A stretch of 64,000 bases of DNA from an uncultured Verrucomicrobiae bacterium. GTDB lineage: Bacteria > Verrucomicrobiota > Verrucomicrobiia > Limisphaerales > JAFGQR01. The stretch spans positions 25,989 through 89,988 of the forward strand of contig CAWBHS010000008.1 of the NCBI GenBank assembly GCA_963788655.1, in the 5' to 3' direction. The translations under genes and the position numbers were made by a program. Under the pieces are notes generated by a model. The model worked only from the letters and a program-made list of their open reading frames with translations, was not told the DNA's origin and made no database searches. Below are positions 1 to 64,000 of the stretch, one piece after another (the first letter of the stretch is position 1; each line of letters starts with the position of its first letter).

Positions 1-442
1 TGGACTTGGATGTCTTGGCGATGGCCATGGCTTTTTGCAGCCAGTCCCAAGCCTCGTCCAGCCGCCCGAGTTGCGCCGTATAACAAGCCAAATTGTAAGG
101 GATGATGGAATTCTTGGGGAACTTTCCACAGGCGGGCAGCAAGGCTTCCCAGGACTGCAACAAGCCGCCACCGGTCGCCCGGCGCAACGAATAGGCACGG
201 TGGATCCACCCCGAAACCCGTTGGGGAGCGAGCGTCACCAGCGCTTCGGCCACAGCCAATGCCTGATCCCAATCCTCCAACGCGGCACACACCTGCCATC
301 GGACATCCAGCACGTCGGGATGTTGTTGGAACGTTCCGGCAATCCGGCTCAACTCAGCATGGGCTTCCGCCGGCAGACCCAGTTCGATCCAGCCAATTGC
401 GCCCAACAAAAACTGGGCATCCGGTTGTGGCAATTCCGACAT
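1..442 (-). CDS. TPR-repeat protein, 3' end runs off the window
   Basis: Read by hand, absent from the ORF track: MSELPQPDAQFLLGAIGWIELGLPAEAHAEL...SGWIHRAYSLRR...IPYNLACYTAQLGRLDEAWDWLQKA; YNLACY..LG..EA is a TPR-type motif. Confidence 0.7.
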   Translation of the reverse strand, partial: MSELPQPDAQFLLGAIGWIELGLPAEAHAELSRIAGTFQQHPDVLDVRWQVCAALEDWDQALAVAEALVTLAPQRVSGWIHRAYSLRRATGGGLLQSWEALLPACGKFPKNSIIPYNLACYTAQLGRLDEAWDWLQKAMAIAKTSKS

Positions 443-493
443 CGCCCGCGAACGTAAACGAAGCCGTGTTAAAAACCAAGCAAGCGGCGAGAG

Positions 494-600
494 AATGACC
501 AATGGCCAATGACCAAGTTCCAGAGAATTCCCAATGCGCAAGGTCCAATCAAATCTTGAGGAGCCTTCCGCCGGTGAATTCGTCATTGGCCATTCAATGT
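494..600. repeat. Degenerate heptamer repeat (AATGACC/AATGGCC) with an inverted partner
   Basis: aatgacc aatggcc aatgacc aag at 494-517; complementary gtcattggccatt near 582-594; same family at about 60326-60416. Confidence 0.55.
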
Positions 601-1482
601 CGGCCGCTGCCAGTGAAACGCTTTGTCGGTGAAAAGAAAAATTTCCCTCGACTCGGCCGTGGCCAGCAGGCCTTCCGGGACGAAGCAGCATGCCTCGATG
701 TGCTCATGTTTGAACTTGGTGCGGTAGGGCTTCTGGGCGCCCGCGCGGAGCGGGTCACCGGCAATACGAAACACATACGCGCCGGCCTTGGCTACCAGGC
801 CCAACAAACGTCCGTCGGGCGAAATATCCGCGCCGGTCACCGGCGATTCCACGCGCAGCCGCGCCACGTGTTCGAGGGTCAACGGTTCGGATTGGTTCGC
901 CAGCGGAAAACGATAGATGCGGGCGCGTTCATCATCGAAGACCTTGGACACCACGTAGCCGTTGGTCTGCCACACGAACAAGGCTTCGCAATCGAACGCC
1001 GCGAACGGAAACCGCAGTTGCCAGCCGCGCGTGACCCGGACGATGCCGCCAGACATCGGGTCCGGCTCGTCAATTTCGTAAACCGCCAGTTGCTGGCGCC
1101 GGGCATTATTGTTGCCGATGTCGCCCAAAAACAAATGCCCATGATCATCAATCGCAATGTCCTCCCAATCCTCGATTTGCGCTCCGCTGACGAGATACTC
1201 GGCCAGCAACCGGCCGTCGCGTGTGAGGGCATAGAGGGTTTGTTTGCGGATGCCGCCGCCGTCATTGTGCGTCCAAAACACACCGGGATGTTTCCGACTG
1301 GCTACGATGCCGGAGCTTTCCGTGATCCGCGAATATGTGATTTGACCGACCTGTTCCACGCCCGGGGCAACCACCCGTTCGTTGACGGGAGGAGCCGCCA
1401 ACGCCGTTTCCGTGACGAAGGCAGGCGCCCACAAGGTCAAGAGCAGCGTCAGCGTCGTCGGAATTGGGTGTTCTGACTTCAT
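583..1482 (-). CDS. Secreted hypothetical protein, probable beta-propeller (phytase-like/SdiA-regulated-like)
   Basis: Signal peptide; motifs ESSGIVAS, WTHNDGG, DWEDIA, GDIGNN, DCEAL, TGADIS. Confidence 0.6.
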   Translation of the reverse strand: MKSEHPIPTTLTLLLTLWAPAFVTETALAAPPVNERVVAPGVEQVGQITYSRITESSGIVASRKHPGVFWTHNDGGGIRKQTLYALTRDGRLLAEYLVSGAQIEDWEDIAIDDHGHLFLGDIGNNNARRQQLAVYEIDEPDPMSGGIVRVTRGWQLRFPFAAFDCEALFVWQTNGYVVSKVFDDERARIYRFPLANQSEPLTLEHVARLRVESPVTGADISPDGRLLGLVAKAGAYVFRIAGDPLRAGAQKPYRTKFKHEHIEACCFVPEGLLATAESREIFLFTDKAFHWQRPTLNGQ

Positions 1483-1550
1483 GGATGTCGATTGCCGTAA
1501 AATAAACTGCACCTTGGACCAAAGGCGATTAAATTCTCGGAGGCTTGGTT

Positions 1551-4179
1551 ATGCCGGATATGGAATTAAACAACAATACTGCCGGAAAGGTTGCCGCTCG
1601 AACGGAACTTCGTCTCAGCGGACTGAATTGCAACAATTGCGTGCGTCACGCGACGGAGGCCCTGCAGGGCGTCGAAGGAGTGGCCAGCGCGACCGTGACG
1701 CTCGAACCGCAACGGGCGACGGTGCGTTGGACGCCTGGCCATGCCCCGGTGGTGGATGCCTTGATCGCGGCAGTGCAGAAGGCCGGTTACCAGGCAACGG
1801 CGGTGCCGCACCGTCCCGATCCGGGCCGCCTCATCCTGCGTGTTACCGGCATGAGCTGCAACAATTGTGTGCGCCACGTGACCGAGGCGTTGCAGGGCGT
1901 GCCGGGTGTGGCCAATGCCGCTGTGGAATTGGAAACCAAACGCGCCACCGTGCGCTGGACGGAGGGTGCCAGCGCCCAAGTCGAACCGCTGCTGGCCGCG
2001 GTCAAACAAGCCGGTTACGAGGCGGAGCCGATCGAGGCCGCTCCCGGGGACACCGAAGATACCGGGACCAAGAAGCTGGCGAGCTGGCATCTGAATTTGT
2101 GGATAGGCGTGTTGGGCACGTTGCCGCTCATGCTGGGCGAATGGGTGTTTGGCCTGTCGAGCGAAACTTGGTTTCGCTGGTTCTCCTTCGCGCTGGCTGC
2201 GGTGGTTCAGACCAAAGCCGGCGCGTCGTTTTATCGCGGCGCCTGGAACCAACTCAAGGTGGGCAATTCGAACATGGACACCCTGGTGGCCCTCGGTTCC
2301 ACCACCGCGTTTGTCTATAGCACCTGGGCCTTGTTCAGTGGTATGCCCGGCCATCTGTATTTCATGGAAGCGGCGGGCATCATCACCATCATCAGCGTGG
2401 GCCATTGGCTGGAAGCCCGCGTCAGCAGCCGGGCGTCGAGCGCCCTCAAAGCTTTGCTCAATCTCGCCCCGGACCTGGCCCGGCGCCACAACGCCGACGG
2501 CAGCGAAACCGAAGTGCCGGTGGCCTCCTTGCAGGCCGGCGATCAGGTGGCGTTGCGGCCCGGTGACCGCGTGCCCACGGATGGCGAAGTGGCGGAAGGT
2601 CACTCGGCGGTGGATGAATCCATGTTGACCGGCGAGTCGGTGCCCGTGGACAAATCCGCTGCTGACAAACTGTACGCCGGCACCGTGAATTTGAATGGCC
2701 GGCTGCTGCTGCGTGTGACCGCCACCGGCGAGGCCACGGCGCTGGCGCACATTATTGCCGCCGTGCAGCGTGCCCAAACCAGCCGCGCCAACATTCAGCG
2801 TTTGGCTGACCGCGTGAGCAACGTCTTTGTGCCCCTCGTCGTGCTGGCCGCCCTGGGCACGGCGCTCTGGTGGGGGTTGGCGCCCGAGACCGCCCAGCAA
2901 GTTCACCACTGGCTCGCCGGCTATTTGTGGCACGTGAGCTTGCCGGAAACCGCATTGGCGTCCGCGGTAATCGGGGCGGCGGCCGTGTTGATTATCGCGT
3001 GTCCCTGTGCCATGGGGCTGGCGACGCCGGCGGCGATCATGGCCGGTTCCAATGTTGCGGCCAAACGAGGCATTCTCATTCGGGACGGGGTGGCCTTGGA
3101 AAAAGCAGGCCGGGTGACGGCCGTCATTTTTGACAAGACCGGAACCTTGACGCTGGGCAAACCCCAAGTGGCAAAGTTTGAAGCGTTCGGTCAAGTATTC
3201 GAACCAGAGCCTGACCTTGACCCGACCAACTCCAATCCGGTTCGCGGTTCGCAGGGACAGCATCCAACAACCCGAAATGGCGACACCTCGGTCCTTCCCC
3301 AAGTTCGCATCGCTGCCGCTCTGGCCCGCCCTTCGACGCATCCGCTCAGCCAAGCCGTGGCCAAACTGGCGACTGAGGAAATAACGTTCCGTGACTGGCA
3401 GGAAGTGCGTGGAGCCGGGGTTGAAGGCAAATTGCAAATTGCCGACTACGGACCGAAACCGGACGGCAGCGCGAACGGCGAACCTACGTTGCGGCTGGGC
3501 GCTTTGAAATGGTTGACCGAGTGCGGTGTGGACCTGACCGCAGCCAAGCCGTTCGTCGAGGAATGGACCGCCCAAGGCGCCACGGTGCTAGGGTTGGCGG
3601 CCGACCGCGCATTGCTCGGCTTGCTGGCCGTCAAGGATACGGTGAAATCCGGCGCCCGCGTCGTGGTACACAAACTTCAGCAGCAAGGATTGAAAACCTA
3701 TCTCGTTACTGGCGACAACCGATTGACGGCCGCCGGCATCGCCCAGCAAACAGGAATACCCGCCGACCAGGTTTTTGCCGAAGTGCGTCCAGAGCAGAAG
3801 TCCGAATTTGTCGTGAGACTCCAGCGAGAAGGTCATCGGGTGGCGTTCGTCGGTGATGGCATCAATGACGCGCCGGCGTTGGAACAAGCGGACCTGGGTA
3901 TCGCAGTGGCGCGCGCCAGCGACATCGCCCGGGAAGCCGCGGACATCATTCTGCTGAAGTCCGAAATCGAGGCCGTGCCGGAGAGTCTCGGCCTGGCGCG
4001 GGCCACCTTGCGGACCATCAAGCAAAACCTGTTTTGGGCTTTCTTTTACAATGCCATCGGCGTTCCTTTGGCTGCTCTCGGTTTCATGAGTCCCGGTACT
4101 GTGCGCCCTGGCCATGGGTGTCTCCGATCTGGTGGTGGTCGGCAACGCGCTACGCTTGCGTGCTTGGAAGGAATCATAA
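1551..4179 (+). CDS. copA: Cu(I)-type P1B heavy-metal ATPase with two N-terminal HMA domains; +1 frameshift near 4095
   Basis: GLNCNNC and GMSCNNC HMA motifs, TGES, CPC, DKTGT, HP, GDGIND, YN; the shifted frame gives VLCALAMGVSDLVVVGNALRLRAWKES* ending at 4179. Confidence 0.9.
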
Positions 4180-4187
4180 AACTACCC

Positions 4188-5172
4188 ATGGCTGCCGGCA
4201 TCAATGTGCTCATCCACGAAAGCCAGTTCCCCGACCATTGGGAACAGCGAGTTGAAACACTCGCTGGTCAGCCGGCGCATCAATCCCAAGTTTCACTATG
4301 GCAGTCCCCGTCAAACGCAGGCTTGGCTGGCGCTGCATCAGGCCTGTTCGCCGGCCGTCTCGGATCCGGATTGTATTGGCATTTATGACGCGAGCTTTCG
4401 CTTCGTGGCGGAGCAACTGGCTGCCGGGCCGGTCCATGTTGTCAGTCTCGGTTGCGGCGGTGCGCAGAAGGAAGCGCGATTGCTGCGCTTGCTCAGCGAT
4501 GGACGCGGGGATGTTCACGTCACTTTGGCGGATGCCAGTCCAGGATTGGTCGTCACCGCCCATCAACGCATCGCCAAGACTCAACCCCGGAGCATCCGAG
4601 CGGTCATGGTAGATTTGCTGACCGCGGACGATCTCTCCGGATTGCTGTTTGCGCCTGGAGCCGAAACGGCTCGACGAATAGTGACTTGCTTCGGGGTGCT
4701 GCCCAATGCCCAGCCCGCGGTGATATTTCCGCGGCTGGCGAACTTGATGCGTTCCGGCGATTGGTTGTTGCTGAGCGCTAATCTTACCGCGGGCCGGAAT
4801 TATCTCCAGGAAGTCCAGGCCGCACTCCCGCTCTATGACAATGCGCTAACGCGTGACTGGCTGAGCTTGCTGTTGTTCGACTGCGGATTTGAACGCCGCG
4901 ACGGAGAAATTCGTTTCACCATCGAAGCGTGCGATACGCACCCTGAATTGCTGCAAATTGTGGCTTGGTTTGACCTCCGCCGTGAGCGTTGCCTTCGTTT
5001 AGGCGGCGAAGCTATTCAGTTTTCATCCGGGGAATCACTCCGCTTGTTCTATTCCCATCGTTACACCGCCGCGCTGGTGGACCAAATGATTCATCAGGCA
5101 GGTCTGTCCCTTCAACATACATGGATCACCCAGCACAGCGATGAAGGAGTGTTTGTCTGCACGGGGGTGTGA
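4188..5172 (+). CDS. EgtD-like (Methyltransf_33, L-histidine N-alpha-methyltransferase family) SAM-dependent methyltransferase; frameshift near 4235
   Basis: ATG at 4188 (MAAGINVLIHESQFP) joins ORF 4204-5172; INPKFHY, VVSLGCGGAQKE SAM-binding motif, GESLRLFYSHRY. Confidence 0.65.
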
Positions 5173-5637
5173 TGGGCGTGCGACCGCTCGCGAGAGAAAA
5201 AGAAAGGTGTCGGCAAGAGCATCAGGATGCACAGCAAATGCATCTTTCGCCCCCTATAGGCTCAACCAGATGCCCTCGCCGACACAAAAACGGTGATTGG
5301 GAATTGCAGGCAGCCCCGCATTCAGCTTGGCGACACCAAGACACAGCTCGCGCCCCCTTCGAGCTTCAAGGTGAGCTTGGTTACCGGCGCGCTGTTGAAC
5401 TGCAAATTCCACTTTTTCAAAAAACCAAGATTGCCAAATGTCGATTTGGTTGCCGGTTTGTATGCTGCCGGCAAACTGAGTTTTCCGGGCTAAAGAATGA
5501 CAGACTCCGCGTCGCAAAACAAGTCACAGAATATCTTTTTTTGTTTATTATGGGTATTAGACTTGCTGCCGCAGCCAAGGCACGGAAACGGCTTGCCTGC
5601 CTGAATAATGAGGGTGGGCAAATTAAGCCAATCATTT

Positions 5638-6849
5638 CTAAGGCGCTGATTCCGTGTGGCTTTTGCCGTTTATCCGATACAAATGAACTCCGTATGGCGG
5701 AAAATCGTCGGCAAAATGCCCGTTTTTTGCCTCCAAAGAACGGTCTTCACCCAGCACCACAGCCGTTGTTTTGCCGGCCAGGCCGGGGAGCTCAATAATG
5801 CCCTGCGTCGGGCGAGGCCGCATGTTCACCGAGAAGAGATAATTGGTGGCGCCGTGGCGTTTCATCATCCAGGCAATCGGCGTGTTCTGGACACTGGATT
5901 TGACAGTGACGCCGCCGGAGACGCTGGGGCGGTTGAGCGCGGGCGCGAGTTCGTGAATCTGGCGGTTGATGGCAGTGACGGCGGCCAACATCTCCGGGTC
6001 TTCCAGCAACGCGGCTTCTTTGAAGCTTGGCTGGAACTGATGGACGAAATAGATCAATCCCTGCGAACCGTGAATGAGCGCCATCCAGACTTCCGCGCGC
6101 AATTGTTGCGGTGTCGCCTTCGCCCGCGGATTGCCAATGTGGGTACACTCGATGCAATTCCAAACAATCTTCTTTCCGCCGCTCCACTTCACCAGTCGCT
6201 CTACTCCATGGGCGACGAATTCCAACTTGCCGGCCACTTCGCGGTGGTTGTGGACTGCGGGATAAATATCGAAGGATGCGATGTCGCAGCCTTTGATGTA
6301 TTCGGGATAATCCTCCGGATGATTGCGGCGGACCCCGCGGCCGATATAGTTGTCCCACGCCACGCCCTGGCCCAGATTGAGCATTACGGGCCGCGACGGA
6401 TCCGCGGCGCGGAGGTGTTCGTAATCACGAATTATTTTTTCCGGCAGAATGGGCGGACCATACCCTTTGCCTTGGCCGAGCGACTGGGCGTTGTCCGGTT
6501 CGTCTCCGTGCATCCAACCCACAATGATCGGATTGTCCCGGTTGGCCAGGCCCACGCGGTTCTGCGCGCAGATGACCGGCATGTTCGCGGCCTGTAATTC
6601 AGCCAGTTGATTGGTAGTCGGCCCCCGCCAAAGCCCCACGTAGAGGTTGATGCCGGCCGCTTGGTAGCGGGCCGCATTACGCGGACTTTGCAGCCACACC
6701 GCAATGGGGAAGTAATGATCATCTGCCGGTGGACCATGCTTCCATTGGGCATAATTGACGGACGCGGATGATTCAGGAATTTGGGCTCGGATCAGAGGTG
6801 GCGTGGCCAACAACACGCCGGCCAGCGCGAGAAGAAGCTGCGGTTTCAT
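5638..6849 (-). CDS. Secreted putative glycoside hydrolase (TIM-barrel, beta-galactosidase-like, uncharacterised)
   Basis: Signal peptide MKPQLLLALAG; GWMHGDEPD, DIASFDIYP, EVWMALIHGSQGLIYF. Confidence 0.55.
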   Translation of the reverse strand: MKPQLLLALAGVLLATPPLIRAQIPESSASVNYAQWKHGPPADDHYFPIAVWLQSPRNAARYQAAGINLYVGLWRGPTTNQLAELQAANMPVICAQNRVGLANRDNPIIVGWMHGDEPDNAQSLGQGKGYGPPILPEKIIRDYEHLRAADPSRPVMLNLGQGVAWDNYIGRGVRRNHPEDYPEYIKGCDIASFDIYPAVHNHREVAGKLEFVAHGVERLVKWSGGKKIVWNCIECTHIGNPRAKATPQQLRAEVWMALIHGSQGLIYFVHQFQPSFKEAALLEDPEMLAAVTAINRQIHELAPALNRPSVSGGVTVKSSVQNTPIAWMMKRHGATNYLFSVNMRPRPTQGIIELPGLAGKTTAVVLGEDRSLEAKNGHFADDFPPYGVHLYRINGKSHTESAP

Positions 6850-6954
6850 TGGTGCGATAGCATGCTTCAACCGCCCGTGGCGCACAAGCCAAAGCTGGAT
6901 AATGAGGCGTCGTCCTGGATTGACGCATGGGGCGTGCTTCGTCAGAATCAATGC

Positions 6955-7686
6955 ATGAACCGATCGCTAATTGCCTCATGCCTGACGCTGTTGTGCGCTG
7001 CTCACACTGGCTTTGCCGCTTCGCTTGTCCCTGGCCCGGAACTCCAGGCCGCTGCGGAAAAGCAATGGGCGAAAGCCATTGCCGACCTTGAAACCCGCGA
7101 TCAACGCGAGTCCCATCCAGCGGACAGCATTCTGTTCGTGGGCAGTTCGTCCATCCGCCTCTGGAACAGCATTGTGCCCGACATGGCGCCGTATCATCCG
7201 ATCCAGCGCGGCTATGGCGGGGCCAAGTTTTCGGACGTGACGGTGTTCGCGAAACGGCTGATCGCGCCTCATCAATTTCGGGCCATGGTCGTGTTTGTTG
7301 CCAATGATGTGACCGGTCGGCCGGATGATCCCACACCCGAACAAGTGGCTGGTTGGTTCGGACACATTGTCGATGTGGCGCGCGCGGCGCAACCTGACGC
7401 CCCCATTTTTTGTCTGGAGGTTACTCCCACCCAGTCCCGCTGGCAGGCTTGGCCGAAGATTCGCGAAGTCAACCGCGCCCTGGCTCAAGAGTGCCTGGCT
7501 CGGCCCAACGTCGATTTCATTCCCACCGCCCACGCCTATTTGGGATCGGACGGCAAACCGCAGGCGGAATTGTTCCGCAATGACCGTCTGCACCTAAGTC
7601 CGTTGGGTTACCGCATCTGGTCCGCGATCATCAAGTCCCACTTGGATGCGGTGCTGGATCCAGATTTCGCCATTCGAAAACGCTAA
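6955..7686 (+). CDS. GDSL/SGNH-family esterase/lipase
   Basis: Signal peptide; FVGSSSIRLW, RGYGG, ANDV, DRLHL blocks. Confidence 0.85.
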   Translation: MNRSLIASCLTLLCAAHTGFAASLVPGPELQAAAEKQWAKAIADLETRDQRESHPADSILFVGSSSIRLWNSIVPDMAPYHPIQRGYGGAKFSDVTVFAKRLIAPHQFRAMVVFVANDVTGRPDDPTPEQVAGWFGHIVDVARAAQPDAPIFCLEVTPTQSRWQAWPKIREVNRALAQECLARPNVDFIPTAHAYLGSDGKPQAELFRNDRLHLSPLGYRIWSAIIKSHLDAVLDPDFAIRKR

Positions 7687-7974
7687 GCTGCATCTATGCA
7701 GTAAGGAACCGCGAATGAATCCAGCCCAGCGCACCCGTAACCAAGAATAATCAGCCACAAAAGAACGCCAACGCCGTAGAGACATTCATCAGGAGTTGCG
7801 CGCTGTTGCCCACCGAATTGTAATAGCATCGCACCAAGTCCGGTAAGGGCCGCAGATGACTGCCAAACCAGTCCGTGCTCAGCATGGTGTCCACTTCGTT
7901 GGGCGCCCCCAACACGCCGTCCGGATCGCCGGCGGCGCAGGTCGCATCCGGCGTGATGAGCAACGCGAGGTCCA

Positions 7975-8198
7975 CAGGTTGCATCCACTTGCACCGGGCC
8001 ACCATCCAGCCCCATCGCTTCGAGGCGACGGATGATCTCCGTCCCGCGCGTATCATAGCCCACGCGAGAAATGCCTTTGGCCTGGGTGCCCAACGCGTGC
8101 GCGTGGCAAGCAAAGTTGGCGGGAGCCCCGCCCAATTGTGGGCCGGCGGGCAACAAGTCCCAGAGAACTTCGCCCAGGCCAATGACATTAAAACTCAT
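7975..8198 (-). pseudogene. 5' fragment (about 74 codons) of a PfkB-family carbohydrate kinase, probably fructokinase
   Basis: MSFNVIGLGEVLWDLLPAGPQLGGAPANFACHAHALG...SRVGYD; similarity ends abruptly after VQVDAT and no C-terminal DTVGAGD motif follows. Confidence 0.75.
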
Positions 8199-8245
8199 TT
8201 TGTTCGGAGGTTTTTCAGACGTCGATAGTTCCGGAAAGATCGGCA

Positions 8246-8476
8246 GCCGTTGCACGGTTGGTGCCCATGGTTCCCCTCACCCTGACCCTCTTCCCAAGGA
8301 GAGAGAACAGCGATGGCACGGGCCTTGATCTTTGATGAGGATGCGACGATCGTCTGCTTTGGGATACGCGCCTCAGCAACCAAGCATGGGAGTGCGCTCG
8401 TTGTCTCCGGCCGGCGCCAAACGGGCTCCCTCTCCCCAAGGGAGAGGGCTGGGGTGAAGGGGAAGGTGACGCCCGC
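8246..8476. repeat. About 230-bp REP-doublet (REPIN-like) element, copy 1
   Basis: Inverted arms CCCCTCACCCTGACCCTCTTCCC...GGGAGAGGGCTGGGGTGAAGGGG; arms, spacer and flanks all align with 15677-15910. Confidence 0.8.
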
Positions 8477-8532
8477 AGTGCCTGAACGCAGAGATTTGCC
8501 CCCCCGACCAACCAGCTTTGTTCATAAGCCGT

Positions 8533-9954
8533 TCATCGATTCAAGCCTTCTGTTTTGCCAGAGGTCGAGGACAAGGAACTCCCCCGGATTGCATTGTCTT
8601 CGGAGCTGGGCGCCTGCGATTGCGGTTCCGCCGCGATCCCCAGTTTGTGTTGCATGGCCTCCAAAGAAATCCCTTTCGTTTCCGGCACCATGATTTTCAC
8701 CCACACCAGTTGCAGCACCATCATGCCGCTGAAGAACAGGAAGACGAATCCCGGGGAGAAGGCCGTTACCAGCTTGGGAAACAGCGTGGTGAGCAACGCG
8801 GCAAAAAACCAGTGCGTAAAACTGCCCAGGGCCTGGCCCTCGGCGCGATGGCGGTTGGGAAAGATCTCGGAGATAAACACCCAGATGACCGCTCCCTGAC
8901 CCACCGCGTGCGCGGCGATGAAGGCAAAGATGCATCCCGGCACGATGGCGAAATGCTGCGTGAAGAACGCCCAGGCAGTCAGCCCCAGCGAAGTGATGTA
9001 ACCAAAAGATCCGACGTACAGCAGCGTGCGCCGGCCCAACCGGTCGATGAGCCACAAACCAACGAAGGTGAAGATCAAATTGGTGACGCCGATGCCGATG
9101 GATTGCAGCAGCGCCGCTTTCTGGCCCAGACCGGTCATCTCGAAAATGCGCGGCGCGAAATACAGGACCGCGTTGATCCCGGAAAGTTGATTGAAAAAGG
9201 CAATCAGAACTGCCAGCGCAATCGGGAGCCGCAACCTCCAGGTCCAGAAGCGAGCGGAGGATTTCTGCGCGGACGATGCTTCCGCAATCTCATCGGCTTT
9301 GGCCGCCAGTTCCGCCGGCGACGCTTCGGGGCGGATGACCTGCAGGATTTGGAGGGCGGTTTCCCGGTCGCCTCGGCGGCCAATCAACCAGCGCGGGCTC
9401 TCCGGAATGCTGAAGCAAAGCGCTGTGTAAACGAGGGCTGGAATGGCTTCCACGCCGAGCATCCAACGCCAGGCTTGTTCGCCCAACCGAGCCAGCAGGG
9501 CATTGGAGACAAAGGCGATCAGGATGCCGAAGACAATGTTGAACTGGAACATGCCCGCCAGCCGCCCCCGGCGCTCCGCCGGGGCAATCTCCGAAATGTA
9601 GAGGGGCGCGGCAACGGTGGAGATACCCACCCCGAGTCCACCGATGAACCGAGCAATAATGAACGAATAAACGTCCGTGGCCAAACCCGACCAGACGGCG
9701 GACACAAAGTACAGGATGCCGATCCAAAGCAGCGTAGCCCGGCGCCCAAAGCGGTCGGTGGGCCAGCCGCCCAACAACGCGCCCAGGACCGTGCCGTAGA
9801 GCGCCGAGGCCATGGCGATGCCGTGCAGCCCCGCGCTCAATCCCCAGAGCGTTTGGATTTTTTGCTCGGCGCCGGAAATGACGACGGTATCGAAACCAAA
9901 GAGAAATCCGGCGAGCGCCGACGTGATGGCCCAAAAGAAAATGCGAGCTTTCAT
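8533..9954 (-). CDS. Sugar porter family MFS transporter
   Basis: GFLFGFDTVVISG, DRFGRR, YISEIAP..RG, PESPRWL, QLSGINAVLYF, PETKG. Confidence 0.95.
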   Translation of the reverse strand: MKARIFFWAITSALAGFLFGFDTVVISGAEQKIQTLWGLSAGLHGIAMASALYGTVLGALLGGWPTDRFGRRATLLWIGILYFVSAVWSGLATDVYSFIIARFIGGLGVGISTVAAPLYISEIAPAERRGRLAGMFQFNIVFGILIAFVSNALLARLGEQAWRWMLGVEAIPALVYTALCFSIPESPRWLIGRRGDRETALQILQVIRPEASPAELAAKADEIAEASSAQKSSARFWTWRLRLPIALAVLIAFFNQLSGINAVLYFAPRIFEMTGLGQKAALLQSIGIGVTNLIFTFVGLWLIDRLGRRTLLYVGSFGYITSLGLTAWAFFTQHFAIVPGCIFAFIAAHAVGQGAVIWVFISEIFPNRHRAEGQALGSFTHWFFAALLTTLFPKLVTAFSPGFVFLFFSGMMVLQLVWVKIMVPETKGISLEAMQHKLGIAAEPQSQAPSSEDNAIRGSSLSSTSGKTEGLNR

Positions 9955-9985
9955 GGCGATTGTTTTTCGAGATGAGGCGATTGGC

Positions 9986-12130
9986 TTACTGCGATTCCCA
10001 GGCGGACTTCAGTTCATAGACTTGCAGCGCGTTGATCTTGGCGGTGCCACCTTTGGTATAGATTTCCAGCGAACGGTTGTCCTGCGGGACGATCATGCCC
10101 ATCGGCATGTACAGGCGGCCGTCGTTGCCGAAAATGTCAATGGAGGTGCGGTCCACCATCAGCCGGAGACGAATTTTGCCGTCCACCGGCTTGAGAGCGG
10201 CCTTTTTACCCCGGCAAGCAAGTTCCTGTTTCTTCGCGTCGTAATTGACCGTGACGCCGCGGAGGTTGAAGCCCAGTTCAGCCGCGTCGCCGAGAGTCAA
10301 TTCCGCGGTGAGATCGAGGAGTTCCCCCTTCACGTGGGCGAGAGGATTATCGCCAGGGCTGAGCGGCTGCGGGGGGATCGTGTGAGATTTCGCGCGCAGC
10401 GAGTTGTGTTCCTTCACCGGAGTTGCAAACAGCCGCGATCCCTGGTCGGTGGAGCGCAGGGTGAGTTCCACCGGCAATCCCATCATCTGGTTGAATGGCA
10501 TGCCCGGCATGTTCATCTGTCCCCACGGAATAAGAATGCGCCGGCCGTCCGCCGGGGGAATGTCCGTGAAGGTCTGCGAGGCATACCAGCAATTGCCGTA
10601 TTGCATGGGGTGCGGTCCGGATTCCGGCGTGAAGGTCTGGCCGTCGAACTTGCCGACGAGATAGCGGCCGTTGCCACCGTAGAATACCCAGCGAGTGTTC
10701 TGCTGGTGGCCGTCGAGAGCGATCTCGAAGAACTCGGGACACTCGCTGGTGCCGGGGATTTGCACGTCGCTCATCTTCTCCCACTGTTTCAGGTCCGGCG
10801 AACTGAAGAGGGCGTAGTCGTTCTTGTCGAGATACAAGGCCATGATCCATTTCTTACCCGGCGCATACCAGATCACCTTGGGATCGCGATTGCTGCCAAT
10901 GATGTGGGGCAAAACCGGATTGTGCTCGTACTTGGTCCAGGTGCGGCCACGGTCGTTGCTGTAGGCGATGCCCTGGGTGAAGGGATTGCCCGCCGCCGTG
11001 AAGATGCAGACGAGGACCTTCTCCGCGCCGGTCTGGAAGCCGGCAGTGTTGTTCCAGTCCACCACCGCGGACCCGGAAAACATGGTGCCGTGCTGGTCGG
11101 GATAAAGCGCCACCGGCAGTTCCCGCCAATGAACCAGGTCCGGGCTGACCGCGTGGCCCCAGTGCATGTTGCCCCAGGCCCAGCCGTAGGGATTGTGTTG
11201 GTAGAACAAGTGGTATTCGCCTTGGTAAAAGACCAGGCCGTTGGGGTCATTGTTCCATCCGCGGCGGGAGGAAAAGTGGAACTGCGGACGCAGCTTCTCA
11301 TGATAGAGGGTGTCCGGGTTCTTGATCGCATTGGACTGGTCGATGGATTTCAAGCCGGTGGAATCTTCGGGCAGCTTGTCCACTTTGAGCGTGGCTTGCT
11401 TGCCTGCAAACGGCGCGATGTCCATGAACGCCCACCAATCCGGCTCGCCATCGGCCAGTTCGATGTCGAAGTCGCGCGGCGGCTGGCCATCGACGACCAA
11501 CCCGCACCTGGCGTTTCGGCGCTCCGTTCTTCACGGGAAGTTCAGATAGCGTTTCGTCAACGTTATCTCGCGCGTCACGTTGGTCAGCATGCCGGGCGGC
11601 TTGCGGTCGGTCTGGACGATCTGGTCCACGTTGATGTGGCCCCAGCCGCCCTTGGCTTGGTCCACGATCTGGATCACGGCCATTTTGCCGGCGAACTCCC
11701 CTACGTCCCACGAGGCCGGCGCGAGCGCTTCGCTGCCGCCCGGTCGGTCGTTCGGACCGGTGGCGTTGCGGACGGCCTGGCCCTCGACGAGCAGGTTCAT
11801 GCAGGTCTTCTCGGCGTTCATGCCACCACCGATGAGAAAGCTGATAAACCGCCGCTCAATTTTAAACTCCGGCGACGTGAGCGTGCCGGTGGTGACGTCG
11901 CCTTTGAAGAAGGAGTTGACAAGGCCCTGGCCCTTGAAGCCGCTCACCGGCATCTGATTGGGCAACGTGCCATGCGCCGGGCCGGGGCCGAATGCTTCGC
12001 CGGTGGTTTTCCACTGGCCGTAGTCCGGGCCTTCAAAGTCGGCGATCAGGAGGTCGTCTGCGGCGTCCAAGCCGGGCACGGTCAGGGTGGCGAGGCAGAG
12101 AAGGATCATTGGCGACAGTCTTTTCATCAT
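9986..12130 (-). CDS. GH32 beta-fructofuranosidase/levanase with an N-terminal accessory domain; frameshift near 11500-11535
   Basis: WNNDPNG, FSGS, RDP and ECP catalytic motifs; signal peptide MMKRLSPMILL in the upstream frame. Confidence 0.9.
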
Positions 12131-12272
12131 CGTATGCACTATTCGGTTCCTACTTCGGTTTTCGATTGGGCCCATTGAATCCGTCGGCGGGCAGGGACAG
12201 CCAGAGATTAAGCCGCCGTTTCGCCGAAGGGAAGCCAAGATCGCCGAAGCCCAGCGGCGCATCCCCAGACCT

Positions 12273-12366
12273 AAATCCCGGAGGGACGCTCGAAAATAGC
12301 CCAGCGATTCATCGCTGGGACCACCGCCAACAAATCCGCACAAGCTCCGGAAGGGCGAAAGAAATC
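12273..12366. repeat. REP-like palindromic repeat
   Basis: aaatcccggagggacg...cccagcgattcatcgctggg...ctccggaagggcgaaagaaat; internal palindrome CCCAGCGAT/ATCGCTGGG. Confidence 0.6.
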
Positions 12367-12369
12367 GTC

Positions 12370-12476
12370 GCGGTCGCCAAGTCGGCGTCCAGCAGCACTT
12401 TCTCACCGCGCACAAGGTGCATAAGCCTTTCGATTTTTTCCGGCGGAACCAGTTGGGTTGCGGTTGAGATATTCAT
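12370..12476 (-). pseudogene. ORF6N (KilA-N-like) domain gene fragment cut at the REP-like repeat
   Basis: MNISTATQLVPPEKIERLMHLVRGEKVLLDADLA, then reads into repeat-derived sequence. Confidence 0.7.
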
Positions 12477-12736
12477 AGGACAGTGGATTCGAGATGCTGC
12501 CGGCACTTTGAGGTTCCAATTTGGAACTTCAAACCATCCGCCTTAATCGCCGTGAGTTGGAACATGAAATCGTCGGGAAAGCGGTCAAGATTACGCTGAA
12601 CCGTCTGGTTGAGGTTCTTGATCTCCACACCATAGAGCGCGGCCAGATCGCGGCCCAGCATCACTCGTTGGCCGCGAATGAACAGGATCGCCTGCTCGAT
12701 GGATTCCCGTTGAAGTTGGGTTCTCAGTTCCTTCAT
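12473..12736 (-). pseudogene. ORF6N domain protein, C-terminally truncated
   Basis: IRGQRVMLGRDLAALYGVEIKNLNQTVQRNLDRFPDDFMFQLT; lacks the usual PYAFTEQG part. Confidence 0.75.
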
Positions 12737-12863
12737 AGCGCCATGGTTGAAGCGTATTGGTTGGCCCCATCCAATCAACGTAACAATTCGTCGTCCCCAG
12801 TTAGCGCCGCACCGTGTCGCACTTGCCGGCAAAAGGCTCCTGTTTTTAAAACTCCAACCGGCC

Positions 12864-12951
12864 CGTAGCAGCCGACGTGAGGAGGCTCATTTTTCCTCGG
12901 AAAACCGTGCTGCTTCCGATAAGAATGAGCCTCCTCACATCGGCTGCTACG
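12864..12951. repeat. GTAG-type REP hairpin with 28-bp arms
   Basis: cgtagcagccgacgtgaggaggctcatt ... aatgagcctcctcacatcggctgctacg, one mismatch; same arm again at 21004. Confidence 0.85.
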
Positions 12952-12972
12952 ATTTTTCAAACAGGCTCTTAA

Positions 12973-15603
12973 TTACGGAGCGGCTACCGAGGCCATGGTT
13001 TCCAAACGCCCATTCACCCGAACCTTGACCGGGCACGGGGCAGGGGAGCGGATGGTAAAGGTGACGACCTTGCCGTCCTTCCAGGTGGCGTCCACCGTGA
13101 AGTTGCCGCGGGCCTTCAGTCCTTTGAACGAACCGCTGGCCGCCCACGCCTTGGGAATGGCGGGCAGGATGGCGATTTCACCGGCATGCGACTGCAGCAA
13201 CATCTCGGCAATGGCGCCGGTGATGCCGAAATTGCCATCCATCTGGAACGGCGGATGAGTGCAGAAGAGATTACCGAGCGTGTTGTAAGTGAGCAGTCCG
13301 CGCACCATGATGCCGGCGCGTTCGCCCTCACCCAACCGGGCCCACATCGCGCAACGCCACGGCCAGGTCCAGGAGCGGCGGCTGTCGCCGATGGTGGTAT
13401 CGACGCGGAAAGGTTTGTCCCCATGATCGTTGCTGCGGGCCTTGAGCGACACGATGGCGGCCTGGGCGAGCTTCGGCGTTCGGGTCAGGCTGATTTGGCG
13501 GCCCGGATAGACGGCGAAGAGGTGCGAGGTATGGCGGTGCGTGTCGTTAGGTTCGTCTCGGTCGATCTGCCATTCCTGGAGTTGACCCCATTTGCCGATT
13601 TTGTTGGGCGCGAGATGCGTCTGCAGGTCCGCAATCTTCGCTTGGTAATCGGCGTCGATGCCGAGTGCCTTGGCGACATCGAGATAGTTTTCGAACAGAT
13701 CCCAGATCAGTTGCTGGTCGTGCATCACGCCGTCTTCGCGCGGGCCATGTTCCGGTGACCATCCGTTGGGGGCAACGAGGGTGCCGTCCGGCAGGCGCTT
13801 AAGACGGTCTTCCCAATACTGGCAGATCTCCTTGATCACCGGGTAGGCGGTCTTGGCCAGGTAATCCCGATCCTGGGTGAACGCCCAATGCTCGTACACG
13901 TGCAAGGCGTACCAGGCGCTTGCGGGGATGTTCCATTGCCAGCCGTTGCCGCCGAAAATGTTTTGGCTGGTCCGCGCGGTCCAGCCGCGGGTGGTTTCGC
14001 CAAAAGCCTTGCGGGTCGCAATGCGGCACGGTTCGCGGGCGGCGACAATGAAGTCGATCAACGGTACATGGCACTCGGACAACGCCGTGGATTCGGCGCC
14101 CCAGTAATTCATCTGGACGTTGATGTTGTTGTGATAGTCGCTGGCCCAGGGCGGATGGTTGCTGTCGTTCCAAAGACCTTGCAAGTTGGCGGGTAAGCCA
14201 CCGGGACGCGAGCAACTGGCCAGCAGGTAACGGCCATATTGGAACATCGTTTCCTCCAGGTCGGGATCGGCTTCGCCCGTGGCAAAACGTTTCAGCCGCG
14301 CATCTGTCGGCATCGCCAGAACTTCCCGGGCGGTGGCGCCAATGTCCAGGGTAACGCGGCGAAGCAACGCGGAAAGGTCTGCAATGTGCGCGCTCCGCAG
14401 CGTGTCGTAGGACTTGGCTTGCGCGGCGGCGAGTTCCTGCTCGACGAGCGGCAGCGGATCGGCACCGCGCCAACCGGCTTCGTAATCAGGCTTGTAGTTG
14501 GTGCGTGCAGCCAGCAGCAAGGTCAGGTCGTCGCAATTAGCGAAGGCGATCTCGGCGCCATCCACTTTAACGGTCCCACCGGTATGGAGCACGCGGACGC
14601 TAGCGGCATGTTTGAGCTGGTTGGGCATTTCGCCGGCAAAGGTTAGACCCGCTTCCGTCGCCTGGGTTTTAGCCTCCTGGGCGGATTGCAGGTTGATCCT
14701 TCCGGAAAGCCTACCCGGCTTGCTCGCGGTGTAGCGAAAGACCATCACCTGGTCGGGATGACTGGCAAAGGCTACGCGGGTGAACTTCACGCCGTCGTGC
14801 GTGAAGGTGGTCGTGTGGATGCCGTTCGCAATGTCGAGCGCGCGACGATAGTCGGATGGGGCCGGGGTGGCGCCGGAAGTGATCGGGGCCCCGGTCAGTT
14901 CGATCTCGGCGACCTGGAAGTGATCGCGGTTCCCGGTGTCGAAGGCAAAGCGGTAGCACCGGCAGGCCTGCGGATGGGCGACCTCAAAGATCCTGGCCTG
15001 GAACCGCTTTTCAAAAGGCTGGCCCAGTTCCTGGTGATCCAGTCGCTGCCAGGTCTCGCCGTCGGCTGAACCTTCCAGAACCCACGATTGCGGATCGCGT
15101 TCTGCCACATCATTGGCGCTGGTCAAAGTGTATGATTTGACCAGTTTGGTGGTCGGGAAGGTTACCTGCCATACGACCTGAGTGCCGGGATTGGCAACAC
15201 ACCACTTGGTGTCGGCCCGACCATCCATACACAAGTCGATCCCTTTGCCATCGCCCTTCGCATGGCCGCTGGGGGATTGAACCGCGGGCTCGTCGGAATC
15301 GGCGTCCCACAGGATCATTAGATCGCCAAAGTTGCGGTAGGAACCAAAACCATGGTCGCCGCACTCATAGGCGCCATCCCAGTTGTTGTCGCCCGACCAC
15401 AAGCTTTGCTCGTTGAACTGGATGCGCTCCCGGGCGACGCCGCCGGAGATCAGGCAGCCCAGGCGGCCATTGCCCAACGGCAGGGATTCTTGAATATGCC
15501 GTTTGTCACTGGCAGGTTGCCGATACCAAAGCGTCAAGTCGGCCGCCGAACTCGGCATGGCCGACAAAGTCCAAAACAAAAGAATGAGCAAGCTTGGTTT
15601 CAT
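12973..15603 (-). CDS. GH95 alpha-L-fucosidase with an inserted F5/8-type C (CBM32-like) domain
   Basis: LPLGNGRLG, FQYGRYLLASCSR, ANLQGLW, YHNNINVQMNYW, SPEHG, HRHTSHL, PFQMDGNFG. Confidence 0.93.
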   Translation of the reverse strand: MKPSLLILLFWTLSAMPSSAADLTLWYRQPASDKRHIQESLPLGNGRLGCLISGGVARERIQFNEQSLWSGDNNWDGAYECGDHGFGSYRNFGDLMILWDADSDEPAVQSPSGHAKGDGKGIDLCMDGRADTKWCVANPGTQVVWQVTFPTTKLVKSYTLTSANDVAERDPQSWVLEGSADGETWQRLDHQELGQPFEKRFQARIFEVAHPQACRCYRFAFDTGNRDHFQVAEIELTGAPITSGATPAPSDYRRALDIANGIHTTTFTHDGVKFTRVAFASHPDQVMVFRYTASKPGRLSGRINLQSAQEAKTQATEAGLTFAGEMPNQLKHAASVRVLHTGGTVKVDGAEIAFANCDDLTLLLAARTNYKPDYEAGWRGADPLPLVEQELAAAQAKSYDTLRSAHIADLSALLRRVTLDIGATAREVLAMPTDARLKRFATGEADPDLEETMFQYGRYLLASCSRPGGLPANLQGLWNDSNHPPWASDYHNNINVQMNYWGAESTALSECHVPLIDFIVAAREPCRIATRKAFGETTRGWTARTSQNIFGGNGWQWNIPASAWYALHVYEHWAFTQDRDYLAKTAYPVIKEICQYWEDRLKRLPDGTLVAPNGWSPEHGPREDGVMHDQQLIWDLFENYLDVAKALGIDADYQAKIADLQTHLAPNKIGKWGQLQEWQIDRDEPNDTHRHTSHLFAVYPGRQISLTRTPKLAQAAIVSLKARSNDHGDKPFRVDTTIGDSRRSWTWPWRCAMWARLGEGERAGIMVRGLLTYNTLGNLFCTHPPFQMDGNFGITGAIAEMLLQSHAGEIAILPAIPKAWAASGSFKGLKARGNFTVDATWKDGKVVTFTIRSPAPCPVKVRVNGRLETMASVAAP

Positions 15604-15676
15604 TGAATCTTCGCGGTTTATCGTGTGTTGTTATTGTGATGGCGAGCTGCTCGATTGGTCAAGTGAACGATCAAAT

Positions 15677-15910
15677 GCCGTTGAACGGTTGGCGCCAGCG
15701 GTTCCCCGCACCCTGACCCTCTCCCCAAGGAGAGGGAAAAGTTATTGAGCCCGACTGGTTCTTTGGGGCCGACGCGGTCATCCCCGCCTGCTTTGGGATA
15801 CACGCCTCGGCAACGAAGCTTGGGAGCGCGGTCGTTCTCCGCGGCGGGCGCCGAACATGCTTCCGCTCCCCAAGGGAGAGGGTTGGGGTGAGGGGGAAGG
15901 TGATGGCCGC
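15677..15910. repeat. About 230-bp REP-doublet element, copy 2
   Basis: Colinear with 8246-8476, including the spacer ctgctttgggatac.cgcctc.gcaac.aagc.tgggag. Confidence 0.8.
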
Positions 15911-16004
15911 CGTCCACGCGGGCAACGATTCGCACCGGTGCCGGCCAACCCGCTCTGGCTTTGAGCCGTTCATCGGTTCAAGCTTCCGGCTTTGCCGGAG
16001 GTGG

Positions 16005-18476
16005 CTGACTCCCATCGTAATCACCGTGACCGAATGCGGTGGGAACACGTAACGGCTCGCACCGTTGTTGATGGCGTGCTTCCACTCCCGCCGTTTCGGA
16101 ACAATGGCGTTAGGCTGGGCGGCGGTGTTCCTGGCTTCCAGGGCGCCCGATAATTCGGTCACTTGCGCCACTTGTTTTTTGGGTACGAACCCGGCCAGAT
16201 GGATTTGCGCTAGCATGGCCTTGTCGGTTGGATTTACAATCTGAAGAACCAGCGTCCGGCCGTCGTCGCTGCGTTTGGCGTTCACGTCGAGCGTGTCCTT
16301 GGCCGCGGTTACCTGGCATTGGACCAATTGCGGCAGGTAATTGTGGGAAAACATTTGCGTCACGTAGCCGGGAGGCTGGAGCCAGACTTGCGAAAGGGTT
16401 CAGGAAGAGCAGCCCCTGGTTCCAATCGTTGTCGTTTTGACCATCGGGCTGGAGACAGTTCGCCGAGGTGGCGATGAGGATTCGTCCGTCCCGTTCGACG
16501 ATGTTGATGGCGACGGCATTGGCCAGCGCCCGCCGCTGGGAATGGTTTCCCGCATTGAACTCGAAAATCACCACGCGGTGTTTCGCCCCGTCAGCAATCC
16601 GATCAAGCGCGTCGAGGTAGCTCAGCGTGCCGCCAAAATCCGGGCGGGGACCGTCGGTGCCGATGTGAACATCGAACCACACCTCGCGATGGTGCTGCTT
16701 GGCAAGTTGCAGAATCTTCTGCTGGGCCGCGAGGCTGGTGATGCGTCCGGCAGCGCCTCGGAAATTGAATGGATCCTCAATCTTTTGGCCGTAGCCGAAA
16801 TCGCCGACCACGAGAATGATCTCCGGGTCCTTGGCCCACACGGCTTCGGCCATCAGTCTGAACTTCTGCCAGTAATCCTCGTTCACTTGCTCCTCATTAC
16901 CGAGTTCCAGATATTTCAACCGGTAAGGAGCGGGGTGTCCGTCAGCGGCACGCTTACGGCCCCATTCGCTGTCCTTAGGCCCGTTGACGTATTCGATGAA
17001 GTCCGCCATGTCCTGCGGCGTTTCGCCCATGTTGACGTCAGGAATGCCAAGGAAACCGGCAGCCTCGCAGAAGTTCAAAAAGTCGAAGATACCCCAGCCG
17101 TTGGACGAATACGGATACCACCAGCCGGTGTAGGGCGGGCGCTGTTCCCGTGGTCCGATCATCTTCTTCCAGCGATATTCCGCCGCGTTCACCATGCACC
17201 CGCCCTGGCGCAGCACCGTGATGCCTTGATGGATGAGCCCTTCGGCCACGTCACGGCGCGTGGGCAATCCTTTGAAACGTCCCCATTTGCCCGGTTGCAG
17301 AAATGCATAGCCCACCGTCACCGAACCGGGGCGTTTCAGCTTGAGGGCGAAGCGGCCTGCCTTGTCGTTGCTGTCGGGTTTCAGTTTGAAATCAAGACGC
17401 CGCCAATTGGAGCCCGAAACCTTCAAGCGTTTCTCGGCATAAACCTTGCCGCCGTCGCGGCTCTCCAATGTGACGAAAAGCTCAGTCGGCTCGGTGGCGC
17501 GGACACAGACGAAGCCTTCGTAGGCTTTGCCTTTGACAAAATTCATGCCCCAGCGGTTGAGGCTCTGATTTTCGATGCCGATTTCACCGTTGCCGCTGAT
17601 AAAGGTGAGGCGCTGGCTCTGGCTTCCGGAGAAGGCATTTTCTTCTTCGAGCTTGAACTCACCGTTCGCGCTACCTCTTCGTAAGGCGCGCCATATACCA
17701 CTGACGCCATCACCGAACTTGTCCGCGGCCGCGATGGCAAATTCATATTTCCGAGACTCCCCACCCGTGGTGATGGTCAGATTTCGATACTGCGCCTCCC
17801 GCTGCCAAGTGCGCAGACCTACTGTGCCGGTTTCCAGGGGACGCTGTGTGTCTTCGTAGCGGGTGATACTCTGGCCATTGACGAGGACCTCGACTGTTTT
17901 GCTCGTCATGCGCACCGTGAGTTTGATCCATTGGTTGATCGGTACTGCGCAAGGCATGTTTCGGATCGGCTCCCAATTCTGGCGATGGCGTCCCAGGACC
18001 AATCGTCCGGTGGTCTCCAAGGCAACTTCGTAGCCGGTGAAGCGATCAGCGCCCGGACCGGCCTGACTGACCTTAACGATCAGTCCGGCGTTACCACTTT
18101 TCTTCTCAGCAAAGTACACCTCGACACTCGCTTCGCCTTCGGCAAAGGAAGGGGCGTCGCATAGCAGCTTGGAACCATCTCCCCCCGCGGCGTCCAATTC
18201 GCCATCCTTCGGCACCCAGCGCCCGCCATAAGCCGTGAAGCCGCGAAGCGGTGGCGGCGGCGCTGGCTCGGCGAAGCTCTCGCCGAAAATCATCTGGCTG
18301 TCGATGCCGCCATAGATTTCGTGGTTCACATCCTCGATGCACGCCCCGGTGAGGTACCGCGAGACACGATGAAGGATTTGGTCGGCTTGTACTTCGATGC
18401 GGGCTTCCTGGGCTTGAACGCCTACCAGAGAAATCAGCGTGGCCAGGACGATCGTGGAGTTGATGAGATCTTTCAT
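16005..18476 (-). CDS. GH51-like alpha-L-arabinofuranosidase with an inserted DUF1080/ConA-like domain; frameshift near 16395, 3' end approximate
   Basis: IEDVNHEIYGG, YLELGNEE, IFEFN; C-terminal domain continues in ORF 15671-16363 (FPPHSVTVI). Confidence 0.8.
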
Positions 18477-18535
18477 GGAGGTCTTTATATGCTACTTGGT
18501 GATGCTCGTGGTGGCGGGCCAAGGCTCGTGTCGAT

Positions 18536-20961
18536 TCACTCTACCTTCCATTCGAGGATGCCTCCGGACCACTCGGATTGCAGTTGAACTTCGAGCCGGA
18601 GAGCCTTGGTTTCAACTGGATCAAAGGCAACCCGGTTGAAATGGTCCATTGCCACGCCGTAAGCGGAAGCACCATGGACCGGCTTCCACGCGTCACCAGA
18701 TAGGTAAAGTACGCGCCAGGACTGTGGCACCCGACAGTGCGCATGAATGCGGCGCTCATCCCACCAATAGACTTCGACGGTGGAAATCTTCGTGGGACGT
18801 TCAAAATCGTATTGCACCCATTCTTTGGTGCCGCGGTGGTCCCACCAAGTGAAGCGAGGAATCTTGGTGTCATCTGAAGCGCTGGGCTCGATCTGGTCGT
18901 TGAGCGCCGACACCGTGTCGTTTTGCCAGCAATGCGGCGCAGACGGCGTGGCGAGCGACGCTACCGTGGGCGATGGTAACGGCTCGGCTTTGGAGGTGGT
19001 TTCGGCCATCCAGACCCTCATTTCACCCGGCTGCCGGTTGGCGTTGGCGAAATAGGGGATCGCAGTAAACTCGGTATTGGTCACGCCGGGAACGGAACCT
19101 GACGGCAAGTAAAGCGACTCCGGCCATGCGACCCGGTGCAGAGCCAACGCCGGGCCCTTGATGACCGTCACACCACCCAGCAGGTCCGCGCGGTGTTCCG
19201 CCTGCAGCGGTGCTTCAGGCGGGATGACCAGGTTGCGTGTGTGTCCATGGTTGTCCACCGCTTCGAGACAATACACCAGCGGGCCGCGTTGGAGCGCAAC
19301 TCGGCCAATGTCGGCTTCCACCTGGGGATGGGCTTTGATTCGTTGCACGGGCATGGGCAGGGAAAGTTCCACGACATCTCCGCGCCGCCATTGACGCCGG
19401 AGGCGGGCGTAGCCGTGGATTGTCTCGAAGTTCGCCAACGGATTGCCGTTCACCCGCAAGGTTGGCTCAATGCACCAGGCAGGCAGACGCACGTTGAGGT
19501 TAAACTCGGTTTCCCGTTCCGGTTCCAGGGTGAGTCTGATCTCGACGTCCCAGGGGTAGCGCGTCGATTGCCGGAGGATGACTCGAGTCCCATTCACCAT
19601 GAGCTTGGCACGGCTGCCCATGAAAAGGTTGACGTAAATACCGCCTTCGTCTTGGGCGTAAATGTAGCCGGGCAGCGCGCCCATGATCTTGAGGAACATG
19701 GGCGGACAGCACGGGCAGCCATGCCAACTCCAGCGCGTTCGTTTCGGACCCGCTTCCAGTGGATTCTCGTAGAAGTAGCTGTCGCCCTTTAGAGACACGC
19801 CGGGCAGGATCGCATTATAGAGCACCCGCTCCAATTCATCGGCGTAGCGCGCATCGCCGAAGGCCAGGTTCATGTTCCGATGGAAGAAGCCCGCGCCAAT
19901 AGCGGCGCAGGTCTCCAAATAGCCATTGTTGGGCAAGGACATAATCGGGACCGAATCCCTCATGGCCCAGCTACCGCCCCCAGGCCGCCAATGACATACA
20001 TGCGGCGTTGCACCATGTTCTCCCAGAGCCGCCGGGCGGCGTTGAGATAGTCTTCGCGGCCGTTGACCGTTCCGGCTGCGACCAAGCCGGCGCAGAGCAG
20101 AGTCGCCCGAACCGCGTGGCCTTCGATGGTTTCCTGCTTTAGCACCGGCTGGTGGTCCTGGGCATAGGGGCCACCATATTTCCCGAAGCTTCTCCCTTCG
20201 TGGTTGCCCCGGTTCTCAATCCAGAACTCGGCGAGTCTGAGGAAACGTTGCTCGTCCACGGGCACCGGCATTCGGGGTTTCAATTCTGGCTGCTCGCGGA
20301 AGAGTAAATACAACTTCACGAGTGCCTCCTCGGGCAAGGAATGGCCGGGCACGACGTTCAGCTTCGGCGGCGGTCCCATCACGTCGGCCATGTGATTGGC
20401 GAGTTTGGTGGCGACTTCGAGCAGTCGCGTTTTCCCCGTGGCGCGGTAGTAGTGAACCGCAGCCTCGACCATCGCGCCGGCGTTATAAACGTCGTGCTGC
20501 TCGACGTCGTTGCCGCCATTAAGCCCCCAACGCTTGGTCGGTGCCTTCAACTGGGTCCAGGTGTTGAGGTAGCCATCAGGATCTTTGGCCGCCGCTCCAG
20601 CAATGCGCTCGATGTAACCATCGAGGCGGACTTCCAGGGCGGCATCGCGTTCGGCGGCCAGGAAATCGGCACTCCCGCGGATCATTTCGTAAATCAAGCC
20701 GTCATACCACGGCGGCCCACCATGATCACCGCTGGTGCCATCGCGAATCTTGTCAAAGTTGGTGAGCGCGCCGTCCTTCTCGAATTTCGTGAAGCAATCG
20801 GGAATGGTCACTTCGCGCCATACCTTTAGTTTGGGCGACCAGAAGTCGTCTTCGATGACCACTTGCTCGATGGGAACTGGCGTTAATCGACTGGCATCGG
20901 CAGCGAAGGCCGCGGCAGCCGCCACCGCCAGGAGGATGACTGTATTTAGAATCGTCTTCAT
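18536..20961 (-). CDS. GH127 beta-L-arabinofuranosidase with a C-terminal F5/8-like domain; frameshift near 19960
   Basis: EGHAVRA, YLETCA, ERVLYN, CPCCP, VALQRGPLVYCLE. Confidence 0.9.
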
Positions 20962-21002
20962 ATTTAAAGTTTCCCAGCCAATGCGGGCCTTGACATCTTA
21001 AA

Positions 21003-21192
21003 TCGTAGCAGCCGACGTGAGGAGGCTCTGAGTCTTTCTGCTGAAATTAGAGTGAGAACTTGTTTGGAAAACAGGAAAGATCGTAGCCGCTGACGTGAGA
21101 AAGCGGACCATCCGCCATGTTCTGTCGCGCGATCCGCCTCGTCACCTCGGCGGCTAGTTCAAACACGCTGTAGCCTCATGGGTCGGCTCTAA
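21003..21192. repeat. Nested GTAG-type REP elements
   Basis: Outer arm cgtagcagccgacgtgaggaggctc; inner hairpin cgtagccgctgacgtgagaaagcgga...tccgcctcgtcacctcggcggcta. Confidence 0.7.
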
Positions 21193-21275
21193 GATGCAAG
21201 TTCATGCGCCGTAAATGTGTCCGCACATAAACGGGCCTTGGCCACCTTATCGGAACTGCATTGGTCGGCACGCCA

Positions 21276-22808
21276 TCAATCTTCGACCAAGGTAATATCC
21301 TCCTCCGGCTTCGGATAATTCTTTTTCGCGATATACGACTTGGTGTCGTCCACCATCTCCTGGGTGATCTGAAAATTATATTTCCGATAATCGTTCACCG
21401 TGAATTCTCCCACTTTGAAGAATCCCCACTGGTCAAAAAAGTCGGTCAGATCCAGCTTGGCCACATCGCAACAGATCTTAACGAACTCAAACTGGTTTCG
21501 AATGGAATCATCCCCGCGACCGGCGTCCGGGCGGCTGCGCATTTCCTCCATCACGTCGGCATAAAAGTCCGGCTTGCCGTGTCGTGCAAAATAAAGGTGG
21601 AGTTGCCAGAAGGGAACCAGGCGGTCGAAGACGTCCTTCCATTCCAGGTAAGAGATCTTCGGAGTTGCTTCGATGATGTTTTTGCGCGCTGACGCATAAT
21701 TCTTCTGCGCGGCGAGGCGGCTCGGATTGCCCATCCCGGTGACGGTAAACATCGAGAAAATGTTGCAGCTCACCTCGGTCATGCCGCCCCAGGTCATTTT
21801 CGGGCGCATTTGCAGCACGTGACCGGTTTCGTGACTGAAGCCCCAGCAGGGATCGCCTTTGATGACGACTTCCGGATCAGCGACCATGCGCATGGTGCCC
21901 TGGTTGCCGAGGTAGGCCACCCCGTCGCCGTCGCGGAACATGTAGTAATTGAAATTGACGCGCGCCAGAATGCGGTTTTTGGGCACCTTGTGGTATTTCA
22001 CCAATCCCATCAGCGTGTAATGGCTGTGAAGCAGTTTGTCGTAATTGCCGATCAATTCCGTCCCCTTGCCACGGGTGTAAACGTTGAACCACTCCACCGG
22101 GTAGGCGACCTGGATATGCTTGCCGCGTGCGTCCATGATGGGACTCACCGCCTGGTCCAGCAGTCGGTCCCAATCGGCGTTCGTCTGCTTGGTGGCATCG
22201 AAGTAGCCATTCACTTTGCCCGTGGGAAAGTGAACGACCACCTGCGGCGCCGTCTCGGCACGGTCGTCGAAATAGCTCAGGTACACATTGCCGCCCTTTT
22301 CCACTTGAATCACATTCACCCCCTCGGTCAGCGCGATCCGCTGTTTCTTCAGTCCCCATCCATTCGGATCTTTTGAGGGATTGACGCCTGCGGGCGGCTG
22401 GCGCATCCAGTCGGGAATCAGTAGCGAAAGTTCCTTACCCCCGGTAGGTCCGACCAACACCACTAGTTCGCCCGGCTCCAGGCAGATGCCGGTGATGTTC
22501 TCGTAACGGCTGAAGCCATCGCCCAGCTTCAACGTGTTCCCCAATTCGCGAGGCGAAGGATAGGCTGCATAACTGGCCGCTCGGTAGGTTCGGTCATACG
22601 TGCCGTTCAGCATCTCGGCCGCCACCCTTTTGAGCAACGCGCTTTGAAAGTTATCCAAATCTTTCAACTGCACGTTCGGCTTCAACTGCCGGCAACTGGT
22701 GTCGGTAAAGAACGTCATGTCGGCTTTGAGCGCAGCGAGGTTGATTGCGGCGCTACCGGAAATTAATGGCCATGACAATAAGGCGACAGCCAGGACGAAT
22801 TTGTTCAT
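21276..22808 (-). CDS. M60-like zinc metallopeptidase, secreted
   Basis: Signal peptide; WGFSHETGH...GMTEVSCNIFS gluzincin motif; TGI..PGE N-domain; FWQL..YF. Confidence 0.85.
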   Translation of the reverse strand: MNKFVLAVALLSWPLISGSAAINLAALKADMTFFTDTSCRQLKPNVQLKDLDNFQSALLKRVAAEMLNGTYDRTYRAASYAAYPSPRELGNTLKLGDGFSRYENITGICLEPGELVVLVGPTGGKELSLLIPDWMRQPPAGVNPSKDPNGWGLKKQRIALTEGVNVIQVEKGGNVYLSYFDDRAETAPQVVVHFPTGKVNGYFDATKQTNADWDRLLDQAVSPIMDARGKHIQVAYPVEWFNVYTRGKGTELIGNYDKLLHSHYTLMGLVKYHKVPKNRILARVNFNYYMFRDGDGVAYLGNQGTMRMVADPEVVIKGDPCWGFSHETGHVLQMRPKMTWGGMTEVSCNIFSMFTVTGMGNPSRLAAQKNYASARKNIIEATPKISYLEWKDVFDRLVPFWQLHLYFARHGKPDFYADVMEEMRSRPDAGRGDDSIRNQFEFVKICCDVAKLDLTDFFDQWGFFKVGEFTVNDYRKYNFQITQEMVDDTKSYIAKKNYPKPEEDITLVED

Positions 22809-22970
22809 GTTTTCAAGACCCCGGCTGCCGTCTGGTTATTCATTGAGCGGGCGCATTTGCTTTGTGAACTTCCTCAATGACCCGCTTGCTCGCACCAAAA
22901 TACCAAGGGTTGAATGCCATGAGGCGACCATGGTAATCTTCCCGCTCACTAAAAAACAAATGATGATCCT

Positions 22971-24296
22971 ATGAACAATGACCATGCAACCAGACTCACA
23001 CGACGTCAGTTTCTCACCCGGGGGGCGATGGCGGCAAGTGCCGTAGCGATGCCCTGTTTGATCCCGGCCTCGGCATTGGGCCGAAACGGTACGGTGGCGC
23101 CGAGCGAACGGATTGTGATGGGCGGCATTGGACTCGGTGGTCGTGGTTCCTACGATTTGGGCTGGATCTTGACCCAGAAGGATGTGCAGTGGGTCGCTGC
23201 CTGTGACGTCGTGAAAGGCCGGCGCGATGCGGCCAAGAACGTCGTCGATACGAAATACGGCAACCAAGATTGTGCCGTGTATGGCGACATGCGCCAGTTC
23301 CTGGACGAGCGGACGGACGTGGACGCCGTGTTGATTGCCACGGGGGACCGCTGGCATGCGCTGGCTTCGATTTGGGCGATGCGGGCGGGCAAGGATGTTT
23401 ATTGCGAGAAACCGGCCTGTCTGACGATGGCGCAGGGGCAAATGGTTGTCGAGACCGCACGCCGGTATGGGCGGATTTATCAAACGGGCGCCCAGCGCCT
23501 CAGCGAGCCGCATCATGTGTTTGCCATTGAAATGGCCCGCTCCGGCCGGTTGGGCCCCATTGATACGGTTTACGCCGACTGTCGTTGGCGCGACGGGATG
23601 CGCCACGACTGGTTGCCCGCCGAACCGGAACCTCCCAAGGATCAACTGGACTGGGATCTGTTCGTCGGCCCTTCTCCCTGGCGGCCCTACAACCACGGTT
23701 ACCTGAACTCCGGGTGGTATCACTTTTATGATTTCGCCACCGACGTGGCGATGTGGGGTGCGCACACGGTTACCCAAGCCCTGGCTGGACTCGACATGGA
23801 CAACGTATCCTCCATCGAATTCGAGTATGCCGGGCCGGGGGCAACGATGGTGACCCGTTTGTCCAACGGGGTGAAGTTGGTTCTGTTCCGGGTCAGCGGC
23901 TCGGTTTGGGAGCCGTGCGAGTATTGGCATGGCGCGTGTGGCGAGCGGTTCGATGGTCCCAAAGGCTGGACCGCCGCCGCCGACGGTTATGCGCGCACCG
24001 ACGTCTCCTCGCCTGCGCTGTTGCGCGATTATCAGAACGTGCTGGCGGAATATACGACGCGCACCCAGCGCCCATTGAACCACATGCGGGATTTCTTTGA
24101 CTGCATCCGGTCGCGTCGGCTCACCGTGGCGAGTCCCGAAGTGATGTATCGGTCCATGAAAATTTGTTTGGCGGCCGATATATGCGAGCAATTGCAGCGC
24201 AACCTGAAGTTCGACCTGCGCGCGGCTGAATTTGTCGGAGATCCCGAAGCCAACCGGTTGCGTTTTCGCGCGATGCGCGCCCCCTACACAATCTGA
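22971..24296 (+). CDS. Tat-exported Gfo/Idh/MocA-family oxidoreductase
   Basis: TRRQFL Tat motif; GIGLGGRG, DAVLIATGDRWHA, YCEKP. Confidence 0.9.
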   Translation: MNNDHATRLTRRQFLTRGAMAASAVAMPCLIPASALGRNGTVAPSERIVMGGIGLGGRGSYDLGWILTQKDVQWVAACDVVKGRRDAAKNVVDTKYGNQDCAVYGDMRQFLDERTDVDAVLIATGDRWHALASIWAMRAGKDVYCEKPACLTMAQGQMVVETARRYGRIYQTGAQRLSEPHHVFAIEMARSGRLGPIDTVYADCRWRDGMRHDWLPAEPEPPKDQLDWDLFVGPSPWRPYNHGYLNSGWYHFYDFATDVAMWGAHTVTQALAGLDMDNVSSIEFEYAGPGATMVTRLSNGVKLVLFRVSGSVWEPCEYWHGACGERFDGPKGWTAAADGYARTDVSSPALLRDYQNVLAEYTTRTQRPLNHMRDFFDCIRSRRLTVASPEVMYRSMKICLAADICEQLQRNLKFDLRAAEFVGDPEANRLRFRAMRAPYTI

Positions 24297-24464
24297 TTGG
24301 GCAATTTGAGGTAACAGTTCGCCGATCACGACGCAAAGCAAGCCGCGTCGAAAAGGGATCATTGCCCTCCAGATGTAACGGCACCGCGCATTTGTGCGGA
24401 ATGAGAGTTCTTGAACTCGGACTGAAACGCCTCGGGTGTCGTCAGGAGTTTCATACTCAATCCA

Positions 24465-24934
24465 TCACTTTTCCAGTTCCTGTTCGACCGCGGAGAATTC
24501 TTCGAGAGCTTCTTCAAGATCTTCGACGATTTCGGCGGCGAGGATGGCGGGTTTGGGGAGGTTTTCCGTGTCGGCCAGCGTGTCGTCTTTGAGCCAGAAG
24601 ATGTCGAGGTTGGCTTTGTCGCGGGCCATCAGGTCGGCGTAGGTGAAACGATTGAAGCGTTCGGATTCCTCGCGTTTCTTCGTGCGATTCTTGGTCTGGT
24701 AGAACTGGACGAACTCTTTCAAGTCTTCGTCGGCGATGGGGTTTTGGCGCAGTGTGAAGTTGCGATTCGTGCGCAGGTCATAGACCCAAAGCTCTTTGGT
24801 CCAAGGCGTCTTGGAGGCGGGCTTCTTGTCGAAGAAGAGCACGTTGGCTTTCACGCCGGGCGAATACCAGATGCCGGTGGGCAGACGCAGCAGAGTGTGG
24901 ACGTTGCAGCGATCCAGCAAGGCGCGGCGATTGT
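24465..24934 (-). pseudogene. hsdM: Type I R-M methyltransferase HsdM, 3' part
   Basis: RRALLDRCNVHTLLRLPTGIWYSPGVKANVLFF...WVYDLRTN...RDKANLDIFWLKD; joins the part at 28342-29253 once the transposon is removed. Confidence 0.9.
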
Positions 24935-24941
24935 TGTACAG

Positions 24942-25021
24942 CAGCGAATAGATCCGTGGAGGAAAGAGCGCAGTAAATTGTGGAGCAACGGGCCAAATGA
25001 GCGCATTGCACCGTGGGGCAA
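24942..25021 (+). repeat. Three subterminal 23-bp direct repeats, putative transposase-binding sites
   Basis: cagcgaatagatccgtggaggaa (24942), gagcgcagtaaattgtggagcaa (24966), gagcgcattgcaccgtggggcaa (24999). Confidence 0.7.
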
Positions 25022-25064
25022 GAGGCGCGCTCGAAGCGTGTGAACGTATCGAGTAGTATGGTGG

Positions 25065-25095
25065 ACCGTCTCCCGGATTCGGACCGGGAGACGGT
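25065..25095. terminator. Perfect 12-bp stem-loop downstream of the transposon operon
   Basis: accgtctcccgg-attcgga-ccgggagacggt; no clear U-tract on the minus strand. Confidence 0.45.
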
Positions 25096-25138
25096 AAGAG
25101 GTTGGCCCGTGGCGACGAGAACGGGATCGGCCGTGGGC

Positions 25139-25528
25139 TTACCTTCCGTGCTCGGCGCGAAACTGGGTCAGGATCTGCAGCGCGCGTTGACGCGCCGCCG
25201 CCTCTTCTTGAGGATCGGCCGGCGGGACCGAACGGGGCTCAGGATTGGAGCCGGAGGGCTTGGGGGCGTAGAGCGCAACGCGGCTGATGTTGAGATCGTC
25301 TTCGAAACGGTCGGGCTGGAGGAGATTGTAGAGCTTGAGGGCTCCGACGTTCCTGCGTCCCTCGCGGATTTCCCGCTGCAGATAGCGGACGACTCGTTGG
25401 AGATCGGCTTCGGTGAACCCCGCACGGAAGAAGTCATACCAAAGCCGTTCCCGATCAAAGCGCAGGCTGACGCGCTGGCCCGTCAGACGGCCATAGAGCG
25501 CGTGAACTTGTTGGATGCGCGCGATCAT
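25139..25528 (-). CDS. Orphan 129-aa protein, last gene of the transposon operon
   Basis: ATG overlaps the ATPase stop (ATGA at 25525-25528); MIARIQQVHALYGRLTGQRVSLRFDRERLWYDFF... Confidence 0.7.
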   Translation of the reverse strand: MIARIQQVHALYGRLTGQRVSLRFDRERLWYDFFRAGFTEADLQRVVRYLQREIREGRRNVGALKLYNLLQPDRFEDDLNISRVALYAPKPSGSNPEPRSVPPADPQEEAAARQRALQILTQFRAEHGR

Positions 25529-26358
25529 GAGCTGTGTCGCGTTAACCCCGCCAACCCGGGCACCTGTTCCATCGCCTGCTGCATCGTGGGGGCGCTGATT
25601 TCCCGGAGGTCGGCCCGAGCGGCTTCGATCCACGCCGCCCGAGCCAAGAGGCAGACGCTGCGCGGCACGCCCGCGGTGGCCCGGACCAGCAAATCCACCG
25701 CCGCCGCTTCAAAAACCTGCGAGCGATTAATGCCGACGGCTTCCAGCCCGGTTCGCAGATAGGTTTGGATCTCCTCGAGCGTCCATGGACTGAGCAGGTG
25801 ATGAGCGCTCAAGCGGGAACAGAGCGCCCGGTGATTGCGCAGTTGGAGCTGTCCCAGCAGGTACTCGTCCCCGAGGAGGACCAGCGCGAAGGTCGGTTGG
25901 CTGGGCAGGTTGAGCCCGAGCAACAACCGCAACTCTTCGAGCGTGCCGTGGGTCGCGTTCTGCGCGTCGTCCATGACAATGACCAGGGTCTGGCGCTCAT
26001 GTTCGGACAGGTAGCTGGAGAGTTCATCCAGATTGCGCTCGCGGCGGATGCTGGCCCGCTTGCCCAGGCTGCGAGCCAGACTGGCTAAGAGCCCACTGCT
26101 GCTCAAGGTGGCCTGGGTCAGGTTGACCGGAGTATAGAGTCGGTTCTCCAGTTGGCGCACCCAGCGGCCGACCAAGGTGGACTTGCCCGTCCCATTGCCT
26201 CCGCTTAAAAGCATCGCGCCGCGCAAGGCGGCCGTCTGCTCGAGGAGACTCCAGGCGCGTTGCTGGGAGGGGATGGCAATCCAGTGCGGGTCCGATAACG
26301 GCCCGAAGGGCACGGCGGTGGCACCCCAGGTCCGCGCATAGCGATCCAATTCATTCAT
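25525..26358 (-). CDS. ExeA-like/AAA_22 transposition helper ATPase
   Basis: Walker A GGNGTGKST, Walker B VIVMDDAQ, G.PR near the C-terminus; ATGA overlap with the transposase stop. Confidence 0.9.
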   Translation of the reverse strand: MNELDRYARTWGATAVPFGPLSDPHWIAIPSQQRAWSLLEQTAALRGAMLLSGGNGTGKSTLVGRWVRQLENRLYTPVNLTQATLSSSGLLASLARSLGKRASIRRERNLDELSSYLSEHERQTLVIVMDDAQNATHGTLEELRLLLGLNLPSQPTFALVLLGDEYLLGQLQLRNHRALCSRLSAHHLLSPWTLEEIQTYLRTGLEAVGINRSQVFEAAAVDLLVRATAGVPRSVCLLARAAWIEAARADLREISAPTMQQAMEQVPGLAGLTRHSS

Positions 26359-27617
26359 CGCTTGCCCTCCCCGCCATCGATTTGGCTGTTGAGGTGGCGG
26401 TCGACTTTGCGGGCGGCTCCAAAGTCCTGTCCTTTGTAGCGGACCAGGATCGGGTTCTTGACCCAAGGATCGAGCTCCAAGTGCACTTTGAGCCCGCGCA
26501 GGGCCAGGTTCACCTCGTAGAGATCGTTGTCGATGCGGACGGTCCCGTCTTTGCGCACCACGCGCTCGATGCGGGTGTAGAACAGCCGGTCCAGGTCCAG
26601 CTGCGGATCCAACGGCCGCAGCAGTGGCAGCGCCCGGGCGAAGCGCTCCTGGGGACTTTCGCCGATGCTCGAGTGAGGACGGGGATGGTAGATCTCCTGG
26701 AGCCACTGGGCGAGCTTGCCGTTAAGTTCCGCCAAGGATCCGACGGCTTGGCCGGGCAAACGCAAGCCGGCTTCGAAATCCTCCTGCACGGTGCGGAACA
26801 ACCGCTCCACTTTCCCGCGACTCCAAGGCCGGCCCACTTTGGAGTGAATGAGCCGGATGCCCAGATTGGCGCACACGATGCGCAGATGGTGATTGACGAA
26901 GGGACCGCCGTTGTCCGCATAAAGTTTTCTCGGCAATCCCCGGCGACGAAGCGCCGCTTTGAGGCAGCGCAAGAGCGCCGGCGTGTCGGCGGCCAACCCG
27001 TAGGCCGCATGCGGAATCAGGCGCGAGTGATCATCGACGATGAGGCAGAGGTGGGTGGGCACCGTCTTGGGGTGCAGGGCCAAAAAGGGGCCCGGGGAGA
27101 AGTCGACGATCCAAAGGTCATTGACGCCGGGTGCTTCAAAGGCCTTGGTGGGACCCGGGATGTTCTGGCGCAGCAGATAGCGGCGGCCCTGCGCGTCGAG
27201 GTCATTCTGCTCCAGCCAGCGATAGACGGCCGAGAGCGCCGGCAGCGTGGGGTCGGATTGTTTCCATTGCCGGTAAAGCAGCTTGACCGGCACTCCCGGA
27301 AAGCAACGCACCTGATCGATGACCCACTGCTGTTGAGTGGCCGATAATCGCCGGGGTTTGCCCCGGTCGGATCGTGGTTTGGGCTTGAGTCCTTCGAAGC
27401 CGGCTTTCTTGAACGCGTAATACCAGTCTTCGAGCGTGCGCCGAGCGACAAATTGAGGGGGTGCCTCACTGTCCCCGGGCAAGGGATGAGTAGAGCTCAC
27501 CTGTTCCAGCGCCGCGGAAAGAGGCCAGTGGTGCTGAAGGAGCTCGAGGACGGCTTGAACCAGGCTCATACGCCGCAAGGCGACGGCCTCCTGAACGGAT
27601 GCAGTTGTGTTTTTCAT
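26355..27617 (-). CDS. DDE-type transposase (rve core, N-terminal HTH, Mu-like C-terminal beta domain)
   Basis: WIVDF, LYADNG, GKVERLFRT triad; RRTLEDW...GLKPKPRSDRG; RVVRKDGTVRIDNDLYEV. Confidence 0.92.
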   Translation of the reverse strand: MKNTTASVQEAVALRRMSLVQAVLELLQHHWPLSAALEQVSSTHPLPGDSEAPPQFVARRTLEDWYYAFKKAGFEGLKPKPRSDRGKPRRLSATQQQWVIDQVRCFPGVPVKLLYRQWKQSDPTLPALSAVYRWLEQNDLDAQGRRYLLRQNIPGPTKAFEAPGVNDLWIVDFSPGPFLALHPKTVPTHLCLIVDDHSRLIPHAAYGLAADTPALLRCLKAALRRRGLPRKLYADNGGPFVNHHLRIVCANLGIRLIHSKVGRPWSRGKVERLFRTVQEDFEAGLRLPGQAVGSLAELNGKLAQWLQEIYHPRPHSSIGESPQERFARALPLLRPLDPQLDLDRLFYTRIERVVRKDGTVRIDNDLYEVNLALRGLKVHLELDPWVKNPILVRYKGQDFGAARKVDRHLNSQIDGGEGKR

Positions 27618-27704
27618 GCGGCGCGGAGCCTTTCACGCCGCCGGCTTGGATTTCAAAAACAGGGTTTCGTGGGATTAATAACCTGTTGCGCTCCAACCGA
27701 TAAT

Positions 27705-28239
27705 TCAGGATGACGGTCGCAGACAGCGGTAGTTGCCCAAGAGCGAAATGTGGTGGTGTTCGGAAAGAAAGCAGAGCATCTTTGGCACCGAGTCAAATGA
27801 CTGTCGCAAGCTGGCCCACAACGAGAGGCCGTCGGAAACCGTGCTACTAACCAGTTGTCCGAAGACTTCTTTGAGGGTGGCCGCGCGTGCCGTCAACGCA
27901 CTCCACGCTCGTCGGAGGCAACCCGCCTCTAAGGCGCGGGGCGGTGGGTCCAGGCCTTGGGTCTGGATCCTCGCCCGTTGGTCAAAATCCCCTTGCAACC
28001 GCTCGGCACGGATCGAGCGATACGGTAATCGATGCGGCGGCAGGACCGAGAAAGTCCGGCCGCAAGCAGGATGCAGATAGCGCTGGATCCTCTCCTTGAG
28101 CGTGCCCTCCGGATCGGCATTCCGCCAATAGCATCCATGGCGGTGAACCATCCCCGGGCCACCGCAGGGACAGGACGGCCGCATTCCCTTGAGTTGATCT
28201 TCGCGGAATTGGATCGGGGAGCTTTTCCGAAATCACCAC
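27705..28239 (-). CDS. Zn-finger protein resembling DUF6431; 5' end probably frameshifted near 28215
   Basis: CPCGG..HRHGCYWR...IQRYLHPACGRTFSVLP..LPYR. Confidence 0.65.
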
Positions 28240-28341
28240 GGCGAATCAAGCTGCTTTCTTTCGGGCTCCACGATGCGAGCGCCCCAGCTTTCCTCATCAA
28301 CGTTCCGCACCCACGCTCACACCATTTTTCGCAGCGCTACA

Positions 28342-29253
28342 GGATTTTCTCGCCTGCGCCGGCCTCGAACAGAACATTGTCCGGCACGACCACGGCGGCT
28401 GTGCCGGTTTCCTTGAGCATGGAATAGACGTTCTGCACGAAGTTGAGCTGCTTGTTGCTCGTCGTCGGCGCAATGAAGTCCTGGCGCTCGTAATAGATCT
28501 TCTCCGTCTCCCGCTTCCCAGCGTCGTTCACGACCGTGATGCTGCTCTTTTTTCCAAAAGGCGGATTCGTGAGCACCATGTCCACTGGCTCGGGCCTCTT
28601 TGCGAGGGTGTCCATTGTCTGCACGATGGTCTTGTCGCTGCCGCCCATGCCGTGCAGGTAAAGGTTCATCGCACACAGACGTGTGACGCCCGGCACGATG
28701 TCCATGCCACGGATGGCTTCCTCGTTGATGAAGCGCTGGGCTTTGCGATCCAAGTCGCGGGAGTTCGTCGTCACAGATATTCGTATGCGGCGAGCAGGAA
28801 GCCACCCGTGCCGCAGGCGGGATCGGCGATGCGCATGGTCGGTTCGGGGCGCATGACTTGCACGATGGCGCGGATGATGGGGCGCGGCGTGAAGTATTGG
28901 CCCGCGCCGCCGCGCACGTCCTCGGCGTTACGCGCGAGCAGGCCCTCGTAAATCTCGCCCTTCACGTCCATGTCCAGCCCGGCCCAGTTCTCCGACTCCA
29001 TCAAGGAGATGAGTCGTTCCAGCTTGGCGGGGTCGGTGATCTTGTTCTGCGCCTTGGCGAAGATGATGCCGAGCAGACCGGGCAGCTTACCCAGCTCGCG
29101 CAGCGTCTTGGAATACTGCACCTCCAACGGGTCGCCCGACTCCTGCTTGAGCGCGGCCCAGTTGTATTTCTTGGGAATGACATTCTCCAGGCCGAGCAAC
29201 TCGCGCTCGTGGGCCATTTTGAGGAAGAGCAGAAACGTGATCTGCTCGGTGTA
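28342..29253 (-). pseudogene. hsdM: HsdM 5'/central part; N-terminus missing, frameshift near 28772
   Basis: YTEQITFLLFLKM, GAGQYFTPR, DPACGTGGFL (motif I), NPPF (motif IV), VVPDNVLFE. Confidence 0.9.
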
Positions 29254-29254
29254 A

Positions 29255-29766
29255 CCGCACTAGCAAAGGCAGCGACAGCGCCGACGGCAAAGGAGCTATT
29301 TACCGAGGGCGAGTTTAAGCCCGACGCCGTTTACGAATTCTATGATGCGATAGCAGACTCTCCCGAAGCCATAAAGCGCCTACGCGGAGAGCGAGTTCCG
29401 TTGCGAGCAAGAAAGCGACCTCGTAGTCGTGAGATTAAGCAGGGTCACCCATTCCGCTTGCACGAGCTTTGGGTGAAGAGATTCAAGAATCTCGAGGACT
29501 ACCTAGTGCGATTTGAGCCGGAACATTCGCTGGATGCTCTTTTGGGCTGGAATGGCACTGGTAAATCGAACCTGTTCGAGGTGCTGATCGTCATTTTCCG
29601 GGATCTCTACAAATGGCAGTTTAAGGATTTTGAGCCACACTCAGCTCGGATTAAACCTGCGCCATGTTGGAACCGGACAAGGGGAATTCCAATGGCGTTT
29701 GGACAAACTGTCACAAGCAAAACCCCGCAGTCCCATTCATGCAAATGGCTAAACAAGAGTGTTTAA
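29255..29766 (+). pseudogene. Fragment: HsdS-like C-terminal tail in frame with the N-terminus of an ABC/AAA_21-type ATPase
   Basis: FRLHELWVKRFKNLE...LLGWNGTGKSNLFEVL Walker A; no start codon of its own and no Walker B. Confidence 0.6.
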
Positions 29767-29848
29767 CATGGCTGGCGGACTTTGCACGAAAAAAGTGAGG
29801 CGTGGTTAAGCACGGGAGGATGAGACACGGAGAAACCAATTTGTAACC

Positions 29849-29925
29849 TGGTACGCGAGGCGGGGGTCGAACCCACAACCTTCGGCTTCGGAGGCCGACG
29901 CTCTATCCAATTGAGCTACTCGCGC
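29849..29925 (-). tRNA. tRNA-Arg(CCG)
   Basis: GCGCGAGTAGCTCAATTGGATAGAGCGTCGGCCTCCGAAGCCGAAGGTTGTGGGTTCGACCCCCGCCTCGCGTACCA; cloverleaf, encoded CCA. Confidence 0.96.
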
Positions 29926-30095
29926 ATTCGCAGTGCGCTTACTTAACTCTATTCCCGAACCTAGAGCAATGGTTTTTCGGTGTGCATGGACGGGAAAAAG
30001 TCACACTTGGCAAGGAACGGCTACCGAACAGCAGAGGCGTCGGTTTCCGCGAGCCACAACTCTCGGATGAATCGCGGCCACGGGGCGACGCCGCG

Positions 30096-31575
30096 TTACC
30101 GCGGCTTCCCATTGAGCGGAGGTGATTGCTGGTGCCAGATTGTGGAGTGTTCGTAGGCATGCGCCAGGCGAAGCAAGCGTGGCTTCGTCGAAGGGTTTGC
30201 CCAAAAGCTGGAGGCCGATTGGCAGTTGAGGATTTTGCGTAAAGCCGCAAGGCAGGCTGAGGCCGCAAATACCCGCCAGATTGCACGACAGGGTGAAAAT
30301 GTCGGACAAATACATCTGCAGCGGGTCGCCGGATTTCTCCCCGATTTTGAAGGCCGGCGTTGGTGTCGTGGGAGTGAGGATGGCATCCACTTGGTCGAAC
30401 GCTTTCAGAAAATCCTGGCGGATCAGCGTGCGGACTTTTTGGGCGCGTAAATAATAGGCATCGTAGTAACCGCTGCTCAGCACGTAGGTGCCAAGCACAA
30501 TGCGCCGTTTGACTTCGGTGCCGAATCCGGCGCCGCGCGTTTTGGAATAGAGTTCGATGGGGTCTGCTCCATCCACCCGCAGGCCGTAGCGAATGCCATC
30601 AAACCGGGCGAGGTTGGCGCTCGCTTCGGCCGTGGCAATGATGTAGTAGGTCGCCACCGCGTATTCAGTGTGCGGCAGGGAGATTTCCCGAACTTCAGCG
30701 CCCAATTCCTCCATTTTCTTTACGGCGCTCTGGATGGCCTGGTTGACTTCGGGATCGATGCCGCTGATAAAATATTCCTTGGGCAAACCAAGCGTCACGC
30801 CCTTGAGGTGGTCCGTTAGAGCCGCAGTGTAATCCGGCACGGCTTGCGGCACGCTGGTGCTGTCCCGTTCGTCATGGCCGGCGAGAACGTTGAGCAAAGA
30901 CGCCGCATCCCGCGCGGTTTTGGTGACGGGACCAATCTGGTCCAAAGACGAGGCATAAGCCACCAGGCCGTAACGTGAAACGCGGCCATAGGTGGGTTTG
31001 AGACCGACGCAACCACAGAAGGCCGCCGGTTGGCGGATCGAACCGCCGGTGTCCGAGCCCAGACTGGCAATACACTCGTGAGCGGCCACGGCGGCGGCGG
31101 ATCCGCCCGACGAGCCGCCAGGAATGCGCGTCAAGTCCCACGGATTCCGCGTAATTCCGAACGCCGAGTTCTCCGTGGAACTGCCCATGGCAAACTCGTC
31201 CATATTCAGCCGGCCAAACACGACCGCACCCGCGGCTTTCAGCTTTTCAATGACGGTGGCGTCGTACGGCGAAATGAATTCACCCAGGATTTTGGAGCCG
31301 CAACTGAGGGGATGGTTTTTGACGGCGATGACATCCTTGATGGCAATCGGCACTCCGAGCAGGGGCTTGTCAGCCACGGTTTGGCCGGTAGCCAATTGCT
31401 GGTCCGCCGCATCCGCCTGGGCCAGGGCGTCATCAGCGTTCCAACTTAGGAAGGCGTGGATTTGTGAGTCCGTTCGCTGGATTTGGTTTAGACAGGCCTG
31501 TACGGTTTCGCGGGCCGAAACCTCACGCCGCGCCAGTTGGTTCGTCAACTCAGAAAGGGTCAGTTCGTTCAGCAT
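30096..31575 (-). CDS. gatA: Asp-tRNA(Asn)/Glu-tRNA(Gln) amidotransferase subunit A; frameshift near 30178
   Basis: [31 protein letters not shown]; shifted frame ends [26 protein letters not shown]. Confidence 0.95.
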
Positions 31576-31617
31576 TGGGGAAACGGTGCTCTGCGAAAAG
31601 TTCCAGCCAAAGAAGAG

Positions 31618-31905
31618 TTACTCGATGATTTTGGGCACGACAAAGAGTCCGTTCGCCTGGGCGGGGGCATTGCGCATGGCATCCTCATGCGGCAGCGAGG
31701 GCCGGGCCTGATCGGGGCGGGTAATATTCACCTGCGGCACGGCGTGGGCGGTAGGCTCGACTTGACTCACGTCCAATTGCTCGAGCTGGGCCATGTGTTC
31801 GAGGACGTGCCCCAGTTGGTCGGCGAATAGCCGTTCTTCTTCCGGGGTCAGGCTCAAGCGCGCCAAGTGCGCGACGTATTTGACATCAATCTGCGGAGCA
31901 GCCAT
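31618..31905 (-). CDS. gatC: Amidotransferase subunit C
   Basis: VKYVAHLARL...NAPAQANGLFVVPKIIE; directly upstream of gatA. Confidence 0.95.
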   Translation of the reverse strand: MAAPQIDVKYVAHLARLSLTPEEERLFADQLGHVLEHMAQLEQLDVSQVEPTAHAVPQVNITRPDQARPSLPHEDAMRNAPAQANGLFVVPKIIE

Positions 31906-31961
31906 GCGCGGAGCTTACGGATCCAGAGGGCAAAGCGGAAGCGGAAAGTCATGAACGTTGC

Positions 31962-32300
31962 CAGGGCTGTTCCAAGGTCCAGGAAGTGGGCCAGCGGCCA
32001 AGCGGATGACGTGCTGAAGCTGCCGGCTCATCGTGTCATGGAAGGTGGGAAAGGTGCGGTCCCGCTGGCGAGGTTGGTGCCGAGCCCAGGCCCGATACTC
32101 GCCTTGCACTGGGCGACGGAGGATCCCCAACCCGGTGACGGAGATGGGATGGCGGACCCGGCATCGATCCTCCTCGGCGCTCACGTCCAACGGATAATGA
32201 GTTCCGTTTTCAATGCTCCAATACCAGCGAACCAATTCCAACAAACGAGCCGCCTCAGCCTGCTCGCCGCTCCCCGCACCGCGTTGCCATCCAACACGAG
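31962..32300 (-). mobile_element. ISAs1-family transposase 3' remnant with one end
   Basis: RWYWSIENGTHYPLDVSAEEDRCR matches the ISAs1 HW.IEN.LH..LDV...ED..R pattern; CAGGGCTG end at 31962. Confidence 0.7.
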
Positions 32301-32434
32301 ACCCTGTTGTCCATAAAAATGTCCCGAAGCCCTTCAATCAAGCCTGGAAAGCAATTCGATGTCGGGAAGGTCAAAGAAGACGAGAAAACCCTTGAGAGCT
32401 TAATGTTTTCGTGCAAAACAGGGGGGCTGCAGGC

Positions 32435-32510
32435 TGGTAGGTTGGCGGGGACTCGAACCCCGGACCAACGGCTTAAAAGGCCGCTGCTCTACCGACTGAG
32501 CTACCAACCC
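32435..32510 (-). tRNA. tRNA-Lys(TTT)
   Basis: GGGTTGGTAGCTCAGTCGGTAGAGCAGCGGCCTTTTAAGCCGTTGGTCCGGGGTTCGAGTCCCCGCCAACCTACCA. Confidence 0.96.
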
Positions 32511-32650
32511 AACCGCAAAGGAGGCGAAACGTAAACAAACCTTCACCATCCTGCAAGCGATAATGCGCCAAAAATTGATGCCCGAAACTCTAACTCCAAA
32601 TTCGCAAACGTTTTCAAGGCAGAGATCGCCAAGAAGGTTCGCCACCATGG

Positions 32651-33781
32651 TCAGGCTTGGTTGAAGAACTTGCGGATGGTCGCAACGACGTAATCCACTT
32701 GGCCGTCGGTCAATTCCGGATACATGGGGAGCGGCAGGATGCGGCGTGAAACGGATTCGGCCACCGGCAGGTCGCCCGCGTGGTAACCCAAATCGGCATA
32801 GACTTTTTGCAGATGCAGCGGCCAGGGATAGTAAATGATGGTGGAAACGCCGTGGACGTCCAAATGCTTTTGGAGCGCATCACGTTGCTCAGTGAGCAGC
32901 GCATAAACGTGATAGACATGCGTGTTGCCAGGGGCGGTGACCGGACATGCGACAGGTAAACCAGCCAGCCCGGTATCGTAACGTGTGGCGATCTCCACCC
33001 TCCGCGCGTTCCAGGGGGGGAGGTGCGGGAGCTTGATCCGCAATATCGCGGCCTGGAGTTCATCCAACCGGGAGTTGTAGCCGTGCAGGTCGTGACAATA
33101 ACGGCGTTCGATGCCGTGGACACGCAGCATGCGCAATTCCCGCGCCAGGGATTCCTCTTGAGTGACGACCATTCCACCATCGCCGTCGGCGCCCAGGTTC
33201 TTGGTGGGATAAAAGCTAAAGCATCCCAGGCGTCCCATGCTGCCCACCGGTTGGCCATGGTGCGTGGCGCCGATGGCTTGGGCGCAGTCTTCGACGATTT
33301 GAATATCACGGGGAGCGGCCAACGCCATGAGTTCGCGAACGGGCGCTGCCTGCCCAAACAAATGGACGGGGATGATGGCGCGGGTTCGATCAGTAATCTT
33401 CCGCGCTACCTCGGTCGGATTGAGGTTGAACGTGCGCGGGTCAATGTCCGCAAAAACCACCCGAGCCCCCACTTGATGAATGGCTTCCGCCGGAGCGATG
33501 TAGGTGAACGGCGTGGTGATGACTTCGTCGCCCGGCCGGATATCCAAGGCGCGTAAGGCCAGGGTCAAGGCATCGGAACCGGAGTTTACACCCACACCGA
33601 AACGGGCCCCGGTAAACTGCGCGATCGCTTGCTCGAACGCGGCGAGGTTGGGTCCCAGAATATAATGTCCGCTGGCGAGAACTTGTTCAACGGCAGGCAA
33701 CAGTTCGCTTTTCAACGTAGCGTGTTGCGCCGCGAGGTTCAGAAAAGGAACTTGCACGGAAGAGTCAGCGCGACCGGCCAT
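32651..33781 (-). CDS. DegT/DnrJ/EryC1/StrS-family PLP aminotransferase
   Basis: PVHLFG, EDCAQA, FSFYPTKNLG..GDGG, NSRLDELQAA. Confidence 0.93.
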   Translation of the reverse strand: MAGRADSSVQVPFLNLAAQHATLKSELLPAVEQVLASGHYILGPNLAAFEQAIAQFTGARFGVGVNSGSDALTLALRALDIRPGDEVITTPFTYIAPAEAIHQVGARVVFADIDPRTFNLNPTEVARKITDRTRAIIPVHLFGQAAPVRELMALAAPRDIQIVEDCAQAIGATHHGQPVGSMGRLGCFSFYPTKNLGADGDGGMVVTQEESLARELRMLRVHGIERRYCHDLHGYNSRLDELQAAILRIKLPHLPPWNARRVEIATRYDTGLAGLPVACPVTAPGNTHVYHVYALLTEQRDALQKHLDVHGVSTIIYYPWPLHLQKVYADLGYHAGDLPVAESVSRRILPLPMYPELTDGQVDYVVATIRKFFNQA

Positions 33782-34582
33782 TCACTTGGCGGACGAGGCC
33801 CGGTACAGTGCCTCGGCTTCCGGCATCCATTGCTTGAGCTGTTCGATGCGTTTTGCGTCCAAGGGGTGCGTGCGCAGAAAAGCGGGAGTTTGGTTGCCGC
33901 CCTGTTCTTTGCTGTACACGGCAAAGCGTTCCCAGAAACTGACGGCTTCATGAGGATCGTAGCCCGCCTTGGCCATGTATTCGAGCCCAATGTGATCGGC
34001 TTCAGACTCCTGGACGCGGCTGAAGGGTAACAGGAAACCGGCTTGCGCACCGAAGCCGTAAAGCCCGTTCCAAATTGACTGGGTCTTGGGATCTTTGGTC
34101 GAAAGCGCCGAAGTGAGTGCTTCACTGCCCATCTGGGCGATCATGTTCTGGCTCATGCGTTCGGCGCCGTGGTGCGCCGTGGCGTGCGCGATTTCGTGGC
34201 CGAGCACCGTAGCCAGGCCGGCTTCGTTTTTCGTGATGGGCAGAATCCCCGTATAGACGCCCACTTTGCCGCCCGGCAAACAAAAGGCGTTGGCTTCCGG
34301 GCTTTCAAACAGCACAAACTCCCATTGAGCATTGGGCAGGTCCACCACCGCGGCGATCCGTTTGCCGACCTTTTCCACCAGGGCATTTCCCGCCGGATCT
34401 TTGCTGATGGGCACTTCCTGCTTCATTTGCTGGAAGGTGGACAAGCCCAATTGCGTGGCCTGTTCATTGGAAACCAGCATGAGTTGATGGCGGCCCGTTT
34501 CGTTGACGGTGGTACAGCCGGAGATCCCTAGCAAAAGCATTCCGGCCAGGAGGGTGGTGGCGAGCAAGCGCAGCGTTTTCAT
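33782..34582 (-). CDS. M48-family metallopeptidase lipoprotein
   Basis: Lipobox ISGC; NAFCLPGGK, HEIAH, QESEAD, THP. Confidence 0.92.
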   Translation of the reverse strand: MKTLRLLATTLLAGMLLLGISGCTTVNETGRHQLMLVSNEQATQLGLSTFQQMKQEVPISKDPAGNALVEKVGKRIAAVVDLPNAQWEFVLFESPEANAFCLPGGKVGVYTGILPITKNEAGLATVLGHEIAHATAHHGAERMSQNMIAQMGSEALTSALSTKDPKTQSIWNGLYGFGAQAGFLLPFSRVQESEADHIGLEYMAKAGYDPHEAVSFWERFAVYSKEQGGNQTPAFLRTHPLDAKRIEQLKQWMPEAEALYRASSAK

Positions 34583-34674
34583 GGCGCAATCCAAGCATAA
34601 CCGGTTACTGCCGGCAAGTCCCGTGAGTGCCTCATCGGTGCCTTTTTTTTGCCGCGAAAAGGCTCCGGAGCAGT

Positions 34675-35865
34675 TCACTTAGAAGCATTTTCGGCGCGCA
34701 ATGGCTGGCTGGTAATGAGCCCGATGCCGCGTCCTTTGTTTCCGACCGCGCAGTAGTATAAATAAAACGTGTCATTCTTCGGATTGTAAACGAGCGAGAT
34801 CTTGTGGGCATACGTTTTATCGAGACCACTGGGATTGCCTCCGGCGCGGTAAAGCGGCTCCGGATCCTGGGTCCAGTGCCGCAGGTCACGCGAAAAGGCC
34901 ACCATGATGTGGGCCCCGCCCCGGCCGACTCCAAAGTAAAACATGATCCAATGATCGCCATCGCGGAAGACCTTCGGGTCCGAGCAGAATCGTTCGTCAA
35001 AGCCGCCGGGTGTGTTGCGGATCACGGGATTGTTCGTGTAGCGCTGCCAGTTCATCAGGTTGGTTGAAAACGCCAGGCCGCTTTGTTCGACAGAACCATG
35101 GGCGGCATTGTAGAAATCGTAGAACTGTCCTTGATCCTCAACCAGCCAGGGTTGGTAAATGCAGTCTTTTTCCCACGGGCCACAATCCGCATCGTGGACC
35201 GACAAAATGTAAGTCGGCTTCGCCCGTTTCCAATCCAGGCCATCTGTGCTGCACGCGACTCCTTCGTAGCCAGGGCGCAATTCATAACCGCCCTGGCGAG
35301 GGTAAGCGCCGTACAACGACCAATACTTGCCGGCGCGTTGCTTCAAGAGCCGAGGGGCCTTGATCGCGTAGGAGGTGTAGAGGTAAGCGCCCAACACACT
35401 GCCACCATGATCAAATTCGCCTTGGGGACCGAAGCCCATGGCCAGGCGCGGCTTGAGCCAATGCAACAAGTCGGTGCTCTCGGCGATGAACGAGTTGTAG
35501 CCGTGGCCGTCAAAGGCAATGAACGACATGTACCAACGGTCATCGCCGGGTCGTTGGAAGACGGTGGGCACGTCCGTATTCTTGAACTGTTCGCAGCCTT
35601 TGATTTTTGGCTCGGCGGCAATCACGTGGTCCGGATAATAGTGCCAGTGCCGGTAGGGAGCGGACCATTGCTTCAGCAGGGAACTCCCGATCGCTGCCGC
35701 AAACACCGCGTGACCGGGAGCAGCCAGCAGGGCAGCGGCAATCCACCCATTGGCAAGCCCTCGTCTTATGCCACGGTGCCACGCGCCAGCGCATCGGAAG
35801 CAACAAGTTCTGGATTTGCGCGAAGTCTGCGCCGTCGCCAACAAGGTGGAGAGTCTTGAGAACAT
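34675..35865 (-). CDS. Five-bladed beta-propeller glycosidase-like protein (GH43/32/130-like fold)
   Basis: Repeated S.DL..W blades, CSDPKV, YQPWL; start uncertain. Confidence 0.6.
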   Translation of the reverse strand: MFSRLSTLLATAQTSRKSRTCCFRCAGAWHRGIRRGLANGWIAAALLAAPGHAVFAAAIGSSLLKQWSAPYRHWHYYPDHVIAAEPKIKGCEQFKNTDVPTVFQRPGDDRWYMSFIAFDGHGYNSFIAESTDLLHWLKPRLAMGFGPQGEFDHGGSVLGAYLYTSYAIKAPRLLKQRAGKYWSLYGAYPRQGGYELRPGYEGVACSTDGLDWKRAKPTYILSVHDADCGPWEKDCIYQPWLVEDQGQFYDFYNAAHGSVEQSGLAFSTNLMNWQRYTNNPVIRNTPGGFDERFCSDPKVFRDGDHWIMFYFGVGRGGAHIMVAFSRDLRHWTQDPEPLYRAGGNPSGLDKTYAHKISLVYNPKNDTFYLYYCAVGNKGRGIGLITSQPLRAENASK

Positions 35866-36189
35866 GATCGCTGTTTCCTGAACGCCAACTTCACCGGTTA
35901 TTCATTTCGGAGTCTGGCCATCCTAGAACGGTCAACATCGCGGTGAACCGCTGTGCGCCGTTTCGTCCTTGCCAGACCCAAGTCCGGTTTTAGCAATCCA
36001 AGTAAGCTAAGAATTACCGGCTTATGAAAGGAAGCACCGAGAGCGCTATTACTTCGCCAATGGCCGAGAAAAACAAGATAAAAGTGCAGGAAATCTGGGA
36101 TCAGTGTTTATGCCCGGTGAAGCAATTCCAGTGTCCACTGCATCCTGGCATTTCTGCGTCGCCCGGGCGGAGGACTGAACCGCGCCGGC

Positions 36190-37689
36190 TCAGTACACTT
36201 TGCGCAAATTTGAAGGCAGAATGTTGAGTTCGGAACGGTATTTGGCCACGGTGCGACGAGCGATGACGATGCCTTTATCGGCCAGCATCCGCACGACTTC
36301 CTGATCGGAGAGCGGTTTGGTGGGCTCTTCGTTGCTGAACATGTCCGCGATCATGTCTTTCACGCTGGTATTGGACATGCCTTCGCCACTTGAGGTCTGA
36401 ATCCCCGACGTGAAGAAGTATTTCATCTCGAAGATGCCTTGCGGAGTTTGCATGTATTTGCCGGAAACCGCGCGGCTGACAGTGGTCTCATGCACTCCCA
36501 CGACCTCGGCCACCTGGACCATGGTCAACGGCTTGAGGAAGGCCACCCCGTTGTCCATAAACTCGTGTTGGCGGTGGACGATTTCCTTGGCAATGTTCAG
36601 GATCGTTTGTTGGCGTTGCTGGAGACTCTTGATCAGGAATTTGCCGGCTCGGATCTTTTCCCGGATGTAATCGCGCACTTCGGTCGAGCTGTCGGCCTGC
36701 GACATGATGTCCTTGTAGGTATTGCTGATCCGCAGGTGCGGCACCTGATCGTTGTTGGTCGTCACCACAAATTCTCCGTCCACCTTGCTCACAAAGACCT
36801 CGGGGAGGATGTATTGGTCGTTATCAGGCAAGAAAGACCGGCCCGGTCGCGGTTCCAGTTGGGCGATCCGTTTCAAGGCATCCTGCACTTCGTCCGTGCT
36901 TCGTCCGGTGCCGCGGGCCAGTTCCGGAATCCGCCGTTTGCCGAGGGCCTCCATGTGGTCCCGAATGATCTGGTATTCGAGCGAATTCTGGCGCCCGGTC
37001 CGATCCAACTGCAACATGAGACACTCCCGCAAATCACGCGCGCCCACTCCCGGCGGATGAAACGTCTGGATGACTTGGAGAACTTCCTGAATGCGGTCGG
37101 GTTCGATGTTGGTCGCAAAGGCAAGTTCCTCGACGTTGGCCTTGAGGTAGCCGTAGTCATCAATGTTGCCGATGATCATCTCCGCCACCGGCCATTGGGC
37201 TTCGGTGATTTCGGACAAGCGCGCCTGCTCGAGCAGGTTTTCCTGCAGCGATGTGCCGGTCACCAGAGAATCGAACATGAACTGGCGTTTCTCTTCTTCC
37301 TCCTCCGACTGGCGCAACGGGATATTGGTCTGTGAAAAATGATCGCGCCATTCCTGGTCCAGTTGCGTCAACCGCTCGAACTCCGCTTGGAAATCGTCCA
37401 CCGGATCATTCGAGGGCTTCTCCGAAGCCGGATCAAAGTTCACGTCGGCGGGAGGTTCGGCCGGGTCCGCTGGATTGGCCGCCGGTTCACCCTCCCGGCT
37501 GTTCTTGGCCGCCAGTTCCATTTCTTCAATGGCGATTTCTTCCAAAACGGGATTTTGCTGAAGCTCCTGCTCCACCAAAGCTTTGAGTTCCAGAGTGGGC
37601 GCCTGCAACAACGCCAGCGATTGTTGCAATTGGGGCGCCAGCACCTGCTGCAACGACATCTGTTGTTTCAAATACAGGCCCTGTGCCAT
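36190..37689 (-). CDS. rpoN: RNA polymerase sigma-54 factor
   Basis: PQLQQSLALLQ, HETTVSRAV, ARRTVAKYR RpoN box. Confidence 0.97.
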   Translation of the reverse strand: MAQGLYLKQQMSLQQVLAPQLQQSLALLQAPTLELKALVEQELQQNPVLEEIAIEEMELAAKNSREGEPAANPADPAEPPADVNFDPASEKPSNDPVDDFQAEFERLTQLDQEWRDHFSQTNIPLRQSEEEEEKRQFMFDSLVTGTSLQENLLEQARLSEITEAQWPVAEMIIGNIDDYGYLKANVEELAFATNIEPDRIQEVLQVIQTFHPPGVGARDLRECLMLQLDRTGRQNSLEYQIIRDHMEALGKRRIPELARGTGRSTDEVQDALKRIAQLEPRPGRSFLPDNDQYILPEVFVSKVDGEFVVTTNNDQVPHLRISNTYKDIMSQADSSTEVRDYIREKIRAGKFLIKSLQQRQQTILNIAKEIVHRQHEFMDNGVAFLKPLTMVQVAEVVGVHETTVSRAVSGKYMQTPQGIFEMKYFFTSGIQTSSGEGMSNTSVKDMIADMFSNEEPTKPLSDQEVVRMLADKGIVIARRTVAKYRSELNILPSNLRKVY

Positions 37690-37732
37690 GCCGGCATTAA
37701 GAGCCATCCTCGTAAAGAACACAAGGAATAAT

Positions 37733-37749
37733 TCGGCACAATCACTGCT
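37733..37749 (+). promoter_or_regulatory. Putative sigma-54 -24/-12 site antisense to rpoN
   Basis: TCGGCACAATCACTGCT: GG-N10-GC spacing, 45-60 bp upstream of the rpoN start. Confidence 0.45.
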
Positions 37750-37892
37750 TTTGAGATTTGGTGCCAAAAAACCTTGCCCCCCGTGCCGTGCAGGTATTTC
37801 ACGGAAATCGCCCAAACGGGTGAAGCGTTGCCGGGCGCAAGCGGCGCAAATTGACTCGGTTTCCCCTCTTCAACCCAGCACCCTTCATCCCG

Positions 37893-38111
37893 TCACCGTT
37901 GCCGGAAGGTGATGCGCGCTTTGGTCAGATCATAGGGGGTTAATTGGACTTCCACTTTGTCGCCCACGCTGATCCGGATGAAATGCTTCCGCATCTTTCC
38001 GGAGATATGGGAGAGCACTTCATGTCCGTTGGGCAACGCCACCCGAAACATCGTACCAGGTAACACCTGCGTTACCGTACCCTGTAATTCAATCGGTTCT
38101 TCTTTTGCCAC
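37893..38111 (-). CDS. infA: Translation initiation factor IF-1
   Basis: GTG start; (M)[12 protein letters not shown]...[17 protein letters not shown]...[12 protein letters not shown]. Confidence 0.97.
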
Positions 38112-38484
38112 AAGACTCAAGAAAATCCACGCTACTATGTCCATCTTGACGAGGCTGAGCCAGTCACTTTTCTCTGCCAGCCAAGGCGGTGAAAATGCTC
38201 AGACAACCTTCCGAAAGCAAGCAATTTCCCCATGGCCGGACGAGGAAATAAATCCGAAGAACGCCAAAATCCGAAAGAAAACCAGCATCGCGAGCGCCGA
38301 GTATTCCAGACAATCTCCGTTTGATCCGGCTCGCTTAACTGGCCCAAGCGCCGGCGAATGCGGGGCGTGGTCGGGAAGATTTGCCATTCGGTCCTTCGGA
38401 TTCCGATTTTTGGATGTCGGCCTTCCGGATTTCTGAGAATGTCATTGAGCGCTCGAATGGAGCGGACTAAAGTCCCCGGCATTT

Positions 38485-38793
38485 ATGAAGAGCAATTCCT
38501 TGCTGGCGGTATTGGTCGGCGCCTTGTGCGTGTGCGGCCTGGTGACCTTGTGGATCTCAGTTCGGTATTACTTTCTGGTCAAAGAACTCGAAGGACTACA
38601 AGGGCAAATCTTGATCGTGAACCGGACCCGTAGCGCGGCCCAATCACTCGCCTACGAAGCCGTGGGGTACGGTCGGTCGCATCCGGCCATTGTTCCCGTG
38701 CTCGAACGCTTCGCGCTCACTCCCCAATCGAGTTCGACCAATGCGCCGGCGTCACCGCAAGCCAACGCCACCAATCCTCCGCCCTCCCGATAG
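38485..38793 (+). CDS. Small membrane-anchored hypothetical protein
   Basis: N-terminal hydrophobic helix, helical middle, Pro-rich tail. Confidence 0.65.
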   Translation: MKSNSLLAVLVGALCVCGLVTLWISVRYYFLVKELEGLQGQILIVNRTRSAAQSLAYEAVGYGRSHPAIVPVLERFALTPQSSSTNAPASPQANATNPPPSR

Positions 38794-38796
38794 CCT

Positions 38797-39240
38797 ATGG
38801 ACCTTTTCGAACCGCGAGCCGAATCCGTCAATCCTCCGTCGCCCAAACCACCGGCGGACTCCGGCGAGGCCGACGCCGTTTGGGCCCATATCAACAAATT
38901 GCAAACGACCCTGGCCGCGGCCCTGGTTGCGTTGATCTTCTTGAGCTTGGGAATAATCTTGTTCATGGGCAAACAAATGACCAACGTCAATGCCCGTTTG
39001 CAGGCTGACCGCGAAAGTGCCCAACAGACTTTTACTGAGTTTCAGAAAACGGTGTCTCCAAAAATACTAAGCTTCGTCCGTGCGCTGCAGGCGTTTGCCG
39101 CCACCAATCAAAGTTTTGCCCCGGTCATGGACAAATATCGTCCGGTGCTGGGCGGCTATTTTGCTCCCATCGCTCCGGTGATCCCACGCGCCGGTTCCAA
39201 CGCGCCCCCGCCGCGAGTGACTGCGCCGCCCGCCAAGTAA
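38797..39240 (+). CDS. Membrane-anchored hypothetical protein
   Basis: Starts 3 bp after the previous stop; TM helix, helical middle, Pro-rich tail. Confidence 0.65.
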   Translation: MDLFEPRAESVNPPSPKPPADSGEADAVWAHINKLQTTLAAALVALIFLSLGIILFMGKQMTNVNARLQADRESAQQTFTEFQKTVSPKILSFVRALQAFAATNQSFAPVMDKYRPVLGGYFAPIAPVIPRAGSNAPPPRVTAPPAK

Positions 39241-39395
39241 ACGTGCCAGCGACGACGCGGTAACTTCCCCTGGCGAACTTGGCACGGATAGTTTCCCAAC
39301 CCCAATGAAACTGATGAACCGGCCTCCTGCTCCCGGGAGGTCAGGCGCACTTTTTCATTGCCGGCAGGCGGGGGATCTTGAGTGCATCAGCCCGC

Positions 39396-40344
39396 ATGAA
39401 TGAATTTGTCACGGTCCTGGGCGCAGTCGTGCCGGTCTTTGCCGTTGTGGGCGTGGGGTTCGCTTTGCGGAAGCTGAACTGGCTTTCCGAAGAAGCGGAT
39501 CAAAGCTTGCTCCGGTTGACCATCAACCTGCTGTATCCGTGCCTGATCCTTGATGCGGTTTCCGGCAGTCCGGTCCTCCGAAATTGGAGCAACTTGACCT
39601 TGGCGCCGTTGGTGGGATTGAGCACGTTTGCCTTGGGCCTCTTCCTGGCGAAATTCCTGCACCGGGCCACCGGGCTGCCAACCATGAAGGCTGGGCGAAC
39701 CTTCGCCCTCACTACCGGACTGTACCAATTACGGTTTCATTCCCATCCCGCTGGCGATGCTGTTGTTCGGAAATGAAACCGTTAGCGTGTTGTTCGTTCA
39801 TAACGTGGGCGTGGAACTGGGCTTGTGGACCCTCGGGCTGATGGTCTTGTCCGGGCAGGGCCTGCAAGGCGACTGGAAGCGAATCATCAATGCGCCGCTG
39901 GTGGCCATTCTCCTGGCATTGTTCCTGAACTTCAGCGGGCTGTATGCCCATCTGCCCCAAGTCGCGATCAACACTCTCGGGCTGCTGGCGCAATGTGCGA
40001 TTCCGGTGTCGTTGTTGTTTATTGGAGCCACGGTGGCGGACCATCTGGCTGGATTCCATTCGTGGTCTGGTTGGCGCGTCATTGGGGTGGCGGTGCTGCT
40101 GCGCCTGGGGGTGTTGCCGATGTGCTTTCTGCTCCTGGCCCGGTTCCTCCCCGCTTCAATTGAATTGAAACGGGTGATCGTGCTCGAAGCCGCCATGCCT
40201 TCGGCGGTGTTTCCCATTGTGATGGTCAAGCATTATGGCGGCGATACGCCCACGGCCATGCGCGTCGTGATCGGCACTTCGGCGCTCAGCCTGATCACCA
40301 TTCCGTTCTGGATCCGGTTCGGCCTGCATTTTGTGGGGCTTTAG
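39396..40344 (+). CDS. AEC (auxin efflux carrier) family transporter; frameshift near 39730
   Basis: Multi-TM; NYGF.PIP region split by the frameshift; NAPL.A, AAMPSA. Confidence 0.85.
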
Positions 40345-40528
40345 CCGTATCGATTCAATTCAACCACGAATGGACACGAATAAACACAAATACAGATTGA
40401 GACTCTGATCGGGTGTTGAACGAAAACAACCGGTCACCAAACGGTGATTCATGCTTCAACGGAAAACGGCTCGCTTGCTCCTGCCATTCGCGTTAATTCG
40501 TGGTTTTCTTCCTGCATGGCTGCTTAGC
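40343..40528. repeat. Intergenic inverted-repeat element between convergent genes
   Basis: aaccacgaatggacacgaataaacac ... attcgcgttaattcgtggtt; left flank gccgtatc.attca is shared with 57221. Confidence 0.6.
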
Positions 40529-40712
40529 AGGCAGTGCGGGAGTTCAAGAACCACCTCATGGCTCCCAAGTTGGGAGCCGTTGCTTCGGACTCATGGAGAT
40601 TGAATCCAATTTATGCGCAATTTCAGAAGGACGAAGCAAAAGCAGCTTTCGTTTCGATCTATGACGGAACGATCAAGTTCGGATTCCGACCATTGGATTT
40701 GCCGCCGGCTGT

Positions 40713-41812
40713 TTATCGCTGGACGCGCGCGCTGCCGCCTTTGACCAGCTTCTCAACTTCGGCGAGCGAAGCCATCGCGGTGTCACCGGGGTGGTCATCG
40801 CCAGCGCGCCATGGGCGGCGCCGTACTCGACGGCCACTTGCGGATTGCCGAATGTCATCAGTCCGTAAATCAGGCCCGAAGCAAAGCTGTCGCCGCCGCC
40901 AACGCGATCCAGAATTTCCAGGTTGGGCCGGGGCGTGGCTTCGTAAAACTTGCCGCCGGCCCAGGCGATCGCTCCCCAGTCGTTCCGCGTGGCGGACTTG
41001 ACGGTGCGCAAGGTGGTGGCGGTGACTTTGAAATTGGGAAAGTCCTTGACCGCAGTTTCGATCATCCGTTTGAACGCCGCGATTTCGATGAGGGAAATGG
41101 CTTCATCCAAGCCCTCGACCTGGTAACCGAGGCAAGCCGTAAAATCTTCCTCGTTGCCAATCATCACGTCCACGTGGCGGGCAATTTCCCGGTTCACCGC
41201 TTGGGCGCGTTCCTGGCCACCAATGGATTGCCAAAGCGACGGACGGTAGTTGAGGTCGTAGGAAACAATGGTGCCGTGCTGTTGAGCGGCTTGCACCGCC
41301 TCGATGACCAGTTGCGGCGTGGTGTCACTCAAGCCCGCAAAGATGCCGCCGGTGTGGAACCAGCGCACGCCTTGCCGGCCAAAAATATCGTCCCAATCGA
41401 AATCGCCGGGCTTGAGTTGGGATGCGGCCGTGTGGCCCCGATCGGAAATGCCCACGGCACCGCGGATGCCAAAGCCGCGTTCGGTAAAGTTCATTCCGTT
41501 GCGGACCTTGCGGCCCACTCCATCGTAAGGCCTCCATTGGACCAGGGAAGTATCCACGCCGCCTTGAAGAATGAGATCCTCCAGCAGTCGGCCAACCTCG
41601 TTATCGGCAAACGCGGTACAAACGGCCGTGCGCAGGCCGAAACAACGGCGCAGTCCGCGCGCCACGTTGTATTCCCCGCCGCCCTCCCAAACGTTGAAGT
41701 GCCGGGCCGTTCGCACCCGGCCTTCCCCGGGGTCCAAACGCAACATGACCTCTCCCAGGACGAGCAGGTCAAAGCGGCAATTGTTGGCAGGTTTGAGTTT
41801 CAGAAGGGCCAT
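40713..41812 (-). CDS. PfkB-family sugar kinase, 2-keto-3-deoxygluconate kinase-like; frameshift near 40790
   Basis: GEVMLRL, GGGEYNVA, SYDLNYR..LW, DRVGGGDSF; shifted frame GDTAMASLAEVEKLVKGGSARVQR*. Confidence 0.9.
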
Positions 41813-42011
41813 AAGATTTGATCTGCAACGCTTTGTTCGGTTAACGGTTAACGGGCGGTCAAATTGAACGGGCGGACAGTGAAACTCAATAAGAAATTGG
41901 CCGCAGCCGTTTGCAGGAAGTCAGTAAAAGCCGATGACCGAAATCCGTGATCCGAAGGAAACCCGAAACCCATCGTGGAGATCCGAGGCAGGCAGGCAGG
42001 GCGCGGTTGGG

Positions 42012-42942
42012 TCAAAAGCCGATACTGGCTTCGAGAGTGATGCCGGGCATGAGCACTTCGAAATTGCGCTCGTGATTATTCGAGTAATTCCGCAGCCAAA
42101 CGAACCCACTTTCCACCGAAACATGCTCGACGGGCTCCCAAGTGATGGAGATGCCGGGAGTGACGCGGAAATCACGACGGTCGGTCTGCGTGTCGGTATC
42201 GTTTGGGTACAGGAATCCCTCGCAAAAAACATAGGGCTGAATCCACCACGTGTCAGCCGGATACAATGCCAGGCTGAGCATTAAGGTGCTTTCCAAGCGA
42301 TCGTAATGGCTGGGGCTCGCATGCCGCCAGCCGAATTCGTAGGAGCCGAGAAAGTAAACGTCGCCTTGAGGCGAAATTGGATGGCTCCACGTCAGACGAG
42401 TGGTCAGCCAGCCTTGCTTCAAGAACTCATCCACTGGATGGTGTCCCTCGAAGCGCCAGATGGAGTAGTTGAGGTCCCAGGACCATGCGTGATCCTCGTC
42501 CAGGGTACAACCGGCTGGAGGCGAGAGCCCACAGGGCATTGAAGTCGGCGGCGGTAACTTTCTCGTAACGGTAAACATCATATTCTACGCCGATCTTCGG
42601 AATCCATTGCCGCGTGGAATAAGGGATCCACGTTCCCCAAAACGCGCCAGACCAAGCCAGACTCGCCTGCCGATTGGTTTTGGTCCAAAAAGCATTGTCC
42701 GTATGGAACAGGGACTGGGCGGTTCCTATTCCGAAGGTGTCGGGAACCGAATAGCGTTGCACGGCTTCGAGGGAACCCACGTACCGGTTGGACAACACCG
42801 TGGAATCGAATGGCCGACGCAAAGCGGGCAACAGGGTTTCCAACCGAGAAGTCTCGCTCGCTTGCTGGCCGAAACCGGCTGCTGCTAAACCCAGCAGAAT
42901 GAAGGCGGCCGAGCCGGCAGATCGCGGCATCGGTTTAAGCAT
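42012..42942 (-). CDS. Putative outer-membrane beta-barrel protein; frameshift near 42510
   Basis: Signal peptide, alternating aromatic-rich beta strands, C-terminal ITLEASIGF ending in Phe. Confidence 0.6.
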
Positions 42943-43273
42943 TGCAAGACGGGAGACTCGAATCATTCGAACAACGATTAGCCCTGATCTATTTTTGCTT
43001 CTTCGATGGCTTTTTTGGAGTCTTAACCTTGGGTGGTGCGGGCGGTTTGGGTGGCTTGAATTTGCTTGGTTTCTTGGTAGGCTTGAGGGCAACCAAACGC
43101 GCCGCAGCAATGCTGGTGGTGCGCGAAGAAAAACCAAGACTGTGGACCAAGGATGCGCTCGTTCTCTCCGACCGACCATGGGCCAGATGACCTTTGGCAC
43201 CGTCCCGTCTTGGTTCGGTCCGGAAGGATTTCGCCTCATTCAAATTCGCGGGCAATCGGTTATCAGTTGCCAG

Positions 43274-43954
43274 CTATGCCGGCGCAATGAAGCCGCGTTT
43301 CTCGAGGGCTCGAAAACGGGCCGTCTCGTGTTCGAGTTGTTTTAGATGAGGCAACGGCGCCTGGAAGCCCGTCAACAACAGCGATGACGCCACCTGTTTG
43401 GGAAGATTGAAGCAGCCCAACGAATGCGCTCCCTTCACTGGCACTTCGACATAGTCGCCAGGAGACAGTTTGACGGTCTGCCCACCAATGTTCACCCGAA
43501 CCTTTCCTGCCAGCGAACCAAAGACGACCGCCATTTGTTCTCCTTGATCGCCGGCAACCAGAGCCGCAAATCCGGTGCCTCCAGAAATGCTGGCCGGCTG
43601 ATCGGGAAACTTGACGGTCAATTGGTAGCCCGGTGGCAGGTCATCATACAACGCGGTGCCATGAATGAGTTCAGCGGCCGGCTGATCCTTTTCGAAAGCC
43701 AAAGCGGTTTCGCCACCCAAGCGCACCAACCCGCGCTCACCCCAAGTCAATTCGAGGCGTGAATCGGCCTTGGTGCGGACGACCGAGGGAGCGACCACTT
43801 GATCCTGGTCCGCCAGTGGGCGGGCCGTTGCTACGAGGGATTCGGAGACAAAAACCGCATTTACAATTTCCCGGGCGGTAAATGTAGTTGCCGCCTCGCT
43901 CGTCATGGAAAAAGCCACCACCACCAGCCAGACAGAATAACCTCGAAGCTTCAT
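43274..43954 (-). CDS. Secreted FecR-domain protein
   Basis: VRTKADSRLELTW...VRLGGET FecR-like motif; signal peptide. Confidence 0.7.
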   Translation of the reverse strand: MKLRGYSVWLVVVAFSMTSEAATTFTAREIVNAVFVSESLVATARPLADQDQVVAPSVVRTKADSRLELTWGERGLVRLGGETALAFEKDQPAAELIHGTALYDDLPPGYQLTVKFPDQPASISGGTGFAALVAGDQGEQMAVVFGSLAGKVRVNIGGQTVKLSPGDYVEVPVKGAHSLGCFNLPKQVASSLLLTGFQAPLPHLKQLEHETARFRALEKRGFIAPA

Positions 43955-44223
43955 GAGTGAGTTTTATCGGTCAACATCGACGACGAGTCAAGACTAAACA
44001 CCGAACGGCTTTGGAAAAAAGAGTTCCGCCCTCAATCACCTCCTGCGTAACCGTTACTGTTGGCGCATGGTGCGCAGATCATCGAATTGCGTCTTCGGAT
44101 CGGCGTCGGCAAAAGTGCTCCTGCTCCAACGCTAGCCAGTGGAACTCCCTTTTGGCGCCGCTGCCGACGCAACTTCTTGCCGGGGAATTTGCCCAGCCGT
44201 CAAATTGCAGTATGGTGTGACCG

Positions 44224-44943
44224 ATGTTACCGCCGCGCTTATGCGCCAGATTGGGCACTGGAACGTTCCAAGATGAGCGACTGGTGGGTCGTCCCGTGTT
44301 TCAACGGCCGGCGTTGAACTACCAGCTACGTGCAAGCTGGTTTCGCTGGAGCGCGCGCGGTTGTCGAAGTTGCGTGGGCCTTCTCGCAGTGATCCTTTTC
44401 CAGCTTTTGTCCGGAACGCCGTTGAACGCGCAGGACAAGGATTCCTTCGTGATCAAAACCAATTATTATGCGGTAACCGGCAGCAGTATTCGCGAATTGC
44501 AGATTTCCCAACGCGAGCGGCGTCCTTGGAAAACCAATTTCCTCTACTTCGCCCGCACGGATTGGGAAGTCAAATACCGCTTTCGCTACCGCCGAATGGA
44601 CGACGGGTATCGCGTGGAACAGTTCAGCGTCAATACCGAGGCGGAAATGACCCTGCCTCGCTGGGTGCCTCCGCCGGGGGTTGACGCGGCCGTCGTCGAG
44701 CGGTGGAAGCGGTATTACCAGGCGTTGCTCGCACACGAACTGGGACACGTGGCGATTGCCCGGTCCGCGACCGTGGCGGTGCGCCGTCAGGTGGAAACGC
44801 TGGGCAGTTGTGACGCGGCGGCGGAGTTGCGCGACACGCTCCGTCGTGCGGTGCATCTGCTCCTGGATAAATACAAACGCCGGGACCGCAATTACGACGA
44901 GCGCACCCGCCACGGCGTGTCCCAGGGAGCGCGATTGCACTGA
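44224..44943 (+). CDS. DUF922-like putative secreted Zn-dependent protease (start uncertain)
   Basis: YYAVTGSS, ARTDW, TLPRW, LLAHELGH, YDERTRHG..QG. Confidence 0.8.
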   Translation: MLPPRLCARLGTGTFQDERLVGRPVFQRPALNYQLRASWFRWSARGCRSCVGLLAVILFQLLSGTPLNAQDKDSFVIKTNYYAVTGSSIRELQISQRERRPWKTNFLYFARTDWEVKYRFRYRRMDDGYRVEQFSVNTEAEMTLPRWVPPPGVDAAVVERWKRYYQALLAHELGHVAIARSATVAVRRQVETLGSCDAAAELRDTLRRAVHLLLDKYKRRDRNYDERTRHGVSQGARLH

Positions 44944-45056
44944 GACGTCAACAGAGCGCGCCAAGCGCTGGTAGGACAGCGCCTCCGGCCTGTCCCGATT
45001 CCACTAAAGCCGCTCGATTCTGGACCGTCACGACGTGGTCAAGTTGTGTCCGTGAC

Positions 45057-45197
45057 GTCGCGCCAGCGTTTGGAGTGCGTGGAGCTTGCTCCCGCTTTCA
45101 TTCCGCGGAGGACACGCAAAGTCAGTTCGGCATCCGCGTGCAATTGCAAGCTGAATTTGTTGCGGAAGCGCCGGCAAGCTGCCGCATTTCGCACGCC
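45057..45197. repeat. REP-like element (AGCGTTTTGGAGTGCG family)
   Basis: gcgccagcgtttggagtgcg...gcaagctgccgcatttc; related arm near 52463-52492. Confidence 0.5.
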
Positions 45198-45325
45198 TGC
45201 TTTTGCCCAACTGGCTCGCCGCTTCTACCGCCAGGCGGTGGTTCCAATCGGAACCTACGGTGGGGAACATCGTGACGTTCAACTCAGTCAACGTTATCAT
45301 GCGGCCAACAATTCGAATCACTGAC

Positions 45326-46755
45326 ATGACAACGCGAAACTTTCTTTTGATCACAACTGTTTTGACCGCCTGTCTGACCTTTGTTGGAAAGGCCGCCGCC
45401 GCAGAGCCTATGCCCGCCAACGCTCCGGAGGCGACCTGGTTGCCGCAGCGGCTCGACTGGTTTCAAGACCTCAAGTTTGGCTTCATGATGCACTGGGGTG
45501 CCTACAGCCAATGGGGCTGCATCGAATCGTGGCCGTTGGTCGAAGTGGACAAGTGGGCGCGCCCGGACGAGTTGCCCGCCTGGATCGAGCGCGGGAAGGA
45601 CATCGAACGGTTCAAGCAGGATTATTGGGCGCTGCCCAAGACCTTCAATCCGGTCCGGTTTGATCCCGAGCGCTGGGCGGCAGTCGCCAAAGCCGCCGGC
45701 ATGAAATACGTCGTGTTCACCACCAAACACCACGACGGTTTCAGCATGTTTGATACGAAACTCACGGACTTCCGTATCACCGCACCGAACGTTCCCTTCC
45801 ACACCAATGCCCGTTCAAACGTGGTGCGCGAGGTGTTCAACGCCTTTCGTCAGGAGGGCTTCGGCATTGGTGCCTATTTCTCCAAAGCGGATTGGCATTG
45901 TCCGGATTATTGGGATCCCAGCCGGCCCGCCCGCACGCGCAATCCGAATTACGACCCACTCCAGGAACCCGCGAAATGGCACAAGTTCGTCGAGTTTACC
46001 TACGGACAGATCGAGGAGTTGATGACCGGCTACGGGCCCATCGACATTCTGTGGCTTGACGCCGGCCAGGTGCGTCCACCGCAGCAGGACATCCAGATGG
46101 ACCGTCTCGTCGCCATGGCACGACGGCACCAACCCCGGCTTATCGTTGTGGATCGCACGGTTGGCGGCCGTTACGAGAATTACCGCACGCCGGAGCAGCA
46201 GGTGCCGGACAAACCGCTGCCCTATGTTTGGGAAACCTGCATGACGATGGGCGACCAATGGTCGTTTAAACCGCACGACAATTACAAATCCACCCACCAA
46301 CTCATCCATTTGTTGGTGGACATTGTGGGTAAGGGCGGAAATTTTCTACTCAATGTCGGTCCGCAGCCCGACGGTCAGTTGCCTGCTGACGCCGTTCAGC
46401 GACTGAAGGAAATCGGCGATTGGATGAAGGTAAACAGCGAAGCCATTTACGGCACGCGGCCCATCGCGCCGTACAAGGAAGACCCCATCGTGTTCACGCA
46501 GAAGGGCCGGGGAGTGTATGCCATCTACCTGGCTCCACAATCCGGCGAGAGTCTGCCCGCGACCGTGAGCTTCAAGTCGCTCAAGCCGGCGCCCGGTTCC
46601 AATGTTCAATTGCTCGGGTTGGACGCCCCACTGAAGTGGCGTACACGACCTCAACGGGCGAATCCGTCATTGAGGTTCCAGCCGCCACCGTCAAAATGCC
46701 ACCGTGCCGGCATGCCTTCGTTTTCAAATTCACCCCCGCATCCATCGAGCGGTGA
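45326..46755 (+). CDS. GH29 alpha-L-fucosidase; frameshift near 46645
   Basis: KFGFMMHWG, TTKHHDGF, ILWLD, WETCMT, GGNFLLNVGP. Confidence 0.93.
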
Positions 46756-46930
46756 GTTGAGGAACGATCAAGATTCGGTTGCGATTTGCAAATTGAACTT
46801 TTCGAGGGAAATCCGGAGGGTAGGCCTATGAGTGAGTATTTCTATACCTTGGGGATGCTTGGTTGGCCGGAGATTATTAGCTTGTTACTTCTCGCCATTC
46901 CGGTGGTCAGACGCCGCAGTCTGGACTGAA

Positions 46931-47076
46931 CACTACAGCGACAGTTCCGGCGAATCGCGGCAGGAGCGCGGCGTTTACGCCGCTTCACCGTCCTATCCCG
47001 CAGGCCGCTGGTTGGCCTTTGGTGCTTGAAGCGGCCTAAAGGCCGCGCGCCTATCTGTGGAAGTGTCGCTGTAGTG
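46931..47076. mobile_element. 146-bp MITE with 18-bp TIRs and a 4-bp target duplication, enclosing a REP-like hairpin
   Basis: tgaa|CACTACAGCGACAGTTCC ... GGAAGTGTCGCTGTAGTG|tgaa (17/18 inverted match). Confidence 0.8.
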
Positions 47077-47142
47077 TGAAGTGGTGACGTACTGATGAGC
47101 GCTTGGGATGGACGACGCATGGTGACGTTCAATCGGCTCCTT

Positions 47143-47279
47143 CTCCCTCACCCTAACCCTCTCCCCAAGGAGAGGGAACCGATGGAGGTGCCGCTACGGA
47201 AACCAAGGGATATCGTGTTTTCAGAAGTCCGGTCATCGATTCTCCCTCTCCCTGGGGGAGAAGGCCGGGGTGAGGGGAA
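47143..47279. repeat. CCCTCACCC/GGGAGAGGG REP doublet, copy 3, with a different spacer
   Basis: ccctcaccctaaccctctccccaaggagaggg ... ccctctccctgggggagaaggccggggtgaggg. Confidence 0.75.
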
Positions 47280-47469
47280 ACAAAACCATCGGTTAATCCA
47301 AAGTGTCTTCCATCCAGTCGCCTGCACAGTAACACAAGCACGCTTCCCTCCGCGGAAACTCTGCTGGAGGACACTACTGCCACGATGGCAGATTAATTGA
47401 ACCACCTGCACAGTTTCCGCAGTAACACCCAGGGGCTGCGGTGCCGCGGAGCTTTCGGCTATCGCTGCT

Positions 47470-49467
47470 TCACACGCCCGCCACAAACGGTGGCATGGGG
47501 CAATCGAGCGTGTCGCCGATAGCGCGCAGCAACTCCGCTTCGTCCACCTGGATGACGCCATCCGCGGCGACGGTATGGGCGCAGGCCGTCAGCACGCTCT
47601 TCTTAATCGCCGGCGAGGCCTGGGCCAGGCGGTTCAAGGCGGTGTTGACTTGCCCCAATCCGCACTTTGAGATGTCCAACAATTGGAGTTCGCCTTCCGG
47701 ACGATCCAGATGTTTCGCCCCGGTGTGCAGCGCATTCTCCATGTCCGCCGTGGCCGAGTTGCCAATGCGCGCCAGGGCGGACAGCAATACGGCGCAGTCC
47801 GCCACCAACGGTGCCAGCGAATAATATTGCACCACGGGCTTTCGACCCGGTTTGAAATGCGGCTCCAGGTGGCGTAGAACGATCTTTTGCAGGGTGTATT
47901 CAAAGAGATCGACTTGCTGGTCGCTCTCAATCAACAGCTTCATTACCCGGCTGAAATTCTCGAACTGCGCCGCGGAGAGCCGTCGCAAGGTGGGCAGACA
48001 AAGCATCACCAGCGGCAGGCGTGAACGGGCCTCGAGCAACTCAACGTTGGGTTGCAGACGCAGCACCGTCTGGCGGATGCCTGGCTGGCTCCAACGTTCC
48101 AATTGCTGGAGTTGGTTGGCCCGCACGCCGGCGTCGGGACTGAGCAGGAGTGCGTAAATCAGGGCCGCAGCTTCCGACGGTTCGTGCGCGGCGTTTTCCA
48201 ATTCCGGGTGCAGCTCGGCTTTGAATTTGGCGGCAAAATCCAGGTGCTGCGTGGAAACCGCGCCCACGCGATTGATCAGGTCCTGCGCCCCAATCGCGGC
48301 ACCGGCTAATCCGGCGGCCGGCATGTGGCCGCCGAGCAAATCGCCGAGAACGGGAACTCGAACCACGGGCGGGCGATGTCGTGTCCGATAACGTTCGCTC
48401 GCGGTGGCGGGAGCGGGAGCGGAGGCTTCGACCGGAGAACTTACCTCAGGATACCGGCCATCGAAGGAGGGATCAATGGCGCGAATGCGATCGCCCAACG
48501 GCGGATGGGTGGACATCAATTGGAACCACGATTCGGCCAGTCCATTGCCAAAGAACATGTGACTGGCTTGTTCCGCTCGCGCGGTTTGCAGCCGGGAACC
48601 GGTGCTGAGCCCGCCGATCTTTTTCAAGGCACCGGACAAGCCGTCGGGATTACGCGTGAACTGCACGGACGAGGCGTCGGCAAGGTATTCCCGCTGGCGC
48701 GACACCGCGCTTTTGATGAGCCGTCCAAAGAACACCCCAATGGCGCCGATGACCATCAACGCCAAGCCCAGCAAGGGCAGGGGATTGCCGCCTTTGCCGC
48801 GGTTGCTGGCGCACAAACGATAAGCCCGAGAGCGCATGCCCGCGGTGGCCCAGAGGATTTGGCGGCCGATGATGGTGACGAACACCAGCCCGTTGACAAT
48901 GCCCATGAGCTGGAGATTCAGCCGCATATCGCCATTCAGAATATGGCTGAACTCGTGGCCGATGACCCCTTGCAGTTCATCCCGATTGAGCAGCCTCATG
49001 CAACCATCCGTGACGCCGATGGCGGCGTTTTGCGGTGAGTGACCGGCGGCAAAGGCATTGATGCTTTTCTCCTCCGGCAACAAATAGACTTCGGGCACCG
49101 GCGTACCGGAGGCGATGGCCATTTCCTCGACAACGTTCAGGAGCTTGCGTTCGTCCGGTTGTTGCGTGTTCCCATCGAGGGGACGGCCGCCGAGCATGGC
49201 GGCCACCGCCCCACCGCCCTGTCGCAACTCAAAGGTCTTGGTCAAACTCCCCAGCAGGATGACAAACAATGTGCCCGCCGAAACTCCAAAAAACAGTTGC
49301 GGATCCCAGAGCCGCAGGAAGACGTTGTCGATTTCCCGCTGCCGTAAGAACACCAGCGCGAAGACCACGTAGATCGCCAGGATGGTCAGCGCGATGGCCA
49401 AGAAGAAGTAAACCACCAACAGTTTGGTGTGTCGCCGCGCTTGATCCTGACGCTCAAAAAAATCCAT
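47470..49467 (-). CDS. Long M48/HtpX-like membrane metallopeptidase
   Basis: MDFFERQD, NVVEEMAIASG, NAFAAG, HEFSH, SRQREYLAD, THPP. Confidence 0.92.
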   Translation of the reverse strand: MDFFERQDQARRHTKLLVVYFFLAIALTILAIYVVFALVFLRQREIDNVFLRLWDPQLFFGVSAGTLFVILLGSLTKTFELRQGGGAVAAMLGGRPLDGNTQQPDERKLLNVVEEMAIASGTPVPEVYLLPEEKSINAFAAGHSPQNAAIGVTDGCMRLLNRDELQGVIGHEFSHILNGDMRLNLQLMGIVNGLVFVTIIGRQILWATAGMRSRAYRLCASNRGKGGNPLPLLGLALMVIGAIGVFFGRLIKSAVSRQREYLADASSVQFTRNPDGLSGALKKIGGLSTGSRLQTARAEQASHMFFGNGLAESWFQLMSTHPPLGDRIRAIDPSFDGRYPEVSSPVEASAPAPATASERYRTRHRPPVVRVPVLGDLLGGHMPAAGLAGAAIGAQDLINRVGAVSTQHLDFAAKFKAELHPELENAAHEPSEAAALIYALLLSPDAGVRANQLQQLERWSQPGIRQTVLRLQPNVELLEARSRLPLVMLCLPTLRRLSAAQFENFSRVMKLLIESDQQVDLFEYTLQKIVLRHLEPHFKPGRKPVVQYYSLAPLVADCAVLLSALARIGNSATADMENALHTGAKHLDRPEGELQLLDISKCGLGQVNTALNRLAQASPAIKKSVLTACAHTVAADGVIQVDEAELLRAIGDTLDCPMPPFVAGV

Positions 49468-49548
49468 CGTTGCTACATGTCCTCGATCCCGTACCTTATG
49501 CTGCCGCTTCAACTCTTCAATCCTTCAACCGCGCCGCGTTTCCGTTCG

Positions 49549-50151
49549 CTAAAACGAAACCTTGGGCGCTTCCTTTTCCTCGGGTTTCTGGATTTCAAAC
49601 AGCTCGGCCTGGTTGAAATGGAACGTCCCGGCGATCAAATTCGTGGGAAACGTTTCGCGTTTGGTGTTATAGACCATCACCGAGTCGTTGTACGCCTGAC
49701 GGGAGAAGGCCACTTTGTTTTCGGTGGAAGTCAACTCTTCCATCAGGCTGTTCATGGTCTGGTTGGCCTTGAGATCGGGATAGGCCTCGGCCACGGCGAA
49801 CAGGCGGCCCAGCATGCCGGTCAGTTGGCCTTCCGCGCCCATGAGCTGTTTCATGGCGGCCGGGTCGCCGGGATTCTGCGCGGCTTGGGTGTTGGCCGAG
49901 TAGGCGGCGTTGCGGGCGGCGATTACGGCTTCGAGGGTGCCGCGTTCGTGTTTGATGTAGCCCTTGGCGGTTTCGACCAGGTTGGGAATCAGATCGTAGC
50001 GCCGCTTGAGTTGCACGTCGATTTGGGCGTAGGCATTCTTGAACCGGTTGCGTAGCGACACCAGTCCGTTGTAAGCGCCAATGACATACAGGCCAACGAG
50101 CAACAGCGGAACGAAGACGACGATCGCGATAATTATCAGTGTTGTTACCAT
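49549..50151 (-). CDS. lemA: LemA family protein
   Basis: IDVQLKRRYDLIPNLVE, EAYPDLKAN, ENKVAFSRQAYN. Confidence 0.95.
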   Translation of the reverse strand: MVTTLIIIAIVVFVPLLLVGLYVIGAYNGLVSLRNRFKNAYAQIDVQLKRRYDLIPNLVETAKGYIKHERGTLEAVIAARNAAYSANTQAAQNPGDPAAMKQLMGAEGQLTGMLGRLFAVAEAYPDLKANQTMNSLMEELTSTENKVAFSRQAYNDSVMVYNTKRETFPTNLIAGTFHFNQAELFEIQKPEEKEAPKVSF

Positions 50152-50253
50152 GTCAGAACTTTCCGTTTGTTTTTCCCACTGCTAGGCCATTGAGATGGCT
50201 GAGGCAATTACTTTTTCGGCAGTCGTTTAGAATTATGCGTCGAACTCATGACT

Positions 50254-50328
50254 CGTAGCGGCGTCTCGGGAGAGCGCCGCAAAAAGTCTTTCTTCAAGAT
50301 GGCGCCGCTTTTCCAAGACACCGCTGCG
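50254..50328. repeat. GTAG-type REP hairpin, degenerate copy
   Basis: cgtagcggcgtctcgggagagcgccgc ... gcgccgcttttccaagacaccgctgcg. Confidence 0.7.
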
Positions 50329-50364
50329 TCAATGTAAAGATCTCCCCCGCGTCCCAGTGCGCGC

Positions 50365-50916
50365 TCAAATTACTTCGCGATAAACATCCGGATGCGGCCG
50401 CGAAATCACCACGGCATTGACCAACACCCCGGCTTCGCTGATGACCTGGCGGCCGGCAGCCACTGCGGCTTGCACGGAGCCCACGTCGCCAGTCATGGTG
50501 CAAAAGGCCTTCCCGCCCAGCGCCATGGCCAGGCGCACTTCCAAGAGCGTCACCGCGGCGGCCTTGGCGGCGGCATCGGCCGCTTCGATCAGGGTGGCCA
50601 CATTGAACGATTCGAGGATGCCCAGCGCCCCTTTGGTTTCCACGGGTTGGGTGCGCCCCAGCGCGGTGATGACATCGCCATGCACGTTCGAGATGACAAA
50701 CTGGTCGATCAAACAGCCGTTGGCCGCTTCGGCGCCCGCCTCGACGGCGGCGGAAACCGCGGCCGTTTCGCCGCCGATCAGCACCATGTATTTGCCCGAG
50801 CAAATCGAGCGCGACAAAATTAAACGCACATTGCCCGCTTTGAGCATGGTGTCCGCCACTGCAAAGCCGGCGGCCACGCTGGACAATTCAATTAAGCCAA
50901 TGGATTTCTCAGTCAT
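50365..50916 (-). CDS. Tandem-domain microcompartment shell protein (BMC-T), PduT-like
   Basis: Two BMC domains (IGLIELSSVAAG..ADTMLKA; ALGILE...AADAAAKAA); ICSGKY keeps the Cys equivalent to the PduT Fe-S ligand. Confidence 0.9.
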   Translation of the reverse strand: MTEKSIGLIELSSVAAGFAVADTMLKAGNVRLILSRSICSGKYMVLIGGETAAVSAAVEAGAEAANGCLIDQFVISNVHGDVITALGRTQPVETKGALGILESFNVATLIEAADAAAKAAAVTLLEVRLAMALGGKAFCTMTGDVGSVQAAVAAGRQVISEAGVLVNAVVISRPHPDVYREVI

Positions 50917-50917
50917 G

Positions 50918-52231
50918 TTATCTCGCTAAAATAATGTGGGCTTCGGTGACTTCACTCACAGTGCCGTTCATGGGCGCGTGCAAAAGGGCGCCCAGCGCCT
51001 TCTCCGCCGGTTCGCCTATGACCTGTCCCGCGGACACCCGTGCGCCTGCATTCACCTTCGGCATACAGGGCGAACCCGCGCTTTGTTTGAGCGGCAGGAC
51101 CAGCCGGGCTGGCGTCAAGGATTCTTGCCGTAGCGGGGCGGGTTGGTCGTATTGCTGCACCTGCAGCTTGCGGGTGAGCGTCTTGATCGGCACCCGGCGG
51201 CCTTCGTGCATCGGGTGGGGTTTGACCTCGGTGGGCCCCGTCCACTTGAGTCCCGCCCGGCGCATTTCGGACTTGGAATCGTCGCACGCTTCCTTGGGAA
51301 ACAATTCTTCCGGGCAGGCATACAACGTACACAGTCCGCAAGAACAACAGAGCGCCGCCCATTGATTCCAATACTCGGCACCGGTGGCGGTGAACGCCAG
51401 GCTGCGCATCACTTGGTGCGGTTCCACCGCGTAGCCCAGCAAGTAACGCGGGCAGTATTCGGTGCAATACCGGCATTGGTCGCAGGCCGACTTGCCGATT
51501 TGGGCCTGCGCCTTGGGCGGTTTGAGTTTGCGTTGAATCACGTGATGTTCGCGCGGCAGGATCACGACGCCCGTCGCGGTTTTGGTGATGGGGGTGTCGA
51601 GGTCGTCGGTGGTTTGGCCCATCATCAGGCCGCCGATAACCAGGACCGGATCGTCCGTCGTCAGGCCCCCGGCGGCTGGGAGAACGTCGCGGTAGGTGGT
51701 GCCGATGGGTACCCGCAGCGTTACCGGCGAGTTCACCGCGCCGGCAATCGTGACCAATTTGGTCGTGACCGGTTTGCCAGTCGCCGCCGCGGCAATATTT
51801 ACAAAGGTTTCCACATTGTTGACCACCACGCCCACGTTGATGGGAATGCCGCCCGGCGGAATCAGCCGGCGCGTCACGGCATAAACCAGATCGTATTCGT
51901 CGCCGGCCGGATAATAATCGCCCAGCAATTGCACCCGCACGGATGTGCCTTGGCAGGCGGCCTGGACGGCTTCCACCGCATGCTTCTTTTTGGCCTTGAT
52001 GCCGACCACGCCTTCCTTCGCGCCGACGGCTTCCATGGCCAGTTGCATGCCTTTGACCATTTCGGCCGCGTTGGTTTCCATGATGATGGCGTCCTTGTGG
52101 AGCAACGGCTCGCACTCGGCGCCATTGGCAATCACGGTGTCGGCTTTGGCCGCCAGCTTGACGTGGGTGGGAAACCCGCCGCCCCCGGCGCCTACGACTC
52201 CGGCCTGTTTGACTTGATCCGCTAAATTCAT
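50918..52231 (-). CDS. PduS-like flavo/Fe-S oxidoreductase (RnfC/NuoF-like core, SLBB, two 4Fe-4S motifs)
   Basis: GVVGAGGGGFPTHVK, NGAECEP, CDQCRYCTEYCP, CCSCGLCTLYACP, C-terminal sandwich-barrel domain. Confidence 0.9.
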   Translation of the reverse strand: MNLADQVKQAGVVGAGGGGFPTHVKLAAKADTVIANGAECEPLLHKDAIIMETNAAEMVKGMQLAMEAVGAKEGVVGIKAKKKHAVEAVQAACQGTSVRVQLLGDYYPAGDEYDLVYAVTRRLIPPGGIPINVGVVVNNVETFVNIAAAATGKPVTTKLVTIAGAVNSPVTLRVPIGTTYRDVLPAAGGLTTDDPVLVIGGLMMGQTTDDLDTPITKTATGVVILPREHHVIQRKLKPPKAQAQIGKSACDQCRYCTEYCPRYLLGYAVEPHQVMRSLAFTATGAEYWNQWAALCCSCGLCTLYACPEELFPKEACDDSKSEMRRAGLKWTGPTEVKPHPMHEGRRVPIKTLTRKLQVQQYDQPAPLRQESLTPARLVLPLKQSAGSPCMPKVNAGARVSAGQVIGEPAEKALGALLHAPMNGTVSEVTEAHIILAR

Positions 52232-52293
52232 AGGAACGTGAGTGCGCATTTAACCTGTAACCGTGGGGAATGGCCACAGGAATTTCGTTGTGA

Positions 52294-52442
52294 GTGGGGA
52301 GCGCGACCGCCTCGGACGCTGTCAACGGCACCTCGCCATTGACTCGTATGCCTCAATGCGTCTCGGCAATCGAGAGCTCGGCGACTGCGGACTGCCGGGG
52401 CGAGGCGCACCGGCCGACAGGCGGGGCGCCTGTGCTCCCCAG
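52294..52442. repeat. REP-like inverted repeat upstream of the pduS-like gene
   Basis: tggggagcgcgaccgcctcgg ... acaggcggggcgcctgtgctcccca. Confidence 0.5.
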
Positions 52443-52554
52443 GGAAATTGGCGCTGGTGCTGACGCGGCAGCGTTTTGGAGTGCGGCAGTCCACGACTTG
52501 GCGGTCTTCGCAACTGACAAGCCACGGTTCGCTGCGACGTTGTTCTTCGATTCG

Positions 52555-53150
52555 CCTACTTCGCCCGCCCAACACGCACCAATCGCACTGCCAGCGGTTT
52601 GAGCGTCATTGTCCGGTCGGTGTTGCCGGTCCAGCGCGGGACGGCGGGGAACTGGAGTTTACCGCCGCGCGCTTCGGCGAGTTGACGCTTGAGCCGCGCC
52701 GCCATGTGCTTCAGGTCACTCGTCTGGGTCAGGGCGCGTTTGACTTCGCGGCGTGGCCATCGCTTTCCAGTCGCATCGTGGCAGTGCGAAGGGTGTCATT
52801 GGCGGCGGTTGATTCGCCTTGCACCGAAATGCGCACGGGAGCCGTGGTGAGTTCGAGCGGTTGGCGGAGTGTTGCTCCGGAACTCAACGTCACGACCGCG
52901 GTGCTGGCTACGCTGCGCGGCGGCCAAAGCGTGAAACGGAGCGTGAACGGTCCGTCGCCCTGGATTTCCGCAGCCTGCGTTTCCGGAGATTGGGATTAAC
53001 GCGCAAGGGCTCCGCCCGAATCGATTTTAATTGAATGGATTCGGTGACAGTGGGCGATGACGAATTCGCCGACTCTGCCGCGCTGACGTTGCGTTCGAGA
53101 CAAAGACCGAAGGCGAATCCAAGGACTGCAAATAGGGCAGACATTTTCAT
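52555..53150 (-). CDS. Secreted hypothetical protein, apparently broken by two or more frameshifts
   Basis: MKMSALFAVLGFAFGLCLERNVSA signal peptide; plausible continuation in other frames (GDGPFTLRFTLWPP...). Confidence 0.35.
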
Positions 53151-53189
53151 AAGCGTTTTGGGGAGATCTTCAGGAGCACTCAAAAGTGG

Positions 53190-53264
53190 CGTAGCGGCGT
53201 CTCGGTAGAGCGCCGCCATCTCGGGCAGCAATAGTTTGCGGCGCTCTAACGAGACGCCGCTACG
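53190..53264. repeat. GTAG-type REP hairpin with 27-bp arms
   Basis: cgtagcggcgtctcggtagagcgccgc ... gcggcgctctaacgagacgccgctacg, one mismatch. Confidence 0.85.
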
Positions 53265-53306
53265 TTGGAGTTCACCCCAACGGCTGGCAGACACGACCGG
53301 CGGCAC

Positions 53307-55934
53307 TTACTTCTCCAACGTCACTGCCGCCAGTACCGGCGCCGCAGGGGTGCCCAGGTCGCGAAAAACGACTTTCTCGACTGGCACGGGACGCAGATTG
53401 ACACCCAGCACATTCAGATGCCAGGGATCGCCTTTCAACCCCACCGCTACGTCGGTTGCGTCCGGCGGACTGGCCCAATCGTCCGCGGTGCGATGGCTGA
53501 TCAACGGCACTACTTGCGTTTGCCCGTCGCGGTAGTGAATGACGTATTCGGCCACGGCGCCCCAGTCGCCGGCGCCATCGTCATCCGTCAGCCAGCCGTG
53601 AACGTTACCCAGAAAGAAGAGTCGCCGGCCTTGCGCCTTCACCGGCACGGTGACCTCCTCCGGAAAGTTGGCGCTGGCGCTCACGCCCTGGAGCACGATC
53701 AAGCCATGGTTTCCGTTCTGGCTCGGGTCCAGCACGCGGAATGGCACGCCAGCCGCAGTCATGGTTCCAGCTTTCAAACCAGTAAACAGGTATTTGCCGG
53801 GCTTGATCACGCCGAAGGGAGCATTCAGCGGATCGGTGTTGGCGAACGGCGCCAGGTCGAGCTGCGAACATTGTGAAAGCGGCGGCGGGGTAGTGAGCGG
53901 CATGGCGACCAAGTTAGGGATCGGCTTGGTCTGCGGCGACGGCAGATTGCGATAGGCTTCAATGACGGTCGGATAATCCCATTGCTTTGATTCATCATCC
54001 CGCGATACCACCGTGACGCCCGCCGGCGTGACGATCGCCGGTCGTGACTTCGGCAGGTGCAGCACAATCTGATTGGGTGGTTGGCGATGCGGGGCGTCCA
54101 GTTTCACCTCGACACCGTTTGCCTTTCCACGGACGCGCAGACTCATTACCCCAAAATGGGTCGGCGCGTTTTCAACGCGTATCTCTTTGCCGTTCGCCAG
54201 CCACCAATCCGGTACGCCCATCAACAGGTGCAGTTCGTCGTCGTGTTCGTGGATCAGCGCGTGCCGCAACAAGAAGGCAAAGTTCGCGGCGCCAAGGACG
54301 TGGGGAATGGTTTCGCTCCAGGCATAACGGCGTTTGAAATAGATGCCTTCCGGAAAGGCGTGGCTGGCTGACGAGTGCAGCAGGTACCAATAATAGTCTT
54401 CCACGAACTGATCGTGATCGCCGCGCAGGAGCGAGGCCATGGTGGTGTAGCTCGATAGATACGGATGAATGACGTTGGGCTGGCCGGTCCAACGAATCGT
54501 GCCTTCGGCAAATCCTCCGCCGTGCCGTTCGCGGACTTCGGTCAGCAGAGCGCCGACCCGCGGATCGTCGGGCGCGAACAATTCCGTCGGCCAAAGCGTT
54601 TCCGTGTTGCCCCACGGGGTGCCAACCTTTTCCCAGCTTGGCGGGAAGTAAGCCAATCCGGTGCGTTTCCAGGCGGCGTCAATGGCTTGGCGATAAGCCT
54701 GGGCCTCCGCAGTGAACGCTTCGGCATCGGCGGTTTCGCCCAAAGCGCGGGCGGCATCGGCGGTATAGAGCAGGCCGCGCAAGTTCCAGAAGTCGTAGCC
54801 CACAATGTGATGTTTGCCGTCCCAAAGAAACTCTCCGTCCGCCGGCGCCGCGGGCAGCAGTCCCGCAAAAGGGGAACCGGCTGGCGTGGACCGCCGGGCT
54901 TGCTGAATCCATTCCCCGGACCGGCGCATTTGCGGATATGCCTGCCGCAGCCAGGCGCGATCACCGGTGATTTTCCAATATTGCCACAACGTCCACAGGG
55001 CCTGGCCGTTGGCGTCGAATTGGTTGCTTTGGGATTCAAACCTGCCATCGGGCCGTTGGACTCGCAGATACGTTGCCACCGCTTGGCGCGCGGGTTCGAT
55101 CAAGTTGGCTTCTTCGAGTTCCATCAATTGATAGCCACCATCGCGAATGTAGAACTCGTCATAAAATCCTTCGCCCGCGTGCAACTCGCCGTGATCGCTG
55201 GCAATCAATTGGCACACGTGAGCGGCTTTGAGGGTTTGGGTGGATTTTTCGCACGGCACTTCGATGCGTGTTCCTTGATCAAGCAGGTTGCGCCAATACG
55301 CGACCGTACGCTCCAGCCAGACTTGGGCGTCTTCCTTGGCGAAGACTTTGGGATCGGAGCCCCCAGCGAATGGAACGCGCCATACGGTTTCCGCACTGTG
55401 GCCGGGATCGAGAGAAGCGGTCCAGACGGACCGGGTTGCGTTGTCGGCGGCACCGGACAGTTCGCAGTTCGCGCGAGCCTGCGCCGTGGTGGCTCCAAGG
55501 TTGGTGGCTTTGACTTGGATCCAGTTCAGGTAGTTTTCGCCTTCGGTTGGCCAGTCAAAGGCCGCTTGCCAATCCTTCACGGTGGGCAGCGGGGTTGCCC
55601 AGAGTGTGAAGTCGTAACGCATGCCCGCAGCTTCGGTGTGAAGCAGCACGATGGGCAGCCAACCATCGAGCAGCGTCTTGGTTTGTTGACGGCTGAGCGG
55701 GGTAGCCTGCGGCCCGTAGCGCAAACGCACTTTTACGCCTTTGGCCAGCAACAGTTCATTGTCCGGCGTGACGCGGGTGCCGTCTCGGTAATCCTTCATT
55801 CCAATGACGTTCCAGGAGTTCCGGAAGTAGTCGAACGGTTCGGTGGCTGGCACCGCCGCGAGAAGGTGGGCGGCAGGCGAAGTCAAAATGAGGATGGTCA
55901 AAGCCTGCCAGGCAACGGATTTTCTGAGCTTCAT
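53307..55934 (-). CDS. Secreted six-hairpin (alpha/alpha)6 glycosidase-like protein, family unassigned
   Basis: Signal peptide; YDEFYIRDG, QFDANGQALW, YDFWNLRGL, APTHFG C-terminal sandwich. Confidence 0.6.
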   Translation of the reverse strand: MKLRKSVAWQALTILILTSPAAHLLAAVPATEPFDYFRNSWNVIGMKDYRDGTRVTPDNELLLAKGVKVRLRYGPQATPLSRQQTKTLLDGWLPIVLLHTEAAGMRYDFTLWATPLPTVKDWQAAFDWPTEGENYLNWIQVKATNLGATTAQARANCELSGAADNATRSVWTASLDPGHSAETVWRVPFAGGSDPKVFAKEDAQVWLERTVAYWRNLLDQGTRIEVPCEKSTQTLKAAHVCQLIASDHGELHAGEGFYDEFYIRDGGYQLMELEEANLIEPARQAVATYLRVQRPDGRFESQSNQFDANGQALWTLWQYWKITGDRAWLRQAYPQMRRSGEWIQQARRSTPAGSPFAGLLPAAPADGEFLWDGKHHIVGYDFWNLRGLLYTADAARALGETADAEAFTAEAQAYRQAIDAAWKRTGLAYFPPSWEKVGTPWGNTETLWPTELFAPDDPRVGALLTEVRERHGGGFAEGTIRWTGQPNVIHPYLSSYTTMASLLRGDHDQFVEDYYWYLLHSSASHAFPEGIYFKRRYAWSETIPHVLGAANFAFLLRHALIHEHDDELHLLMGVPDWWLANGKEIRVENAPTHFGVMSLRVRGKANGVEVKLDAPHRQPPNQIVLHLPKSRPAIVTPAGVTVVSRDDESKQWDYPTVIEAYRNLPSPQTKPIPNLVAMPLTTPPPLSQCSQLDLAPFANTDPLNAPFGVIKPGKYLFTGLKAGTMTAAGVPFRVLDPSQNGNHGLIVLQGVSASANFPEEVTVPVKAQGRRLFFLGNVHGWLTDDDGAGDWGAVAEYVIHYRDGQTQVVPLISHRTADDWASPPDATDVAVGLKGDPWHLNVLGVNLRPVPVEKVVFRDLGTPAAPVLAAVTLEK

Positions 55935-56163
55935 GAAAGTAGTCTGAAGGCGTCCGGTTAAAATCGCCAGCGCAAATGCCGGAGCATCCTGCCTTTGCCG
56001 GCAGCAAGACTGCAGGCTTACGGCCTGGAATTACTCTTTGACTAAGCGGTCTAATTATGTCTTAATTCGGCATTCCAGCAACGCGGCTGCGGCCTAATGG
56101 CTATCGCTCAAGGTCAGGCCGAAAACTAAATAACTTGCAACAGGTTCAAGTGCGCACTGCAAC

Positions 56164-57027
56164 ATGATGAAAACGATTGCCAGCCCCTTTCGTCCGATCC
56201 TAATTCTTCCCTTGGTGCTGTTTGCCTCGGCGCTTGCGGCATCCGCCATTCCGCACAGTGTTCAGGATGCCGGGCTGACGCCCGCTGACATCCAAGACCG
56301 GGTAAACGTGTTCATAGCGGCGCTTGGTGGTGGGGACAACGGGATTGACGGTGGTCCGTTTTCGACTGGTTACCGTCACGTGGACTGGGACGGCGTGCCG
56401 GATAACAATGCTGCCGAAAACCTGCTGCCACCCGACTACTACAACACGATTTCCCCGGTGGGCCTGGCACTGTCAACCGATGGCACAGGATTGCAGGTCA
56501 GTGCCGCGCAAGACACTTCCCTACCCGTGCGGTTTGGGACCATGGACGACAGCTATACCACGACGTTCCAGACGTACAGTCCCGAGCGGCTTTTCACGCC
56601 GTTGGGCAGCACCGTGACGGACGTGTATTTCTTTGTGCCCGGCAGTCCGGGCGTGCCGGCCTACGTCAGCGGGTTTGGCGCCGTGTTTACGGATGTCGAT
56701 GATTTTTTCAGCGCAACCATTGATTTCTACGGTTCGGGTTCGGAACCTCTTTACCAAGTGTCGGCCCTGCCGGCTGATGGTGGCCTGTCGTTTGCCGGGG
56801 CGTATTTTGACGGCGGCGAGCAAATCGAACGGGTGCGGATCACCAGCGGTAACACGCCTTTAGGCAGCGGGGTGGTGGATGGCGACGGGATTGACGTGGT
56901 CGTCATGGACGATTTTTATTTTGGCGAACCGATGGCCGTGCCGGAACCGAGCGGGCTGGCGCTGTTTGGCTTGGGATTGCTGGGTTGTGTGACCTTTCAG
57001 TTCTGGCGAAGTAAGCAACGAGGCTGA
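56164..57027 (+). CDS. PEP-CTERM sorting-domain protein
   Basis: Signal peptide; C-terminal VPEPSGLALFGLGLLG...WRSKQRG. Confidence 0.9.
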   Translation: MMKTIASPFRPILILPLVLFASALAASAIPHSVQDAGLTPADIQDRVNVFIAALGGGDNGIDGGPFSTGYRHVDWDGVPDNNAAENLLPPDYYNTISPVGLALSTDGTGLQVSAAQDTSLPVRFGTMDDSYTTTFQTYSPERLFTPLGSTVTDVYFFVPGSPGVPAYVSGFGAVFTDVDDFFSATIDFYGSGSEPLYQVSALPADGGLSFAGAYFDGGEQIERVRITSGNTPLGSGVVDGDGIDVVVMDDFYFGEPMAVPEPSGLALFGLGLLGCVTFQFWRSKQRG

Positions 57028-57043
57028 GCAATGATGAGGGGGA

Positions 57044-57080
57044 ATGCCGGATGCCAGATGCCAGATGCGGGATGCCGGAT
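57044..57080 (+). repeat. Heptamer tandem repeat (ATGCCRG, 5 units)
   Basis: atgccgg atgccag atgccag atgcggg atgccgg. Confidence 0.7.
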
Positions 57081-57220
57081 AATCGAGGTGAATGGGGGGA
57101 CGATGTGTCAGTCGCTACCGAAAGTCGCGATTCGTTTCGCGCGTGGAGGTTGCTTCCGAATTCGTAGAAGTTAACGCGCGCGACATGTAAGGCACACCCG
57201 CCAAAGGGTGGAGCGCCTCG

Positions 57221-57308
57221 GCCGTATCCATTCAGTAGCTGGAGCAGCGATAACGCGGTTCGGCGCGGCAGGACAGGCGGGACGCCTGTCCTGCTGAATA
57301 GTCACACC
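57221..57308. repeat. Small element with weak terminal inverted repeats enclosing a 12-bp hairpin
   Basis: gccgtatccattcag ... ctgaatagtcacacc; inner gcaggacaggcg-gga-cgcctgtcctgc. Confidence 0.55.
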
Positions 57309-57453
57309 TCAGTCCCACCGAAAGCGCCGGCAAGTTGCGTAGTTTAGTCCACTTTGCTTTCAAGTTGAGATTAATGCGGAAGCGCAAGCGCCGTGCGCCG
57401 CCGCATGTTTATGGTAGTTGACTGGCCTCCGGATTTACGGCAACATTCGAGGT

Positions 57454-57669
57454 ATGTTAGGCTTGGATTTGGATGTGTCGAAGCTGACCTCAGTCGAGAA
57501 GATTGCGCTAATGGAGCGCCTCTGGGATGGCCTCTCCACTGAGGCCCTGGAGCCTCCCGCTTGGCATGGCACGGTTCTGGAAGATCGCGAGTCAGAGTGG
57601 GCCAACCGGCAGACGGTTTCGCAGGATTGGGAAACGGCCAAAGAAGACCTTCGGCGAGAGCTTATGTGA
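57454..57669 (+). CDS. Putative addiction-module antitoxin
   Basis: LTSVEKIALMERLWDGL...PPAWH..VLEDR...DWETAK. Confidence 0.85.
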   Translation: MLGLDLDVSKLTSVEKIALMERLWDGLSTEALEPPAWHGTVLEDRESEWANRQTVSQDWETAKEDLRRELM

Positions 57670-57992
57670 ACGTTCGGATTCTGCCTTCCGCCAAGGATGA
57701 CCTCCGCCGGGGATACCGCTTTTACGAACGCCAGGAACCAGGGATCAGTGCTTACTTTCTCGATTCCATGTGCGCCGACATTGATTCCATCAAACTATTT
57801 GGAGGCATCCACAAACGAAGAGGCTTACTGTTCCGGTTCAAATCCAAGCGGTTTCCCTATTGGATTCACTATCGCATCGAAACCGATACTGCCTTTGTAG
57901 CCGCGGTGCTGGATGCAGGGCAATCGCCTGCCGAAATAGCCAAGCGGGAACAACGTGAACAAACCGATCCTCTGGATGAGGGTTCCCCCTGA
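57666..57992 (+). CDS. RelE/ParE-family toxin
   Basis: GTG start overlapping the antitoxin stop; ILPSAKDDL..GYRFYERQ...KRFPYWIHY. Confidence 0.85.
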   Translation: MNVRILPSAKDDLRRGYRFYERQEPGISAYFLDSMCADIDSIKLFGGIHKRRGLLFRFKSKRFPYWIHYRIETDTAFVAAVLDAGQSPAEIAKREQREQTDPLDEGSP

Positions 57993-58258
57993 CTCACTCT
58001 ACAGGGCGTCATAAATGCTTGCGCCTTCGCTAACGCGCCGTGTGCCCTCACGCGCCGGCTCATGCGGCGCGTTTTCAGGCGAAGCAGCGGCGCGAAAGGC
58101 TGGGGCGATTCACCGAAAGAGATGCTAAAGCGAAAGTCCACCGCACCGCTGCGCTGTTGTGTCACCGTATCCTACCAACCGAAAAAGCTTGCCCCTCCTC
58201 GACCGAATCAATGAAGGTCCGTTTAGCGTCGAACAACAGAATTTCAATTTCCAAAACT

Positions 58259-60271
58259 ATGAAGACTACGACTTTGTTTCTTGCCCTGGGACTCGCCGGT
58301 GTGTTGCAGGCCAATTCCGCCGAGCACTTGACTTACGTGGACCTCATCCATCGCCTCACTGATCTCGAACACGTGGCCGTGTTGCCCGCTCCGGGTGAAC
58401 GCTGCGCCCAGTGGTCGAGTTACGACCGCGCCAGCAAATACAACGAGGCGACCGGGAAATACGAACGATGGGACGCCAATGGCGACGGCGGCGGCTTCAT
58501 CCGCAAGGAGGGTGACCAATTCGTTTTTGCCGAAATGACGGGGCCGGGGTGCATCTGGCGGATTTGGTCCGCCAAGCCCGAACAGGGCCACGTTCAGATT
58601 TATCTCGATGGCGCCCGCGAACCCACCGTCGATCTGCCGTTCATCGGTTACTTCGATCATAAGCACGCGCCGTTCACGCGCTCGGCGTTGGTACACACAG
58701 CGGCGAGCGGCTGGAACAATTACACGCCCATCCCGTACCAGAAATCGTGCAAAATCGTCGCGGACAAAGGTTGGGGCGCCTATTACCATTTCAACTACAC
58801 CACGTATCCGGCAGGAACGCAGGTGCCGACGTTCAAGCGCGAACTTTCGGCCGAAGAAAATGCCGCCTTGGATGCCGCCAACCAGACGCTCAGCAAGTGC
58901 GGTCCGCTTTCAGTTCCCAACGGCATGGCGCGTCGCCGCGATTATGTGCTCGCGACCGGCAAGCCCATTCAAGAAACGTGGGCGGGACCGGCGGCCATTC
59001 GCGGCATTCGCGCCTTGATCGACCTGCCGGAGTCTCCCGAAGACCGGAACGTGTTGCGCGAACTCACCATCCAAATCCGCTGGGACGGCGAGCAATCCCC
59101 AAGCGTGTGGGCGCCGCTGGGCGACTTCTTTGGCACCGCCGCCGGGGCCAATGAGTATCGTTCGTTTCCCAGTGGACTGACTGAGGACGGTTGGTGGTAC
59201 TGCAACTGGTACATGCCGTTCGCCAAAGCCGCGGAAGTTACCTTACTGAACGAAGGCAAGGTCAGCCGCAAAGTCACTTTCGAAGTGATCACGGAAGGTC
59301 TCAACGAGGATATCAACCAGATGGCCCGCTTCCACGCCAAATGGCATCGCGACGCCTTCCTGCCGGTCGAGCCGGAGCGCGCCATTGACTGGACAATGCT
59401 GCGCACCCAAGGTCGGGGACGTTTCCTCGGAGTGATGCTGCACGTGTGGAATCCCCGCGGCGGCTGGTGGGGGGAAGGCGATGAAAAGTTCTTCGTGGAT
59501 GGCGAGAAATTCCCGTCCACCATCGGCACGGGCTCGGAGGATTATTTCGGTTACGCCTGGGGCAGTCCGGCGCTCTTCCAAAATGCCTATCACGACCAAA
59601 CCATTTCCATGGGCAACAAGGGCCACGTGTGCGTCAACCGCTGGCACTTTACGGACAACATTCCGTTCCAGAAATCCTTTGAAGGGTGCATCGAAAAATA
59701 TTATCCGAACCAACGACCGACGCTGTACGCCAGCACGGTCTATTGGTATCTGGCACCCGGCGGCCAGGATCCCTACACCCCGGCGCCGCTGAGCGAGCGC
59801 GAGGGCTACTGGACCGAAATGCGAGCCTTCAAGGTGCCGGGGGCACTCGAAGGCGAGCGTTTGAAAGTGCTGCGCAAAACCGGCGGCCAGACCCAAGTGC
59901 AGGAGTTGAGCGATCATTCGGGCAATTGGAGCCAGGATGCGCATTTGTGGTGGACTCAGGGCCAACCCGGCAACCAGCTCGAACTGGCGCTTCCCGTCAA
60001 ACAAACCGGCAAGTACAAACTCATCGTGGCTCTGACCAAGGCGCGCGATTACGGTATCGTGCAACTCTCCCTCGACGGCCAAAAGCTGGGCGACCCCATC
60101 GATCTTTACGATCCGGAGGTCGTGCCCACCGGCCGGCTGGATTTGGGCACGCACGAACTGACTGCCGGCGACCACAAGCTCGTCCTCGAGATCGTCGGGG
60201 CCAACGCCAAGGCCATCAAGTCCTATATGGCCGGGTTGGATTACCTCAAATTGGAACCGGCGGCGCGGTAG
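58259..60271 (+). CDS. DUF2961 (GH172-like) glycoside hydrolase, secreted, with a C-terminal carbohydrate-binding-like domain
   Basis: SSYDR, GPGCIWRIW, APLGDFFG, WWGEGDEKFFVDGE, GTGSEDYFGYAW. Confidence 0.88.
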   Translation: MKTTTLFLALGLAGVLQANSAEHLTYVDLIHRLTDLEHVAVLPAPGERCAQWSSYDRASKYNEATGKYERWDANGDGGGFIRKEGDQFVFAEMTGPGCIWRIWSAKPEQGHVQIYLDGAREPTVDLPFIGYFDHKHAPFTRSALVHTAASGWNNYTPIPYQKSCKIVADKGWGAYYHFNYTTYPAGTQVPTFKRELSAEENAALDAANQTLSKCGPLSVPNGMARRRDYVLATGKPIQETWAGPAAIRGIRALIDLPESPEDRNVLRELTIQIRWDGEQSPSVWAPLGDFFGTAAGANEYRSFPSGLTEDGWWYCNWYMPFAKAAEVTLLNEGKVSRKVTFEVITEGLNEDINQMARFHAKWHRDAFLPVEPERAIDWTMLRTQGRGRFLGVMLHVWNPRGGWWGEGDEKFFVDGEKFPSTIGTGSEDYFGYAWGSPALFQNAYHDQTISMGNKGHVCVNRWHFTDNIPFQKSFEGCIEKYYPNQRPTLYASTVYWYLAPGGQDPYTPAPLSEREGYWTEMRAFKVPGALEGERLKVLRKTGGQTQVQELSDHSGNWSQDAHLWWTQGQPGNQLELALPVKQTGKYKLIVALTKARDYGIVQLSLDGQKLGDPIDLYDPEVVPTGRLDLGTHELTAGDHKLVLEIVGANAKAIKSYMAGLDYLKLEPAAR

Positions 60272-60325
60272 CTGTCCCCAGTGGTCGGAGCGCGGATGCC
60301 TTCATCCGCGCGGTGGAGTTTGGGT

Positions 60326-60416
60326 GGTCATTGGTTGGGAATAGCAAGACCGTTGGTAATGACCAATGGCCAAGAACCAATGACCAGAGAATGACCATTG
60401 CTCAATGATCAATTGG
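60326..60416. repeat. Degenerate AATGACC heptamer repeats between convergent genes
   Basis: ggtcattgg...aatgacc aatggcc aagaacc aatgacc agagaatgacc. Confidence 0.6.
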
Positions 60417-60499
60417 CCGGCGGTACGGGCTCGGACGCAGATTGGGGCTTGGGTGCGCACGGCACGCACGAACTCACCGTCGGCGATCCCAACTTGACC

Positions 60500-63058
60500 C
60501 TATTTCGTCCGGATCGTTTGGCCTTTCAGCACGGTCCATTGGTCGGTATCGGGATCGCCGATCTCGACGGTGTAGGTGCCGGATTCGAAAACAAACGGCT
60601 TGAACCGGTGTCCGCCGCAGCGCAACGCATAGACCAATTCCCCCGTCTTCCCGTGGGTAACTTTCACGACCGCATTGGTCACGCCGACCGGGGCGATGCA
60701 TTCGGGGAGGTAGCCGGCCCGCGGGCGTCCGTAGTTGTCGGTCTGCGAGATCGTCAGCGGCCATCCGGCGAACTGATTGGTGGCATTGCCGTCCAGGGCG
60801 TTGGCGAGGAAGTGATAGCAGTCGCAGGTGTAGGTGTGCTGCTGCGTATTCACGCGCACCAGACCGAAGCCGGAACTTTTGATCTGGGCCCGCAGATACC
60901 GATTCGGAGCCTGACTGCCGGCGGGATTGCCTACCGCGGACACGTAAATCAAGTTGCCAAAACCGTCGCGATACTCGCCCGTGTCAGGCAAGCCGTGCGC
61001 CGGCCGTTCCGTGTGCGGTCGGCCAATTTCGTCCGGCAACCACCATCGTTGATAGCCGGCCGCCACCGACGGTACACAAAAGGCCCAATCGCTGTCGCGC
61101 GGTTGGTCCACGCCGTATTGGATCAGCAGGGCCAGATGCTGGTCGCCGCTCAGGTGCAACGCAAATCCTTCGCGCATCAGGCGGATCGCGCGATCGCGTC
61201 CGGCCCGCGGCCAGCCGCCCGAATCCAAATCGGCCTGCAGGTAATTGGCTCGCTGGCCCGAGTGTGTGGTGGCGTTGGCGAAGATCGTTTGGCTCAACAC
61301 CATTTTCATGTCCGCGCCCCGCCAGTCGGCCACCCAATGCTTGAGGAATTTCTCCTGGCGTGGTCCCAGCAATTGCAGGCCCGGCTTTTCGAGCTTGTCC
61401 ATGTTGAAGTTTGGATCCAAAACCCAATCCGGCCGCCCGTTGCCGGTGCTGACGTTCTCCGGTCCCGACTTGAACTGCCGGTCCGCAATGATCGCCAAGC
61501 TCACGCGGCCGTACACCATGTCGCCGTAAAAAACGCCCATGCCCTGCTTGATCGGCGTCGGGTCGTAAAAATCCGGGTGGTGCGCGCAACTGGTGGCATA
61601 GACCACGTGAATCATCCGCAACGGTTCGAGGTAGCCCCCGCTCGAACTGTCGCTGCCGCCCTTGGGCATCGGCGCGCCTGCTTCGCCCCACAGGTTGCCT
61701 TGAAATACGTCATGGTCGTCGGGCAGCACAATGGTGGGCCGGTCGCGCATCACGTCGCCGAACGCCCAGCCAAACAAATACCACTTGCGCAAGTAATTGA
61801 GGATTGCCCGATCCGCCGGTTCGCGGATGATGCCATACCCACCGTTGGCCTCGTAGATTTGGTCGCCCGAGAAGAACAACACATCGACCCCGAGGTGCTT
61901 CAGGTTCTCGGCCACCGGCGCATACGGGAACCCATAAAAAAACTGGCCGGTCATGCCCGCGACCTTCACCGGCCGCCCGGTCGGCTCTCGACGAATGGTT
62001 CCCGGCCAGTACGTGTCCCGCGCTTGGCCATCCTTGCCGGTTTCCGTATAGACCAAACGATACGGCGTATCGGCCTGCTGATTCCAATGCGGGATACGGA
62101 ACGTCGCCGCGCGCGAATCCGCCCCGATCTTTTGTTCGCCCAAGATTTGCCATTGTCCCTGGCGCTGAATCTGCAACCGCACGGTATCGCGGTCCTCCGC
62201 GCCCATCGGCGGCAATTGGGCGGTCAGCTTCAGCACGTAACCTTCGGCGCTACGATTGTTGCTCAGCGTGTACATGGACCACAAGATCGGCCCCCAGGCG
62301 CGTTCGGGATGCGCCTCAATCTTGTCCCCGCTGACTTGCCAGTCGGCGAACCAGAACCGTGAACCGTTCCGGACCTGTGCGGCAAAATTGTTGACCAACG
62401 CGAGGTTCCCCACCAACCGGTCGGCCGCGATGCCATCCACGGTGGCCTTGCCGATGACTTGGCCCGTGAGGTGATCCGTAACCGTCAGCGTCAGGGCATA
62501 GCCGCCGGCCTTCGGTTCACCGTGCAATTGGATGAGCATGTCCTCCATGGATGGCTCGGTGGCCAACTTCGTGGATTGATGGTCCAGGTAAAGGAATCCA
62601 TTACCAAGGCCGGCCTGGATGCCTTGGCCAAAAAAACAGTCGCTGCGATAATCGTTGATGTCGTCGTGAATCCCGACGCGGAAGCCCGCCCCGCCCCGTG
62701 GGCCGCGCTCGAGCACACCGCAACGCACGGACAACGTGAACCGGCCGCGGCCGGCGCGCAATTGCCGGGTGAGCAAATGCACATTGCGGTTTCCACCGCG
62801 GCTCAAACATTCGATCCTCCCGTCCTTGACCTGCCAGTCCTCCATCGGGTTCGCCCAATATTGCGCGCCCAGCCAGACGCGGTTGTGCGTGTTGGTGAAC
62901 TGGCTATGGAAGGAACCCGCGCCGCCGGTGGCAGCACTGGCGCGAGAATGATCCGGCGCCAGCAGTCCCAACACCACCGGGAGCAACAGAGCAAAAAGGA
63001 CGCGGCCTTGATTGGTGATGGCACCAGTGAAGGGATGCAGTGTTTTGCGTGTTTTCAT
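60500..63058 (-). CDS. PhoD-like metallophosphoesterase with an N-terminal beta-sandwich domain
   Basis: SGDQIYE, PDDHDV, DRQFK, LSGDQH motifs; signal peptide. Confidence 0.8.
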   Translation of the reverse strand: MKTRKTLHPFTGAITNQGRVLFALLLPVVLGLLAPDHSRASAATGGAGSFHSQFTNTHNRVWLGAQYWANPMEDWQVKDGRIECLSRGGNRNVHLLTRQLRAGRGRFTLSVRCGVLERGPRGGAGFRVGIHDDINDYRSDCFFGQGIQAGLGNGFLYLDHQSTKLATEPSMEDMLIQLHGEPKAGGYALTLTVTDHLTGQVIGKATVDGIAADRLVGNLALVNNFAAQVRNGSRFWFADWQVSGDKIEAHPERAWGPILWSMYTLSNNRSAEGYVLKLTAQLPPMGAEDRDTVRLQIQRQGQWQILGEQKIGADSRAATFRIPHWNQQADTPYRLVYTETGKDGQARDTYWPGTIRREPTGRPVKVAGMTGQFFYGFPYAPVAENLKHLGVDVLFFSGDQIYEANGGYGIIREPADRAILNYLRKWYLFGWAFGDVMRDRPTIVLPDDHDVFQGNLWGEAGAPMPKGGSDSSSGGYLEPLRMIHVVYATSCAHHPDFYDPTPIKQGMGVFYGDMVYGRVSLAIIADRQFKSGPENVSTGNGRPDWVLDPNFNMDKLEKPGLQLLGPRQEKFLKHWVADWRGADMKMVLSQTIFANATTHSGQRANYLQADLDSGGWPRAGRDRAIRLMREGFALHLSGDQHLALLIQYGVDQPRDSDWAFCVPSVAAGYQRWWLPDEIGRPHTERPAHGLPDTGEYRDGFGNLIYVSAVGNPAGSQAPNRYLRAQIKSSGFGLVRVNTQQHTYTCDCYHFLANALDGNATNQFAGWPLTISQTDNYGRPRAGYLPECIAPVGVTNAVVKVTHGKTGELVYALRCGGHRFKPFVFESGTYTVEIGDPDTDQWTVLKGQTIRTK

Positions 63059-63247
63059 GCGTGAAACGCTAAACCCGCGGCGGGGCGGAAGTAAAGGTGG
63101 AGCGTTATTGGAGCAGTGCCGGATTGAAAGCCGGAGGTGAAAGATCGAAGTGGCAGTAATCCATTAAAGCGAGCCTTCCATGTCCCTATAATTCCGCCTC
63201 GGCGGCCGAAGTTGAAGTGCCATCGGATAGTGATCGTGAAACTATAT

Positions 63248-64000
63248 TTATGCCGTTCGGGGAGGTCGGCGGCAGCCATCCGCGCGGCCCAACCGGGGAA
63301 GTGGATTGTTGCCCTTGGCGTTCGGAATTGGTGGTCCCATCGTCGCCGGATAAACCGAAACGGCAACCGGCGGAGGCGAACTGGTCGGAGGCAGCGAGGT
63401 TGGCACCTCGGGCACGGGGTTCGCTTGCGACCAAAGCGGTTGCGGACGTGTGGCGGCCAAGCCTTCGTCCTCTAGTTGATAGCGATCCGTGGGAATCTCG
63501 ATCTTCTCGGCATTGTTCAAGGGTTCCGCATCGATCAGCGGTTCCGACGCCGCACGGTGCGCTGCCACGAGCGGTTGACTCGGCTGAATATACGGCTGCG
63601 CCGCGACGACCGGCGGAGCGGGTTGCGCGGCAGATTCTGTGACTGGTTGTATCATGGTAGGTGTGCGGGCGACGGCGCCATCCGCCGCGGGCGAAATGCG
63701 TCGCGCTCGGTATCGTTTAGCGGAACGACTTTCGGGGATTCCGCAATCATGCGATCGGACTGACCAATTTCAGGTGCTACCGACGCAAGAAAACCCTGAC
63801 CGCCCCGGCGTAGCTGCCGGACGTCGTCCCCTGCCCTGCTCCAAACAGTACGCCGGCCAGTTCGCCGCGATGGTTGAAGATCGGTCCGCCGGAGTCGCCT
63901 TGTCGGGCTTGCACGTTGACTTCGACCATTTCGAACGGGAAGTTCATCCCGGGGGCGAGCATACCGCGTGCAGCGTCCGGTCGCGGCGCGGTACTGCCTG
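63248..64000 (-). CDS. 3' part of a trypsin-like serine protease with a Pro-rich tail; several frameshifts, 5' end outside the window
   Basis: ARQGDSGGPIFNHRGELAGVLFG catalytic Ser motif; Pro-rich ORF 63248-63655 follows on the same strand. Confidence 0.6.

Follow-up and report, generated by a model that had tools for sequence, protein, structure and literature searches.

A four-gene transposon of Verrucomicrobiota with a DDE transposase and an AAA_22 ATPase, distantly related to Tn6049

We found a whole transposon of 3407 bp at positions 24935..28341 (minus strand) of the window, the entire 64-kb stretch of DNA analyzed here, with TGTA...TACA ends and four co-oriented genes for a Zn-ribbon protein, a DDE transposase, an AAA_22 ATPase and a small fourth protein. 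The best explanation of the whole, mechanism included, is probably an intact multicopy transposon of Verrucomicrobiota that belongs to a broad DDE-transposase-plus-AAA_22-ATPase group including Tn6049, Tn552 and Mu. The four-gene layout has precedent, the element being a distant relative of Tn6049, which has been named yet is uncharacterised. What this analysis adds is the 7-bp duplication, the asymmetric ends with several sites each, the purifying selection on all four genes and a suggested identity for the fourth protein.

Boundaries, ends and target site

The termini lie at homologous positions in at least 10 related copies, which start with TGTAGCGCTGCGAA and finish with TTCGCTGCTGTACA. 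A preliminary description of this DNA had proposed a precisely delimited insertion running from TGT at 24935 to ACA at 28341, and these ends coincide with those of the related copies. Two-ended copies measured 3381-3407 bp. The window holds one copy (GC content 62.5% vs 59.2% for the window), and at least six loci were present in one MAG. Database searches returned at least 1623 transposase homologs and at least 3010 fourth-protein homologs. Among the matches listed, 114 of 120 transposase homologs were on contigs no longer than 6.5 kb; this is the size expected where a repeat breaks the assembly and supports a mobile multicopy element. All four genes lie on the minus strand, and the last three are joined by ATGA overlaps at 26355-26358 (transposase/ATPase) and 25525-25528 (ATPase/fourth gene), as had been described. 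The same genes in identical order were found in all 13 close-clade loci with DNA spanning the element (Verrucomicrobiota MAGs), which answers the proposed check that the four co-occur inside the ends. Values of dN/dS (35-36 pairs per gene) were 0.19 for the Zn protein, 0.10 for the transposase, 0.08 for the ATPase and 0.14 for the fourth protein. Purifying selection acts on all four genes, and the view that the two extra genes are more than passengers is borne out by their conservation and by the first and last of these values.

The left terminal inverted repeat, which is also the putative terminal transposase site L1 (TGTAGCGCTGCGAAAAATGGTGTGAGC; 28315..28341, minus strand), is conserved across copies and forms an imperfect inversion with the right tip TGTACAGCAGCGAATAGATCCGTGGAG. 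A subterminal site L2 (GGCGCTCGCATCGTGGAG; 28266..28283, minus strand) was read from the left-tip alignment; it resembles the right-end repeats, pairs as an inverted match with 25024-25040 (pair I15) and is a candidate transposase binding site. At the right end, three subterminal repeats of the form AGCG-N9-GTGGRG (24943-24961, 24967-24985 and 25000-25018, plus strand) are conserved in the right-tip alignment. The motif matched four times in the 64-kb window, three of them at the right end, vs 0.41 expected, and a count of four was reached in 0 of 100 shuffles. The ends are thus multi-site and asymmetric, with two sites seen on the left and three on the right. Directly 3' of the fourth gene, a hairpin with a 12-bp stem is predicted at 25065..25095 (minus strand), with no T-run 3' of it. 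L006, L008 and L001 share this predicted hairpin, L006 with one compensatory change; in L003, L004, L007 and L010 it is not predicted.

The window copy splits hsdM, a gene of a restriction system. The C-terminal fragment downstream of the insertion (24465..24927, minus strand) covers positions 202-288 of Pfam N6_Mtase and aligns with the EcoKI and StySJI M proteins, while the N-terminal fragments (28349..29217, minus strand) cover positions 3-68 and 73-197 in two frames, the gene having been damaged a second time by a frameshift near 28771-28774. Neither hsdS nor hsdR adjoins the split gene. Excision had been expected to restore GEKI-RRALLDRC in hsdM; exact removal of 24935-28341 instead yields GEKI-HN-RRALLDRC, and the discrepancy can be explained as a duplication remnant. 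In the solved StySJI M protein, to which both hsdM pieces were aligned, GEKI (residue 321) abuts RR (322) directly, and the six extra bases are therefore read as what remains of one copy of a 7-bp duplication. Joining the upstream copy, aaaatcc in gene orientation (28342..28348, minus strand), to gccgcgcc gives GEKI|RR again; the downstream copy, acaatcg (24928..24934, minus strand), is degraded, being identical at 5 of 7 positions and, by the frame argument, one base short. The insertion would have killed hsdM, which would have decayed further afterwards.

Of the 11 two-ended copies, 6 are bordered by a perfect 7-bp duplication and one more by a duplication of 6 bp. The duplication is not intact around the window copy and three others, two of which are on short contigs and one of which carries a nested element. 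The duplicated 7-mers differ (ctattgg, gcattga, gcactcc, cgaatat, gccttgc and accctgg). Among 18 flanking reading frames from nine related copies, two identified a gene, both at L003 (IS21 istB), one more gave a weak DUF642 match and the remainder had no match at all, so that no target gene is common to these readable insertion sites.

The four proteins

The first gene (28184..27705, minus strand) encodes a DUF6431-like Zn-ribbon protein of 159 aa with C5-x-C7 ... H38-x2-C41, the family consensus being CxC...CxxC. Its score against Pfam DUF6431 (PF20020) was 13.5 bits, against a gathering score of 26.6, and DUF6431 clusters made up 29 of its 30 Atlas matches. Searches gave 498 homologs, some with PF20020 (2 of 120 among the matches listed, P0334 and P0337). 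In relatives, an HTH follows the ribbon directly.

The transposase (420 aa; 27617..26355, minus strand) consists of an N-terminal HTH, an RNase-H core and a C-terminal beta-barrel-like region, and its Pfam domains are rve, HTH_32 and rve_3. Residues D172, D235 and E271 are invariant in its alignment (A1) and probably form the DDE triad. Mu-transpos_C (PF09299) scored 19.0 bits over residues 345-395, vs a cut-off of 21.7, and is carried by 4 of 120 homologs among the matches listed. In the PDB the best match was IstA (E 1.3e-7), followed by TnsB (E 3e-6), the latter reaching residue 392; among PHROG families the transposase scored 178 bits against phrog_310 (transposase). Its identity is 33-35% to the relatives in DUF6431 cassettes, 27-31% to Tn552-type transposases and 29% to that of Tn6049. 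In the transposase tree, deep branches are weakly supported (74/69, 80/89) and Tn6049 is on a long branch.

The ATPase (277 aa; 26358..25525, minus strand) starts within the transposase stop. It has a Walker A motif GGNGTGKS and a Walker B motif VIVMDDAQ (alignment A5), and scored 56.7 bits against Pfam AAA_22, 105.6 bits against the ExeA-like TIGR03015 (cut-off 324.5) and 85.5 bits against phrog_296, 'DNA transposition protein'. The sole solved structure matched was MuB (8xvb, E 0.002), and Pfam IstB_IS21 gave no match at E up to 0.1.

The fourth gene (25528..25139, minus strand), whose start overlaps the ATPase stop, encodes 129 aa arranged as a helical domain (about residues 1-90), a proline-rich linker and a C-terminal helix. 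The stand-alone protein had no match in Pfam, NCBIfam or PHROG. The AF2 model is all-helical and of low confidence (both AF2 models had pLDDT of about 58). The profile of the fourth protein found 759 cluster representatives, in which the domain is located C-terminally in forms of 250-320 aa. Nine of 11 fused forms have an N-terminal PHROG match named 'replication initiation protein', 'primosomal protein' or 'O-like'; of the 44 aligned members, one, itself a fused form, matched a PHROG replication family. A link to Phg_2220_C is an Atlas lead alone (score 0.93, 4 of 30 matches, 124 of 256 features common). Judged from these profile matches, the fourth protein resembles a free-standing C-terminal module of phage replication-initiator proteins. 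Separately, one profile match, P0398, has an HsdR_N domain ahead of its fourth-protein fragment.

Known relatives and rival explanations

Tn6049, reportedly first described by Van Houdt et al. in 2009, is about 3.5 kb long, compared with 3.4 kb for the window element, and both have imperfect TGT...ACA terminal repeats and are multicopy. The order of the four co-oriented genes also agrees: each element encodes first a small Cys-rich protein, then a DDE TnpA, then a 'GspA/ExeA-like' AAA_22 ATPase (277 aa in both) and last a small protein. One relative of each has a RIT (three-recombinase) element within its transposase gene. Tn6049 was reported at 3.5 kb in 12 copies in Cupriavidus metallidurans CH34, with a 'gspA' ATPase (PMC2864759). 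According to an excerpt of PMC4739549, its inverted repeats are TGTGCaTaAGCA and a 4-bp direct repeat flanks it in pHS87a. We located it in L032 as 3517 bp with the repeats printed in that excerpt, TGT ends and the same four-gene layout, and saw no clear target repeat around it at this locus. The plan 'Mob prot - TnpA - ATPase - UF' was already tabulated in 2012 for beta-, gamma- and delta-proteobacteria, with several different protein clusters at the first and fourth positions (PMC3414803, Table S5). The kinship is distant: blastp gave 28.7% identity over 352 aa for the transposase (E 2e-30) and 25% over 215 aa for the ATPase (E 1e-7). The first and fourth proteins showed no detectable similarity to their Tn6049 counterparts by blastp or hhalign, and the upstream protein of Tn6049 matched neither DUF6431 nor profile A3. 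The two also differ in host phylum and in duplication length, 4 bp for the one Tn6049 copy in the PMC4739549 excerpt vs 7 bp around 6 of the 11 two-ended copies of the present element. We found no experiments on any family member, Tn6049 included, in the literature that we read.

Other relatives share the central pair of genes. Tn552 of Staphylococcus likewise has a DDE transposase with a Mu-type C-terminal region and an overlapping AAA_22 ATPase (about 271 aa), and its target duplication is 6-7 bp. All three Tn552-type loci examined have a serine recombinase (resolvase) beside the pair and no DUF6431 protein, whereas the window element has no resolvase and two other small genes. The IS21 likeness lies in a two-protein DDE and AAA+ system with multiple terminal repeats and in IstA as best structure match; the difference lies in the ATPase, which is AAA_22, not IstB_IS21. 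A trio of DUF6431/Zn protein, DDE transposase and AAA_22 ATPase, in the same order, was found on plasmids of Geobacillus (pGS18), Streptomyces, Rhodococcus, Pandoraea and Acidithiobacillus and, partly unannotated, in Thermobacillus and Acidithiobacillus; Bacillota, Actinomycetota and Pseudomonadota all have members with this core. The upstream proteins match DUF6431 in 6 of 7 plasmid relatives and also in L017, and the fourth gene gave no tblastn match at E<1 in the DUF6431-cassette relatives. Fifteen copies of the trio are given for Clostridium sp. JS66 in an extract of a preprint (bioRxiv 10.64898/2026.08.16.744336).

These comparisons support the placement of the element, in the preliminary description, among precisely bounded transposons of the DDE-plus-ATPase kind (Mu/Tn552/Tn7/IS21). 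The transposase does miss the IS481 and IS21 cut-offs, with 65 bits for NCBIfam IS21 (cut-off 160), and the element encodes no TnsA, TniQ or resolvase. The statement that the layout fits none of the established types nevertheless overlooks Tn6049, which has the same plan. The class is uncharacterised but not unprecedented, given the 2012 table.

It is very improbable that the element is an ordinary IS481-family insertion sequence with three passenger genes that have no role in transposition. Among NCBIfam models the transposase scores best against IS481 (167.6 bits, E 4e-49), the TGT...ACA ends agree, and PGAP calls some relatives, the transposase of Tn6049 among them, 'IS481 family transposase'. 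That score nevertheless lies below the 224-bit cut-off, and IS481 elements are about 1 kb long with a single transposase gene, whereas this one has 3.4 kb and four genes. The C-terminal region of the transposase, outside the IS481 model, matches TnsB and IstA; the ATPase and the Zn protein accompany the transposase clade across four phyla, and the coupling of three genes and the selection on all four also speak against passengers. A Tn7/Tn5053-like element, whose zinc-ribbon protein would be a TniQ/TnsD-type selector directing insertion into a given site or into defence genes like hsdM, appears improbable. An N-terminal zinc ribbon beside a TnsB/TnsC-like pair, relatives with an HTH after the ribbon, the window copy inside hsdM and the HsdR_N domain of P0398 would suit it, but the Pfam search, taken to E 0.1, found neither TniQ nor TnsA nor TnsC. 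Tn7 and Tn7-like elements duplicate 5 bp of target, against 7 bp here, and the differing 7-mers and the absence of a common target among the 18 frames argue against a fixed site.

We regard it as extremely improbable that the element is what is left of a Mu-like transposable prophage reduced to its A and B genes and its ends. Its best PHROG matches, for transposase and 'DNA transposition protein', are families that presumably hold transposable-phage A and B proteins (phrog_310 and phrog_296), and the fourth gene has phage replication-initiator relatives. Against this, the element is complete at 3.4 kb, many independent copies of 3381-3407 bp have both ends and duplications, and its four intact genes are under selection with no structural or lysis genes among them. 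No full-length prophage bounded by TGTAGCGCTGCGAA ends was present among 21 loci. The ends carry several sites, as in Mu. Unlike Mu, the element is no phage; its transposase has 420 aa vs a profile of 696 positions, and Mu duplicates 5 bp, vs 7 bp in the copies studied here.

Proposed mechanism and its meaning

For the preferred reading, an intact transposon of the DDE-plus-AAA_22 group, we infer the steps from the families to which the proteins belong. The N-terminal HTH domains of the transposase would bind several sites per end, two on the left and three on the right, and the transposase would bring the ends together and transfer their 3' CA into target DNA at a stagger of 7 bp. The ATPase, whose translation is coupled to that of the transposase, would act like MuB, Tn552 p271 or TniB; with ATP it may coat or mark target DNA and hand it to the transposase. 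The zinc-ribbon (DUF6431) protein, which accompanies the pair across four phyla, would be a core DNA-binding subunit or a regulator.

The fourth protein appears to be clade-specific and to originate in the module that phage replication initiators carry at their C-terminus, and in this scheme would most likely connect host replication proteins with the strand-transfer complex or dock on the AAA+ ATPase of the element. Phage replication initiators dock on AAA+ helicase loaders, and Mu leaves the link from transposition to replication to host factors. That the fourth protein is a transposon-borne partner-recruiting module, bringing a host helicase or loader to the strand-transfer intermediate or docking on the element's own AAA+ ATPase, is a speculative and rather unlikely proposal.

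If it were true, a small transposon with neither a resolvase nor a second-strand nuclease would bring its own link between transposition and replication, and a real loan from phage initiators would be relevant to the handover from strand transfer to replication. Regulated target choice is best understood in DDE-plus-ATPase transposons, Mu, Tn7 and IS21 among them, and RNA-guided transposition tools are built on such elements. The present analysis unites three strands, namely Tn6049, the anonymous DUF6431 - DDE - AAA ATPase cassettes of four phyla and a very abundant Verrucomicrobiota element, and DUF6431 gains a context as a constant partner of a transposase-ATPase pair. With four proteins in 3.4 kb, the system is compact and could be reconstituted.

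The insertion in hsdM and its four genes

The delimited four-gene insertion recognised in the preliminary description was confirmed at 24935-28341 (3407 bp), with all of its genes on the minus strand. It encodes a Zn-ribbon protein (28184..27705, 159 aa), a DDE transposase (27617..26355, 420 aa) separated from the Zn-protein gene by an 87-bp gap, an ATPase (26358..25525, 277 aa) and a fourth protein (25528..25139, 129 aa). ATGA stop/start overlaps couple the transposase gene to the ATPase gene (26355-26358) and the ATPase gene to the fourth gene (25525-25528). The GC content of the element is 62.5%, compared with 59.2% across the whole window, and it is the sole copy within these 64 kb.

Pfam analysis of the transposase identified rve (43.6 bits), HTH_32 and rve_3; the Mu-transpos_C score, 19.0 bits, fell below the 21.7 cut-off. 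Residues D172, D235 and E271 were invariant across 18 homologs and would form the DDE triad. The ATPase belongs to AAA_22 (Pfam, 56.7 bits), shows the Walker motifs GGNGTGKS and VIVMDDAQ in the alignment, and reached 105.6 bits with the ExeA-like model TIGR03015 (cut-off 324.5). No Pfam or NCBIfam family matched the fourth protein. Median pairwise dN/dS values were 0.19 for the Zn-protein gene, 0.10 for the transposase gene, 0.08 for the ATPase gene and 0.14 for the fourth gene (35-36 pairs each), and therefore all four proteins have been kept by selection. AF2 models of the fourth protein and the Zn protein (pLDDT 57.9 and 58.1) were too poor for use, and that of the Zn protein had no match at E <= 0.001 in the PDB by Foldseek. 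Profile searches of the PDB with the protein alignments A3 and A2 returned solely C2H2 zinc fingers and designed TPR proteins, which were judged spurious.

The element splits hsdM, and the two share the same direction. Excision had been thought to restore hsdM as GEKI-RRALLDRC, but exact removal of 24935-28341 yields GEKI-HN-RRALLDRC. Because the GEKI-type and RR-type residues adjoin in the solved M proteins of StySJI and EcoKI (2okc, 321 then 322), the six surplus bases represent the remains of a single target-duplication copy. Between the flanks, aaaatcc and acaatcg, 5 of 7 positions agree, and the reading frame argues that one base has been lost from this duplication. A second lesion, a frameshift near 28771-28774, leaves hsdM in three pieces (28349-29217, 24465-24927) that match positions 3-68, 73-197 and 202-288 of the N6_Mtase model. 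No hsdS or hsdR neighbours it, and the interrupted hsdM is a decaying pseudogene. The next genes after it encode a Gfo/Idh/MocA oxidoreductase (22971-24296) and an M60-like peptidase (21276-22808). A plus-strand frame just upstream of hsdM (28858-29766) stops abruptly after an N-terminal P-loop fragment that weakly matches SMC_N (25 bits); this frame is probably a further gene relic in a decayed defence region.

Ends, related copies and targets

The right end carries three AGCG-N9-GTGGRG repeats, from the tip inwards at 24943-24961, 24967-24985 and 25000-25018. Across the 64 kb this pattern has four matches, where 0.41 would be expected, and none of 100 shuffles produced as many as four. At the left end, the terminal repeat is accompanied by a single similar site in a subterminal position (28266-28283). 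These sites were defined by alignment together with the pattern count, a first regular expression having been too strict. Mu, Tn7, Tn552 and IS21 typically bear several non-equivalent sites at each end, and the sites found here are candidates for transposase binding. Directly after the fourth gene, a hairpin with a perfect 12-bp stem is predicted at 25065-25095, followed by no T-run. It was also predicted in the related copies L006 (with one compensatory change), L008 and L001, and not in L003, L004, L007 or L010.

A database search returned at least 1623 transposase homologs at E <= 0.001. Among the 120 matches listed, identity was 78-100%, and the contigs measured up to 6.5 kb in 114 cases and more than 10 kb in five, with no length given for one; this is the picture of an assembly-breaking repeat. 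With each species represented by one genome, a scan yielded 21 loci, whose record titles named Verrucomicrobiota MAGs (18), Anaerolineaceae (one, a 1-kb contig) and Gammaproteobacteria (one), with one unlabelled; a single MAG supplied at least six of them. Every one of the 13 close-clade loci with DNA across the entire element showed the same four-gene order, and three of them (L012, L013 and L015) contain broken genes. On one contig of the MAG with at least six loci, two copies (L008 and L009) some 10 kb from each other point in opposite directions, and could form a composite or a substrate for inversion.

The element ends were conserved in register, as TGTAGCGCTGCGAA ... TTCGCTGCTGTACA. A perfect 7-bp target duplication flanked six of the 11 two-ended copies (window counted), and one copy had a 6-bp duplication. 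The four without a duplication were two copies on short contigs, one nested-element copy and the window copy. The duplicated 7-mers varied between copies. When 18 flanking reading frames of nine related copies were scanned, two identified a gene, both as IS21 istB at L003, one further frame gave a weak DUF642 match, and the rest were matchless; no shared insertion target was found among them. Target choice looks loose. The L003 copy sits in istB of an IS21-family element, with frames 4778-5275 and 8682-8996 covering IstB_IS21 positions 4-135 and 137-232 on its two sides and a 7-bp duplication, ctattgg, flanking it.

Family placement and the named relative Tn6049

The transposase scored below the NCBIfam cut-offs for both IS481 (167.6 bits, cut-off 224) and IS21 (65 bits, cut-off 160). 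In PHROGs, it matched the transposase family phrog_310 (178 bits) and the ATPase matched phrog_296, 'DNA transposition protein' (85.5 bits). PDB searches linked the transposase to IS21 IstA (E 1.3e-7) and TnsB (E 3e-6), and the ATPase to MuB (E 0.002).

The transposase matched 905 plasmid records, every one below 60% identity, the top matches (33-35%) being from Geobacillus, Thermobacillus, Pandoraea, Acidithiobacillus, Streptomyces and Rhodococcus. In all six genera, an AAA_22-type ATPase gene lies directly 3' of the transposase gene and a small-protein gene 5' of it. The plasmid ATPases were located by position because these relatives are too distant for tblastn, in which the ATPase found no plasmid match at E 1e-5. 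The upstream protein matches DUF6431 in six of seven plasmid cases tested, often with HTH_23 or HTH_28 right after the ribbon. The window Zn protein scored 13.5 bits with DUF6431, below cut-off, and 29 of its 30 Atlas neighbours were DUF6431 clusters. An unnamed 'DUF6431 - DDE - AAA ATPase' cassette is present in 15 copies in Clostridium sp. JS66, according to a 2026 preprint (10.64898/2026.08.16.744336). Tn552-type loci of Staphylococcus, Listeria and Sphingobium share the transposase-ATPase pair (transposases 27-31% identical), but have a serine recombinase in place of the DUF6431 protein.

No account of the family was found in the literature under DUF6431 or the domain and IS-family names. 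The earlier view of a poorly described class stands, but the class already has a name, Tn6049, and a published gene table. Tn6049 of Cupriavidus metallidurans CH34 is described as 3.5 kb long and present in 12 copies, all with the ATPase gene gspA (PMC2864759), with 12-bp inverted repeats, TGTGCaTaAGCA, and a 4-bp direct repeat in pHS87a (PMC4739549). We located these repeats at 1575 and 5091 in locus L032, which delimits 3517 bp encoding a 181-aa Cys-rich protein, a 479-aa DDE transposase, a 277-aa AAA_22 ATPase and a 71-aa ORF. In beta-, gamma- and delta-proteobacteria, 'Tn6049 related transposons' are tabulated as 'Mob prot - TnpA - ATPase - UF', with TnpA and the ATPase each falling into one protein cluster and the two outer positions into several different ones (PMC3414803 Table S5). 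The plan of four genes has thus been published, unlike the roles of the two small proteins.

The Tn6049 transposase and ATPase are 29% (E 2e-30) and 25% (E 1e-7) identical to those of the element, whereas neither of its small proteins shows detectable similarity. In Tn6049 and the Pandoraea element, the small gene in fourth position is unrelated to that of the window fourth protein. In a tree of 15 transposases, the Verrucomicrobiota clade grouped with the Pandoraea/Acidithiobacillus clade, the Geobacillus clade and Tn6049, the last on a long branch, at a support of only 80/89. In the Limisphaerales MAG locus L012, a 3.5-kb insert (6705-10213) splits the element transposase gene near residue 230-235 and carries three tyrosine recombinases in tandem, a RIT element. 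RITs also lie within the transposase gene of Tn6049-related transposons in Acidithiobacillus ferrooxidans (PMC3414803), so this type of target is found again in a different phylum.

The fourth protein and a proposed mechanism

At least 3010 close homologs of the fourth protein were found, none of them named, and a profile search gave 759 cluster representatives at E <= 0.001, some of 250-320 aa with the domain at the C-terminus. Among 16 long or odd hits scanned with Pfam, five had N-terminal HTH_36/DnaD_N, DUF1376 or Phage_rep_org_N, three had unrelated enzymes (HAD, methyltransferase, HsdR_N), one had a weak DUF3143 match and seven had no match. The three enzyme fusions (P0398 with HsdR_N, P0405 with a methyltransferase, P0437 with a HAD hydrolase) are probably gene calls running across insertion junctions; HsdR_N represents another type I restriction gene.

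In PHROGs, nine of 11 fused forms matched 'replication initiation protein', 'primosomal protein' or 'replication initiation O-like' families in their N-terminal parts, and two had no match. Their C-terminal parts share a motif with the window fourth protein. The fourth protein is therefore, judged by sequence, a free-standing form of a module found behind the origin-binding domain in phage replication initiators of several kinds. The analogy of lambda O and DnaD-type proteins suggests that the module may bind DNA or a partner, for instance a helicase loader. Stand-alone forms matched no PHROG family, the one match among 44 aligned members being a fused form, and Phg_2220_C was a lead from the Atlas only. 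Complex prediction for the ATPase (alignment A5) and the fourth protein (A4) gave a score of 0.00 against a mark of 0.32, neither supporting nor opposing binding. We regard a reading that links the fourth protein to replication as rather unlikely.

The fourth protein is confined to the Verrucomicrobiota lineage and was absent from the plasmid relatives examined. In L020 (5186-8351), a distant decayed relative, frameshifts interrupt the Zn-protein, transposase and ATPase genes, and the fourth reading frame remains open. Over its first 85 residues the encoded protein shares 67% identity with the window protein, compared with 44% for the transposase, which points to tighter constraint on this gene or to its exchange.

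We consider the overall identification of the element probable, and its mechanism is most likely Mu/Tn552-like. The transposase would assemble on the multi-site ends, the ATPase would supply target DNA, and strand transfer would proceed with a 7-bp stagger. The Zn-ribbon protein, with or without the HTH, would be an ever-present third subunit or regulator, and the role of a clade-specific adaptor may fall to the fourth protein.
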